From Ascidiella aspersa (Eukaryota): a DNA stretch of 64,000 nucleotides. Shown here one piece after another: positions 1-64,000 of the stretch; position 1 is the stretch's first letter; each line of letters starts with the position of its first letter. Made by a program: the position numbers and the translations under genes. The DNA lies in assembly GCA_963924565.1 (NCBI GenBank), contig OZ004607.1, positions 35,898,001 to 35,962,000 of the forward strand, read 5' to 3'. The notes beneath the pieces were generated by a model. The model searched no databases, was not told the origin of the DNA, and saw nothing but the letters and a program-made list of their open reading frames with translations.

Positions 1-128
1 TGTAGTTTCCATTCATGCAAGATTTCGAATAACCCGACATTTTTAGGCCCGCAAACCTTTAGCCAGCCTTTCAATTCGCCAATCTATTGTTTTTGCTCAC
101 TATTAAAGGTAATTGTATTTCGTTAAAC

Positions 129-448
129 CAGTATTTCGCAACTTCTTTCGGCTTGCGGCACACTACAGTAATTATATATAGTTCGCGACACCCCTGCTCG
201 TATTTTTGCTAAGTGGTTAACTGTAACGTTACAGTAAATGAGATTGAAGCAGCACATTCAGTGTGCAATAAGGTTGAAAAAAACTCTTTGTATTATTGTA
301 ACTTTTATCGTACAAAAAAAAAACAAAAAAATGTATCAAGAAGATTACCATAGAGCAAAAATGAAAATCCTAAAAAAATTGAAATACCTCTCGGCACCCT
401 TGAGCGTTAAAAATGGCACCCTGGAGTACCCCGGTTGAGAAACCCCTG
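129..448 (-). mobile_element. hAT-type MITE (same family as 7204-7499, opposite orientation)
   Basis: Shares cggcacccttgagcgttaaaaatg and ccggttgagaa.cc.ctg; degenerate TSD cgttaaac/gattaaac. Confidence 0.75.
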
Positions 449-1378
449 GATTAAACCAAAACGACACTATTCATAAACGATCAGAATTATTTACCCGACT
501 GAGTATGACGTGTTTCGCATTGTTTAATTATGGTTGCTGCCGAAACTCGCCAATTGATTGAGTCTCAAATCTATTGTTTTTTCGCAGTTCGGCAACAGTT
601 TGCGATCGAAGGCGACCCAGCCACAATCACACAGCGACCGGTTAAAGCGGAAACAGCTAAGTGCGTGGGGTGACTTCCCATTGTTTATCTTTGTGACGTC
701 ACCATACATACAACTGTTCGTAAACGCTTTAACTATACCAGCTACGGTTACTACGGAATAGCGATATAGAGGTTTTTATGTATCATGTGGACTGATAATT
801 TACCAGGGTGTGATTATCAAACACTGCTGGGGGATTTACCAAACGTGCGCTGAAATATGAGGGGAAAAGCTTTAAACTTGCCTGAACAATAGATTCAAAA
901 CCTGTCAAAGGTGACCACATTACCTATAATCTAAATCAAAGAAAAAATCTTGATTTTAAAATGCCCTTAAAGGGCTTTTCGAAAATTAAAGTAATTTTAT
1001 ACTGCGGCTGATGTTGCTTGCCTCGGCCTATTAACAAGTGTCGTTTTTTTATTTTAGATTGGTAAATAATAGATCGAAAGGTTCACATTCCGATTTTTTT
1101 CACCATAGAAAAGTGAAAAATGTGCCCTATATCAATAAATGTTTTACTCTATACATGCCCACACAATCAAAAAAGGTATCTCCCACAGCTTTTTAAAAAT
1201 TATATTTCCCACAGTTTTTTAATCTATTAAAAATTTAATGTTCTAACAAACTTAAACTCCAACGCCTTGCAACAGTAGAGTCATTTAGGCACAGCTAATC
1301 AACTGATCCAAGTAGCAGAGGTGATATCGGCTTCGACTCCAAGTTCTCGTGCCGGTTTATCTTAAGAACTGTGCTTAC

Positions 1379-1490
1379 CTGGCTCCCAGCAGCAAATCAT
1401 CTCCGACGAACTTTGCCTCTTGGATGTCGAGGACTTTTCGTTGTGTTTCTCCCGCCCCTAAGCCACTGAACGTAGCCACGTCCTTGAGAG
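1379..1490 (-). CDS. Semaphorin-like coding exon 2
   Basis: Acceptor ttattttcag, donor AG|gtaagc; 112 nt, open in phase 1, ending LLLGA(R). Confidence 0.78.
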
Positions 1491-2599
1491 CTGAAAATAA
1501 AATAAAAAGTCAACCTTTGCTGTACCGAGACGCACAGGCTCAGATTTCGCAAGCACTAGCCCAAGAGTTCAGGAGGTATGGGGCAATCGCTTTGAGGGTA
1601 CAAACCTTACAATTTTGGCGAGGTCAGTTTACAACCGAAAACCTGATGTAATAGAAGCAAAAACAGATCTCTAATAAGTAGACCTTTTAGTGTCGCGTTT
1701 CTCTAGCGAGAGTCAACCTTCGCTGTAACCAAGACGCACATGACCAGGAGTCGCAAATATTCGGGGTTATGGGGCAATTGCTTTGCGAGTGCAAACCTTT
1801 AATTTTTGCAGAGGTCTGTTGATCCAAACATTTTGTGTAACACCGAGTTTCTTCGGTGGAACTTTTTAAACAACGATATTATTGTTTCAATTCGGTGCAA
1901 AATCAAATCTCGTTTAACTATTTTTTAGCAATCGTGTTTTTCTAGCGTGGCCAACAGCTTTTGCATTAACGTAACGAAGTTATATATACAGGGCTGAAGA
2001 TTCAAGTTAAGGCAACAGAACGAATGATTTAAAGACCTCTATATTGCAAGAATAACATATGATTGTGCTGTACTTGAACAAAACAGTCAGTTAAAAAAGT
2101 GTACGCTGCAATGTATTTCACTATACAGCGTTTGTGTTGTAATGCATTATATAGGCAGTGACAATCCAGTGTGCCCTGAAAATTCTCTAGCGTGTTGCTG
2201 AACTTATGTAGTTTTTAAAATGTACTTTATTCTTATTCAGAAGCACGCAAAAGCACATTAGAATTAAATATAAGCGATAGTGTTATACCTTTACGATTCC
2301 TGATAACATAATGCTTTTTTAATTGGATAGATGTGCCGCAAATTGTTTTTTTTTTTAAACAGTTTTACAACTACTGCACTACATAGCAGTAGTATGTCGG
2401 TGATATATACAGCAAATATTTCAGACACTCGTTGTTTTTTAAGAAACATACAAAGCATCGTAAAGTCGTTCTTACCTGACAGGTCGTTCACAACCAGTCG
2501 CGGCTTCAAGTCGTCATCTATCGCGAAAATCCCACAAAAACAGCAAACAAGCAGCAGCAGCGAAGTCAAGAAGAAGCCAGTGGGTTTCAACAAACCCAT
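1379..2599 (-). CDS. Probable semaphorin, 5' part (coding exons 2476-2599 and 1379-1490; gene continues left of the window)
   Basis: Spliced translation MGLLKPTGFFLTSLLLLVCCFCGIFAIDDDLKPRLVVNDLS|ALKDVATFSGLGAGETQRKVLDIQEAKFVGDDLLLGAR. It has a signal peptide, then PR...F...LLLGAR, resembling the Sema-domain N-terminus (PR...F...L(Y/F)VGAR). Splice phases are compatible. Confidence 0.7.
1507..1820. repeat. Local duplication (about 1507-1627 and 1711-1818)
   Basis: agtcaacctt.gctgta...agacgcaca...tatggggcaat.gctttg occurs twice. Confidence 0.75.
2476..2599 (-). CDS. Semaphorin-like coding exon 1 (signal peptide)
   Basis: ATG at 2599, hydrophobic signal peptide, donor CAG|gtaag at 2476/2475; 124 nt, phase 1. 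Confidence 0.8.
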
Positions 2600-4614
2600 G
2601 CTTAATCCAATCTGGCCTCTTTTAACCGCTTCAGTTCGTCAGCAGTAGTTCACAGCTCCACTATAACATTCCCTATATCCGCGCGTTGGCCTGTTCTGGT
2701 GCTGTAGGTTTGCGCGCAGGATTAAACAGCTCTCCAAACGACGAGAAAGGCCTCCTGAGCGAGAAATAGGAAAGCGTGACGTCATAGGTAACAGTGCAAA
2801 GGTTCCGGTGGCAGCTCGCGTCGCGCCTTTTTAAATTGCGCAGTCGATTTCGCCTAGCGTTTGAAAAAATGCAGCAGCAGTAGCGACGTTGGATAAGTTT
2901 GAAATGCTGCATAAGTTTATATGGTCCGGGTCTACACAGTTGTTTATGGGTTAGGCAAATTTGTACGTACACAATGCTGGTAAAACCTATTCTATTGCGG
3001 TAAGTTTAATCTTTCCTCGAGGTAAATTTGCATATTGGCGACTTAAGTCTATTTTAAGCGCGTTTAATTATTTCATGCAGGAAACTGCCTAAAATCGGGG
3101 GGGGGGGGGGGGGCATTTCAATACCCAAGAAAAGAATCCAGTTTAATCTTTTAACGTTTAGAATCTCCGAAACTATTTGAGATATCCATCTGAAATTTAC
3201 ACACAACTTTCATAGCAACATAATCTGTTTAACAATTTCCACGTTTTAAAAATCAATTAAACGGCTTTCTAAAAGCACCTTTTTCCGTGTAGAGGTTGCC
3301 AAACCAGTCTGGTATTCAGGATAAAAAGTATTCTTGAATAACATTTAGCACTAGGGCGATAACTATTTGACCTAAAAAAATACAAAATTGACCTGATCTA
3401 AAGATACTTTTTTTTACAATATTTTGACCTAACGTTGACAAATTTTGACATTTTTGCCACGTTAAAAAATACTCGCTCTACTTATCTACATTGAAGCTGG
3501 TGTCACCACTTAGATTTACTAAATCAAACCAACTCCCCGATTCAAATGCACTCGCGTAGCATTAAACAAGCAACAAAATGTCATATACTGATTTCAGAAA
3601 CACTATGTAAGCAGTCAAAATCGCCAAAACAACAACAATTGCTTTCGCTGTCTCTCTTCTTGACACAATGCTTACGCGAAAGGATAGCCTCGGCTGGCCT
3701 AACAACAACTCTACTGCCATGTGACTACAGGAAACGACGAAAGCGGGCACGTGTGTAGATGCTAGCTCTTAGACTTACTACATTTCTTTTTGTTTTCGTA
3801 AATTAGATTAGAATTAGAATTGCCAGATGCTTTAAAAACAAAATTGATAAAATGATTACAATTTTAATCATGTACAATCAATTTAATTTAATGTCAATTT
3901 ATTCTCATAAGAATGTGAATGGTTAAGTGTCCATTTTTAACTAGATTAAGACGAACTCAAGTATTTGCGGAACAAATTAATTCAAAGTAAAAATATAACA
4001 ACGAATAGCAGGTAAATTTTCTGCAATCGTTAGCAACCAGCCCAGATCAGATCTTTTATAGTCGTGTCTTAAATCTAAAAGACAACACGTAAATTCCTCG
4101 AATACAAAATTACAAAGTATCACAGAACTAATATCGACAAAGGCGTAAAAGCGGCTGTCCACCCAATAAAATAATCGTATTAAACAGTCGCAAAAAATCT
4201 CATCTGCAAAACAGAAGCAGCTCGATTTTTCACATGTTGCGTGTTGCTCATTGATATGCGTAAAAACTCCAGTTATCTAACCTTTCCAACGAGAAACATA
4301 AATGATGTGTATTAAATTGCTTTAGTGAGAATTTTATGGCAAAGACGGCTAATTAGGTATCTTACAAGTTCCTTGTAGGTTCCGGACTCCAAAGAACATG
4401 CCGATAAAATACCTGTCCTTTACTTCAAGTAACGTAAAGTTAGGCAATATGGGGGCTATCAGACAAACAAATAACTTCCAAAAGCTACACTGCTATCCAA
4501 AATCGGTACAAATACTTATCAATAACAGCACGAGATAGATTCGGCTTTCCAAAAGCACCCGATTTGCTTGCGGTTCATTTTTGGTAAAAGATTAATAGGA
4601 CCTTTGTCGCAAAA

Positions 4615-4920
4615 GGTGCTTCGCTCATTATGCTGAATGCAAATCAAGCCTTACACATTCCCCACTGTAACCTCCAGTTGCAGTACACTCTATGCGCCTG
4701 GATGCAATCAATTTCTACGCCAAGACTTGTCACAGCGAAGCAGCACCTATAGTCCTATTATTTCGCGCTTCGCTCATTATGCTGAATGCAAACTCGAGCG
4801 TAACACATTTCCAACATAACAGTTGCAGGACACTCTCTTCAACTGAATGCAACCAATTTCTTTCTAAGCCAAGACTTTCTAAGCGCGCACTTTGCATGAC
4901 AAAGCAGCACCTATAGTCGT
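4615..4920. repeat. Tandem duplication of about 150 bp
   Basis: gcttcgctcattatgctgaatgcaaa...aagcagcacctatagtc occurs twice. Confidence 0.85.
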
Positions 4921-5336
4921 TCCTACTACTTCCACACACGGTGCTCTACTCCGGCGCCCATCGACCCGCCGCAATGCTGCAGCTGTCACAAAAACACGGG
5001 CCAGCAAAATCAATTATTCAAACGCCGACGGAAAGAGAGACACGCTCCCGGGAACCTGGCAAGTGCGCCAGCCGCCCGGGTCTGTGCTGTAGGTGCCCCT
5101 AACCTGATTAGAAATTGTCACGCATCGGCGCGTCGCCGTGACGTAGTCGGGATTAATTGGGCCTCGCATTGACACGCTTTCTCGCCTGATTGAATGCCGC
5201 TGTAACCAATAACACTGACTATGCAGCCGAAGAAAAATGATTTGGCCGAGAACAATGTTTTGAAACAAAAGCGTTATAAATTGCCTACCTAGTTTTTAGG
5301 GACTTGGTATTTAACGTTTCCCAGTATGCTTTAGTA

Positions 5337-5790
5337 CAAGGATTCCCAACCTTTTTTACACCGTGTCCCCCTTTGGAAATTTTGAGAAATCAATGGTCCC
5401 CTATTTTTTCAATCTTATGACAAAAAAAAGAAACGTCATTTTAATTAAAAAAATTGGTTATACAGTAACCGGTAGCTTGAATGATCGAACATTAAACACT
5501 CTGTGGCTTGCACACTCCTTTGTCATATAGATATGTAAAAAAGTTTAAGATACCTTTTATCATACTTCCTTCTTTCAGCAGGAGTGGCCATTGCACAAAT
5601 TTTTAAATATTAATATTATTAAATCTAAAAGTAAAACAAAGAAAGTAAAGAAGAAGTAGCTTGTTCCTGTACTAGAATTTTTATTAAATTTTCTTTTTTT
5701 TTCTTTTGTTATATGGAGTAGACTTAAAAATGATAAATTAAAAAAATGTTGTTTTTCAAATTTTTATGGCCCTCAGGTTGGGAACCCCTG
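5337..5790. mobile_element. hAT-type MITE
   Basis: TIR caaggattcccaacct / aggttgggaacccctg; TSD ctttagta/cttcagta. Confidence 0.8.
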
Positions 5791-7203
5791 CTTCAGTAGA
5801 TGGTTTTAAACTCCGTGTTTGACTTTTATTGGGCGTTCTCTTTTTTAATTAGTAACCTTAAATACTTATACTCTTAAAAAAAAAGATACATTAGTTAGTT
5901 GTGTCACACTAACACTTTTTTTCTTCATATATTTCCTTTTTATCCATGAGTTGGGTAATTATGAAAGACGGTTTAGCCTTAAGATTAAGTAAACCGGAAA
6001 TTAATTCCATTTTTACATTACCCGGGATGTAAGATCTACTTAAAAGGTTAAAATCGATGTGAAATCTTTCCGACAAGACATTAATCAGGGCACCAGCAGG
6101 GACCAAGTAGCAGTGCTGTAATGACTGAAGTCAACGATTTGACTGCATTCTCCAAAGACATACCTTTAAAATGGATAACGTCTATGGAACAATTGGCTTG
6201 ACTAGCTCTGAAGTTACCTATATTTGAATGATGTTCTCTAAAGTTACCTTTATATAAACAATTTTCTCTAAAACTGGGTTAATTTACCTAGATTTTTACG
6301 CGTGAACCAGTTCGGTATATTTTTTGCGCGTAACAGTTTGCTTGCTTTTTGATATTTTTGAGTTTGCTATGCAAAATATTTGTCAACATAGAAACGAGAT
6401 TTTGTGCGTTTAGCTGCGCTTTCTACAAACTGTGTGTGACCAATCCTGATATATAACAGATTGAAAATGGCCTGTTTAATTGACCAAATGCGGTTTCAAT
6501 TCATGGTACAAAAATGTTTAATGTCTTACTAAATCATTTCAGTCCATATTGATATGCATGCATTTTCAATATTTTTTATTTTATATAAACTGTTGACTAC
6601 ACAATTTAGAACAAGTATTATTATGGTCTATTGCAGTTGGCCTTTTTCCTATTTAGATACATAAGGATTCCTATTTTATATTTATTCTTTTTGAGCCCTG
6701 AGCTGCGATTTTTACAGACTGCGTGGTAACTATATGCTTATCTAACAAATAAATAAATTAACATTTCTGCTCATATGTCCAGATTCTACTACAACAGACA
6801 GACACTAAAGCTTTAATTGAAAATAGCGTTTCTACAGATTGCGTGGTACCAAGTTGGTCTGCTAAATTGACCCTTTTGCTTATGTGTTCAGATTCCACTA
6901 TATACAACAGACAGACACCAACTTCAATTGGAAATTGAAATATTGCAAAATCCGACCAGTGCATGGGTCACGAAGGATGCTGTTTATTACGTAACAAACG
7001 TGGCGGCTTCGAGGGTCCTTGTGGCGAGCGAGAAAAGGTTGTACAGCAGCAAAAAGAAGAATAAAACGAAGCAAACTTATTTCATTGTTTAGGAGAAGGA
7101 AATCGAATCGCTTTTCCGAACTGAGCGGTGAAGGAAATCATTAAGGCCGAAAAACTGATAAAATATATTAAGCTGTTTTGGATAAATAAGTATTTCTTTA
7201 GAA

Positions 7204-7499
7204 CAGTGGTTCTCAACCGGGGTGCCGCGGCACTCTAGGGTATCATTTTTAACGCTCAAGGGTGCCGAGAGATATTTCAAATTTGTAGGATTTAAATGTT
7301 TGCTCTATTGGTAAGCTTCTTGATAGTGGCGAAAATTAAGGGTTTTTTCAACCTTGTTGCACAGTTAATGTGCTGTTTCAATCTCGTTTGTTGTAACGTT
7401 ACGGTTAACCATTCAGCAAAAATACGAGCAATGGTGCCGCGAACTATTTATAATTACTGTATAGGGTGCTGCAAGCTATAAAAAGGTTGGGAACCACTG
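7204..7499 (+). mobile_element. hAT-type MITE
   Basis: TIR cagtggttctcaacc / ggttgggaaccactg; perfect 8-bp TSD ctttagaa. Confidence 0.9.
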
Positions 7500-9405
7500 C
7501 TTTAGAATAACAAAAGCAATTAAGGACAATCGTAATTTACACGAGAAACGTGGTGTTTAATACTAGAAATACTATATACTAGAAAATCCAAAAATACCAA
7601 TAAACGTTTTTCAGCAGTCGGTTATTGGTGTAAAACTGTAAGGGCTTAAAAAGGCGGTTTCCAACCACGACAAGCAACGTCATGTACCGGTGTGTCGGGC
7701 AAAGTAAACTATAAGATCGCAAAAAAATGCACAAAGGAACAAAGGCCAACGAGCAGGAAAAATAAAACAGATTTATTCGTCAAAGCGGTTTTAAGACGTA
7801 TATTATATTTAACAGTTACATATCATGTTGGTGTGATGATGTTGAACAAAACAAACTGTTGCAGTTTCTTAGATTGCAACTAAAATCGCTGTGAAAAAGC
7901 TGGTTGCATTTTTACAGACAATCTTTCGCATTTTGAATGCAGTAAGGTGTTACAGCGCCCGGCTAAAAATTATAAAAAAGACATGATTTAGTAGAAAAAG
8001 CAAAATACTGATAATATGGCAAATAAGAGATCAATTTCGTAAAAAATACGCAATTTCGTTAAAAATAGAAGAAAAACAAATTTAGCAACCGATTTTAGAA
8101 AGTCGTTTTATTTTAAGTATTCAAACTTGGGGCCAAAAAGCGGGAATGACGCGCGACTTGATTGTGAAGAAACAATGCGAACTTTATGACGTCATAGAGA
8201 CGGAAAGGGTACACTTTCTATAACGCGCACACACACAAACACATACATATGTAGCAGTAATAAGAATAAGAACTCAGTACAAGTGCAAACATTACAGCAA
8301 TCCGATTGTACACGAAAGGGTGGTGAGACTGCATTTACAAAAGGGGTGGAAAAAGTTACGTAAGGCGTGAGTGGGCAGGGCAGAAAAGACACGCAAAACT
8401 TTACAAAAAAAAACTTCATCCCCAAAAATCTTTTGTAGCTTTACATTTAAAACTTTGTTGTTTAAAATAGTTTTTACGTTTTCAAATAATTTTTTTGAAA
8501 AATTTAATATTTTTCATTGATATTTTTTGAAATTGAAATGTGAGGTCTCATTTTGGGGTTGACACAAAATGGCTTCCAATTGTCTATGTCCATATGCGGT
8601 TTGGTGAAACGCAAGAAGAACTTGTCGGAATGATGACGTTAAAATGAGGAACACTTGCGAAATTCGGAACTAGCAAAATGACGCCTTTACTGTCCGGGTG
8701 TTAAAAACGATTAAAAAAACTGCCTTTAGATTATGACCGATGGTCATTCGAAAACGACCTTTTTGTTGAATATTTAAGCATATGATTGGGAAGGGGTAAA
8801 ATGCAAAAGCTTTACTCGAAACAGCCTAGACAGCTTGTCATTGCTTTACTTCTACTTTAGAACCGATTTTACTTCGAACGTACGCACTTTGAACGTGAGT
8901 TTAACGCAGCTATGTCGGTTTGAAACGCCACTTCTATGAAGAGCTAAGCCGAAAGAGAAGTAAATATAAAAATATATATATGTCGAATGTTTTTCTACTG
9001 GCCACGATGCACCTGGGAACCTTCCATGGCGCACTATCGTAAGGGGGACACTAAAAGAGCGTTACCTTATAAGCTACATTTTAAGACGATTTTAAATAAA
9101 CTACATTTAAAAATTCTAACGCGACCGTATGCTGTTGTGGGTTGTGAAAACAATAGAAGGGTCCGCTTGTGTATACGCTGCGCAGACAGCGGACAGCATG
9201 GCGAACGAATAAATACATCGAAACAACGACAAACGACAAAAAAAGAAAATCAAAGAAAAACGTCGCCGACAGGTGTCGCTCGCGGTCGCAAAATCGCTCG
9301 GCTTCCTCGCGTCGGAAAAAAGAGCATCCGGGGCCCTGGGCCGGGCCGCTTCGGTTCCGCCGCCTAGTCGGGGCGGCGCGGGTCCGCGGGACTTCCCCGG
9401 CGCCG

Positions 9406-9548
9406 TCACTTCCCAACGCCGGTGGGCCGGAGGGCGGCGGCAGGATCCGAGCAGGTTACACAGCACTTGGATCTGTAGTAGGTATAAGCGCAGAGACGCG
9501 CCCTCAAGATCACGTGACAGTTGCGCAGCTTATCTGTGCAGCCCGGAT
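9406..9548 (-). CDS. THSD4: ADAMTSL last coding exon: PLAC domain and stop
   Basis: Acceptor cttccgcag; PGCTDKLRNCHVILRARLCAYTYYRSKCCVTCSDPAAALRPTGVGK-stop, six-Cys PLAC pattern. Confidence 0.93.
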
Positions 9549-12500
9549 CTGCGGAAGCGACAAAAGAAGGAAAGCGATGATTGGGGAGCAGCAGCATGAG
9601 AGGGAAGAATTTCGTTTGTATGGGTGAGGGGCATAGGCGCCGAACGTGCAGACCGACTCTATAACCGAGGTCATAGAGTCCCCAAACTATGTTTTTTGAT
9701 GTTTTATGTAATTTATTTTCAATTTTTTGTTAGGCTAACGTTTTGGCCATTTCATTGTAAACTTTTTTAGCCTAAATGTGCGAAAATAAAGATATAAAGG
9801 GGAAATGGTTGGCTCAGTGATAACAGGCAACAGCTGTTATCTAAGAGGCCATATTTAATATCTAGTTAATAAGCAATTTTGCAATGTCTAAAAAATAACG
9901 CCCTGGAATTGTAAATGTTCGGCGCCTATGGCGAGGTGGCATCGTTTGAGAAGCACTTGCGGTAAGCAATTTGTATTGTCGTTTTCATTGCGGTACAAGG
10001 GCGGGTTATCGGGGTGCGTGAGAGGACACTGCTAAATAAGTGCGCTATATCTTTGTGCGTGAGTGTGTTTAACGTATGTTTCTATATGTCCGTGGGTTGC
10101 AGCGCACAGAATTTGTTCTAAAGGCATAATGCCATTCAAGATTATCATAAAGCAAGTGAGTTTATGTCGGAATTAAAAGGGCGGAATTTAACACCAAATA
10201 AAAAAATACTTTTCATGTTTGGTTACACTATGCACGTATCTGTAATGTAGCTTGATAATAAATTGCAAAGCCAAAAAGGTCGAGTAGATCGACATCATCT
10301 TGATTAGGACGTTTCGATTATAAGTGATGCTTGTATCATCTTCAGTAAATAAATATCAACTAAAGATGATTCAAGCTCGTATCGAAACGTCTCAATCAAG
10401 ACGATGTCGATCTACTCGACCTTTTTGGCTTTGTAATTCATCATCAAGCTTCTTTTCATTTTGTTATCACACGTCCTTTTGGATCACCAAGCAAGGCACA
10501 AATTAGCGGCACACAGATTGCTGACAATGCGGTCGGATTACGAGCGAATAAGAGGAAACAAAGGTAGCAGTTGAAGCTTTTGCTTGCAAAAAAGCAACTT
10601 GACAAACAATTCTCAGGCGCGATCTCATTTATTTGACAGTAAAGCGCGTATAGGCAGATTTAACTTTGTTTTAAGCTTAAAACTCTATCAAATAGTTGCG
10701 ATAGTGCATCTAAACGCAACAGGCTTCATTTTGGCACTAAAATGTTGGGCCCAATTTTGGGTTTACTGTATAGATTACAGAAGCACTGCACGCACGTTGT
10801 ACGTGATCTGGCTATGGTGTTGGCTTGTCAGCACACCGGCAGAATTAAAGGCGCATCGTAGCAGCAAAAATGACTGTTTTATGCCAAGTGCTGATCAGCA
10901 AGCAAACGCAATATCCTGGCCGCTATGCCACCTCCGCTTTTGTAAGCAATGTACTAAACCCGATGTAATAAACTGCCTCCAGACTGCCTGAAATGCAGCC
11001 AGAAAAGAGAGATCAAGTATTTTGATCACTGTGGGTAGGGCCATATGGGTTTGTCTCAAGGTAAAAGTCGTCTTTTATCTTTTACCAAGGGAAAATCAAA
11101 TAGCACACCCGGGGCTTTGTACATAGCTAAGCAAAGCAGCGGCGGCAGCAACTACGTACAATATAGTGTTTTTATTTCAACAAAAATACGCGTTTTATTA
11201 TATATATTATATCAGTGATATCCGATACAGCGCATTATATTCCGATACCCGATATTTTTGTGCGATAAAAATAAGAGAGACTTGTTACTTTGATCATGTA
11301 ATCGGAATTTGAAAAATTAAAAAGTACAAAGGTAAAGTTTTCCGGGTGATTAGAAAAAAAATTATTTAACTTTAGAAAGCTCAGTTTATCTTCAACTGTG
11401 AACAATATTTCAAAGTAGAAATTTTTGTGTTGGTTTAAAAAACTTGGCTGAAATGAATCAACACAGATCGGTTCCGACAATACCCAACTATCGGACGAGT
11501 ACCGATATTATTACTTGTCGGGTATCGGTCACGATCCAAAAATTATCGGACATCTCTAGTGTTCAGCTTAGCGCAATGCTTTTGAACTTACTGTTGAGCG
11601 AAATGCAGTTTGCTGTGTTGCACCGTTCCGCTCCACGCGGCTTTTCTTCAGCGTCGCACAACGAGCTATACCTTCCTTCCTCGTCCAGACATTGGACATT
11701 GCGAGATCTGGAGCCGCCTCCGCACGAAACAGAACACTGCGTGAAAAAATGAGGTGAATGAGTTACTGTATAATGGCCTACACTGAGCGAATTCCAAGAA
11801 TTTAAAAGAAAAGGTCGTTCTCTGTTGTTAATCATTGGTTAAGCGAGGGAGTACACCAAAATTGAAAAAAGAATCACAGGCAGCGTCAAAATCACGCATT
11901 AACGTGTAATAATAGTGTACAAAGGTGCTCTAACAAATGTAGAGCAGTGCTCAGAGTTCCATGTAACCATATTGTTGCACTGATTTCTTTCATAAAACGG
12001 TGTTTGCTAACTAATTGAAGAAAGCCTCGAAAGACCAAGAACATATAATCGAATAAATGCGACAATGCAAATGTATAAACAAGAATATTGGTATAAAATG
12101 CGGTACTTTATCCGCGCCACTCATGCTATAATAGAAACGCATATTGGCCAAGCCAACAACACAGTATCACCACAAAAACACACAAAAGAACTAAAAAAAA
12201 CTCAGAGCCGGGGTTCGAACCCGCGACCTTGCGCTTACCTCGGTCCACTGAGTGTGGTACCATCGCGATCCGCACGATTGCGTGTTGCAGGGCTGTTCAG
12301 TTGCAAGCTTGGTGTGTTCGTCGCAAGGTACACGTCCGTTCTCTTCCGACTGCATTACGGACGTTACGGATCCGTCAGGCTCGACGCGTACGCAGACGAC
12401 GGAACGTGTTTGACGCCCGGCGCCGCATTTGCTTGAACACTGCAAAGTTGATAAAAGTGTGATTTTTCTGGCTCTTCTTGGCAATACACCGAAGTTAGGT

Positions 12501-15500
12501 AGATAGATTTGAATTTATTTCGTAACAACGGTATATACAATTATACATGCAGAAATTTAAATGTAAAATAAAAAAAGAAGCATCCGTAGTCAGCTGCCCC
12601 TGGCTGTGATTCAATTTGTGGTAAGCATTTTTTTGCAAATGATAATTAAGCAACACTATATACGGATCTGTTCATAAGTGTAATGGTGAAAATAACGGCC
12701 CAAATAGACATCAAAAGCGACATGCTTTATTATTCAAACGTTTCGGCAAATGATCACTGATGATGGCATGAGCATTTGCCGAAACGTTTGAATAATAAAG
12801 CATGTCGCTTTTTATGTCTATTTGGGCCGTTATTTTCACCACAATTGAGCAAGGTCTCTAAGTTTCGTTGTAGTATTTTTGTTTAAATAATAAAACAAGA
12901 AAAATGATTTGTATAACTTACAATTTAAACTGTTTACCTGGTTCGCTTGTTTGCTTACTCAATTTGGTTAAAAGCAACGTGATATTTTGTTTGCGTTTTT
13001 TGTGCTGCCTCTTGTATCACACACATACCAGTTGAACGAGTCCCTAACGACTCTATGTGATTTCGGTGCTTATTAAACGGCTTCAGTCTCAGTTTATTTT
13101 ATTTTTGTGCAACTAGAGGACATTGAAAACATAAAAATAACATGTACACAGCGAAAAAACCTAACTGCCATCGAGTCAATTGCCCTAACAAAATAAACAA
13201 GCGTCATTGCCAACTTTGCAGCACTGAAAACGAAATGTTCGCTCGCCGAAAACCAGCAATTGTTGTGCACTGCATCAAACTGAAGGCGCTGTTTGCTTCA
13301 ATAACAACTTAACAACTTTTCCATTGCCTTAATCAAAATCGCACGGAAGCGTTTGGTTCCGGCTACAAGATTTTTGAACTATATTTAGCCGAGAGTTGCG
13401 TTCGGGGCTGGCGTAGTTTAATTTAATACAAATACAGTTTGCGAGTCGAGAATTGTTTGACTGACTCTATGTAACGACTCTATGTAATTTCAGTGTTTAT
13501 TAAACGGTTTCAGTATCAGTTTATTTTATTTTTGTGTAACTAGAGGACATTGAAAACATAAAAATAACATGTAGACAGCGAAAAAACCTTCGGTCATTGA
13601 GCCAAGTCGCCCAAACAGATCAAACAAGGGTCATTGTGCCAACTTTGCAGCGCTGAAAGTTCGAACACTGAAAACCAGCAGTTGTTTTGCTGTACAAGAA
13701 TGCAAACTGAAGATGCTATTTGCCCCCAAAACAACTGTTCCATTGCCTTATACAAACCCCGTCACGGAAGCGTTTGGTTCCGGCTACAAGATTTTTGAAC
13801 TATATTTAGCCGAAAGCCGCATTCGGGGCTGGCGCAGTTTAACTTACGTACAATACAAATACAGTTTGCGAGTCGAGGATCTTTTGGCTGCTTTTTATCG
13901 CGCGAAAAAGGGCGCTTGGCGAAAACACGCGAAGTTACGCGAATCGCGCGTTCGATTTCGGGCCCAGGAAGCCAAATTGCCGGTAAGATGGCTCGGGTGG
14001 CGCGATTATTGCAGAAAACAGGAAGCGATTTTCGGTAATGGCATCGATGGCACGCGAAAGAAGACATGCGCCCGAGTAAAAAAGCCATTTTCGGCCACGT
14101 TTTTGCGCCTTTTTCGGACCCTATGGTCTATTTTAAGAGAAGGCTTTTTTGGCGACCAAGGCGGAAAAATGTGGAGGAAAGGTAAGGTATAAGCTAAATA
14201 TTGGTCCAGGTAAAGTCTGATTTTGGTTGGGGTTGTGTCACACTTAAATAACCGCTTGACACTAAAGTTACGCCATAAATTATTTAAACCCCTTATTTTA
14301 ATCAAATATCAAGCATACTATTAATTTAATTTACAGGCAAGATTTAACATACTTCATTAATTTTTTTGGATTGGTTTACTCTTCTACTATATAATACGTT
14401 AAAGCCAGATCCATTTTTGAAAACAAAGTACACAACAATACTGAAGCCACTAAACCACAAAAAACATTTATCAATAGAATCGCAATTACGAAAAAATAAC
14501 CCTAATAATAAATCAACTATACATAAACTATAGGCGGTTTTTCGTTAAACTCATTGCTTTTCAAAATTATTTTTATTTTTAAACTATTCACAAAGATTTC
14601 AATCAGGCCTTTATGACTCCCCCTCCAAAATAAATAGTCCACGTCACCCCAAGGGGCAACGGACCCCAGATTAACAATTACTGGTTTAGAGGGTCCCAAA
14701 CAGGGTTGGGCAACATACAACGACGGGATCGTGCGATTAGAAGATCGCCTTACACGCGATGTCTTTCCCCTAATCGCATTAGCAAGGTAAATCGGACCCG
14801 AACCCCGATTTAGGGACAGGTGAAGGCCGAATTGAAAGGCTTTGATGCCGCGTTGAGGGAGAAAACCACTGCCTTACCGCAGGGAATTTGAGGCATTTGT
14901 GGTGGAGGTGTGTTTTTGTAGGCAAAGGGCGTGGTAATCGAAGGGGAGAGTGTAAGAAACGGGATTATCGAAGTATTTTGGACGCTGATTAGTTTTTTAG
15001 GATGCAAGAAAATTCCACAGTAGTTGTTTGGTGGTCGCTAAGAACTTCACAAAAAACATTTTAAGACAATGTAAAATAATACAGAGAGTGTCCATAGTCA
15101 CAAAAAGGGTTCACAAGGCTTCATAAATTTCATTAAAGAAGCATTTAGGTCAACCTAAACGCAACTTACAGGAACTATTATTACGTTTCCTCAGCTGAGC
15201 GCATATTGGAAGTTATGTACTGTTTTGTTCAACAGAATACTATAGCAAAGCTAGCAACTTAGGTCAGACACAATTAAAAAATCTTAATTTTTATATCTTT
15301 TAAGATTTTTTTAGTGGTCCCTATCTTGCAAGGAGTAAGGCGATTTCTATTATCACATATTCAGTGCAATATTTTTTGTACAACGCATCTTTATACATTT
15401 GTTTAATCGAAGTTATAAAAGATCACACGGTTTCCAGCATAAAACCCGCAGGTGTGTTTAAATTGGCCCCAAATAAAGAAAAACAACCGTTTTGGTTGCC

Positions 15501-18500
15501 GCCCGCCAAGACAAAAGGCCACCACCACATAAGGGTCCAGCTATTCGCGGGCACGCCCTGCTAGCAGCAAGATAGGCACGTAAATAAACCTCAGGCGACT
15601 AGAGATATGTCAGGCCGCAGGTAGCGATCAAACAAGAGCTTAGTTGGACAAGTCAAACCGAAAGTATCTCGCGTCGCCCGATTTCCCTTTCAAGTACTTC
15701 CAACTATTTTTAGCCGCATTACAGAGCCGCGATTTGGAGGGCGTTGTCTGTCGTGCGGATTTATTACGGTTCAGCTCACTTTTGCACTATCAAGGAGTTA
15801 CATATAGGCAAAGCAAACTTAAGCTGTTCGTCTGAATTGCGTTTACGTAAAGGGTAAGACAAACAACGGAGGTGATCATTTGCAAAACAAATTTCTGCCT
15901 GTAATTTCACTCTCTAAAAAATAACGCTTTATGGCAAGTGCTTAATCCCCAAAATTGAATCAGAAGAGCCAATGAAAAAAATGCTTTTAAAACAGAAAAC
16001 GTAGCCTCAAAACATGTTTGATAGCTTTGGGTTTCCGCTTCTTAATACTGGTAATGCTTCCTAATACAATTGTTTGTGTATGATTAGAGTGAATTAAAAA
16101 ACGTAAAATTTCCCTTTATTTCGCACAGTTATGTGTGTTGTTTCAATTTGGTATGTCATTCGCCCTGATGAAGGCGGCTTGTATAGGTTGCCGAAATGTT
16201 GGTTAACAATTACAATTACCAGAGGAGCTGTTTTTGATTTATATTGGTATGTCGTGTTCCTAGAGGAACGCATTTGACAAAAACACAAGGTTGCCGTGAC
16301 CTATTCGTTTTCTCTGCAAAATGCAGGTACCAAAAAATTTAAACCACCGCCTTAGCGTTTGTGGTTGGTGGGGTAAAAGCGGAATGCGGCCGCGTCTCGA
16401 GATATTTGATGTTTGTCAGCGACCAGTTATTTGCCGAAACTCGAGAAGTTTCGAACCGAAAAACCGAACCTTTGTTTGCTGTGCTAATCCCAACGACAAA
16501 CTACTCTTTTTCTTGGCAATTTTTCCCACGCGGCTTCGTACCTGGTATAGCAAGTGTCGCGAACCAAAGCTTCTTTACCCAAGCATAAAAGTCAGGCTGC
16601 GAACTCGCGGTGGCACAGCAGCCGCAAACTCTCGCAGTAGCGCCCAGACTACTATAGTTACCACTGTACACCTACCGCAGAGGCCCCGCGCGCATCTAAA
16701 CAAACCCTAGACACCCCTTAGCCCGCCGTTGGGTCCAAAGAGTGACCCCCATATACGCCAGCAGTTACCCAGAGTCCCGCCCAGACGGCTAAGTGTCGAC
16801 GCTCGCGACAGCCAAACCCTTTGAAGCGGCTTTGGTGGCCCACGAAGTCGATACACACGGCCAACTTATAAAGGGCAAGATTTATTTTTTACACGCAATT
16901 TAATATTTGTTTGTTGTTGTAGTTTCTCCGTATAATTCAATAGACAACCTTTACTGTGCTTAGTTTTTTCTACAAATTCGTTAACGTTAAGACTTAATTG
17001 AAAAATCCAAGCTCTACTTTTATAAAACTACTTTGATTTTAACATATTTTAGACTAGTTTAAAAAAATTAAAAAATCGCTTCTGGGTTAGCTTTTCATGC
17101 AACAACTTTCTGCCTAGGTTTTTATGCAACTTATTAACCGTTTCCTACTTCGTGGTCAATTTTTAATAGCGCCTTCCTTTAAAAAAAACGCGTAAGTATA
17201 TCAGCAAAAAATAGGCTATATTTGAAAAGCGAGTCCTCTTTTTTTCAAGGCCTGGCCCTTTTTGTGGCGAGATAATTGGCCGGATAATTTCGCTTCAAAA
17301 ACGTGAGAAGCGCGGCGTCGATACACAAACCCCAACAGGGGCGATATCCCCTTACTGATTTTAACCCCGCGGTTTTGGGTCGAAGGGGGTAATGGGGTTA
17401 AGGGGTACGTGGGAGAGAGTGTAATGCGAGAAATCGTAGGGTAACAGTTATACGCAGCATATGAGGCCGTTACGTAATAAAGCAACAAATACCGGGTTTA
17501 AGGACTGATGCTAATCCGCTGAACGCAAAGTGAATAGTCAAACGTTAGTTTAATTTTTTTGTAGCATTCAACTGAAATAAATAACGTTAAATTGCGACAA
17601 AAAAATAAAAAAAAACTAAAATTAAATTTAATAAACCCTTTTATACGTCTGTAACACCTCATGGGATATTTGCATCATTTCGGCGTTTCAAAAATTACGC
17701 CTCCTGTAATTCATTACAAGCCTTTTATGGAACATTCAGATTTGTGATTTTGGGGAAGCAATTTTAGATACTGAAAAGCACGTAGTGAAAACAATTAACT
17801 TGTCATTTTATCTGCACCGATTGCGAATTAAACCTTGATTAAAGTGATTACTGTTTGAAGTTTGGTTGAATTTGTGGTTTTCGAGAATCGGGCAAATCAA
17901 AACGCTCTTCTTGTAGCAAAATTAAAAAATACAAATGTCCGAAATTGTCCGAAAATAGTCAAGCGACGCACTTTAACCGAAACTAAACAAAAAAGGATAC
18001 GAGCTTCTATCATCATCAGTTGATGTGACTGAGAATCAATTCAAGTATCACTTATAAAAGGTGACACCGCTGTAACTGTTCAACACCTGAAGGTGCTAAA
18101 TAATGAATAACTATGGAAACTTAGACTGATAACAATTGCGTCCCACCTTTAATAAGTGATGCTTGAATTGTTTCTCAGTCACACTAACTGAAGATGATAC
18201 AAGTTCGTATCGAAACGTCTTAATTAAAACGATGTCGTTCTACCTGATAATTTGGGCTTTGCAATTCATTATCAAGCGCAATTACAGATCCGTACATAGT
18301 GTACCCAACTAAAAAAAGAAAACAAAAAAAGCGAAACTTACCGTTCCCCAGTCACCGGCAAACCACTCGTACTTGACTCCACACGAAGATCGAGCACACG
18401 ATCGTGTTTCGTGGGGTCTGTGATGAGCTGGGCAACCTGCTGAAGATTGCGCCGTATTGAGGCAGTGGACGCTCCTACGCTGGACGCCGCGGTCGCAGTC

Positions 18501-21500
18501 GGCGGAACACTATACGGGAAAATGAAAATGAAGGGTTGAGTGTTGGTCTTTGGTAAACGGCAGATTGATTCATGTTGAACTTTAACAGGAAGGGTATACC
18601 AAGACAAATTGAATGTGTAAAATAGGAAGATATCTCCTCGACCTTACACGTAAATGACGACCAAATAGGAGCCAATATTCTTTAGACTTGTCGGTCGAGG
18701 CAAGTGTATAAAGCTTGGACAAGTTTGAGAAAAAATGGAATAATCATATTTTTGTTGAGTGTGTTTCACACTTTCAAACTACCTTAAGCATATATAGAAG
18801 TATAGAGTTATAAAGGTTGCATTTTCAAACATAACTCCAAGTAAAAATCAAGATTGATACGTAGGCAAACTAAAATTTTATAAATATTTTACCAAAAAGT
18901 GAGATAGCTAAAAACAATTTTTTTGTGAGTAAGTGAAAAACAGTACGCTCGATGGCTCCCATACACCCGGAGATTATTAACATTTACATTTTCAATAAAA
19001 AAAATTAAATGCTATTTTTCTTATTAACTTTCAAGCTGCACATATACTTTGCATTGATGTTTACAAAACAGAACAACGACAAACCGTCCCTAACAAAGCC
19101 AACCACCCCAAAAAATAGTGACGTCATTAAAACTCACCGCCTGCCATTCGGTGACGAACCACTGAGTGACGCAAGGTCCTGCGTCACACTGACGCATGAA
19201 CGAGGGCTTCCTAGCGGACGAACATGCGGACTCGGGAAGAGTTCGTCCGCTTCCACTTCTGCATTCTGCGTGACGACTCTGGCTTCCACTGCCGCACTTC
19301 ACGCTGCACTGTAACGTCACAAAGGAAGTGGTTACGTCACAATCGTGTATCGACAATGTGTATATGTTTGAACTTTGGGAAGTACGTTGTTGGTCTGAAG
19401 ATTGCGAGTTTTTTGTTTTCGTCAAAAGGTGAGCAAAATTTACAACACTATGGAACGTTTAACATACGAATCTGTTCATTTTATCTCCAATATAAATCGT
19501 TAAATTTTGATTTTGACATTTGCGTTTTCTCCTTTCTTATGGAGAACTGTTTTAAAAACTGTTTATAAATGGAATGTTTTTCACTGTTTACATATATTGT
19601 TATTTGAAACGGTGACCAATGGCAGTACAGATTGTAGAGTACTTACACTAATGAAAATGTTTGACGGACAAACCTGCAAGTTTAATTATATAATAAATCA
19701 AACCAAATAATAAATTAAACACGTCTACCATATTCCCATTCAATGACCTGTATAAATGTCTAAATCTAAACTAAAACACAGCAAAACAAGTCCAGTCTCA
19801 CCTGCGACCATTCGCCGGCCACCTCCCAGCGCGCACACTCGGCCACCTGGCACTTCTCGTGCGTGTTGGGCTTGGGAAGACGCCGGCACTTCTTGTGGAA
19901 GACAGCCGTGGTGAAGTTGCCGGGAAACTGCTGGCGGCAGATCACTGAACGCGTGCGACGTCCGTTACCGCACGAACGCGAGCACACCGACCAATCCGAC
20001 ACGTGGTAGCTGTGTGGAAAGGGGGAACGTTACGTTGCGTTGCGTTGCGTTACGTTACATTACGATTTGTTTCGTTAATTACGTTAAGTTTCGTTACGTT
20101 ACGTTAATAACAATAAGTTACGTTACGTTACTAACATTAAGTTTCGTTACGTTAATTACGATAAGTTTCGTTACGTTAATTAGATTAAGTTACGTCACGT
20201 CACGTTACGTTACGATTAGTTTCGTTTCATTGGGCAATGTACTGTTCCTTTGCCTAATGTTGCGCTTTTTTGGTAACGTTTGTTTCTTTCGCAGTGTCGC
20301 GTTTCTTTGTGTAGAGTTGCGTTTCGCATCAAAGTAACACAAACGTTTCGTTATCAAATGATTTCGTCATGTTGCGAAATGTCAAACAACGATTCGCTTA
20401 CGCACACAGTGCCATGCTAAGTTGCGTTATGCGACTCGCTTCTTTGCGAAACAAAGCTTCACGTAACGTTAGGCTACGGTCATTGACGTAGTTTAAGATT
20501 ATTACGAGGGTAATTAAAACGTCACATATAACTCAACGTTAATAAAGTTCGCTTCTGGCTTCTAACATTAGCAACACACACTTATATGTTGACGGAAAGT
20601 GAAGCAGGACTTACTATGGAGGACAAGGGTTCTTGTTGCAAGACTTGGACTTGGGTACTGGTCTGGGCTGTGGACAATGCTGGTCGCTGACCACTTGTTG
20701 GGTGGACTCGTGGACGCAAAGGACAATCTGGGTCTTAACGCCTATCAAAAAGATGGAGATCATTATTATTGTTAAATAGTATAAAGCAGAGGTTCTCATT
20801 GCCGGTCCACGTCAACTCTCTTGCAGTCCGCCAAATATATTACAAGGGCTACACTGTACACATGTAACACATCAACAACAAAAAACTTTTAATTTGTAAA
20901 AAATGCTCACCTTGGGCGCAGGTCTGTGAGCAGGTTCCGTAGCCCCGAGTTGTCCAGTAGGTAGCCCCGTCTATGGAGGTCTGTCGGTTGATTATGGGAG
21001 GAGCGTCTCTTCTGCTTGCAGTCCCAGCATCCTCTGAAGCGTGGTCCACCTCTTCATTGTTCTGGTAGCGCCTTTGTATACAAAGAGCGATTTTAGTCTA
21101 ACGTGTTAAAAAAAATGTTGAAAAAGCAGGTCAAAAGACACAAACCCTCCTTCATTGGTATTGCGTTGCTCTGGTAACGCCTTTGTACACAAAGTGCGAT
21201 TTTAGTATAACGTTAAAGCTTAATTGCGAAAATTGGTTTCTGGCCTTGTTGTAAAAGGGCGAACACCTTTCCACGATAATTTAGATATGCGTGCTGTTGG
21301 TAATTTAGTATTTTTGTTAATTTAGAAACCGACAATTATGTTTCATTGTTTAAAAATCGAGCCACGAGATAAACCCCCCTTCTTTCGTATGGCGGCTATT
21401 TGTTACAGTTTCGTCTGTTTTATGAAAAGTTAGATGGCCAATATTGGATACATTTACTATCGGTGAAAACTAGAATGTTCAATTTTATAGACAACAGTTT

Positions 21501-24500
21501 TATATATAAAAAAAGACAGGCTAAATATCGTATCGGATCTAAGTGACTGTTCTACAGCGGGCATTAAAAAGTATTGATAAGATGTTAATCTGTTGGTATA
21601 GCTTTGTTTAAAAAGTAAATACTTGTAAGTTGTCTCTTGTCTCATAAGTCTAAACTCCAAATTGTGAGAATGCGATAGTGTATATACTTTTGCGACAATC
21701 AAAATAAAAAATCCTCTGTTTGCACGTGGCTATTAGCAAAAACTCCCTGGACAAATCTATCCAAACTTAATTAGTCTTTCGAAGCCAATATAGAAGAAGG
21801 CGGCATTCTTCTTTCTGTATGGGCTTTGATATTCTTACTACGTCTTACTACAACCTTCAACCATTATCGTGAGATTTATTCGAAATGTTCAAAATTAGAC
21901 TTTATACCTGCTCGGCCATCGGAGGGGTCCGGTCGACTCGGCCCGAAACCGGGTATTCCCCAGACGATGGGGGTTGGTGTACCTCGTTCCGATTGGCTTC
22001 GAGTAGCGATTCGAGTGTTGGAACGAGTTGGTGTAAAGAGGTCGGCGCACTGGGGGGTTTTGGGGGTTGTTGTAGGGGCGGTGTTGGGGGGGCAAGTTGA
22101 GACCCTCGTCGCCGGCGTCGATACTGTCCTCGGGGCCTCGGGCAGGTCCAGAGGGGCGCCGGGGTGATGGGTCCCGGGGTGGGGCTAGGATCTTGGGTAC
22201 GACGAACTCGTATCGGATACCAGGGTTTTCGAATTGGAAGAAGATCTGTTGATAAAAAATATGAGAAAGTTCAGTAAAAATGTTAGGATGGTGAAAAAAA
22301 TATTGGAAAGGTGAAAAAAATATTAGAAAGGTGAAAAAAGTATTAGAAAGGTGAAAAAAATTGGAACGGTTAGATATGTGATCGATAGGATTGAATGCTA
22401 CAGGAGAGTGATAAGACTATGATAAAAATTTTAGAAAAGCAAGATGTGTTTACGTGGGTCAAATGATACAGGGTTAACTGCACATACAGTCACACAATTA
22501 CTGGTTTAAAATAAATTCTGAAAAAACGAGAATAACTTATAGTGAGAGATTTTCAGCCCTGTTAAGATTTCTAGAGGCTGAATGGTAAAAACAATGGCTC
22601 GGTTGTCACAAGTTGGATCCAGCAAATCTACAAAAGTTGTTATATTTTAATACATATACGGGTGTGTAAGAGTTTTTTTAAGTTTATAATCGTCTTATTC
22701 CTCAAGTGTAAAATCCATCTGTAAATATTTACTTATTTGCTTTGTGTCAATCTCGGGAAACACCGGACATGTTTTCCGCAATAAACAGGCATTTAAGTTA
22801 TAAACGGCGTTGTAATGGGCTCGAAATTTCGAAACAGTTTCAAATTTCGCAACAGACGCAAACGTATTTTGGGAGGCTCGTCCCAATGAACCCTGACTAA
22901 GTAGAAGCAAACAATGCGGTAATTATTAGCCGAGCACAAACCGACGTGTATTTTGGGGACGGCTAATGTGACAGCGGAAGAAACCGCGCGAAATTGGCTT
23001 TTGACTTTAAAGCTGTGGTTCTTTACCTTATTTAGCGTCGTAACCATTGAGAAGAACTTGAAGGACTAACGGTACGCCCTACGTACAGAACACTACATTG
23101 TGGGTGAAATTTGCATTCAAATTAAAATCACAAATTTAAACCATTCGAATGTTGTATTTGTATACCACTTTTTACTTTTTACTTTTTACCTGTCGAAAAT
23201 CATAAAGCATTGTCGAACGGACCTGAATTTTTTTTTTGGTGGATATAGGGTATAGGGTTCTTAAACTGGGGTCCCTTGTCCCCTTGGGAGTACGTGGGCT
23301 AATTTTAAGGGGTACACGAAGGCCTAATTAAAATATTTGTGGATAGTTAAAAAAAATTAAAATAATTTGGTAAAAAAAAAGAAAATTGATAAAAAACACT
23401 TTTGTGCCTCTCTGAATGTTTTAACATTTGTATTTATTTTTTTGACAAAATTTTGACCTGTTAGAAATACACTGATTTAAACATCATATTGTTGTATAAT
23501 GAGTACTAAATTAGTGTTCGTCATAATTTTGATGTTGGTCGAAACAGCAGGTTTCCTTTAGGTCTACTTGTTTTTTGACGTCATCGCTAAAACTTCCACG
23601 CCGACCCTGGCCCACGAGTAATAAAAACATTCTGGGAGTTCGCGTTAAAAAAGTTCGAAGAACCACTGATACAGGGTGTTATATAACAGGATGGCAAAAT
23701 ACTACAAACGTTTAGGTTTGTCATCAGCTAGTTTTCACTGAGAAACCACCTTGTATAATTAATTTAACAAAAGAATGAGTTATTTACGACCTAAGGGGGT
23801 ATTTTTAACGTGCGGTCGCAGTTTCTATTTAAAGATGGCCAAATTGGCCGAAGTTCGACGCGACGGGTTTAACAGTCGAAGATATGATAGGCGGATGCTT
23901 TCTAGTAAAGGCTTGGCGCATTTATCGCTTAAGCCCATTGGGATGGGCCAGTGTTTGGGAGGATTGCGGTTTTATCAGTTGTCGAGGCAATTTTCCACGC
24001 GTACAAAGAGCCTTTTCATCGCTCGTAGATTTAGCGATGCTTCGCAGAACTGCTTATCCAAACACCTTTGAACTTCGACGCAGCGCAGTGCAAAGAGCCC
24101 GTGAGAAAAATGATCGTTTCACTGTACAGCTCAGGGTTTCCTAAAACCCGTTTGTCGAGATATCAGTTGTTTGCGGGTTAGCCTCAAATTTGTGGTTTTC
24201 ATTGTGACCTCATAGACTTTCATTGTGACGTTCTGTGACGCGGTTTTATCAAACGCTCTGCTATTACTCGCCAGCCAAACGTACTGGAAAATGACTTTGT
24301 TAGTTTATAGGAAATTACCTGCGATTTATTTTATTTATCAAATGTGATTGCATTTAGAATTTAATTTATTGGCTTTTTTATTGTTTAAAACAAAGCTGGG
24401 TATCTTTATTGGCATGTAAAGTCCACAGAACTTTGGGAACACAAGCCACAAAAGGTTGCGAAACTACGGTATGGCCACCCTGTGAAAAGACCCATATTCC

Positions 24501-27500
24501 TTCAAATGATCCACACACATATAGGTGCTCGACAACTGTGATCTAACCCTCCTTAAGCTCCTTTTTGAACAACGATTACAGCTTGCGTATCATTAGTACA
24601 CCAAAAGCGTTCCCGGTATGACCCGAGGTTGTAAGTTCGAATTTCACTGCAGGCTAAATGTTGCTCTAGCCAGCATTGCTTGCATCATTGATCGACAAAT
24701 TCAGTTAGTCTGCGATGACTTTCGTTGTTCTTCGAAAGACTACGGGTGAAGTATTTTTATCCGGTTTTATTATGAATCGATCTGTCGACGCGACAGCTTT
24801 ACGAAAGGCAAAGTGACGTCATGGTTTTGGCTAGGAAGCTTGGAAGTGGGAATCGAAATGCGATAAGGGCGACTCGTTTCTAATGTGATGGATTACGCGG
24901 GTGATGAAAGGTACAGCTCGTGTGTTGAGATGTTTAAGCTTGGTGTTGGGAAACGATTAATGGATGGCAGACGCGTCTGGTATGCAGTGTAGGGGCTACT
25001 TATGAATAACGAAACACTAAGACGTATAGTAAGAACATCAACGCCTATACGGAAGCAGGTAGCATATTGAACGTTTTAAGTATCTCCTTATTCATATTTA
25101 ACATAGTAAGAAGGCACTCAGGGTTAAGTGACGAACATCTTTACAGCAACCTAAATCTTTATAGCGTTAAAGTTTGCATTTTGAACGAAAAAGGACAAAA
25201 GCAATTTTTGTTGCAGTTGTGTTTCTATAAAAAAAAGCATAACTGGATTTTCTTTTGTTAAAACATCATCTGTCAAGATAAACACTTGGATATTAGCAAT
25301 AGGTTCAAGGCATGGCTCAATAAAAAAATAAAAAAAAGTTGGCTGATTTATATAGTGTTGGTCAACGATAAATGTTAAATCAACGATAAATGATAAACTA
25401 TGGAGTTGGTTAAACGCTTAAAAAATTTTACCAGATTTGTTCTATATAACTCGACATAAACACATGATCTTATATGTAAAAATCTTTGAAACGCAATATT
25501 TAAACGCAATATTTCAACCGTCGTTGTTTATTGTCATAATGCATAAGCACACGTTAATCAATTACAAAGCTGCTTTAAACGATGAAATGAAGCTAATTTT
25601 ATTCAGAGGCTACAGTACTTTAAATTAAGTGATTCCGCTGTTTTGCCGCAACAAACAAATCTACATACGGGTCTATTTCCTTAACGATCTTCCAAGTTTA
25701 ACCTTTACTAAGAACACAAAACCAAAATTTGCCAGCAACTCCACATACCCAACATGGTGCTAACTTTCGTAAGGGCGAATTTCCCACAAAAAACACCCCG
25801 CCAAAGCCCGCCCCTGTTTACAGAGCAAAGGCAGGGGGCTTTAGAGCAAAGAAAACCGCCGCACGCGCGCCCCCAAAACGGCTACAGCACCCACAAGTTG
25901 CCTAAGGTGCAAATCCTCAAGCAAACAAGCGCTAATCGGCTTTCTGATGTCCAACCAACAGGTCTGTTTGCCTCGAACTAACGCGCGTGCGAGTTTAACG
26001 ACAGAGCCCTAATCCCCTATAAGGCATCGTTTGACACGTTCTGTTGGCGTAACCCCGCTTTTCAAGGTCGGGGTAGGGCCAGTTGGGTCAAAATTCCCCG
26101 TTTTCGGGGTGAGCCGGCGGATTGCCCAAGGGATTAGGGAGATGTGGGCTGGGTGTAGGGTTACATTTTTGCGTCTAGGGTCGTGGGATCAAGGCAGTCG
26201 ACACTTAGAGCTATAGTTGTAGGTTTTAAACGTTGAGTCAAGTCATTGGGTTGCTTCGTTCTACACAAACACAATTTCTTGGATGTTTTAAGGCGACTTT
26301 ACAAGTGCGTTCAGGGTGACTTTTCTTTTTGTGCTTTTGGTCCCTATAGCACTCAAACCTCCAGTGTTGTAAATTTCCAAAAGTTTTTTTTTGTAGTTAA
26401 TGACTTATGTTTCCCAAATAAGTGCTATACAATGATACAAATATTTGGTTGTTGGTATCATTTTAAAATGTTAAGTTGTTGGTATAATTTTAAATTACCA
26501 TTTTTTTGCAATATTGTAAGTGTTTTAATGGCCTGCTTTTACTTAAATTGCAGGTATTAAACATCTGAAATAATTTGGCAAAATTGCCTACCCTTGTTGG
26601 CAAAATTGCCTACCCACTGAAGTTATTTTGACAAATGATTTTTTATTTGGACACATATTTAGTTGAGTTTGCTAAAGAAGCATAAGTAACAATTCGAGTT
26701 TTACTATTGGCCAAAAGTCAACAAGATAAAGTATAAAACTTATCCGAATCAATCAATACTGAACCGGTTCAGGCTTGTTTGCTAAAAGGATTAGGGTTAT
26801 TTACAGCCCCCTAAAAAGCCGCACTTTACACCTTTTGTACTGACTTTACAGCGCCGTAAAAACGCCCTGCAAACATTCGAGGTCGATAATCACGGTGACG
26901 GTGCATTGAACAAAAAAACAACAGCGAAAGAAAATGATTATAGCACTATAGGCGACGCCCTTGTGGCATTTGGGGGCAAAGTACTAAAGTCGCAATTCGC
27001 GTGATAAGAAACGGAGCACCGCACTTAAAATTGATATTAAAGTTAAATTTGTTAAAACTCCAGTCACTTATATTAGCCCCAAAGCCTGACTGCATTTTTT
27101 CCTGCTGAAATCCGAATTCAAAATAGGACGATATATATATATGTTAAGAACGATTTTTTAATGGTAAATTCACAAGGCCAGTGATATTGCACGCAAAATG
27201 ACGTCACTTGCGTGATGTTTTTCCAAGCATTTCATGCCAAATATCTCTGGGGGGAATGCACTAGAATGCAATCGGGCCTCAAAGTGTTAGGACTTGGACT
27301 GTATATTTATCGCAGATTTGTTTCCGATGACCTCAACTGTTTAAAGCCCGTTAAAGCTGCAATGTTTGCGCTCCCTTTAATGTGTAACTTCGCGCAATAT
27401 CAGCATTCTTTTGTCGGTGTTGCGTCGTAAAACGTTGGGGTTTGATCCAAAATGTCAACGGCACTTTGCCGAACTGCCGGTGCTTTAACAACCTGTTGCG

Positions 27501-30500
27501 ACACGTGTATACAAGGGGCCGTGTTAAACATAGAAGCGGCCAAGTTGTTGTTGCTATTACCTTGCAAACTTTTGCGACTGATATGCGCGAGTTGGGCTGG
27601 TCAACTGTAGAAATATGTGACCAATGTTGTGAACGAGTCATTTTGAAACGACTTAAGTCGCGGTCATGTCATTTGCAATAAATAACCAGTCAATTTGCAG
27701 TCCAAGTCAAGTCATTTGCAACCTATAACCAGTCAATTTGCAGTCCAAGTCAAGTCATTTGCAACCTATAACCAGTCAATTTGCAGTCCAAGTCAAGTCA
27801 TTTGCAACCTATAACCAGTCAATTCGCAGTCCAAGTCAAGTCATTTGCAACCTATAACCAGTCAATTCGCAGTCCAAGTCAAGTCATTTGCAACCTATAA
27901 CCAGTCAATTTGCAATCCAAGTGAATCATTTACCATGTTAAGTTCTTGACGTAAAAATTAAACATTAATTTAATAAAATTGGTAAACTCGTCCGTGTGTG
28001 AGCAACATCTTAACTAAAAAAAACAAAACATTTAAAGCGATATATTAGAATTCTGCGAAGACTTTAATAATATTGCCCAAAAACGTAAAACTCTTTTTAA
28101 CAGTAATTGAATTCAATTTATCACATTGCAATAGCGGAACGGCCTTTCACCTGTATCTATAATCAGAAAAACTTTAACGGCTCATTGAAATGCAAATGTA
28201 TATACTCTACTTTGCTGTCGCCTAACAAACACATGGAAACATGTTGTGCCCGACCTGCATGCCGCAGTCGCACGTCACAGAAATTTGCGGCTACGACCAA
28301 CACGACGTAATCGACGTATGTGCTGACGCGCAAAAACCTGTCGGACCGACGTGATTTTGCACAAGGTTGAAAGACCCGATATCGAGTTTGACGGTTGCGC
28401 GGTTGTGGATAAACAGCATACTTGTTATCTGCGGTAGTGTCAACATTGGGAATTAGTAGGGAAAACCGTTGGCTCCATAACGGTACTTAGGGCTGAAGCA
28501 GTTTGGTATCAGATAAATACCGCTGATTTTTTAATTTGCATTTTTGAAGAAAAACTGGCCTTGAGATATGCTTTGACAGCCGGCGCGCAATTAATAGTTT
28601 CTTTGTGTTTTATTTGGAATTGCTTGTACCTAACAAATATCAGCGATAGGTAAAAGGCCAAAGAAAAGCTGCTTTAAATCTAGTTTTAGTTTGACCACAT
28701 ACTCTAGTCCAAGGGTTCTCCAATTTTTTTTCTTCGCGGACCCCATAAAAATTTTTGCTTCGCATGGGCTAGTGTAGGCAAGAATTTTAAGAGATGACGT
28801 CATAAATTTAAGTCATTATACAAATAAACTCCAGAAATCTGCTACTTCCGGTCCGAAAAATGTGAAAGTGAAATAAAGTTTAAATAATTTAGCGCATAAA
28901 CCTTTCATTATTGATTAAACTTTTTTAAACTTTGATTCCTTCTTAAAGATACAATAATATTTCAATTTTGCCTTCATGGATCACTAAAACTAGTTCACGT
29001 ACCCCCAAGAGGACCATAGACCCCAGTTTAAGAAACCCTGATCTAGTCCAACTCCTGAGAAACACGTATTTTATCGCAGCGACCAAAGGTGGGCAACTAT
29101 ATAGATCATTGCCTCGAGTCTTCGAAATACCCTGAATGCCCGATAAGACACGCACATATTCCCCGACTGGAGTACATTCAAGCGCAAAGTGTCAATGTCG
29201 CGATGTTTACCAAACCACTGCCAGCGAAGATTGCAATGTTTGACGACACCGTTTTGACCTTGGAGGGAGATATTGCTTCCCCAATAGAATGTCGTGTAGC
29301 TATGTAGCCCGTCGGTCAGTAACCCCTGTATCTGGTAGTTGGTGGTATAGCGTGGACGGGTTGGCATTCACGGGTACTTTTGTAATTAAGATTGATTTTT
29401 TATTTTATTTTTTTCGGGGGGAAGGTGTGTGGAAAACTCGGGCAATAAAAAAATACGTTTTTTCCCTAAAAACTGCTGATGCCTTATTTTGTGACGCAAT
29501 ACATTTCTCTGGGGAACATATAAATGAATGACTTTGAATGAGACAAGAAAATCTAAAGAATATACAACTTTCATTGTCCACATTTACGTGTAAGGGCGAG
29601 GAGATTTCTTCTCTTTTTACATTTAGTTTGGCATGGCAAAAAACACGATGATTTTGAGACTGCATGGCGTAACACGGCTAGTCGGCTAGGGTTGGAAAAC
29701 TATTTGGAGACAAAGCAAGGTTGTCTTACAGATTTAATTGCAGGCGACTTTTACTTTAAAGAACACTCCTTCCTAGACTTTGATTCATTTATTCGATCGG
29801 TTACCAACAAGTTTACAATTTCGTAGACATAAGTCGGAAAACGCAGAACACACTAAAAGTCAATCAAGTGAATTCGTTCTTACGCTCAATAAGGTTCCCA
29901 TCTAACGAGCAATAAGAAGAAAAACGAATGCGGAAAATTGGCCAGCAGATGTAGGCCAGGTGGTGTGACCCCAAGGCTGTATTTCTCCTTTTGTTATCGC
30001 ATCTCACCTAACGTGGCTAACCGGAAAACGTTCAAACTCGCATTATAGATTTGATAAGGGTTTCGGCGGTTGGATTGCAAGCGTGTGTTATAACACCTGG
30101 TGAAACTGTTAGAAACGTCTTTTGTGGCATAGGCGCCAAATACCAAACAGATAAGGGACAAATGCGCTATACACTAAATGTCTCGTGAAGAATTACGAAA
30201 CTAAAACAGAAAGATAATGAATTGCAAAGCAAAAAGGTCGAGTATAGGTCGGCATCATCTTGATTAAGACGTTTCGATACGAGCTTGTATCATCTTCATT
30301 TAATGTGACTGAGAAGCAATTCAAGCATCACTTACAAAAGGTGGGACGCAATTGTTATCAGTCTGAGTTACTATAGTTGAAGCTCAAGCTACTTTACAGA
30401 TCCGTGCATAGTGTAGCCAAAAACGAAGCTCGTCCGATTTATTTTCAAGCAACGATGTACAGCTTTCACATGAAGGCACGCTTTCTTTCGCTCATATTTT

Positions 30501-33500
30501 CACGCAAAAAAAACTCTTTTTAACGTTTACCGATCGGGCCCAACCACAATCGGTGCATTTGTTTGCGTGTTTGTGCCAGTTTTTTGTCACTTCAAAGGCT
30601 TCCACGGGATGAAAGGCGACTGACAGGATGTCGAGCGCTTGTCAAACAAATGAAACAAACGACCACCTGCTTGCTAGGTTGACTAACTTGGCCGAATTAT
30701 GGCACCTGGACGTTTCTTGCGCACGTGAAAAACCTCAGAAAGATGACTTTTAATGAACGATTCACTTTTTGTAACGCGGTGGGATACGGATATACAATCA
30801 TTTTCGTACTAATTTTTCAGTATTTTTGGGTGGGTAAAACATTGAAAGTTTCCCTATACGTTAAAGTATACTAAGCAATGGAGAATAATGGCTGGAGGTT
30901 GTAGTAAGACGTAAGGAGCAATACCATCTGCCGTAAAAAGTACATTTTGTTTAATATAGAGAATGTCAAAGCCCATCCAGAAGTAGGTATTATTTTGAAC
31001 GTTTCTAATTATCTTTATTTATTTTCAACTATGTTGAGACTAGTCAAACTATGTTAAAAATGAATAAAGAGCTATTCAAAACGTTCAAAATAATACCTAC
31101 TTCTGTATGGACCTTAATATTCTTATTAAGCAAAATGTAGTTTTCACGGCAGTTGGTTTTGCTTAAAAAACACAGGGAAATGTCCTGTTAAAATTACCTT
31201 ATACTCAGCGACGATGTAAAACTAAGCCAGTAGTTCTATTGTCAGTCACGTTAAAAACTTGCAAAATGACCTCACTTAGACCCGACTAATGTTTGCTCGG
31301 TCAAGCAAGCCAAACATTGACTAACAAAAACGCGCTTGATGTTCCCGAAGCTGCGAAAATAGAAGGACTTTCTTCTTCCAACTAAAGACTTGGATAGAGA
31401 AGTGAGAAACGTTTATCGGCAAAACACACGTGCTGTTCATGGAAGTTAGGCACAGGGGTGGCTATTAGGTTACCTTAACGAGACAAACAACGCCCTTTAT
31501 GAGGGGCAACATTAAGGTGCCACAACAGGGAAAGAAACATTCGGTCGGTAAAACATTTCAGCTTCAATGTCTAGTTGTTTTAAGAAGAAAGATAATTTCG
31601 AAAATGCAAAAAATTTATTATAAGTTTTTATAATCTTTTACTGTTTGTTTTTTTATTTTTATATAATTGACTTGAAATGCTATAATAATGACTTAATTGA
31701 CTGGGACTTGATTTGGGCAACTGATGACTTGGAAATGGGATATTTTTTTAAAAAAGACTTCAAGTGGACCTTATTCATTTTAAAATAATTTATTCACAGC
31801 ACGGTTTACGACTTTACCTAACTTCTATGATTTTCTTAAAATTAATCGACAATGTTTGTTTTTCGCCGCTGTCCAGACAAACAGTCGTTGAGATCAGCCG
31901 AGCCTATCTATCGTCATATCACGTCCGCCGCTAAAGCCCTTCAGGAAAAAAACAACTGGTAACTTGGCTTCCTTGCAGTGTTTACAGGCATCTGTCGGCA
32001 GGTAAACACTAGCCAGCCTTGTCAAGTGTGATAGATGACCGCCTGAGACCAGTAGTGTCCCTTAGATATTGACCGGCCGAACCGAGCTACTGGCCAGTTC
32101 GCATGTCCACTTCAAATCTTGAGTTCTGGCCGATATTGCTTAATATTTCTATGAGGATTGCGACTCGGAATACCAGAATGCGAAAACACATGGAAATCGG
32201 CCTCCTTATGGAACCAATTACACCAAAAATGGTGCGAAATAGAAGCAGGCCTCACAAAACGGCCTCGTAAACGGGCCAGTTGCGTACTTTTTCGGATCAA
32301 AGCAAGTTCTCTTCTGGTCGAGTATTAACATAACAGCGCTGCGGTAAGCGGTGCTTAAAAGCTGTGAACGGAGCATCCGTCTTTTAACAAGGGCGTACTG
32401 ACTTCGTGGGAAATTGTTCCCGGTTGAGATAAATGACTTTTTTTCGAAGGCCAAGTAGCAACAAGTGTCTGGTGGTTTTGCTGAAAAAAGAGTGATACGG
32501 TGGGTATTTGTAAAACATAGGAATTTTTCGCTGCCCATTAATCAGTAGTGTGTTTAGTCTGTGATTCATTTTTTGGGGTATAGGAATTCCTTTAGTTTTT
32601 ACCAAGGGACTTTGCTCGTTCCCGGTTCAAATAAATGACTTAAAAAAAAATGATTTTCGAAGGTCAAGAAGCAAAAGTGTCTGGTATAGGAGAGACGATG
32701 GTTTTGCTGAACTAAAACTGATATGATGGGTATTTGAAAAACAAAGGAATTTTTCGGGGTCCATTAATCCGTAATGTGTTTTGCCTGTGAATCATTTTTT
32801 TGGTATAAGAATTCCTTTAATTCTACCAAGGCCTTCTACTGTTTTCACGCTGACAAGGCCTTGTGAAGCTTTGATGCTGCTCTTTATCAAATATCAGTAA
32901 TGGCACGGACTTGATTTTTTTCTTAATGAATACTTTAAAGAAGGAATGGTTCAGACGCTTGGCGGGCGGCTTGCTTTCATCAGGCAGCTTGTGTATTCCC
33001 AGGCGTAATTCAATCGACATTGTTAACGCGAATACATTAACGCTTTGGCGTCGCATTTTCTAACACTTTGTGGTTTGTAATTGACGACCGAATTACAGAC
33101 TGGAGTCGCAGCCAACGCTAATGGTACCTTGGGGTTCTTGTGTCTTTATTTGCTCATTATGTTTGATCGACAGGGCTATGGATAAATTTTATAAAAGAAC
33201 GTTTCTCCGATGGAAGTGTACCCTATTTATCTTTTAAAAAACACACAAAAAAAGGGAGGCCTAGAAAAATAGAAAAGTCTTATAGTCTGCTGAAATGGCC
33301 TTCGACTTAAAATGGACTATAGTTTGCATGGGCTTTTAGTTTTTAAAATCACGGGATTTTTTTTTTCAAAATAGGTCCGTTATTCCAAAAATAAACTCTT
33401 TATATATAATATATGTTCACTTTTACGTATTTAAAATTAATCGTCAAACGAAGGCCATCAAAAGCACAGGCCACAAAGTTCCTGGTGGACCCCTTACTGC

Positions 33501-36500
33501 TATGACAAAATTAGTTGGAAAGAATTCATGGTTTTTGTAAAATTTATAAATAGTTAGCATTGCTAGAAAGGTTCAGGCCCGAACACCGAATCAGTCTAAC
33601 GAACGTTTACTTTGCCACGCGATTTGTTTTCAGACAGAAGACGTAATGTCAAATTCCTGGGAATTATGAAATGACCACACACATGGAGATGTTTATTTAC
33701 TTGATCTCAGCAACATACATCGGCGTTGTGATAATGTCTGGCCAATGGTTCCTGCGAATTTGAAGCGTCGCTTAAACGGCAATTTGGCCAGATCAATGTT
33801 GATTTGCAAAGCCAACGAAACCGCCAAAACAGGAATGATCGAAAAGCAATAGGTAATGGCAACGACGAACAAATATTGGGCGCGCCATGGGGCAGACTCA
33901 AATTACGTCATCTAGCTTTAAATTACTTGTCTTTACTCTTATTAAAACACCGCTGTAGGAACGTTACCTAAAAGGCGGCTAATCATTATCAACACGTAAT
34001 TATTTTCTCTATTCTGTTTTAGGTATACATGTGCCCAGTGTTTTTTTAAGGTGTTTCGGGGGACCGAAACGGTCCCCCAAATTTCCCCAGCGGTTTCCCG
34101 AATTTTGGACTTGCAACTTTTGGGTATTTAAATGAAACACTTGCGGTCTCTTAAAACTACTTAGCGGTCACCCAAACCAAACCTTAAAAAACCCTGCATG
34201 TGCCTACTATGTTTGTAATAGGAGGGGGTAAATTACTTAAAGTGTAAATCGGTGAAAATCGGTAAAAATTGGTTGATATCAGGTAAAATATATATAGGTA
34301 CTTATTTTAAATATTGGTCCTTTATTAGGTTTTGCCATATTTACCTAAGTTGTTGATTTATGAACGCGATTTTAAGGTTTGCAACTGCAATTTTTCTCTA
34401 CCAAAGGACATAGGGATATATCTAGCAAGACACATTGTATTACTACATTGACAGACAACTGTTTATCGTCGACCTAAAACGTCATGTTTTTAATAGAAAA
34501 AAACATATAGAATAGAGGTCGAGGATGGAAATTGTCATTCAAAGTCGAAATTGTGAGGTTGGAAAATCCCAGGGGCCCACTAACTTACTACTAACTTACA
34601 AGTGAGCTAACTTACTTCGTTTTATGTAAAAGTTGAATCAATCATTGGTAATAAAGCAGATTAACCCAGTGACGTTGGGACAAAGTTGGGGAGACAAAAA
34701 AATAAAATAAACCAGTGACTCAAACCCAACGAGTCCTGACAGTGTAAGAGTATGAAAACAAACAGTTTAAAACAATTAAAATTTTGTTCAAGTAAAGTAA
34801 TTTCCAAAATACCTTGATCAAAGTCAAAACGTCCGGTAATTTGAAAAACGTAACTTAAGTGCACTTTAGGCAACTGTTGAAAACAACACGCGTGATACGT
34901 TAAAATCGAAATTACAAAATACAGTCAAAATCGCGAATAGCTTGAACGAGCTTTGCGCAAGTGTTTCCGGCCCTAACATCGAACAAGTTGCCGCTTCCTT
35001 AAATTGGCACGAGCGTACAACAAAGCGATCAATCAGCGTCGTGGCCAGACGCCGCGTCTAGGCTTTCCAAGGCGACAGATAAAGTTGGATTTGCTCGGCA
35101 GACAGAGTCCAGCAATGTCGCCAAGGACAAAGTCAACGCCAAATTCGCCGCTCTCGGCTTTGATAAATTGGAAAAAGCGCCCGGGTCGCCTTCCCGCAGC
35201 CTTTTCACGGCGGCCAATCTAAGCTACACCGGCACCGGCTTGTGGGGCGCCCGCCTGGCGCTATGCTCCCCGCCAAGGATTAAATCCGGAAGGCCGGCCG
35301 AGCGCGAATTGGGAGTGGATTTGAGCGGTGAAACCCTTTTTATCGTCAAAAAAACCCTAAATATGGGTGGCCCAGAGATATGGAAAATTCTTTAGTCTGC
35401 CAAAGTGGCTTTCAAATTAAACACTCAAATTTGCTTTTAACTTAAGTACTTAAAATTGACTAGTTTTTTTACGAAGTAAAAGGCCGAGCGGATATGGGAG
35501 TGGATTTGAGCTTTTACACTTAAAAAAAAAATTGCTTTCAACTCAAATAATATTAGCTTTTAACTTTAGTATCTTAAAATTGACTAGTTTTGTTCACTAA
35601 AAATGGGTTAAAGGTATGAAAAAGCCGATAATGGCTGTCAACTTAAGTACTTTTTTTTAAAAAAAAATTGACTAGTTGAATTTTTAACGTACAAAGTAAA
35701 AGGCCGAGAGGGATATAGGAGTAGATTTAAGCTTTTACACTTGGAGGGGTCCATTTTTATCGACCGAAGAAAACAAACTAAAAATGGTTGGCTCAAAGGT
35801 ATGGAAAAGCCTATAGTCAGCAAAATGGTTTTTAACTTAAAAACTCAAATTTGCTTTCAACTTAAGTCCTTAAAATTGACTAGTGTTTCTTTCCACTAAA
35901 AACGGTGGCACAGAGATATGAACTAGCCTAAAGTCTGCGAAAGTTGCCTTCAAATTAAATAATCAAATTGGCTTTCAACTTAAGTACTTAAAATTTCAAC
36001 TTATACTTAAAACTGGCACGGAAAAACACGGACAAAACATCTTTCTAATTTGGTTTGTTATTTACCCGGTTCGCTAGGAATACAACCCTTCAAAAATAAT
36101 CACTTTTTACTTAATTTCTTCAAAAAAAAAATCGTCAAAAACGCAGGTTAAGAAGTTCAAGACTAATAGGGTAATGTGGTATTAGGCCCAGGGCTTTTCT
36201 ATCGGCAGGACGTCTCCGCCTAATAAAGGCCCTGTTTGATTTCGTAGACAGGAACCCTTGGCGCTGCGGTAAAACACGCAGCGTGCACTTAGTTATGCCC
36301 GGATGCAGATTTGTATGGAAACGAGTTCATTGAAAACAGGCCTGGGCACCTTGTCCTTCAATGTAATTAGACTTTTCAGTTTCATATTTGTTAAACCGAA
36401 AACAGCAGGTTTCTTAAGTCTATGCTTTTTATGACGTCATTTCTAAAAATCCTAGGTTCAAGCAAACGTAAATTTTTTTAAGGGGGTGCACGTTAAAAAC

Positions 36501-39500
36501 ATTTTTTAGGAGTTCAAAGTTAAAAAAATTAGGGGACCACGTTGGGGTGCATATGCAAAGTGGATTCCAAAAAAAACGCGTGGTTTCAACACCAATAATG
36601 GCAAACTACAAAAGGCTTTCGAAATGCCACAATAAGGATCCCTCAGTAACATTTTTTAAGTTAAATTATGAGGATACGTTTTAATCACCGATCTTGAATC
36701 TAAATATATTTGACTTGTTTGGTTTGGAAATACAGATTGGGAAATGACCTTAAACTTCAAATCTACCTAGATGGAAATTTTAAATTCTAAGTATAGAAAT
36801 TTTAAATTTTAAATTAAAGAAATTTTATATTCTAAGCTATGGAAATTTTAAATTCTAAGTTACAGAAATTTTAAGTTCTAAGCTATGGAAATTTTAAGTT
36901 CCGGAAGTTTTATATACTAAGCTGAAGAAATTTTAAGCTAAAGAGGACTTATTTAAGTCATCAACGGATTGGTATAATTTGTGCAAAAGATGAGTTAAAC
37001 GTATATTTTTACCTTACCAAAAATGAGTCCAAGATTGCACAACACATATCAGCTTTTAACATAAATTGCACACCTATTTCCACCACCTACACAACACTAA
37101 GGCTTACCAGTACGTCAAGAGGTTCGCTTGTGGGGCCTTCGGCAAGAAGGGACTCCCCCTTGGGGCTGCTGAAGGGGCGCTGATAGTCGAAGGTGGTCGA
37201 GCCCACCACGTAGGAGCGCGACGGGTCGGGGATTCCCCGGCCAACCTCGCCGTTGATGTACATCACGTGACGGGAATTTCCCGAACGAAGAGCTGCAAAA
37301 AACGGCATTTTTAAACAATTTTTGCAAATACTTTTTGTGTAGAGGTGTTGCTTTTTAGTGAAAAATAGAGTCAAGTTGCTTGTTTCTACACGTGTTCTTT
37401 TTTGTTGTTTTTAGCTTTATTTCGTTCTCCCTGGAAATTTTTTCAAGTGACATTTAATATCATTGTTTTTAAAAAAGGACTGAAGTATTATACTACATCT
37501 AATTAAATGATGGGGGATCGCTAATTGTGTTCGTTATGCAAATTTCGTATAACGTACCAGAAAATACAATACTACACCTAATTGAACACCTTAAATTCGG
37601 TTTCAAAATAAATAGAAAACAGTTCTAAGTTAACAACTAAACCCCTTACATATGTGGGCAACAGACAGTTTTCGCCTACTACTTACAGTATACTCCAGAC
37701 CTTATTTATGATTTACGCAACATACAACGCCCTATGAGGGCCATTATAATTTACAATCCTTGAAAAATCTTCAATTCGTGGGATATATATATTTTGGAGT
37801 CTTCAAAGTTGGTATTTTTAAACGGAGAGTTTTTTTTCGATACACTGCATCGTGGGATAGTTATGTGGCGGTCTTTCTAAGTACATTAATCATAACAAAA
37901 TGCATTTGTTCCGATCGCCTGCGCATAGCGTTTGACATTGGCAGTGCGCAGTTGACCGCAAAAAAGCAATGAGAGCAACTCGCCTTGCCGCAAATTACAC
38001 AGCAATTTACGCAGGCGCTAGAAATGAGCAGCAAAGTCACCGTGGTGTCAACTGTCAAAGACGCGTGTTGCTTTTAACGTCGGCTTTAAGTGCTTGTAAG
38101 CCCCGCGCAAAAGCCGCGGTAATTATGACGAATGTGGCGTTTCAATATTTGCGGTTGTGTTTGGAGTTGTTTGGCGTTGGAACGCGTATAAGCGTGTGTC
38201 AGATGGCAAGCAAATCAAAGCCTGTGGTGGAGTGTTCTATTTCACAGGGCGGTTTATTGTGGAGGATTGCCTTCAAACGGCGATTTGCGCTTGGGCAATA
38301 AAAGTGAAAAACTTTGCAGGGAAAAAAATATCTTGTCTGCTGTTTTGGGCTACAAGGCATTATCGGTACCAGGTGCTCCTCTATGAGGAGAAACAGAAAG
38401 AAAAAAAATCACTAACAAAAGTCTATCTTGCTGATGTATTAACCTGGGCAGTATTGTAATGAGTTAAGTAAATGTTTTTTAATGACTTGACTTAAGACTT
38501 TTGGACAAAATGACTTGACTTGACTTTTAGGTTGAAATGAAGTGTTTTCATTATAAAATTTGGTTATTTATTTTACATTTTTCACATAAAACAATTTGCT
38601 TGCTATATGTTGCGTTTTGCGCTATTTCCAGTTGAGTTACTCCTTATAATCGGACTAGTTTACCGATTTCACTAGTTTAACGTTCAATTTTTGCGACAAG
38701 GACTTTTGTGATACGTGTTTGTAGCTCTAAGCCCAATCAGAAACAATAACAATTTTGAACAAATATTTTTTTAAATATCTTGTTACAAGCACTTAAGCTG
38801 AAAAACTCAATCTACTCACTTTTGTGTAGGCTTTTTGTGTGAACGCAATGTTCAACTATAAGTTTGTGTATAGTATTTAATATCTACAAATGAACAGTTT
38901 GGATAATAATTAAAGTGGGCTGAAATTAAAAAAGGAAGTCTTTTACACTAAATAAAAATGTCGATTTGAACGCAATTTCTGTAGTTTACGCAACTTTTGC
39001 CGTCAGGCAATTCACACACTTTAAAAATAAAACGAACGTCTTTTAAAAATGTCCGAATTAAGGAAAGCAACGGATGGCACATAAGCGTTTAAAAACAACC
39101 CTCCAATTTGTTTGTATTGTATTTGCAAATTTTCGTGCAACAAATAGCACACGGTTCCAACAGCAATCAAAGTGCGTCGGGGTCACCACTCCATAGCCTA
39201 TTGTATCGATCCTTCACCATCATAATAGGGTTCAAAGCATAAGGGACATTAAACGGCAGGAAAAAGAGTGGCGGCCATTCTCAAAGTCAAGTGCGCTACC
39301 ATCAGGCTCGAGACCACTCGAAAGCGGGAAAAGGCAAACTCGAAACTTAGCGAAAAAGGCCAAAACTCGAGACATCGCGACCATAGGTTGTATTGTGTGT
39401 GGGAAGCGAGCACTCGAGGATTAACCCCTTCAAGGCTGTGAATGATGAACGGCCCGGTGCGACGACAAAGTAATATTGATCTGCGAGCTGAGTACCTTAC

Positions 39501-42500
39501 AGATCTCGGCGTTGTTCATTTTTCGTTTTGTTTGTTACCTAAGGACGTTCAACCGCGAAGAACGGCCGAGTATCTGGCGCAAAAGTGGAAATGTCGCTCG
39601 ACCGATGAACGACTTCTCGCTTTTGTGACGATCAAGTGCAATATGCGGGCGCCCGATGACCCTTGTCTTGGCCCTGACAGGCACGATTAATTTTGGTTGC
39701 GTCATCAGCGGTCGCCGTGACGTCATATGAGATCTTTGAAAAATGGAAACTGAACTTTTGCCAGTCGAGTGCTACTTTAAGGCACACGAGTGCTTCTATA
39801 TTTTGTTGCCCGTCTGAGAAAGTATTGTCGCTGAAAACACTCGCGATTATAAAAAAGTCGCTCGTCGTTTTTCTTTATAGTGATTTTTGTTGAACGATTA
39901 CCAAATTCAAAGCGTTTTTTACCTTTTTAAATATCGATAGAAATTTTTTTTGGGGCAGTGGCGACATTTGCCTGACAATCTTCAATCGTTTTAGTCTCTT
40001 AATTTCATAGCATAAAACTAAGACATTTTTAACTGGGTTTGGTATAAAGGCTTAGCATTCTTGTTAATGCCTTGCCAAAAACAGAGCGAAAACTACATTG
40101 GACAGTGTTTGTAGGCAGTTTTCCCTGCGACCCAAATACTCTTTTACTGAACGTTTCGTACATAAGAGAATTAGCAATCATTAATTCTAATTTAATTATA
40201 ATGAACCAGACTTCGTATTACCTCCGCAATTTTCTCAAATTATGAGAAGTCTTCCTCAGAATTAATCTCAATAAATCTAACCGTGTAAACCAGGGGTTCT
40301 TAAACTGGGGTCCATGGACCCTTGGGGGTCCGTGAACTAGCTTTAGGGGGTCCATGAAGGCCTAATGGAAATGGTAGTGTATATTAAGGAAGTATTAAAT
40401 TTTTTAAAATAACTTTAAAAACATTAATTAGTTTTTCACTGAATGTAGACTTGATTACACTTTTACATTTTTGGACCGAAATCAGCAGATTTCCAAAGTC
40501 TATTTGTATTGTGACGTCATATAATGACGTAATTTTTTTAAATTTCTTGCTTTCTGTGGTCCACGCAAAGCCAAAAAAAATTTAGGGGTCCGCGGTAAAA
40601 AAAAGTTCAAGAACCCCTGGTGTAAAACAATGCAGTCTGCTTCGCCACCAAATCAAACGGCGACCAAAGGTCGAGAAGCAACACTATAGAAGTTTAACGA
40701 AAACAAAATCCGCATGTTTTGTAAATATCCTTGCGTCGTTCACGGATCATAAGATCTCAATCGCAGTGACTCACTTAAACGCACGTCAACTAAAAAACGT
40801 CAACATAATAGTAGCGAAGAGGCCACAAACTAACGGCGCAAACAAAACAGAAGTCTGTCAACACGACGCACGTCGCATACTTGAAAGCTGTCAATCGAGA
40901 AATGAGATACAAGCAAAAACAACACAAGTGCCATGCCGGAAAGACGATCGTTCTAAATTCCCACAAATCATTGCCAAATCACCTTAAAAATGCCTCCACC
41001 TGAATTCGACGATCGATCTTAGTTCTACGATAAAGACCAGTAAGAAGAGCTATAGTCTTGTACGGCTCATTCGAATGGCACAACCTCGGTCATACCGGCT
41101 GTCGACGTTGCGTCTTTGGCAATTGAACGAAGAGCTTTTGGGGCGTGCCGATTTGCACGAGTTGCTAAGTGTATTGCGATAAACAGGTTTCGCATTCTAA
41201 AAGCACAAACGCACAGAAAAAAAGGGCCGGGTTTTGGGTAAAAACACACGTTTTCTGCTGAAGAACTGAATTGCTTAGGAATTTGAACGTATTGAAATAG
41301 GATTTTTTTGCAAAAAAAAAAACGATTTTTTTGTTTGTAAAATCGAATTGCAAAGTCTAAACCTTGAGGTGAGCCCTTTTCGGAAAACAATGATTTAAAA
41401 TTTAGAAGCAGAACTTTAAAGAAATAGTCAACAAAACTTTCACATTATCAAGACACTTTGCGGACTAACGAAGGCAGGATGAAACACCTGGCTGCGGTGT
41501 GATGGAATATACGTGTATTCTAGGCAGATAAAATCTGGGGTCGGAAAAGGCTTAAACCTTAGGGGTTAAAAGAGGACTGTGAACTCAAAAATACAACAGC
41601 AGCTAAGTAAAGCCGACAACCAGCATGAGAAGCAGAACTAGCACCTGAACCCAGCTCGCTTTGGCAATAAACACACGGCGTCGTTTAGGTTTCGTCGACG
41701 GGACTTTGGAAAATCCTTAGCTGTGCACGAAAGTCGTCGTTGTTGGCTTAGTAGCTTGACCTCTGCAGACTGAGAATACACGCCCGGCCTTGTTTTGACA
41801 ATAAACCCGGGCGAAATATTTGGAGTTGCGCGGGCTTACCGGTGTCGGGGCTTTGCGAATCCAAACAGAAACTTGATTTCGTCGAGTCTGGCAGTCACGT
41901 GACCCCGTACAGGTGGCGGTGTGGTCGACTTGGTCCAGCGATCTTGTGCGCGACATTTTTGTGTAATGGGCCACATGGGCATTACTAGCGAGGTAGAAAT
42001 GTTGCACGTCAATATTGTACAGCATTTATGCAATCCTAATGTATAGACTGATTAAAGGAATACTTTGTGACTAGTTGACAAGGCTCCGCCGTTTTTAGAG
42101 TCAATGTCTCCGCAAAGTACGTTTTTTCGGCAACCTTAACATTAACATGTCAGTTTCTTGGTGCGTGTTGTCTTGTCATTTAATCATATTTTGCAAAGGT
42201 ATTGTGGACGGTGCTTCAGGTATTGCGTTTATTTGGATCAATGCAATGAAGAGCAACTTAACTATAACAATGCCGTGATGTATTTATAGTTAAACGGCTT
42301 CATTTGTCATAATAGAGAAGGTCGAAAAAAAAATAAGTTCTAATTTCACTTCAACAGTAATTGGACTTTCTCGTGCCGCAAAACCTTCAAACATTTGCCT
42401 AAAAACAAAGACCAAAGGCAGAAGGCGCACCGCAAAACATACCGAACCAACCACAGACACGCGATCCTAAAACAGAACATCCATCCATCACAGCCGCCTC

Positions 42501-45500
42501 GGGTATTTATTCAACACTAGAGTAGGAATTTAGCTCTTCCAACAGGGCAAAGCAACTGCACGCGACTTAAGAGCACCTAATAACTATTACACCTTGAGCA
42601 GTGTTTCTTAACCTTTTTAGCGCTCGTACCCTTTGAGCTTTCATGACATTTTCGTAAACCCCCTGTCTACAATGGTCGACGGAAGTCAATAAAATTGTAA
42701 TAATGGGAATTGAACTCAGTGTATTTATAACCTACGTGTTGAACGCAACAGTCTTGTAAGTTCAACAATACTTACAACACACAAACAATCAGTCAATTTA
42801 CTAATGTTTTATTATTGTTGCTTTTCGTAAATTACGCATTCTTCACCAATATACCTAAATAGCGCATAACGTCATACTGCATGTCGTACACCCTGCTTTT
42901 GTGCTTCGTACCACCAAGAGGTACACGTACCCCTGGTTAAGAACCCCTGACGTAGAGTCAAGTAGAGGCCTTGCGTACTGCTGACAAGTGTTCTGTTATC
43001 GCTGGTCAAGTTTTTAAGCCCACACATAGCGTGGTGACCTTTGCCGCGGGTCAAGACGACGACCGAACAGTGAACAATGGTCCTTCAAGAGACTGACCAC
43101 ACTGACCGCTGGTTGGGCGATTCGTCAGGATTAGGTTGCGATATGGAGTGTCGCGTTTTGCGGCGCGGCAAGCGTCACGCGACTGCCGAGAGCGACACTT
43201 TTGGATCTGCCCGGATCGAGTGGGGATTAGGGACAAGTGCCTTGAGGATTTGGAGTTGTTTTCTTTTGAAAGTCTGCCGCCTTGTGACGTAACAATCGCC
43301 CTGCTCGGTCTGTAGTGTTTTCGGTGGAAATTTGGCAAGGCTGATCACGTTTTCAGTCGAAATAGCACAGCTGAAACAGCTGTTTTGCGAAGAGGACAAA
43401 GTTTGCAAACTATTCCCATTTAATACCGATTTATCATAAAAACGTTCTTACTAGCCTTTCAAGACCGTGTGTGTCTCAGATGACATTTACCTAGACATTC
43501 ATTCACACCTCATTGGAAGAGGGTCTTAGGTTGGACGTGAGTAAAGTGTTATGTTCCTTGGCACGACATTGGTCGTCGAAGATCTATTTGGGGCTCGAAA
43601 ATTGCGTCTTACTCGACGAAAAGGGCATTAAAATAGACAAATCGGCACTTGAGTGTCTTGCACATGGAATAGGAATGCTCTACTCGGATCCCGATTTAGC
43701 AGAGAGCGATCGGCGGTTAGAAGTGAAGTTGTCTGCAGAGGAAATCCCCAAAGCTCCGAAATGTGTGATCACCAACAGCGGGGTTCAACGATTGTGAACC
43801 GGGATTTTGGGACAAAGAAAACGGCATGTTTGAACTGTTGTGCCCAGCAGCGAATCTTCCATTACACGTTTCGTCCAAAATAATCGGCCGACTAAAGAAG
43901 AGGTCTATTTTCATTAAAACCAATATCAGCTAAAATGGCGTTTATTTAAAATGTAACGTCATATTTGAAAGTTTTGCGTCAATTGTAAAAATAAACATTG
44001 AGGTGTTCAGTCGAATGAAAAAAATAGCGTTTTATTTTTAAACGGTATCATTGATCATTTGGCTTATTAGTTAAAAGTCTTAAACGCTACACATATTGCT
44101 TGGGGTTTACCTAATACTGATAATATCCCATTATTCACTTAATTTAAGTGTAATTTGTTTTACAAATAATTGGGATAAAGAAATGGCAACAACAAAAGTA
44201 AAAAACAAGTTGACAGTTGGCTTAATGGTTGGCTACCTCGCAAGGAACCACCTTACAAATAGATATACAATTTTATCGTATTATGACTGTTTATTTTTCT
44301 TACATACCTATAGGGGTTTAAAATTTAGCAACGACAAACTGACGGGGGTATATAGTCAAGAAACTTTTCGCTAACAACCAAACTCACAATCGTTTCATAT
44401 ATCAGACTCATAGCATTTTAAGCGAAGTCGAACAAAGCTTCCTTTTTATGAGTCGTCAGTCAACTCATAGTTCACGAAATTTAAAGCTGTGAAGTTATGT
44501 GACCAGAAAATAAAGCAGGAAACCTGTCAAAAATGCACCGCTAAATTACACCGAACCCGGCTATAGGGGCAAACATAGTCTCGCGATATGAATCACAGTC
44601 AGTGTAACAAGCAGGTGCGTCGACGCCCAATCTCAGCCGAAATCGGGTGAAATGACAAAATTGCCACCTTGAACCACCACAGAGTGCTAGAAATGTATCT
44701 TAAAATGTCGAAAACCTTACCGAAGTAAACAATGCCCGACCTGTTGGGGTAAAAAGCCACGATAACATGGGTTTTTAATTTGGAGCAAGCCATACTCGAC
44801 TGAAACGAATGGCTGAGCGAGTTTTAAATGCGAGATATTTAAGCATTGCATAACAAAGCGAATCGATTGCAAAGGAGAAAGTCAACTTTTAAAGGGGGCA
44901 TTTATTTTACTCTGGTCATATAGAGGCTGCCTTAATTTCACTAGATCAGCGTTCCTTAATTTGGTGTCTGCGTATCTTGGATGTCTATGAGGAATAGCCT
45001 AGGCAACCTCTTTTAGGTTAATTCACTAATACCAATTGTTCGCTGGAAATTATCATTCTCAGTGTGTTTAAAGATAATTTTACATGAACTTGCGTACACC
45101 AAGTATAGTTTGTATAGGAGTATACAGATTTAAATGTCAAAATAACTATTGTATCGTGTATTTTGTAAAAGCCCTTGTTTCAAAAATTGATGAGTTTCGG
45201 TATTACTGTATAGCACAAGTAAGCAAAACAGGTCTGCCAGATATAAAAAGTATACAAACCAATCAAAACAAATAAAAATCACATCAAAACTCCAAAAATT
45301 GACCGATCGAATCACATCAGAAAAAAAGCCACGGCAAAACGCAATTCCTGGCCAAGCATGCAATAGCTGGCTTAACGAAGAAAGGCAATGTGGTTATACT
45401 TCTAATCAAGAAGGCATCGTCTATATAAGCTAATTTGCATTAGGCCGACGAGGGAGGCAAATTAAAATGCCACCCATGACGAAATAACGTCATGCTATTT

Positions 45501-47112
45501 GTGTATCGGCATTTCAAACAAGAAGTCCCGCGGGAAACAACTAAATGCCGCAATGACGACTCTACAGTCAGGTTAAAGGGCCTTCGTATGGAGAACGCAC
45601 AACGGCGTTATTTTAAAGCGATTTTCGAGAGGGGGCGTTATGACAAAAAAGCGCCACAGTTCTAATCGCGGTTGCCCACATTGGAACACACATTTTATCC
45701 AGTACGTCACATTTAACTTAAACTTGGAAATAGATCGCAAAAGGTGTGAATCAATTTGCTTTGCGAAGGCTGTGAATAAGTTGGCGAGTTTGACTTCTGC
45801 ACAAGTCAAAAGGCTTTGTTCTAGTGAGGAACACGGCCTGAAATCAAATGAAAAGAAGCCCAAAGATGCGAAGAAGCGATTTGGCGCGAGACGCGGTATG
45901 ATCTACTGTGTTGTGGAACAGATAACATCGCTTATATCTTATAAGGTTCAATATTCGCGACGCCGCTTTTTGTGTGCATTCAAAACATGAAATTCCTGTT
46001 GGACTTGTGTCGCCTTTTATTGTGTTTAGCGAACATCGGCGCCACAATTGTTGTGGTGGGGTTTGAAGGACACCCGGCAAATATTGCAAAGGGTTTATCT
46101 CGAGCACAATCAATGTACCATTTTAAGGATGTTAAATACACTGAAAAAGGGCTGCTGAGACTTATCGTGGGAAAGTTTCACCCAAAAAAATCGATAAATT
46201 TGACTAAATGTCATTTTTAGGACTTAACTTGTATTAAAATCGCCAGGTTATATGTTCTACTAAAAAAATATGTAATCTTGAACAATTGAGGTGAAATAAA
46301 ATCGACAGTTGCTAGTCTATATGCCCGTTCTTAGCCCTCAAGCTGTTATATTTCTCCAAACAAAATGGTTAAATGCGCCCTTCAAGCTAATACAATCTTC
46401 TTATATCCTTTCAGGTAACTAGAAGAAATTGTGACGGTTTTGACAAGAGCTTAACATAGAATTAACGAAATGTGAAAGGTTTCAGTTTAGTGACCCCGAC
46501 GCATAACTTAATATTCAAGGTCCGTACCAATGTAACTTGCGCTGCTTGATAACTCGGTGATGTTGATCTTCTTTGCTCCGGCCGGGATCGTCACTATCCG
46601 ATGGAAGTCGTTGGACAGGGATTGAAGGCGGAACAATCCTGTGAAGATAAAAGAGTCTGTGAGTTTGCGATGACTTTCGGTGTACTATTGATACGTAAGC
46701 CATAATCGTTGGTCAAAAAGCAGCTTCCGAAGGGCTAGATCACAGTTATTTACACACCATATGTGTGTGTATGTGTTAATTAGAGATAAAAGATGATAGT
46801 TAAAAAGGGTTTTAAAGTTCTTAATTTAATAGCAAAAGTATAAATTACAAGCAGTTTCTAGGATGCTAAAACGTTAATTCGTATTTTGTTAACGTAAAAA
46901 GAAACTTTTCGTATTCGAAACAACCTCAAGATATCAGAGCAACAACAATGTCACGTACGACGTAACAAGAAAACTGCGTTTGAATGTAAATTAAAACAGC
47001 AACTGCAGTTTCACTCACCGCTGACGTATTCGCACGACCTTCCCTCTCCTCCGCATTCCCCGCATCGATCCACAACCTTCCTTGAACCAATCACGTCGTC
47101 GCAACCGGGCAT
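9406..47112 (-). CDS. THSD4: ADAMTS-like protein of the ADAMTSL4/THSD4 (ADAMTSL6) type, 5'-partial; 12 exons: 47019-47112, 46528-46638, 37108-37292, 21908-22245, 20911-21071, 20615-20741, 19802-20009, 19138-19308, 18342-18509, 12239-12439, 11592-11736, 9406-9548
   Basis: All junctions are GT-AG and phase-compatible, totalling 2052 nt including the stop. Domains: Cys-rich end (GCDDVIGSRKVVDRCGECGG), spacer (IVTIPAGAKKINITE...LLAEGPTSEPLDVLIFFQFENPGIRYEF), Pro-rich linker, 6 TSP1 repeats, PLAC (CTDKLRNCHVILRARLCAYTYYRSKCCVTC). THSD4 versus ADAMTSL4 is not resolvable here; likely a co-orthologue. Confidence 0.9.
9632..9930. mobile_element. hAT-type MITE with CATAGG termini
   Basis: Perfect 14-bp TIR cataggcgccgaac / gttcggcgcctatg; TSD gtgagggg/gcgaggtg. 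Confidence 0.8.
10224..10450. mobile_element. Palindromic hammerhead-bearing repeat, family A
   Basis: Begins tacactatgcacg.atctgtaatgtagcttgataa; inverted arms about 10247-10345 and 10360-10450; homologous to the copies at 18.0, 30.2, 53.2 and 55.8 kb. Confidence 0.8.
10303..10350 (-). ncRNA. Hammerhead motif, family A, minus strand (intact core, imperfect stems)
   Basis: Minus strand reads attta-CTGAAGA-t-gat...atc-GAAA-CGTC-ctaat. Confidence 0.5.
11213..11558. mobile_element. MITE with (T)AGGGATGTCCGAT-type termini and ccgata repeats (related to 63575-63997)
   Basis: cagtgatatccgata ... tatcggacatctcta; subterminal ccgata/tatcgg repeats. Confidence 0.65.
11592..11736 (-). CDS. THSD4: ADAMTSL exon: TSP1 repeat 6 (CSVSCGGGSRSRNVQC...CNTANCISLN)
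   Basis: Acceptor ttcacgcag, donor A|gtaagt; 145 nt, phase 0-1. Confidence 0.94.
12239..12439 (-). CDS. THSD4: ADAMTSL exon: TSP1 repeat 5 (CSSKCGAGRQTRSVVC...WYHTQWTE)
   Basis: Acceptor actttgcag, donor GAG|gtaagc; 201 nt, phase 0-0. Confidence 0.94.
12653..12841. mobile_element. Family B palindromic repeat with central hammerhead
   Basis: About 72-bp near-perfect inverted arms (12684-12756 and 12769-12841) around ctgatgatggca, preceded by acactatatacggatctgt, the family A terminal motif. Confidence 0.8.
12754..12791 (+). ncRNA. Minimal type-I hammerhead ribozyme motif (Penelope-type), family B
   Basis: tca-CTGATGA(12757-63)-t-ggca/tgagcatt/tgcc-GAAA(12781-84)-CGTT-tga. Intact core, 4-bp stem II, ACGU palindromic stem III, 3-bp stem I. 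Confidence 0.72.
13044..13890. repeat. Tandem duplication of about 425 bp
   Basis: Units start taacgactctatgt at about 13045 and 13472 and share ggaagcgtttggttccggctacaagatttttgaactatatttagccga. Confidence 0.9.
16162..16203 (+). ncRNA. Minimal type-I hammerhead ribozyme motif, family C
   Basis: gcc-CTGATGA(16165-71)-a-ggcggctt/gtat/aggttgcc-GAAA(16193-96)-TGTT-ggt. 8-bp stem II with G-U pairs; AUGU in place of ACGU. Confidence 0.65.
17996..18303. mobile_element. Family A repeat, partial palindrome
   Basis: Truncated left arm 17996-18062 is inverted against the right arm, which ends ...ttacagatccgtacatagtgta. Confidence 0.8.
18185..18222 (+). ncRNA. Minimal type-I hammerhead ribozyme motif, family A
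   Basis: taa-CTGAAGA(18188-94)-t-gatac/aagttc/gtatc-GAAA(18212-15)-CGTC-tta. Intact core with a GUC cleavage triplet. Confidence 0.72.
18342..18509 (-). CDS. THSD4: ADAMTSL exon: TSP1 repeat 4 (CSADCDRGVQRRSVHC...YEWFAGDWGT)
   Basis: Acceptor tcccgtatag, donor ACG|gtaagt; 168 nt, phase 0-0. The correct frame is not in the ORF track. Confidence 0.93.
19138..19308 (-). CDS. THSD4: ADAMTSL exon: TSP1 repeat 3 (CSVKCGSGSQSRHAEC...WFVTEWQA)
   Basis: Acceptor gttacag, donor GCG|gtgagt; 171 nt, phase 0-0. Confidence 0.94.
19802..20009 (-). CDS. THSD4: ADAMTSL exon: TSP1 repeat 2 (YHVSDWSVCSRSCGNGRRTRSVIC...WEVAGEWSQ)
   Basis: Acceptor ttccacacag, donor CAG|gtgaga; 208 nt, phase 2-0. Confidence 0.94.
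20026..20226. repeat. Degenerate (CGTTA)n microsatellite
   Basis: acgttacgttgcgttgcgttacgttac... next to the exon 19802-20009 acceptor. Confidence 0.9.
20615..20741 (-). CDS. THSD4: ADAMTSL exon: TSP1 repeat 1 (GVKTQIVLCVHES...SCNKNPCPP)
   Basis: Acceptor tttttgatag, donor TA|gtaagt; 127 nt, phase 1-2. Confidence 0.92.
20911..21071 (-). CDS. THSD4: ADAMTSL exon: linker end and start of TSP1 repeat 1 (…GATYWTTRGYGTCSQTCAQ)
   Basis: Acceptor tatacaaag, donor G|gtgagc; 161 nt, phase 2-1. Confidence 0.88.
21908..22245 (-). CDS. THSD4: ADAMTSL exon: spacer end plus Pro/Arg-rich linker (IFFQFENPGIRYEFVVPK...LRWPS)
   Basis: Acceptor ttatcaacag, donor AG|gtataa; 338 nt, phase 0-2. Confidence 0.9.
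22288..22366. repeat. 20-bp tandem repeat, about 4 copies
   Basis: aaaggtgaaaaaa(a/g)tatt(a/g)g units. Confidence 0.85.
23251..23668 (+). mobile_element. hAT-type MITE (CAGGGGTTCTTAAACTGGGGTCC family)
   Basis: agggttcttaaactggggtcc ... aagaaccactg; TSD-like atataggg/atacaggg. Confidence 0.75.
27668..27925. repeat. Minisatellite, 6 x 43 bp
   Basis: Unit gtcatttgcaacctataaccagtcaatt(t/c)gcagtccaagtcaa at 27668, 27711, 27754, 27797, 27840, 27883. Confidence 0.95.
28710..29040 (-). mobile_element. hAT-type MITE (same family)
   Basis: caagggttctc ... gaccccagtttaagaaaccctg; TSD ctctagtc/atctagtc. Confidence 0.85.
30213..30415. mobile_element. Family A repeat
   Basis: Long arm homologous to 10.2 and 18.1 kb, then terminal ...ttacagatccgtgcatagtgta. 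The minus-strand hammerhead has a C3>A change (ATGAAGA) and a 5-bp stem I attaa/ttaat. Confidence 0.8.
30918..31162. repeat. About 245-bp imperfect palindrome, family D (related fragments at about 21812-21865, 25015-25107, 30885-30915)
   Basis: cagaagtaggtattattttgaacgttt / aaacgttcaaaataatacctacttctg arms, centre near 31040. Confidence 0.75.
32417..32832. repeat. Tandem duplication of about 200 bp
   Basis: gttcccggtt.a.ataaatgactt...gaattccttta.tt.taccaagg occurs twice. Confidence 0.85.
34036..34196. mobile_element. Short hAT-type MITE
   Basis: TIR cagtgtttttttaaggt / accttaaaaaaccctg; perfect TSD catgtgcc. Confidence 0.85.
35390..36010. repeat. Degenerate tandem repeat region
   Basis: Recurring aacttaagtacttaaaattgactag and aaatttgcttt segments. 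Confidence 0.7.
36771..36940. repeat. About 22-bp degenerate minisatellite
   Basis: ggaaattttaa(a/g)ttctaagctat units. Confidence 0.8.
37108..37292 (-). CDS. THSD4: ADAMTSL exon: spacer (ALRSGNSRHVMYINGE...LLAEGPTSEPLDVL)
   Basis: Acceptor tttttgcag, donor CTG|gtaagc; 185 nt, phase 1-0; A.GPT.EPL motif. Confidence 0.92.
40291..40619 (+). mobile_element. hAT-type MITE (CAGGGGTTCTTAAACTGGGGTCC family)
   Basis: TIR caggggttctt / aagaacccctg; TSD gtgtaaac/gtgtaaaa. Confidence 0.9.
42599..42949. mobile_element. hAT-type MITE
   Basis: TIR cagtgtttcttaacc / ggttaagaacccctg; degenerate TSD accttgag/acgtagag. Confidence 0.75.
46528..46638 (-). CDS. THSD4: ADAMTSL exon: spacer start (GLFRLQSLSNDFHRIVTIPAGAKKINITELSSSASYI)
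   Basis: Acceptor tcttcacag, donor G|gtacgg; 111 nt, phase 1-1; IPAGA..I.I.E motif. Confidence 0.92.
47019..47112 (-). CDS. THSD4: ADAMTSL exon: end of Cys-rich module (MPGCDDVIGSRKVVDRCGECGGEGRSCEYVS)
   Basis: Acceptor ttttgttcag, donor G|gtgagt; 94 nt; classic GCD...D.CG.CGG motif. Not in the ORF track. Confidence 0.92.
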
Positions 47113-50100
47113 CTGAACAAAACAGAAAAAAGTTAAAATGCTTGTTGCAAAAGACACACTGAACATCGCTGTTTTTTTTCCTGTGTTATATTTTGGGGGC
47201 GATCTGTTTTCTACTGATTGACATTTTACATTGGAGAACAGAAATTGTAGGTTTATTGGAAAAGTATGTAATTAAATAACACAGAAATTTAAAACATTAA
47301 TGTTGGATTCAACCTTAAGAGTATAGTTAGAGCTTTAAATCGATACAAAGAAAAGTGACACAAAGCGAATACACTTTACAAATACTAGAAAACAAAATTG
47401 TTTTGCCAATAGCTTGTTCTTGGATCCCCTACGCAAATCAGTTTTCCTTTAATTTTGCTCTTTACGTGTAAATCTGCCTTACGTGTATTTAAACGGCCGA
47501 GAGCACATTAGTTTCAAACACAAAACGGAAAAAATATGACTTTATATAGATTGCGGTTTTCTAATTGCGCCACAGTGCCAAATATGGTCGCCCACATTAG
47601 AACAAACATTGAACTTGAATCCTAAAATAGATCGCAGAGGGTGTAAATCAATTTGCTTTGCGAAGGCTGTAAAAAAGATGGCGTGTTTGACTTCTGAACA
47701 AGACAAAAGAGACTTTGTTCTAAAGGTTGTTCCATCGAGAAACACGGCCTTGAATCAAATAAAAAACGTTCAAAGTAAAGCTACTTTCCAAATATTTAAA
47801 CCAACCAACGCAGGGCACGCGCCTTAATGTAACAATGGGATTTAAAACGAAGTAAAGCGTTCACTGTAAAACGCGAATAGCCACCAGTGGAACGTTCTGG
47901 AAGGAAGTAAAATTTGTAAATGAAAACGCGATTTATTGGCGGGCCAAAATCGCATCCAAGTTAAAGCATCCCGCAAACCGCATAATTCCATCAACCGTAT
48001 TTCGCAAACACTTTAGGGAAACGCCCTAAAAAGACTGCCTGTTAATTAGGCCTATGCAAATTCGACCACATCACAACGAATGCGAGCAATCTTCTTGTTT
48101 CACGGAAACGCGGCGAGGGAGTTTGGATCCCGAAGAATAATGGACCAGTTGGCAAGGACGGTTAAAGTTTCTGCTCTGATTGCTGAACCAGCAGCTGGCA
48201 GCGGCGCTAAGTGGCAACGGTTGTTTTAGCAATTAGCCCAGCTGGGCCTTGGATCGGCAAATCTCGGCGGCTAAAGGTTGTAAAGGTACCGCGGAAACGT
48301 TTACGCGCCAGCGGACAGCAGGTACTGATAGGTTTTTGCCGAACGTAACGCAAAAATGTAAGCCCAAACTTTCAGCGGTTAGCAAGCAAGGCGGCATTTC
48401 CAAAAGTTCACCAAAACAAACCAAGTTTGCTCAAAACATAATGTGTTAGTATCCTGGGTTATCGCAATTCAAACATATGACAGCTTCTGACGAATTCGAA
48501 GTCGCAAATCAACTATGGAAGTCTATGGCAGGATTGTGTTGTTTCAAAGAGCTAACAAACTTGTCGAGTATTTCATTTTTTGGTATATTGTTGAAAATCA
48601 CCCAAAAAATGGCAACAGATTCGAAATGGCTACTTTATGCTGCACTAAATTAAATTGGTAGCTCTTTCCCCGCTCAAAACCAGTTCAAACCAAACCATTT
48701 TAAATAGGCACAGTACCACAACACGCGGCGTGTGTCCATATAAAGCCAACGCACAATTATCCAAAACGGAAATGCAGCCGCAACAGCGTTTCAAGTTCAA
48801 GTACAGACATATTAGGTGGAGTCAGACCAGACAGCCGCCAACCATAGGCCTGTGTCAGTTACAAAACGATATTCGGTCGTTTTAAGCCGATTTCACGAAG
48901 GAAGTATTAAAGGGATCAGCAAATCGCCGCCAAGATTTGGTCATTAGGCCTCATTAATCAAAGGCGCGGTCCGAAAGAGCGCAGAAACCGCTGCGTAAAC
49001 AGGAGAAAGTTGGGAAGATTTTAAGCCGCTGGCTACGTGCGTCTCGCACACAAAGCGTTTGCTAGCAGATGGAACCATTTAGCGAAAAACGATTAATTAC
49101 CTGCAAGTGAGTTTAGTTTGCCATATTATTGTAAGCAGCTGCTGCCATTTTTGAAAATCCGCGATCGGATGACGCAAAAACATCTAACGATGTTACATTT
49201 AGCCACGCAACTTTGTGGCTGACTTTTAGGCTGGATCCCCACCGGACCTCAGACACGACGCGACGAAACATGTCTGTCTGTTGACTGGTCGCGTCGTGCC
49301 TGAAAGCGACTCTGTCCAATCCCCACCGACAAAGCGCGCGAAACTTTAACTGGTCAAAGCTAGGCGATATAATCCAGTTGTGATCATAGCGGAGGCAAAT
49401 AACATGCAAATTTTGGAAGAAATATGTATTTCGAAACGTAACCAGCAGTTTATACAACAACACAAGTAGAGGGTATACTCTATTTGTGAAAAAAAGGTAT
49501 AGAGAGTTTTCTTTCCATGTACTTTCTCGCACTTTATTAAAACATGAAGATAAGTTTCAAAAGTACACAAGGGTGTCTTCAAAATTGTTTTTTTAACTAG
49601 TCAAGCTGGTAAAATCATATATGGAAAAGAAAGATAAGAATTAAAAGGCTTTTCGACATTTCCAGAAATATATTTTTATTAGAATTAAAAAAAATAACCT
49701 GCTTAACCTTTTAAAATAACATTCCTAATATAAAACCTACAAAAACCCGTAAAAAACTAACGGTTTCTATCGAAAAGCCTCTTCAGACACGGTAAAAAAG
49801 TAGTGCACGCGCTATCTCGCTAAAAACGCGTTTAGTCGTGTCTGTCTGCTGTGCGTAAGATTTGCGTCAAGTCTGGTCAGTGGAGACGCGACAACAAAAG
49901 AAATAGCGTTCCATCTCATTAGTCGCGATCAGACTGCTTTAAAGCGTTTTTGTCTAACCGGTGGGGATTCAGCCTTAGACGGTTCAGCTATTACAAGCTT
50001 TCTTTTAAAATCTCTATGCATGAGAACAAAACGTTCGCCAAATTACCATTGGTTTAGTTGATCGACTAATGTTACCCTTCAAGCAAGGAATTGACCAAAA

Positions 50101-53100
50101 ACCAAAAAAGCCATCCTTCGGCAAGATTCCAACTCACTGCCTCGGCAGTGTGAAAAGCAGATATGCATATTAGTTGTGAGCTTCAAATGAAAAAAAACAC
50201 TTCGGTGGTAGTTAGAATGGGACAATGTGTGGCAAGTAAGTGCAATACAGGAATCTAAACAATTTGCACAGTAATGCAAAAAATCGACAAAAATCGCGAT
50301 AATTAAACGCCCTTCCGCCAACATCAAACCCGAATATAAAATATTTGCCTGTTTTGGCGAAGCGGCGACCGCAAGGGCCGAAGTACAGAGCCTATACGGG
50401 CGTCGACCAACTTGTGACGCTTGCCGCAAGTCGAGGAGCCTCCCGACCGCTGCTGTGACGTCACAAAGCCACGGAAACCAGCGGCTTCCGAGCGGCGAAA
50501 GTCTACCGCTCGGAGCCGGATTTGCGCAAGAGGTTTCCGCCAGAGATAGAAGTGCGGAACTGCGGATCCCTTATCGCCGAACGGATCTCGTTTGTGATGC
50601 TGAAAGCGACGCAATACGCGTTGTCACTGCGATTTCACGGTCAATTTGCGGGCTAGCTTGTAGGCAAATCACGACCATCTATATACCTGGATAAGCAGCA
50701 GTGGCTTAGTAAATTGACGTAGGTTTTTTTATTTGTTAACGGTTGTGGAGATAAACAATGTAGATATCCTATAAAAACGCAGAAAAAGCTTTAAAGCTTG
50801 AGACAAAAAAACTCGAAATGGTATAATCCAAGTATGATATGTGTCTCCTCTGAGAGCGTAGTTTTCAAGATGTCCTACAACGTGTATGTTAACATTGCAT
50901 TGCATTATCACATATGCGTAACACGTATAAACATATACTAAAAAAGCTAGATTTACAGGGACCAATGGAACAAACTAGAATTTGTAGCATCCTGAGATTT
51001 ACAGAACTCCGAATACAAAATTCACCAAATCTTTTTGAACGTTAAACTTGTTCGATTTCGAGTGTAGGGTTTCGGTTGTCAAAGCACATAATCCCGTTCA
51101 ACCTCCAAAAATCATACCTAGCTTTGCAGGCCGCTTCGCTGAATTTTTGCGCCTCCGATTTTATTGACACATCTGAAGTGCCCGTTGTAAATTAACACCG
51201 GCAAATCGCATTAGCGAAACGCCGCCCGTATTTAGGCGGCCGTGTCTTACGCGCAAAAAAGCGAGGCGGCTGTAATATGTTTCTTTGTAAATGGCTGAAT
51301 TTGTCTAATTCTAAATAGAGAAATCAGGTGAAACTATGCTAAGACAAACTGCATTGAATTCTCGACAGGCTTGCTCAAAGTGTACTTTGACCTGTTGAAG
51401 CACGGTTGAGTGAAAGCTTTTCGACAATTCAATACAATTTGTCTTTTCTACCGTGACACCTGATTCCTCTAATGTAATATTTTTGTGCACCAGTGCTCTA
51501 AACCCGATCACTGCCAGCAGCTGAACTTTGTCTCAGCGTAAAGAGAAAATACCGAAAAACGCACGATTTTTGTCGGATTTTAACACCGCAGACGAAACTG
51601 TATCGAATGTAAATGTTACTAAAAGGTAATCAGACCGATGGCAATCCCATTAAAACAAAGTTTGGATCTCACCCCAAAGCCGCGTATCAGGTTTATCCTT
51701 GCTTAACCTTAGGAACATAGAAGCAGAAATAGAAGAGCAGAACGTCTGCCAAAAGACTCCACTTACACCGTAAGTCACCCGAGTCCAAAGCGTGTTCAAT
51801 TCGCCAAAAGTGCGACGGTCGCGAGATAACCGGTGTAGGGTTCCGGGATTCCCCGACATTTTTTGCTACTTTACTCGAGAGACAGTCACTAAAGCCACGT
51901 TTGAATCGCAATGCTTATAGTCGATTCGGGTGAACGGAAATCAATTTTCAAGGAGGAAAATTACCGGTGACTCACTCAACTTATGTGGGAGACGGTCTTA
52001 CGGAAGAAGTCGTTTGCTAAATATTACCCGTTGTCTATAGGATTTATTTCGCGATTTTGGTGTGACCAATACGTAGATGTGATTGTAGCGTTATCACAGT
52101 TTGTTGACGCCAAGACTCAACGAAAATTCACAAATCTTATCTCGTGTAATGTTTGAATTGAATATCTATAAAAAGTACTCTTAAGGATGGTGTTTAGTCT
52201 GTTTATAAAAACGGAAAATTGATGATGTTTATTCAGACGGCGAAATACATATCCGTGTCAAGGTTCAAGAAATGATCTTCTGTTTTATGCCTGCTTTATT
52301 GACATCTTTGACACTCACCCAGGTAAACCGCAAGACAATTTATCTATTTTCCTTATGAAACCACCTAATTGTGCAGGCCAGAGGATGTTTTAATGACGAA
52401 ACCCATCCAAAAGCACAGAGAGGTTGTGTAACATGCTTAATCAATTTATAGCCCGACGGCGGGCGTCTGTAGGCTCCAAGCTAATTCCATTTCGATTAAA
52501 TACACAAGGGCGCCGACTCGAGCAACATATCATCAATCAGCAGTTACCCGAAGCTTGCCAAACTGTCCGGTCGGCCAGAGATCAACCATTAACCGCGCAA
52601 AATCCACACAGGAGAGCAAATGGAAGAGTCTATAGGGCTTCTTCAACATCAACTGAGCAATTCGCAGAAACAACAGCGAAATCCAGCCAGAGGAAGACTT
52701 GATTTAAAACTCTCCGCCGCCGCCGGTACTATAGTAAGTTCTTTGGGCTGGAAAAGAGCGCTTGTTGTTTATTCGGGGTCCGGCAATGCTCCCCCTTGGG
52801 CATGTCGGCGCTGTTGACTTTGTGGGCGCGAGCGACGCGGGTTCAATATTACTGGTGACGTCATAATCGACGGGTATGCGCGCACAATGGACGGCGCGGC
52901 GCCGCGGGTCTGGGCTGCGCCTCGGCGTACGACGGTGCGTAGAAAGGGACAATAGGCGGTTTTACGAGCAAAAATAGCATAAAAAAGACTGGGGGTGTGT
53001 GATGAATGCTTGAAAGATGTGGCTTGGTCGAAAGGAGGGAAAACACATAATACGAGGTTAAAAATAGGAGTCTTGAAGGTTTATGGTAGTTATCGACGGA

Positions 53101-53211
53101 AATTGCGAAAGTGAACCCCACCTAGAGTAGAGAGCATCCACTATAGCGATATAGCAATCGGGATTAAATATGCTCAAGTATATCGTGTAAACGAATTAGG
53201 GTATGTGGTTA

Positions 53212-53368
53212 TACACTATGCACGGGTCTGTAATGTAGCTTGATAATGAATTGCAAAGCCAAAAAGGTCGAGTAGATCGACATCATCTTGATTAAGACGT
53301 TTCGATAGGAACTTATCGTCTTAAGTTAATGTCTACTCGATCTTTTTGGCTTTGCAATTCATTATCAA
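53212..53368. mobile_element. Family A repeat, internally deleted palindrome
   Basis: tacactatgcacgggtctgtaatgtagcttgataatgaattgcaaagcc... followed by inverted ...ggctttgcaattcattatcaa. Confidence 0.8.
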
Positions 53369-53849
53369 ACTAAATTAGCGAATAATTTTGAAAACAAACA
53401 GCATTTTCTTCCAAAATCATCCGAACTAGACACAAAAGATTCTATTTCAAAAATAGCTGTTAGTTCAACAATCACTCGCAGCGGTTTTGTTATGCCTCCG
53501 GATCACCAACCATGCCGAGAGTCATCCGTAAAGCTAGAACGGCGCAAAGTCCAGCAGCGGCCGCCAAAGACTATAAAGGCCCACTCGACACCGGTGGACA
53601 CACAACCGTAATTGAGACCGCAAACATGGCCCGGCCTTCAAGCAAAAACGACGGCGGCAAGGGTACATCAATCGCCGCTTGAGCTTGTGCGATGAGACAC
53701 GCCATTGTAAATAGGATTAGGTACTGACAATGCCAGAGGAAACAAGGGCCCTAGGCTTGCTTGTATTGGCGCGTATCGCGGCCAGCCATCTTGCGCAAAT
53801 ATTATGCCTGGGCGCTGTCGTCGCCTCTCAGCCTGCTCCTGGTCTAATA

Positions 53850-54155
53850 CAGTGCTTCCCAACCAGTGGGTCGCGTAGCTATTTCAGGTGGCCGCGTTTC
53901 TGAATGTTACAGCTTCTATTAGATGGGGAAATGATTGTATTATCATTACGTAACATTAATGCAACAATGTAGCAAATACGTAACAATCCAATATGCAAGC
54001 TCAAGTTTCGCATTAATGGTAAATTGCATGTCTGTATGTATTGTTATTTCTCAACAATTTGCTTTGTTATACGTTTTGTCAAATCTCACTGTGGGTCGCA
54101 TAGCAAAATTTGCGTTAAAATTGGGTCGCAAATTGAAAAAGGTTGGGAAGCACTG
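53850..54155. mobile_element. hAT-type MITE, recent
   Basis: Perfect 15-bp TIR cagtgcttcccaacc; perfect TSD gtctaata. Confidence 0.92.
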
Positions 54156-55770
54156 GTCTAATACGTACATGTATGACGGCCTTGTGCTTGGCTCCACGGC
54201 CAAATTTTCGCCAATTTGGGGTACTGAATAGTTGATCTTGAAACTTACTTAAACATCATGGAATTACCGGGCATTTTTCTATTGGGAAATTGTATCGGGT
54301 ATTGCCAATTACTTATCCTTGAACAGTGGAAACCATAATAAGCATATTGGATTTAGATTAACGTTGTGAACTTGGCCTGTGTACGACTTTAGATAAGCAA
54401 GAATTTTGCACATGTTTGTGTAAAGGTTACTAATGGTATGTGCCGTTCCGTACGCCCCTTAAAACAGTAAGAAGAACGCCCTTATTTGATCTGTTTTCGG
54501 GCAGAACACAAAATTGTCCACCACTGAAATATAGTTCTGTTTAAAAAACGTATTGTAACGGGTCATAACTAAAATGAACCCTTTTAAAACCCGACGAGTT
54601 TTCAAATTTTACCCAAGAGTTTTAATAAATTAACCTAACGCGCTAAATCAACTGGTCTGTTTACTGTTTTGACCAGCCGAAAAAACACGGATAACCCGGG
54701 TCGTCGTACCGTGTCGTAGGGCCAAACCCTCGCGAGGGGTTACACCCCTAAAATTAGGGGTCGGGTGAAATACAGATGGGGACACGACAGGCCCCAGACC
54801 CTTCGTTACGCCTAATGACCACTTAAGGGTGGTTTAGTGTTAGATACGATCATTCGAAAAGTGGCTATTTTAGGGAAGGACACACGTTTTTTCGAGGGTG
54901 CTCAAAAAGACACGCAACCTGATAGCAGGAATTCGGCGCAAATGCTTCGCTTCGCAAGTTTCAAGTTTAAGGGCAAAGTGTTTAAATTGCGCGCGAATTA
55001 TCTGAAACTCAGTAAGGGGAACGGCTTAATCTTCGATCGGAAACTTCATTCCGCGCGAGGCTTTCCGTCAAACTTGTGTGTGTAGGTCCTTTGCGAGCTG
55101 TACAGGCGAGCAAAGCCCCGTGAAAAAAACACCAAAAGACCAACAAAAAGCAGACGAAACGGCGGGAAATGAAGCAAATCGACCTTCGCCACTCGATGAA
55201 GCCCTGACCGTTAGCAACCTTAACTTGGTAATAACTGATGCCATGGCCAGGTGGCTCTGTTTGGCCTCAGCTTCGGCCTGTCCGTCGGGCGGCGACGGGA
55301 ATTTGTCAACACCGGCGCATTTCCGCATCGCGCACATTTGGCCAGAAAAAGCGGCCGCTATTAAACGGCCGACTCCTTTTTCGTCACAGGTTACTAAAGC
55401 TTGCGGGTCGTGCAGATTATAAATTGACAGACAACTGGCTAAAATAAGTGAAGCAGGCTGCTTCCGCAGCGGCAATGTCAACTATAGCTAAGGTATGGGT
55501 CGAAAAAATGACTGACAACAGTGACCTGGAAGAGGCCATGTAAAGAGTTAGGAAAATCTAACCACAAAAATAACATCTTTAAAATGGAGCTTTTCAAGCA
55601 TTTGGCGTAATACAACTTAATATCATATCAGTACGGGGTATAGCGAATCAAAAGTCGCTTTAAAATGCCTTTCTGGTTTTGTAAACAAACGTATAGAGGC
55701 GATTCAAAATTTGCTCAGGCCTAACAGAACAAGGTTCGACCAGGTTACGCTACAGGAAAGGAGCATTAGG

Positions 55771-55958
55771 TACACTATATGCATGGATTAATAATGTAAA
55801 ATTTGGCTTCGCAATTCATTGTCAAGCTATATTACAGATCGGTGCATAGTGTACCGAAGTTGGTTTCCATTACGGTAAGCATTCAAGCTTCAATTACGAA
55901 AGCTGGAACGTCTGCATTTCAAATCTTTGGCTTTGCAATTCATTATCAAGCAACATTA
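55771..55958. mobile_element. Family A remnants (both termini plus a second arm fragment)
   Basis: tacactat...atagtgta at 55771-55853; tttggctttgcaattcattatcaagc at about 55926-55951. Confidence 0.7.
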
Positions 55959-58039
55959 GGTTTTCTATGCATGCAAATACGAAACAGGAAGTCTACAACA
56001 ACGCTGTGTAGGGGGGTTGTACTGCTGCAGTGCAGTCGTTTCAATACAATGAACAAGAATCCAATGCTAAGGGTGTGGTGCCCTTTAGAATTCATTCCGT
56101 CCGCCGCTAATTGAAAGGGTCAACAAATCAGCCCGCCCTACATCGTTGCTTATAGCGTTTTACCTCGATGTTAAAGTAGAGGGTTAAACCAATAATAGGC
56201 AACGCAAATCGACACCACAGCTTTGCGGCAAGAACCCGGGCAAACAGCATGTCCAATTAGGGCTTTTGGCGGTATCTAACCGCCGTGTTTGATGTTTGTT
56301 GAGCAATGTCAAATCGACCCATTAGCAATTAACGTCAGCTGTTTACTCTGGGCTTTAACGCTCGTTACGGCGTATGTGGGTTGGTACTTTTTTCGGGTGT
56401 GGCCGCAATATAAAGGGGTGGGTGGTCCATGATGCACCCGCATGTGTGACGTAATAGGGGCATTGTTGCGTCATCGCCTTGTCCGTTTAGCTGAGTCATG
56501 CACTTAGCCCTATAATCGCGTTGAACGTTCGATGGCTGTGAAAGTAAAATAACGATTGCAACGTCGAACAATATGAGCCTGTCATAGTAATATCGTATAG
56601 CAAAACGTGGAGGTTGAAACAAAATTTCCTATCGACAACCAGCACGTAAAATTACAAACTTCCCACTTCGGATATAAAATTTTAAAAAATCTGATACATT
56701 TAAGATTAAAACAACGAGATTAACCGAGTCTTATCATAGCAAAGGTTATGGTGTTTACGGGAGAAACGCTTAGCACTAAACGAGCCCCTTAGGGAAACAG
56801 CTGTCTAAACCGCCGAAACCACTCCATAAAGTGCCGCAAGTCTGTAATCAAAGAGAAACCCGACGTAAATCGCGTACCCTTGGTCGCCAATGGACTACTC
56901 CCCTTGCACATTGTGTTAAATTTAAAACACCAACGACCAACAGGGCAATTAGGACTTACAGAGTCACATCCTATTCCGCCTAACCCCCCAATGTACATCA
57001 GCCCAATTACAACAAGTCCATTATACGTGGCCACCAAACTCCGTGGTTAAAGGGGGAGGAGGTGTTTAGGCTAATCCTGATAAGTTATCTTTTAAGTGGG
57101 AATACAATCGCCAAAGTGAATCGACACCCTTTAAACGATGGCGGATTTGTGGAAGAGTGCGTTTTCCTATTGCGTGTTTAAACGGATCAATAGCTCAATG
57201 ATGTATCGCTTCGCGTGCTCACGCCTTTTGTAAGATGCTCGTCAATTCGCTGCAACTTTAAAGCAAAAACTCAGCATCAAATCAGCTTGCTAATCGCAGA
57301 GGGTTAAGAGGCAATTTGGGTGCGTCTTTCATCGAAATGCGGTTGGAGCGACTAGGGTTAGAAAAAAGGGGCAACTGGGAATTTATCTTCGTTGAAACGC
57401 GTTTTGGAAGCGAAATGGATTGCCGCGCCTTTGCTGTTAAGCTTTGACGGTTTTGATAAGTGGAAAACGTTCACTTCGTCTTGCATTTGATTTAGTGATG
57501 CGGTGATTAGAAAGCAGGTGAACGATTCCACCACTAACACCAAAGAGCGACCAAAACAACTTGGTAATTATACCCAAACTAATTACAAACCATCGCACTT
57601 TTGGCACGCGTAAGAAAGTAGGTTTATATTATGAAGAAAATCCTCCAAACAGTGAGTGAAAATGCGAAAGAAAGAATAGTGCACGAAAAAACAATTGAAA
57701 TTCGTGAAGATATAACCAATCAAAATCATTCTTAAAGATCATAACTTTATTCTCTCCATCAGAAATTATCGATAAAATAATACACTTGGCCAGCGGTAGG
57801 CAAAAGCTATCTCTGTTACCACACACTTTTTTTAGGTTTTACACAAGACATTTTGATGTAATCGTTTTTGTTCAACGGACTGTAAAGGGTTGAAACGCCC
57901 GCTCTAGATTACCAACTGATCCTCTGTAGAAAGCATAAGGAATTCAAAGAGGGTCAAAAAGTCTTTGACGATATTTAAAGAGATTCTTTGCGTTCTTTTA
58001 TGTACACGCCGAGCTTGCGTAAAACAAAGGACGCTTATA

Positions 58040-58490
58040 GCAGTGTTGTAAACAAGGGATTTAACTTAAGTCCCAGTTAAGTCTTTTAAAAAATAACTCA
58101 AGTTCCAATTAAAGTTCTTTGCCAAAAAATAACAAGTCAAATCTCAGTTCTAATCATTATTAGAGCAGCTCAACTTTAAGTCAAGTTATTGTCATAAAAT
58201 AAAACGTTCAACTATTACAGGCCGTGTATGAGCAGTATATCAACTAAAAAATCGCAAAAATGAAACATATAGCAATCAAATTGTGCAAACATTAGGATCA
58301 ATAAACTAATTTTATCCAAAAAAATTAATGACAACACTTACGATTAACCAAACTTTTTTGTCACAATAACTCAAGTCCAGTCACTTGTCTAACGACTTAA
58401 GTCAAGTTAAGTCATTTTGCCCAAACGACTCAAGTCAAGTCAAGTCGTTTGAAAAGACTGACTTAAGTTCACTTCATCAAGTTATTGACA
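58040..58490. repeat. AAGTC-rich dispersed element (related stretches at about 27640-27950, 31660-31770, 38450-38530)
   Basis: Clusters of aagtcaagtc/gacttgactt motifs shared among these loci; boundaries approximate. Confidence 0.55.
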
Positions 58491-58792
58491 TAGGTCATTA
58501 CAAACATGCCATAATAATAAACGAAGGTCGCTCAAGACGCTTTACGTATCCCCGTGAAAAGTTTGCGCGCGACGCCGGTGACAATGCGACATCGCGACGC
58601 CGCCCCAAAACGACCCGAATGGCCCCCGCGTGCTTACTGGTAGCTTATAAGATTGGAAAGCGCGCACCGAGAGAATCCAGCGGCTTGCGGCAAACTTAAA
58701 CAAACCATTATTTCCGGCACGAGGCTTTGCGCCAAGATTGCCGGGTTTTGGGTCGCCCGAGCTGATTTCAAGGCAAAGTTATGCCTGTAAAC

Positions 58793-59069
58793 CAGGGGTT
58801 CTTAAACTGGGGTCCACGAACCCCCTGAGGGTCCGTGAACTAATTTTAAGGGGTCCATCAAAAAAAGAGTTTAATTAAAAATAAAACGTTTTAGCACTGA
58901 ATGTATTTCGACTCCATTTTACTAAAATCATCAGCAAGTTTCTAAACTCTATTTGATTGTGACGTTAATTTATGACGTCATTCTTGAATATTTTTTGCCT
59001 ATTGTCCACTCGAAGCAAAAAAATTGTACGGATCCGCCGTAAAAAAATTAAAGGTTTTGGGTGGCCCAC
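58793..59069 (+). mobile_element. hAT-type MITE (CAGGGGTTCTTAAACTGGGGTCC family), right TIR damaged
   Basis: Left end matches 40291; flanked by ctgtaaac on both sides. Confidence 0.8.
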
Positions 59070-61214
59070 CTGTAAACTGTCAACTAAACAGAATATTTTA
59101 CCGAGCGTCGAAGTTCGCTTTGCGCAATCTATTGCAAAAACATACGGTACAGTCAACACACCGAGATGATTAACACACGCGAATGGCAAAATCTGCTCAA
59201 AACTGCTCCAATTAATCATTTTTTAGCGAGGTATACATTGCGTGCACCTGGGCGCTTCCTAAAACAAACCTCAGGGCTCTGGGCCAGCGAATCGCTTGCT
59301 TATAAAGAGTTAATGCCTCAGAGGCGCGTTTTAAGCGACTGTGGTGTGTTAAGCTGTGTTGCGGTTAATCAGCGTTTTCAGCAAAGTTACTTGGGCATTG
59401 GCCAACCCACGCACCTCGCTTACGGCGCTATACAGCCTACGGCTTGGCGGTGGAGAGAACTTATCTTTCTGTAAATCTAAATCCGGCATAACTGCCATAT
59501 TTAGAGCGAGGCGAAAATAACCAAGTTTTCTACGCAAAATGCCAAAGTCGCGGTTTTTTTTCTCAAAATAAACAAAATTTTAAGCTTAAGCTCCCTGTTG
59601 AATCACACATTCAAGCTTAGCAAAAAAGAAAAAAAATCACAAAAAAATGTGTTTGAATTCATTTTAAATGTGTTTTTTACTATAATATGATTATTGGCTA
59701 AATAAAATTTGTATTGATGCTGTCTGTTGGACTTTCATTGGAATATCGTAGGGGCCTTAAAATCATCCCAAGCCAGGGTGGCATTCAAAGCAAAAATCGT
59801 CGAACAGTTAGGATTACAGAATTGGGAATTTTCTCAAAAAAGTGGCGCCGTATAGCGAAATAAAGCTGAACTAAATCCTCGTTCTCCTGTTCTAAGCCAT
59901 GATCACTCCTTAAATTTCTCCCTCGATTGGTTTCCGTTTTTTTTTCGAGAGTTTAGGTAACTTCGCCACAATAGTCTAATTTCTTGTGTGGAGAAAAACT
60001 TACATTTTGGCCCCGGTTGCAACGAGACTAAACGGAACTGCATTGTCTGGCAGAGAAGCCTAATTTCAAGGTGAGTAACGTTTCACGTTGAAAAACGGCA
60101 GGAGTTTAACAAAAAAATTTAGAACAATGCGTGTAATTGCCCAGCGCTTTTTCACGAAGGTTAAGCCGTGCGTAATGATTTCAAATTTATAAAATATAAC
60201 GGAAAACCTTAAACTTTGCCGACCCTTCAAAATCGACCTTGTATAATTGATGAGGTTTTCGAAAACTTTGGCGCTAATGGATAGCAAAGGAGGAATAGAC
60301 AAAAAGAAAGGTAAAAAACTAGTTATTAAACAAACATATTTAATGCAGAAGAACAACCACACTGGAATATCTAATTTAGCAGTACGAGAAAGCTTTGAGC
60401 TCTATAGAAGCATTATGAAATTTGTGCGAAAATAATTGCTCTTTTTTCCAGACGATTTCAAACAATACAGACGATTCTCCATTCCGATTCCAAAGTGCAC
60501 GTTTGGGTCTCACACATGGCCGACAAAAAGTATAAAAATAACCAAACATATTTTTAAACGATAAAAAAAACTACACGTCATGGGCAACCGTCGCCAAGTA
60601 CCGATTCCGATTTGAAATCGCTTTCAAAGAACAAACATCCGGACCAGAACATCTCCAAGGTCACGTACACAAGGCTTGCGAAATCCGATGACATCCCAGC
60701 TTCGACAAAAATCTCGCCTTCCTGAGAGAATCGGATGCGATCGATGATGGGCTTCCTCGGTCGGACAGCGGGTACGTAACACTTGGCATAGCGCCCGTGT
60801 CAAGTTGGCACCGAACGGGGTGACTGATCTCCGCGGTCACGAGGTCACGGGGTCACGGGGTCAAGGGGTAACCGCGGGTCGGCTTCTTTGGGAAAGGCGA
60901 GACCTTCTTTTCCGCTGGTTTTGGAGACAAACCCTTGGCGCCGGTGAGCGATTGTAATAGGAAGAAGATTTGTTGAACCTCGGGTCACGTTCGAGCCGCC
61001 TCTAGCCTCCACATATCACCGTCTTAAGGGTTTGCTCTCAAAGGAAACGTGAAGGCTTTGCTTTTATGAGCGATCTGGCAAGGTCGAAAGGTTACACAAA
61101 CACGAACCTCATTCGTTCCCAGCAGAAAACAAGAAGCTTTGAGAAATTTTTGCAGCAAAATCTTGGCGGCATTTTTGGACAGAGAACTTAAAGATCCTCC
61201 CTTTTTTGACAATT

Positions 61215-61470
61215 TTTCAGCTAACTTAAAAAAACCCTCAGCTATAAGTCAATAAAAGCTTCGGCAGATAAAGAACTCTCAGCTGAGTAATTTAGAACCC
61301 TCAGCTAAGTTTATTAGAGCCCTCAGCTGAGTTAATTAGAACCCTTAGCTGAGTAAATTAAAACCCTCTACTAAGTTTAAAAGAACCCTTAGTCAAGTGA
61401 AAATACCCCTCAGCTAAGTTAAAAATAATCCTCAGCTCGTTAATAAGAACCGTCAGAATCATCAGCTAAA
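61215..61470. repeat. About 21-bp degenerate minisatellite
   Basis: agaaccctcagct(a/g)agt units. Confidence 0.8.
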
Positions 61471-61907
61471 AATAGGTATCACATCAGCACCTAGCATTTT
61501 GTGTGACGTCATGGGATAGCAGTGACCCCCGTAAACTTTGATAGGTTAGGATGAGTGCCGAAGCTTTCAATACATGGCATCACAGGATGAAATTTCTGGA
61601 GAAAATCCGCCAAGAATGATTGCGCAAGTGGCGGAAGCAATAGGAGTCCAAAGCGATGGAAATCGAGCGATTTTGACGCCAATTGAAACTGTATAGGACG
61701 AGGTACGTGATTTGAGCTCGACTGGCGTCGCAGCTACTTCACTGTGAATTACTAGACTTCTGAAGAGAGATAGGTGGGTGCGTTTGATATACCACATTTA
61801 TTTTACTAAGATGTTACTATAAAAAGAGTATGTTACTAAGATGTCACTATAAATGGAACCAGAACAACACAATCAACTTAGAACATGTAGGAAAATGTGA
61901 GTTGATA

Positions 61908-62049
61908 CAGAGGTCTCTAATCGTAAATAAAATGTTGTATCAGGAAGCTTACCAATTAAGCAAAATTTGAATTTTTTTTAAATTCCCAAATACCCATCAG
62001 AACCTTAGAAATTGCCAGGGCGCCCCGGCACCCCGGTTGAGAACCACTG
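61908..62049. mobile_element. Short or degenerate hAT-type MITE
   Basis: Right end ggcaccccggttgagaaccactg matches the 7204 family terminus; left end cagaggtctctaa is tentative. Confidence 0.6.
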
Positions 62050-63574
62050 CCATAAAAAGTCCGGAACATGGCCAAGGGCGACTCACTGACTGTCAACTCA
62101 GTGACAGAACGCCGGTCAGCAATATGTTGGGCGACCGGCCAAACCCGGTTACACCAAATCCCATCGACCCTTGTTGAAGGGAAACTTGAACGTTTCCGGG
62201 GGAGGTTAGCTGGCTGTGCGTCAAGTGTGCCGAAAAAGGCCAGACTTTGTGGCCGGTTTAAACTCGGCCGGCCCATGTTCTGAGGCCGTTGTTGGAGCTG
62301 AAGGGGAACCAATACCTCTACAGTAATCTTGCCAAGGTGAATACATCCTCAGGGTTTGTAAAACGTCCAACGAAAATAACAGGATGGATAAAATCCACAC
62401 CTGATTTGTAGACAACAAACTATAGTTATATAAAACACTTCCATAAGTTGAAAAGCACACAAAAGGGGTGACAAAATTCACCATAAGACGCCCTGGGATA
62501 CAAATTTCAAAAAACAAAACAGGAAAGAAAACAAGGTGTTGGTATCAGTAGAAAAGTCCGGCCCCGCAAAACGGCCAGAATTCCTTTTGTCAGATGGTTG
62601 AGATTCGACGCTTAATAAGTCACGTCCGGGGTCGCGCCGAACCTATTCTGTCCTCAAGTGCATCTGACCTCGCCTTTTTGTGTTGAGAAGGGCGCGGTGG
62701 AAAAACGTGATTGCCTTTTGTAAGCGGCGAGCAGTATTTCTTTATGTGTCGCAAAGCCGCGTTTCAATTCTACAGGAGCTGTGTTGTTGTTGAACTTTAA
62801 ATTGTTTTTTTTTTAAACTGCGCGTGTATGGAGCATTGTGGAGCGTTGTCCCGGTCAATTTCGTTTCACAAATGTAGTGTCCTGGTTTACCACCGAAACA
62901 CATCAGTAACTAAAACGTGTTTAAACAACTGTGCAAGTCATATAAACAGTGGAAAAAATCAAAATCAACGAACAATTCCTGGTGAGAAAATAGTGAAGTC
63001 TCGAAGACAACACTGTATTCGATCTTAAGCACAAATAACTCTCAGAAACGAAATAGACATTGACACCCTGATGCACAGAATTTTCACCAACTAAACATTC
63101 TTCTAAACACCATGCTTTAAAATGCTCGCTTAGTACTGATTTCGCGATAACACCAACATTTCTGAATCAACTCGTTTCCACTCGGTTTGCCTTCTTATCG
63201 TCAGAGCTTGTTGCCAGCGCGAACGCAACCTCCACTATAAGTGACAAAACGAACGAGGACCGCAGATAAGGAGCCGCGTGTTCCGGGCTTGCTTTTCCAA
63301 CTTGCAACATGCGAACCGTGAGGCTTCCACCGCAGCAACGCTTTGATCCGCTCAACTGAGATACACTCCTGTCAAAACCTGCCGGACCTTTGCAGTTCGT
63401 GTCGCCTCGGCAGTCGTAAACAAGTTATACGGCCGTTAAACGGAAATTCCGATGTTTCAGTTCAAAGGCAAAAAACATTTGGAGCTGAACTTGGGAGATG
63501 AAAGTGCGAACCAGCGTGACAGGCGGGCGGCTGGCACGCGAAGGTTCTTATTAGATGTGCGTTGGGCATTGGGC

Positions 63575-63997
63575 AAGGGATGTCCGATAATATCGGATCG
63601 GAGCCGATACCCGATGCCAAGTGGTGGTATCGATGTTCGTCCGATATTAGGGTGGTATCGATGTTCGTCCGATACTAGGGTCGTATCGGTGCCGATCCGA
63701 TACTAAATTAGCATAGGTATTTTAACCACAATTTGTCACCCAATGCAGCAATTGCTTCCTTAATGGAAATTCATTCAAAAAGTGCTAAGTAAACAACTGA
63801 TGGTAATTAGATTTCTTGAAACTACAGAACAAATTGACCTAATAAGTCGCGAAAAATTATCCAACGTTTTAATTTATTGATTTTGTTCGCTTTAACACAG
63901 TTATGACGTCATCGGTATCGAATTGGATCCGATACTTTCAGTTTAAAATATCGGGTATCGGTGTCGGAATGAAAATGACAAGAATCGGACATCCCTG
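63575..63997. mobile_element. MITE with AGGGATGTCCGAT TIRs (Ac-like hAT termini)
   Basis: agggatgtccgat / atcggacatccct; many ccgata/tatcgg repeats and an internal tandem duplication of gtggtatcgatgttcgtccgata. Confidence 0.8.
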
Positions 63998-64000
63998 TAG

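What the first reader, a model, noticed from the sequence alone, without database searches (positions are those of the whole stretch)
12653..12841. Second hammerhead family (B) shares a positionally conserved 3' tail with family A
Seen: an intact core CTGATGA-tggca..tgcc-GAAACGTT (12757-12788) sits at the centre of a near-perfect hairpin with arms of about 72 bp, and its stem II sequence differs from family A. On the inverted arm, ACAGATCCGT(A/G)(T/C)ATAGTGT follows 65 nt after the cleavage triplet, versus about 64 nt in family A; atgtcg and tttgg also fall at matching offsets. Inference: a conserved core with replaced stems plus a conserved tail suggests selection on both the ribozyme and a cis-acting terminal signal, such as an RT recognition or priming site.
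Basis: partly seen in the sequence, partly recalled or inferred. Interest (0 to 1): 0.8.

Follow-up and report, generated by a model that had tools for sequence, protein, structure and literature searches.

The report
Truncated Penelope-like retroelement foldback insertion
This is an ordinary dead copy of a Penelope-like retrotransposon: two head-to-head partial copies carrying a minimal hammerhead ribozyme, whose "conserved tail" is the element's known ~30-nt end piece, lying in the first codons of its own gene where reverse transcription starts.

Summary
The arms 12684-12756 and 12769-12841 are 73 nt long and 97% complementary. An intact minimal hammerhead sits at 12757-12788 on the + strand. 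The 19-nt motif lies at 12653-12671 on the - strand, 65 nt after the cleavage triplet, against 64 nt in family A.

The locus is one 188-bp insertion of an endonuclease-encoding Penelope-like element (PLE) flanked by an ~11-bp target-site duplication. It consists of a sense copy truncated inside the hammerhead and an inverted copy that carries the intact hammerhead but lacks the last ~31 nt.

Families A, B and a third family, C (intact 848-aa RT plus GIY-YIG ORF), are sister PLE lineages. In C the order is ORF stop, pLTR, hammerhead, start codon, motif.

- About 95% of sampled insertions end 4-6 nt after the motif.
- Inverted arms always stop just before the motif (31 of 31).

The motif is therefore the published PLE "tail" between two cDNA start sites. 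It ends about 88 nt after the ribozyme cut, as in Anolis PAc (85-92 nt).

The RT-priming reading is partly supported, because coding constraint is a confound. First-stage notes on other windows of this genome flagged the same kind of element, and none had been followed up.

The parts
12642..12652 (.). Target-site duplication, copy next to the tail-bearing end (ATAATTAAGCA).
   Evidence: It matches 12841-12851 at 9 of 11 positions (read). Other copies of the family have clean 11-16 bp duplications (L002, L006, L009, L017, L020).
12653..12752 (-). Sense copy of PLE family B, 5'-truncated inside hammerhead loop II. It runs from CATTTGCC-GAAACGTT to the insertion 3' end and lacks the CUGAUGA box.
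   Evidence: Alignment to 10 other family B copies. It breaks from the family sequence exactly at CATTTG.
12653..12671 (-). The 19-nt conserved motif, which is the core of the PLE 'tail'. It lies in frame with the ORF and reads (N)RSVYSV. This copy ends directly after it, 4 nt short of the usual ...TCCA end.
   Evidence: About 95% of 48 sampled motif copies end 4-6 nt after the motif.
12721..12723 (-).
   Evidence: The frame ATG TCG ... AGA TCC GTA TAT AGT GTT is open. The homologous frame in family C continues for 823 codons.
12737..12752 (-). 3' half of the hammerhead on the sense arm (stem II 3' strand, GAAAC, GTT). The nominal cleavage site lies between 12737 and 12736, 65 nt before the motif.
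12753..12840 (+). Inverted copy of family B. It starts 4 nt before CUGAUGA and stops about 52 nt after the cleavage site, so it lacks the last ~31 nt (the tail).
   Evidence: In 31 of 31 foldback copies the inverted arm stops 0-23 nt upstream of the motif and never contains it.
12757..12788 (+). Intact minimal, helix-III-less hammerhead: CUGAUGA, an extra U, stem II GGCA/UGCC, GAAA, and ACGU followed by U at the cleavage position.
   Evidence: It meets the four min-HHR hallmarks of PMC4209133.
12803..12805 (+). Start codon of the ORF remnant on the inverted arm.
12841..12851 (.). Target-site duplication, second copy (ACAATTGAGCA).
   Evidence: It matches 12642-12652 at 9 of 11 positions.

Best explanation
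Window 12653-12840 is one dead-on-arrival insertion of an endonuclease-encoding Penelope-like retrotransposon, family B.

What is shown:
- In this element group the ORF stop is followed by 100-260 nt of pseudo-LTR, then a minimal dimer-type hammerhead, then the start codon of the next tandem unit 13-20 nt after the cleavage site.
- Insertions end about 88 nt after the cleavage site, inside the ORF, 4-6 nt past the 19-nt motif.
[quoted passage not shown] That copy ends about 31 nt earlier, just before the motif.
- A, B and C share the tail by common descent.

What is inferred:
- The two ends are two internal initiation sites of target-primed reverse transcription, one used on each DNA strand, as measured in vitro for Anolis PAc.
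- The motif is kept both as RNA (part of the RT binding or initiation signal) and as protein (RSVxSVPK).
- Copies that end at the motif lack the downstream part of the binding region. They cannot move again unless they lie in tandem.
For: PLE identity:
- Family B copy L005 and family A copy L019 carry a GIY-YIG C-terminus (..PELNVD..PLYLFN*) 100-200 nt upstream of the hammerhead. L019 also has the YVDD RT motif.

Tail in the ORF:
- In C the frame runs from the start codon through NRSVFSVPKYVGNHYG.. for 823 codons.
- In A and B the rare extended copies read SVPKYIG(I/N)HYG in frame.

Insertion ends:
- 20 of 20 and about 18 of 20 sampled copies end at ..GTGTACCCA (A) or ..GTGTTCCA (B).
- Most of about 130 family C hits cover only residues 1-26/28.
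- Only 6 of 1073 exact motif copies read on to CAYTAYGG.
- Contigs from independent public runs break at both boundaries, L011 positions 3077/3078 and 3110.

Foldbacks: 31 of 48 copies have an inverted arm, and 0 of 31 arms include the motif.

Target-site duplications of 11-16 bp and variable 5' truncation are present.

Conservation: motif 17/19 in all three family pairs, against 25-29 of 52 between the start codon and the motif.

Literature:
- Inverted 5'-truncated copy and a 30-40 bp tail at one end only (PMC8557442).
- Two internal RT start sites bounding the tail, the hammerhead cut 26 nt into the ORF and RT start at 111-118 nt, that is 85-92 nt after the cut (PMC11167929).
- Min-HHR hallmarks (PMC4209133).
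Against: - No full-length family A or B copy with the 5' ORF was recovered.
- The cis-acting role is not separated from coding constraint. Val and Pro codons in and next to the motif vary synonymously between families. Windows of 17/19 identity also occur in 0.4-2.9% of ORF positions.
- A fourth related family, D, lacks the motif.
- Self-cleavage is untested. Helix I of B is only about 3 bp, and thermodynamic cofolding did not recover the dimeric hammerhead.
- No RNA ends could be read, because all available runs are contigs.
Confidence: 0.8

Rival explanations
1. The motif is conserved only because it encodes a needed N-terminal peptide (RSVxSVPKY.G.HYG). Its position next to the insertion end is set by other RNA features, so it is not itself an RT signal.
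For: The motif is in frame in all three families. The third positions of the Val and Pro codons differ between A, B and C, while the amino acids are kept or are conservative (H/Y/F). The conserved peptide continues past the insertion end (PKY(I/V)G.HYG). Equally conserved 19-nt windows exist in the RT core. Family D keeps PK...HYG but not the motif.
Against: The three six-fold-degenerate codons (AGA, TCC, AGT) are invariant in all families. The 17 codons just upstream are poorly conserved (about 50% nt). Both cDNA ends bracket the motif within a few nt in three families. For PAc the protein-binding region was mapped to this part of the RNA.
Confidence: 0.3
2. Family B short copies are a separate non-autonomous element (an animal non-LTR retrozyme or a SINE-like parasite) that borrowed the 3' end of an autonomous PLE to be recognised by its RT.
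For: Most copies are only about 100-130 nt, running from the hammerhead to the tail. Their 5' ends cluster 4-8 nt before CUGAUGA. A 2026 preprint derives animal retrozymes from PLE pLTRs.
Against: Longer B copies run continuously from the EN coding sequence through the pLTR into the hammerhead and tail (L005, L053, L011). No tandem 170-400 nt units are present at this locus. Short copies are equally explained as 5'-truncated cDNAs, or as cDNAs of a pLTR-initiated transcript.
Confidence: 0.1
3. The element is a DNA transposon or MITE with terminal inverted repeats, and the hairpin is its functional form.
For: It has near-perfect inverted arms and a flanking duplication. In one family A copy (30396) the motif follows an inverted body.
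Against: The two ends are not symmetrical: the tail is on one end only in 31 of 31 copies. Arm lengths and junctions differ from copy to copy. Duplications vary from 11 to 16 bp. Copies grade into RT/EN-coding elements.
Confidence: 0.02
4. The hairpin is a small-RNA (miRNA-like) gene.
For: The fold energy is -120 kcal/mol. Several plant and animal miRNA precursor models match below their thresholds.
Against: All Rfam matches are far below their gathering scores and occur on both strands, which is typical of any long inverted repeat. The arms are copies of a dispersed retroelement.
Confidence: 0.02

Closest known systems
PAc, a Poseidon-clade Penelope-like element of Anolis carolinensis (Frangieh et al. 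2024, PMC11167929)
   Same: The hammerhead overlaps the ORF start. Reverse transcription starts inside the ORF at two nearby sites that bound the ~30-40 nt 'tail'. The main start is 85-92 nt after the ribozyme cut, against about 87-88 nt here. In family C the frame is open from AUGs inside CUGAUGAUGG, which puts the cut at +29 and the main end at about +117, against +26 and +111-118 in PAc. Both DNA strands are cut and extended, which fits head-to-head insertions.
   Different: The host is different: a marine animal, as far as can be told from the marine and seawater metagenome runs that hold the repeat. There is no sequence similarity in the tail. In A and B the ORF starts after the cut site, not inside the ribozyme. 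Nothing here is biochemically tested. A rare third, more distal end is seen.
Minimal hammerheads of PLE pseudo-LTRs (Cervera and de la Pena 2014, PMC4209133)
   Same: The CUGANGA...GAAA core has no helix III hairpin. [quoted passage not shown] Families within one genome differ by compensatory stem changes. Paired motifs occur on opposite strands 100-700 bp apart. A U3-A8 covariant core is seen in family D.
   Different: Helix I of family B is very short (about 3 bp). Activity is unknown.
General PLE insertion architecture (Craig et al. 2021, PMC8557442; Evgen'ev and Arkhipova 2005 as cited there)
   Same: 5' truncation, partial tandems forming pLTRs, an adjacent inverted 5'-truncated copy, and a 30-40 bp tail at one end only.
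   Different: None in kind. This report adds that the tail sequence is shared almost unchanged by three families of one genome and lies in coding sequence.
Animal non-LTR retrozymes (Cervera and de la Pena 2020, cited in PMC8557442; Li et al. 2026 preprint 10.64898/2026.07.22.740005)
   Same: Short hammerhead-bearing repeats related to PLE pLTRs.
   Different: Retrozymes are tandem 170-400 nt units that give circular RNAs. This locus is a single foldback with a target-site duplication.
LINE/SINE pairs that share a 3' tail recognised by the LINE RT (own knowledge: stringent-type LINEs such as UnaL2/UnaSINE1)
   Same: A short conserved 3' segment is shared between otherwise diverged retroelements and is the RT entry point.
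   Different: Here the shared segment is internal to the ORF of the autonomous element, and initiation is internal rather than at the RNA 3' end.

Membership tests
Endonuclease-encoding Penelope-like elements (canonical, C-terminal EN) | A single ORF with a reverse transcriptase domain followed by a C-terminal GIY-YIG endonuclease. | tested here: met
   Family C ORF: RVT_1 at E 1.5e-9 and GIY-YIG at 25.9 bits against a cut-off of 22.6. Family A copy L019 has YVDD plus an EN C-terminus, and family B copies L005 and L053 have an EN C-terminus directly upstream of the hammerhead. This was not shown for the window copy itself, which is non-coding.
Endonuclease-encoding Penelope-like elements (canonical, C-terminal EN) | Partial tandem arrangement giving pseudo-LTRs. 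| tested here: met
   L047 has the order hammerhead, ORF, hammerhead with a tail copy after each. L050 is a 2671-bp tandem array of family D.
Endonuclease-encoding Penelope-like elements (canonical, C-terminal EN) | Frequent 5' truncation, an adjacent inverted 5'-truncated copy, and a 30-40 bp tail at one end only. | tested here: met
   31 of 48 copies have an inverted arm. The tail of about 24-31 nt is present on one arm only in 31 of 31. The window copy shows exactly this.
Endonuclease-encoding Penelope-like elements (canonical, C-terminal EN) | Clade assignment (Penelope/Poseidon, Neptune or Nematis) by RT phylogeny and the linker Zn-finger motif. | not tested
   No reference PLE proteins were fetched, and the costly protein search was not spent on this. 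The nearest ESM Atlas clusters are RVT_1/HTH_animal/GIY-YIG proteins of arthropods and flatworms.
Minimal PLE hammerhead (min-HHR, PMC4209133) | CUGANGA and GAAA boxes flanking a stem II hairpin, with a cleavage triplet after ACGU and no helix III hairpin. | tested here: met
   12757-12788 on the + strand.
Minimal PLE hammerhead (min-HHR, PMC4209133) | [quoted passage not shown] | tested here: met
   U at 12764, G12765 paired with C12780, and C12785/G12786 within ACGU. The same holds in A and C. The features are as listed.
Minimal PLE hammerhead (min-HHR, PMC4209133) | Compensatory changes in the stems between families. | tested here: met
   Stem II is GAUAC/GUAUC in A, GGCA/UGCC in B and C, and GAAUAA/UUAUUC in D.
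Minimal PLE hammerhead (min-HHR, PMC4209133) | Self-cleavage, as a dimer. | not testable with these tools
   Cofolding did not recover the dimer, and only contigs were available, so no RNA ends could be read.
Rfam hammerhead families (types I, II, III, HH9, HH10) | A match to a curated covariance model. | tested here: not met
   No hammerhead model matched even at E up to 10. This is expected for a motif without helix III.
Animal non-LTR retrozymes | Head-to-tail tandem units of 170-400 nt, each with a hammerhead. | tested here: not met
   No direct repeat of that kind lies around 12300-13200. The copy is a foldback with a target-site duplication.

The most novel reading that the evidence does not exclude
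The ~31-nt tail is a true cis-acting initiation module shared by at least three PLE families of this genome, which would allow cross-mobilisation. It would be held at a fixed distance (about 88 nt) from the hammerhead cut site from lizards to this marine invertebrate. The hammerhead plus the following ~90 nt would then form one structured RNA unit that positions the RT. The two start sites would be strand-specific: the distal site for the sense cDNA and the proximal site for the inverted cDNA.
Probability: 0.35. Interest if true: 0.55.

Novelty: new member of a known kind. Interest (0 to 1): 0.3.

Why it matters
The feature itself is ordinary. It is a dead Penelope-like element copy with the published hallmarks: a minimal hammerhead, an inverted 5'-truncated partner and a one-sided tail.

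Its value is as genomic corroboration of a mechanism so far shown in vitro for only one lizard element. Hundreds of insertions from three families mark the same two internal cDNA ends, at the same distance from the ribozyme. The segment between those ends is the most conserved non-catalytic stretch of the pLTR-ORF junction.

This gives a concrete, mutable candidate for the PLE reverse-transcriptase initiation signal. It also gives a practical rule for annotating such foldbacks, which otherwise look like MITEs or hairpin RNA genes.

Tried and rejected
- Rfam. There were no matches at gathering thresholds over the whole window. At E up to 10 on 12600-12900, only sub-threshold miRNA-like hairpin matches appeared on both strands, and no hammerhead model matched.
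- TIR/MITE idea. It was raised by the window 30396 copy, where the motif follows an inverted body. I rejected it after seeing one-sided tails, variable junctions and RT/EN-coding long copies.
- GIY-YIG Pfam search of the genome. It found other PLE families without this motif and did not help in finding A or B masters.
- Window 55834 copy. I translated downstream of it hoping for a continuing ORF. There is none. It is a copy with a ~25-nt extension followed by unrelated sequence.
- Full-length A and B copies. I replaced it with pattern searches that print the match.
- RNA evidence. All runs that hold the repeat are kept as contigs, and none is on record as RNA. No molecule starts or ends could be read. 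The contigs confirm only the two element boundaries and foldback joints.
- RNAcofold of two hammerhead monomers. It gave a different dimer and did not recover the intermolecular helix III, so it is uninformative.
- Consensus sequences. No full-length consensus or repaired frame was built. Majority letters were computed only for the 136-column hammerhead-to-tail alignment, to measure identity.
Full report
**Observation**

The repeat finder gives inverted arms 12684-12756 and 12769-12841, 73 nt long, 97% complementary and 12 nt apart. The + strand carries CTGATGA-T-GGCA-(8 nt)-TGCC-GAAAC-GTT at 12757-12788. The - strand carries ACAGATCCGTATATAGTGT at 12653-12671. The window holds six matches to the degenerate motif, against none in 100 shuffles. 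Rfam has no match at gathering thresholds anywhere in the window.

One correction is needed. The intact hammerhead belongs to the + strand arm, which has no tail. The tail-bearing - strand arm begins inside loop II (CATTTGCC-GAAACGTT...) and has no CUGAUGA box.

The window's genome is 308.6 Mb in 75 contigs.

- It has 1073 exact motif copies and no hits to the reversed control.
- Of these, 425 have an exact GAAACGTH 50-80 nt upstream.
- 363 of those 425 (85%) have a gap of 63-66 nt.

I fetched 20 of the copies that lack an exact GAAACGTH. Six have a point-mutated GAAAC at the same spacing. The others are truncated or folded back downstream of the ribozyme. All but one or two end right after the motif. 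The refutation condition (a motif mostly without a hammerhead, or at random spacing) is therefore not met.

**What the elements are**

Forty fetched copies show variable 5' truncation. They have a fixed 3' end...ATAGTGTACCCA in family A and ...ATAGTGTTCCA in family B. They also have 11-16 bp target-site duplications, for example in L002, L006, L009, L017 and L020. These are the marks of target-primed reverse transcription.

Longer copies run upstream into coding sequence.

- L005 (family B) ends an ORF with ..LLESISIQRYKPELNVDFKSVPLYLFN*.
- L019 (family A) ends with ..PELNVDTLSTPLYLFNT* and has a YVDD RT motif further up.
- A search with the A C-terminus found more than 150 related loci in several families, including intact frames of 816-880 aa.

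These are canonical endonuclease-encoding Penelope-like elements (PLEs).

**Where the tail lies**

In family C the order is: ORF stop, about 260 nt of pseudo-LTR, hammerhead (CTGATGA-T-GGCA..TGCC-GAAACGTT), 13 nt, ATG, then 17 codons. The motif follows as AAC AGA TCC GTG TTT AGT GTT CCT AAG, and the ORF then runs on for about 800 codons.

The same frame is open in the other two families. A reads MMSIYSTFLALQFIIKLHYRSVHSVP and B reads MSLFMSIWAVIFTIKLMNRSVYSVP.

Only 6 of the 1073 exact motif copies read on. They continue in frame as SVPKYIG(I/N)HYG. At least the two examined (window 55834 and L059) stop about 25 nt later, at CCATTAC(GG). Among the family C hits, most cover only residues 1-26/28 of the protein.

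The normal 3' end of an insertion therefore lies inside the ORF, 87-88 nt after the cleavage site.

**The hairpin**

Of 48 motif-bearing copies, 31 have an inverted copy of the same element joined at their 5' end. In all 31 the inverted arm stops 0-23 nt upstream of the motif (mostly 1-13 nt) and never includes it.

Contigs from independent public runs laid on a long B copy break at both boundaries, with 46 contigs at L011 3077/3078 and 20 at 3110 in run X1. They also show opposite-strand joints near the hammerhead.

The window copy is one such pair.

- The sense arm is 12752 to 12653 on the - strand.
- The inverted arm is 12753 to 12840 on the + strand.
- The flanks are ATAATTAAGCA and ACAATTGAGCA, which match at 9 of 11 positions.

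This is the architecture described for PLEs in general: an inverted 5'-truncated copy adjacent to the unit, and a 30-40 bp tail present at one end only (PMC8557442).

**Mechanism**

For the Anolis element PAc, purified protein cuts and extends both DNA strands. It starts reverse transcription at two adjacent internal sites of the RNA that bound the genomic tail. The hammerhead cut is 26 nt into the ORF and the main start is 111-118 nt into it, which is 85-92 nt after the cut. The protein-binding region maps within the first 172 nt of the ORF (PMC11167929).

The elements here have the same geometry. The main end is 87-88 nt after the cut and a second end lies about 31 nt upstream. In family C the frame is even open from the AUGs inside CUGAUGAUGG, which places the cut at +29 and the main end near +117.

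Insertions lack everything 3' of the start site. Solo copies like this one should therefore be unable to move again, which fits the known need of PLEs for more-than-unit copies (stated in PMC4209133).

The 5' ends of short copies cluster 4-8 nt before CUGANGA, about 31 nt after a TATATAAA box in the B pseudo-LTR. This may be the pLTR transcription start. That point is inference only.

**Is the tail a cis-acting signal?**

Identity between the families is as follows.

| Segment | Identity between families |
|---|---|
| Catalytic boxes | 7-8 of 8 |
| Stem II and loop, A against B or C (pairing kept) | 7 of 16 |
| Start codon to motif | 25-29 of 52 |
| Motif | 17 of 19 in every pair |

The motif is thus as conserved as the catalytic core, and it is bracketed by both cDNA ends.

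It is also coding sequence. The two variable stretches are a synonymous Val position and an H/Y/F codon. The neighbouring Val and Pro codons vary synonymously, while AGA, TCC and AGT never do. Windows of 17/19 identity occur in 0.4-2.9% of positions elsewhere in the ORF. Family D, which has a U3-A8 covariant hammerhead, keeps PK...HYG but not the motif.

The data favour a dual constraint but do not prove an RNA role. I put that part at roughly 55-60%, and the PLE-insertion reading at more than 90%.

**The ribozyme**

The family B motif meets the four hallmarks of PLE minimal hammerheads (read):

- a G10.1-C11.1 pair;
- palindromic 15.2-16.2;
- compensatory stem changes between families.

It has no helix III, so no Rfam hammerhead model matches. 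Helix I of B is only about 3 bp. Cofolding did not recover the dimer. At this locus any transcript would fold into a -120 kcal/mol hairpin. The ribozyme here is a fossil.

**Comparison and novelty**

Every structural feature is already described for PLEs. The families themselves are, as far as I could check, simply further members.

Two things go modestly beyond the papers I read. The tail is nearly identical in three otherwise diverged families of one genome and lies in the first codons of the ORF. And the distance from the ribozyme cut to the main cDNA start matches that of a lizard element.

First-stage notes on other windows of this genome had already flagged hammerhead foldbacks with the tail outward. 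None had been followed up.

**Limits**

- The clade within PLEs was not determined.
- A and B masters were not recovered.
- No RNA-level evidence was obtainable.

Noticed in passing
window 10225-10420 (-), 18188-18307 (+), 30230-30420 (+), 53213-53310 (-): Four family A PLE copies. The copy at 10225 is a foldback with hammerheads on both arms, one of them mutated to CTAAAGA. The copy at 18188 is a longer sense copy with pLTR sequence upstream. The copy at 30396 is almost all inverted arm, joined to only about 12-30 nt of sense arm plus the tail.
   Followed up: partly
window 55834-55880 (+); also L059: A family A copy that reads about 25 nt beyond the usual 3' end, as far as CCATTACGG, in frame (PK.VG.HYG with a small deletion). 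This is a rare third, more distal end. Only 6 of 1073 exact motif copies in the genome show it.
   Followed up: partly
L047 (G000:C3:20854500-20863000, - strand) and L046 (C7): Family C PLE with two intact ORFs that are 100% identical over the first 120 residues (848 and 880 aa open frames), in partial tandem. It is probably recently active. Its frame is open through the hammerhead itself.
   Followed up: partly
L048, L049, L050 (G000:C3, C4, C9; a tandem array of period 2671 bp on C9): Family D PLE with a U3-A8 covariant hammerhead core (TTGAAAA..GAAACGTC) and 816-843 aa ORFs. It lacks the ACAGATCCGT motif. The last unit of the C9 array ends only about 43 nt after the cut site.
   Followed up: partly
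L011, L009, L005 (family B pseudo-LTR): A TATATAAA box lies about 31 nt upstream of the point where many short B copies begin (ATATCACTGATGA). This may be the pLTR promoter and transcription start.
   Followed up: no
(public runs): The family B repeat is held by runs of two coded organisms and by seawater and marine metagenome runs, so the host is probably a marine animal. No run on record as RNA holds it.
   Followed up: no
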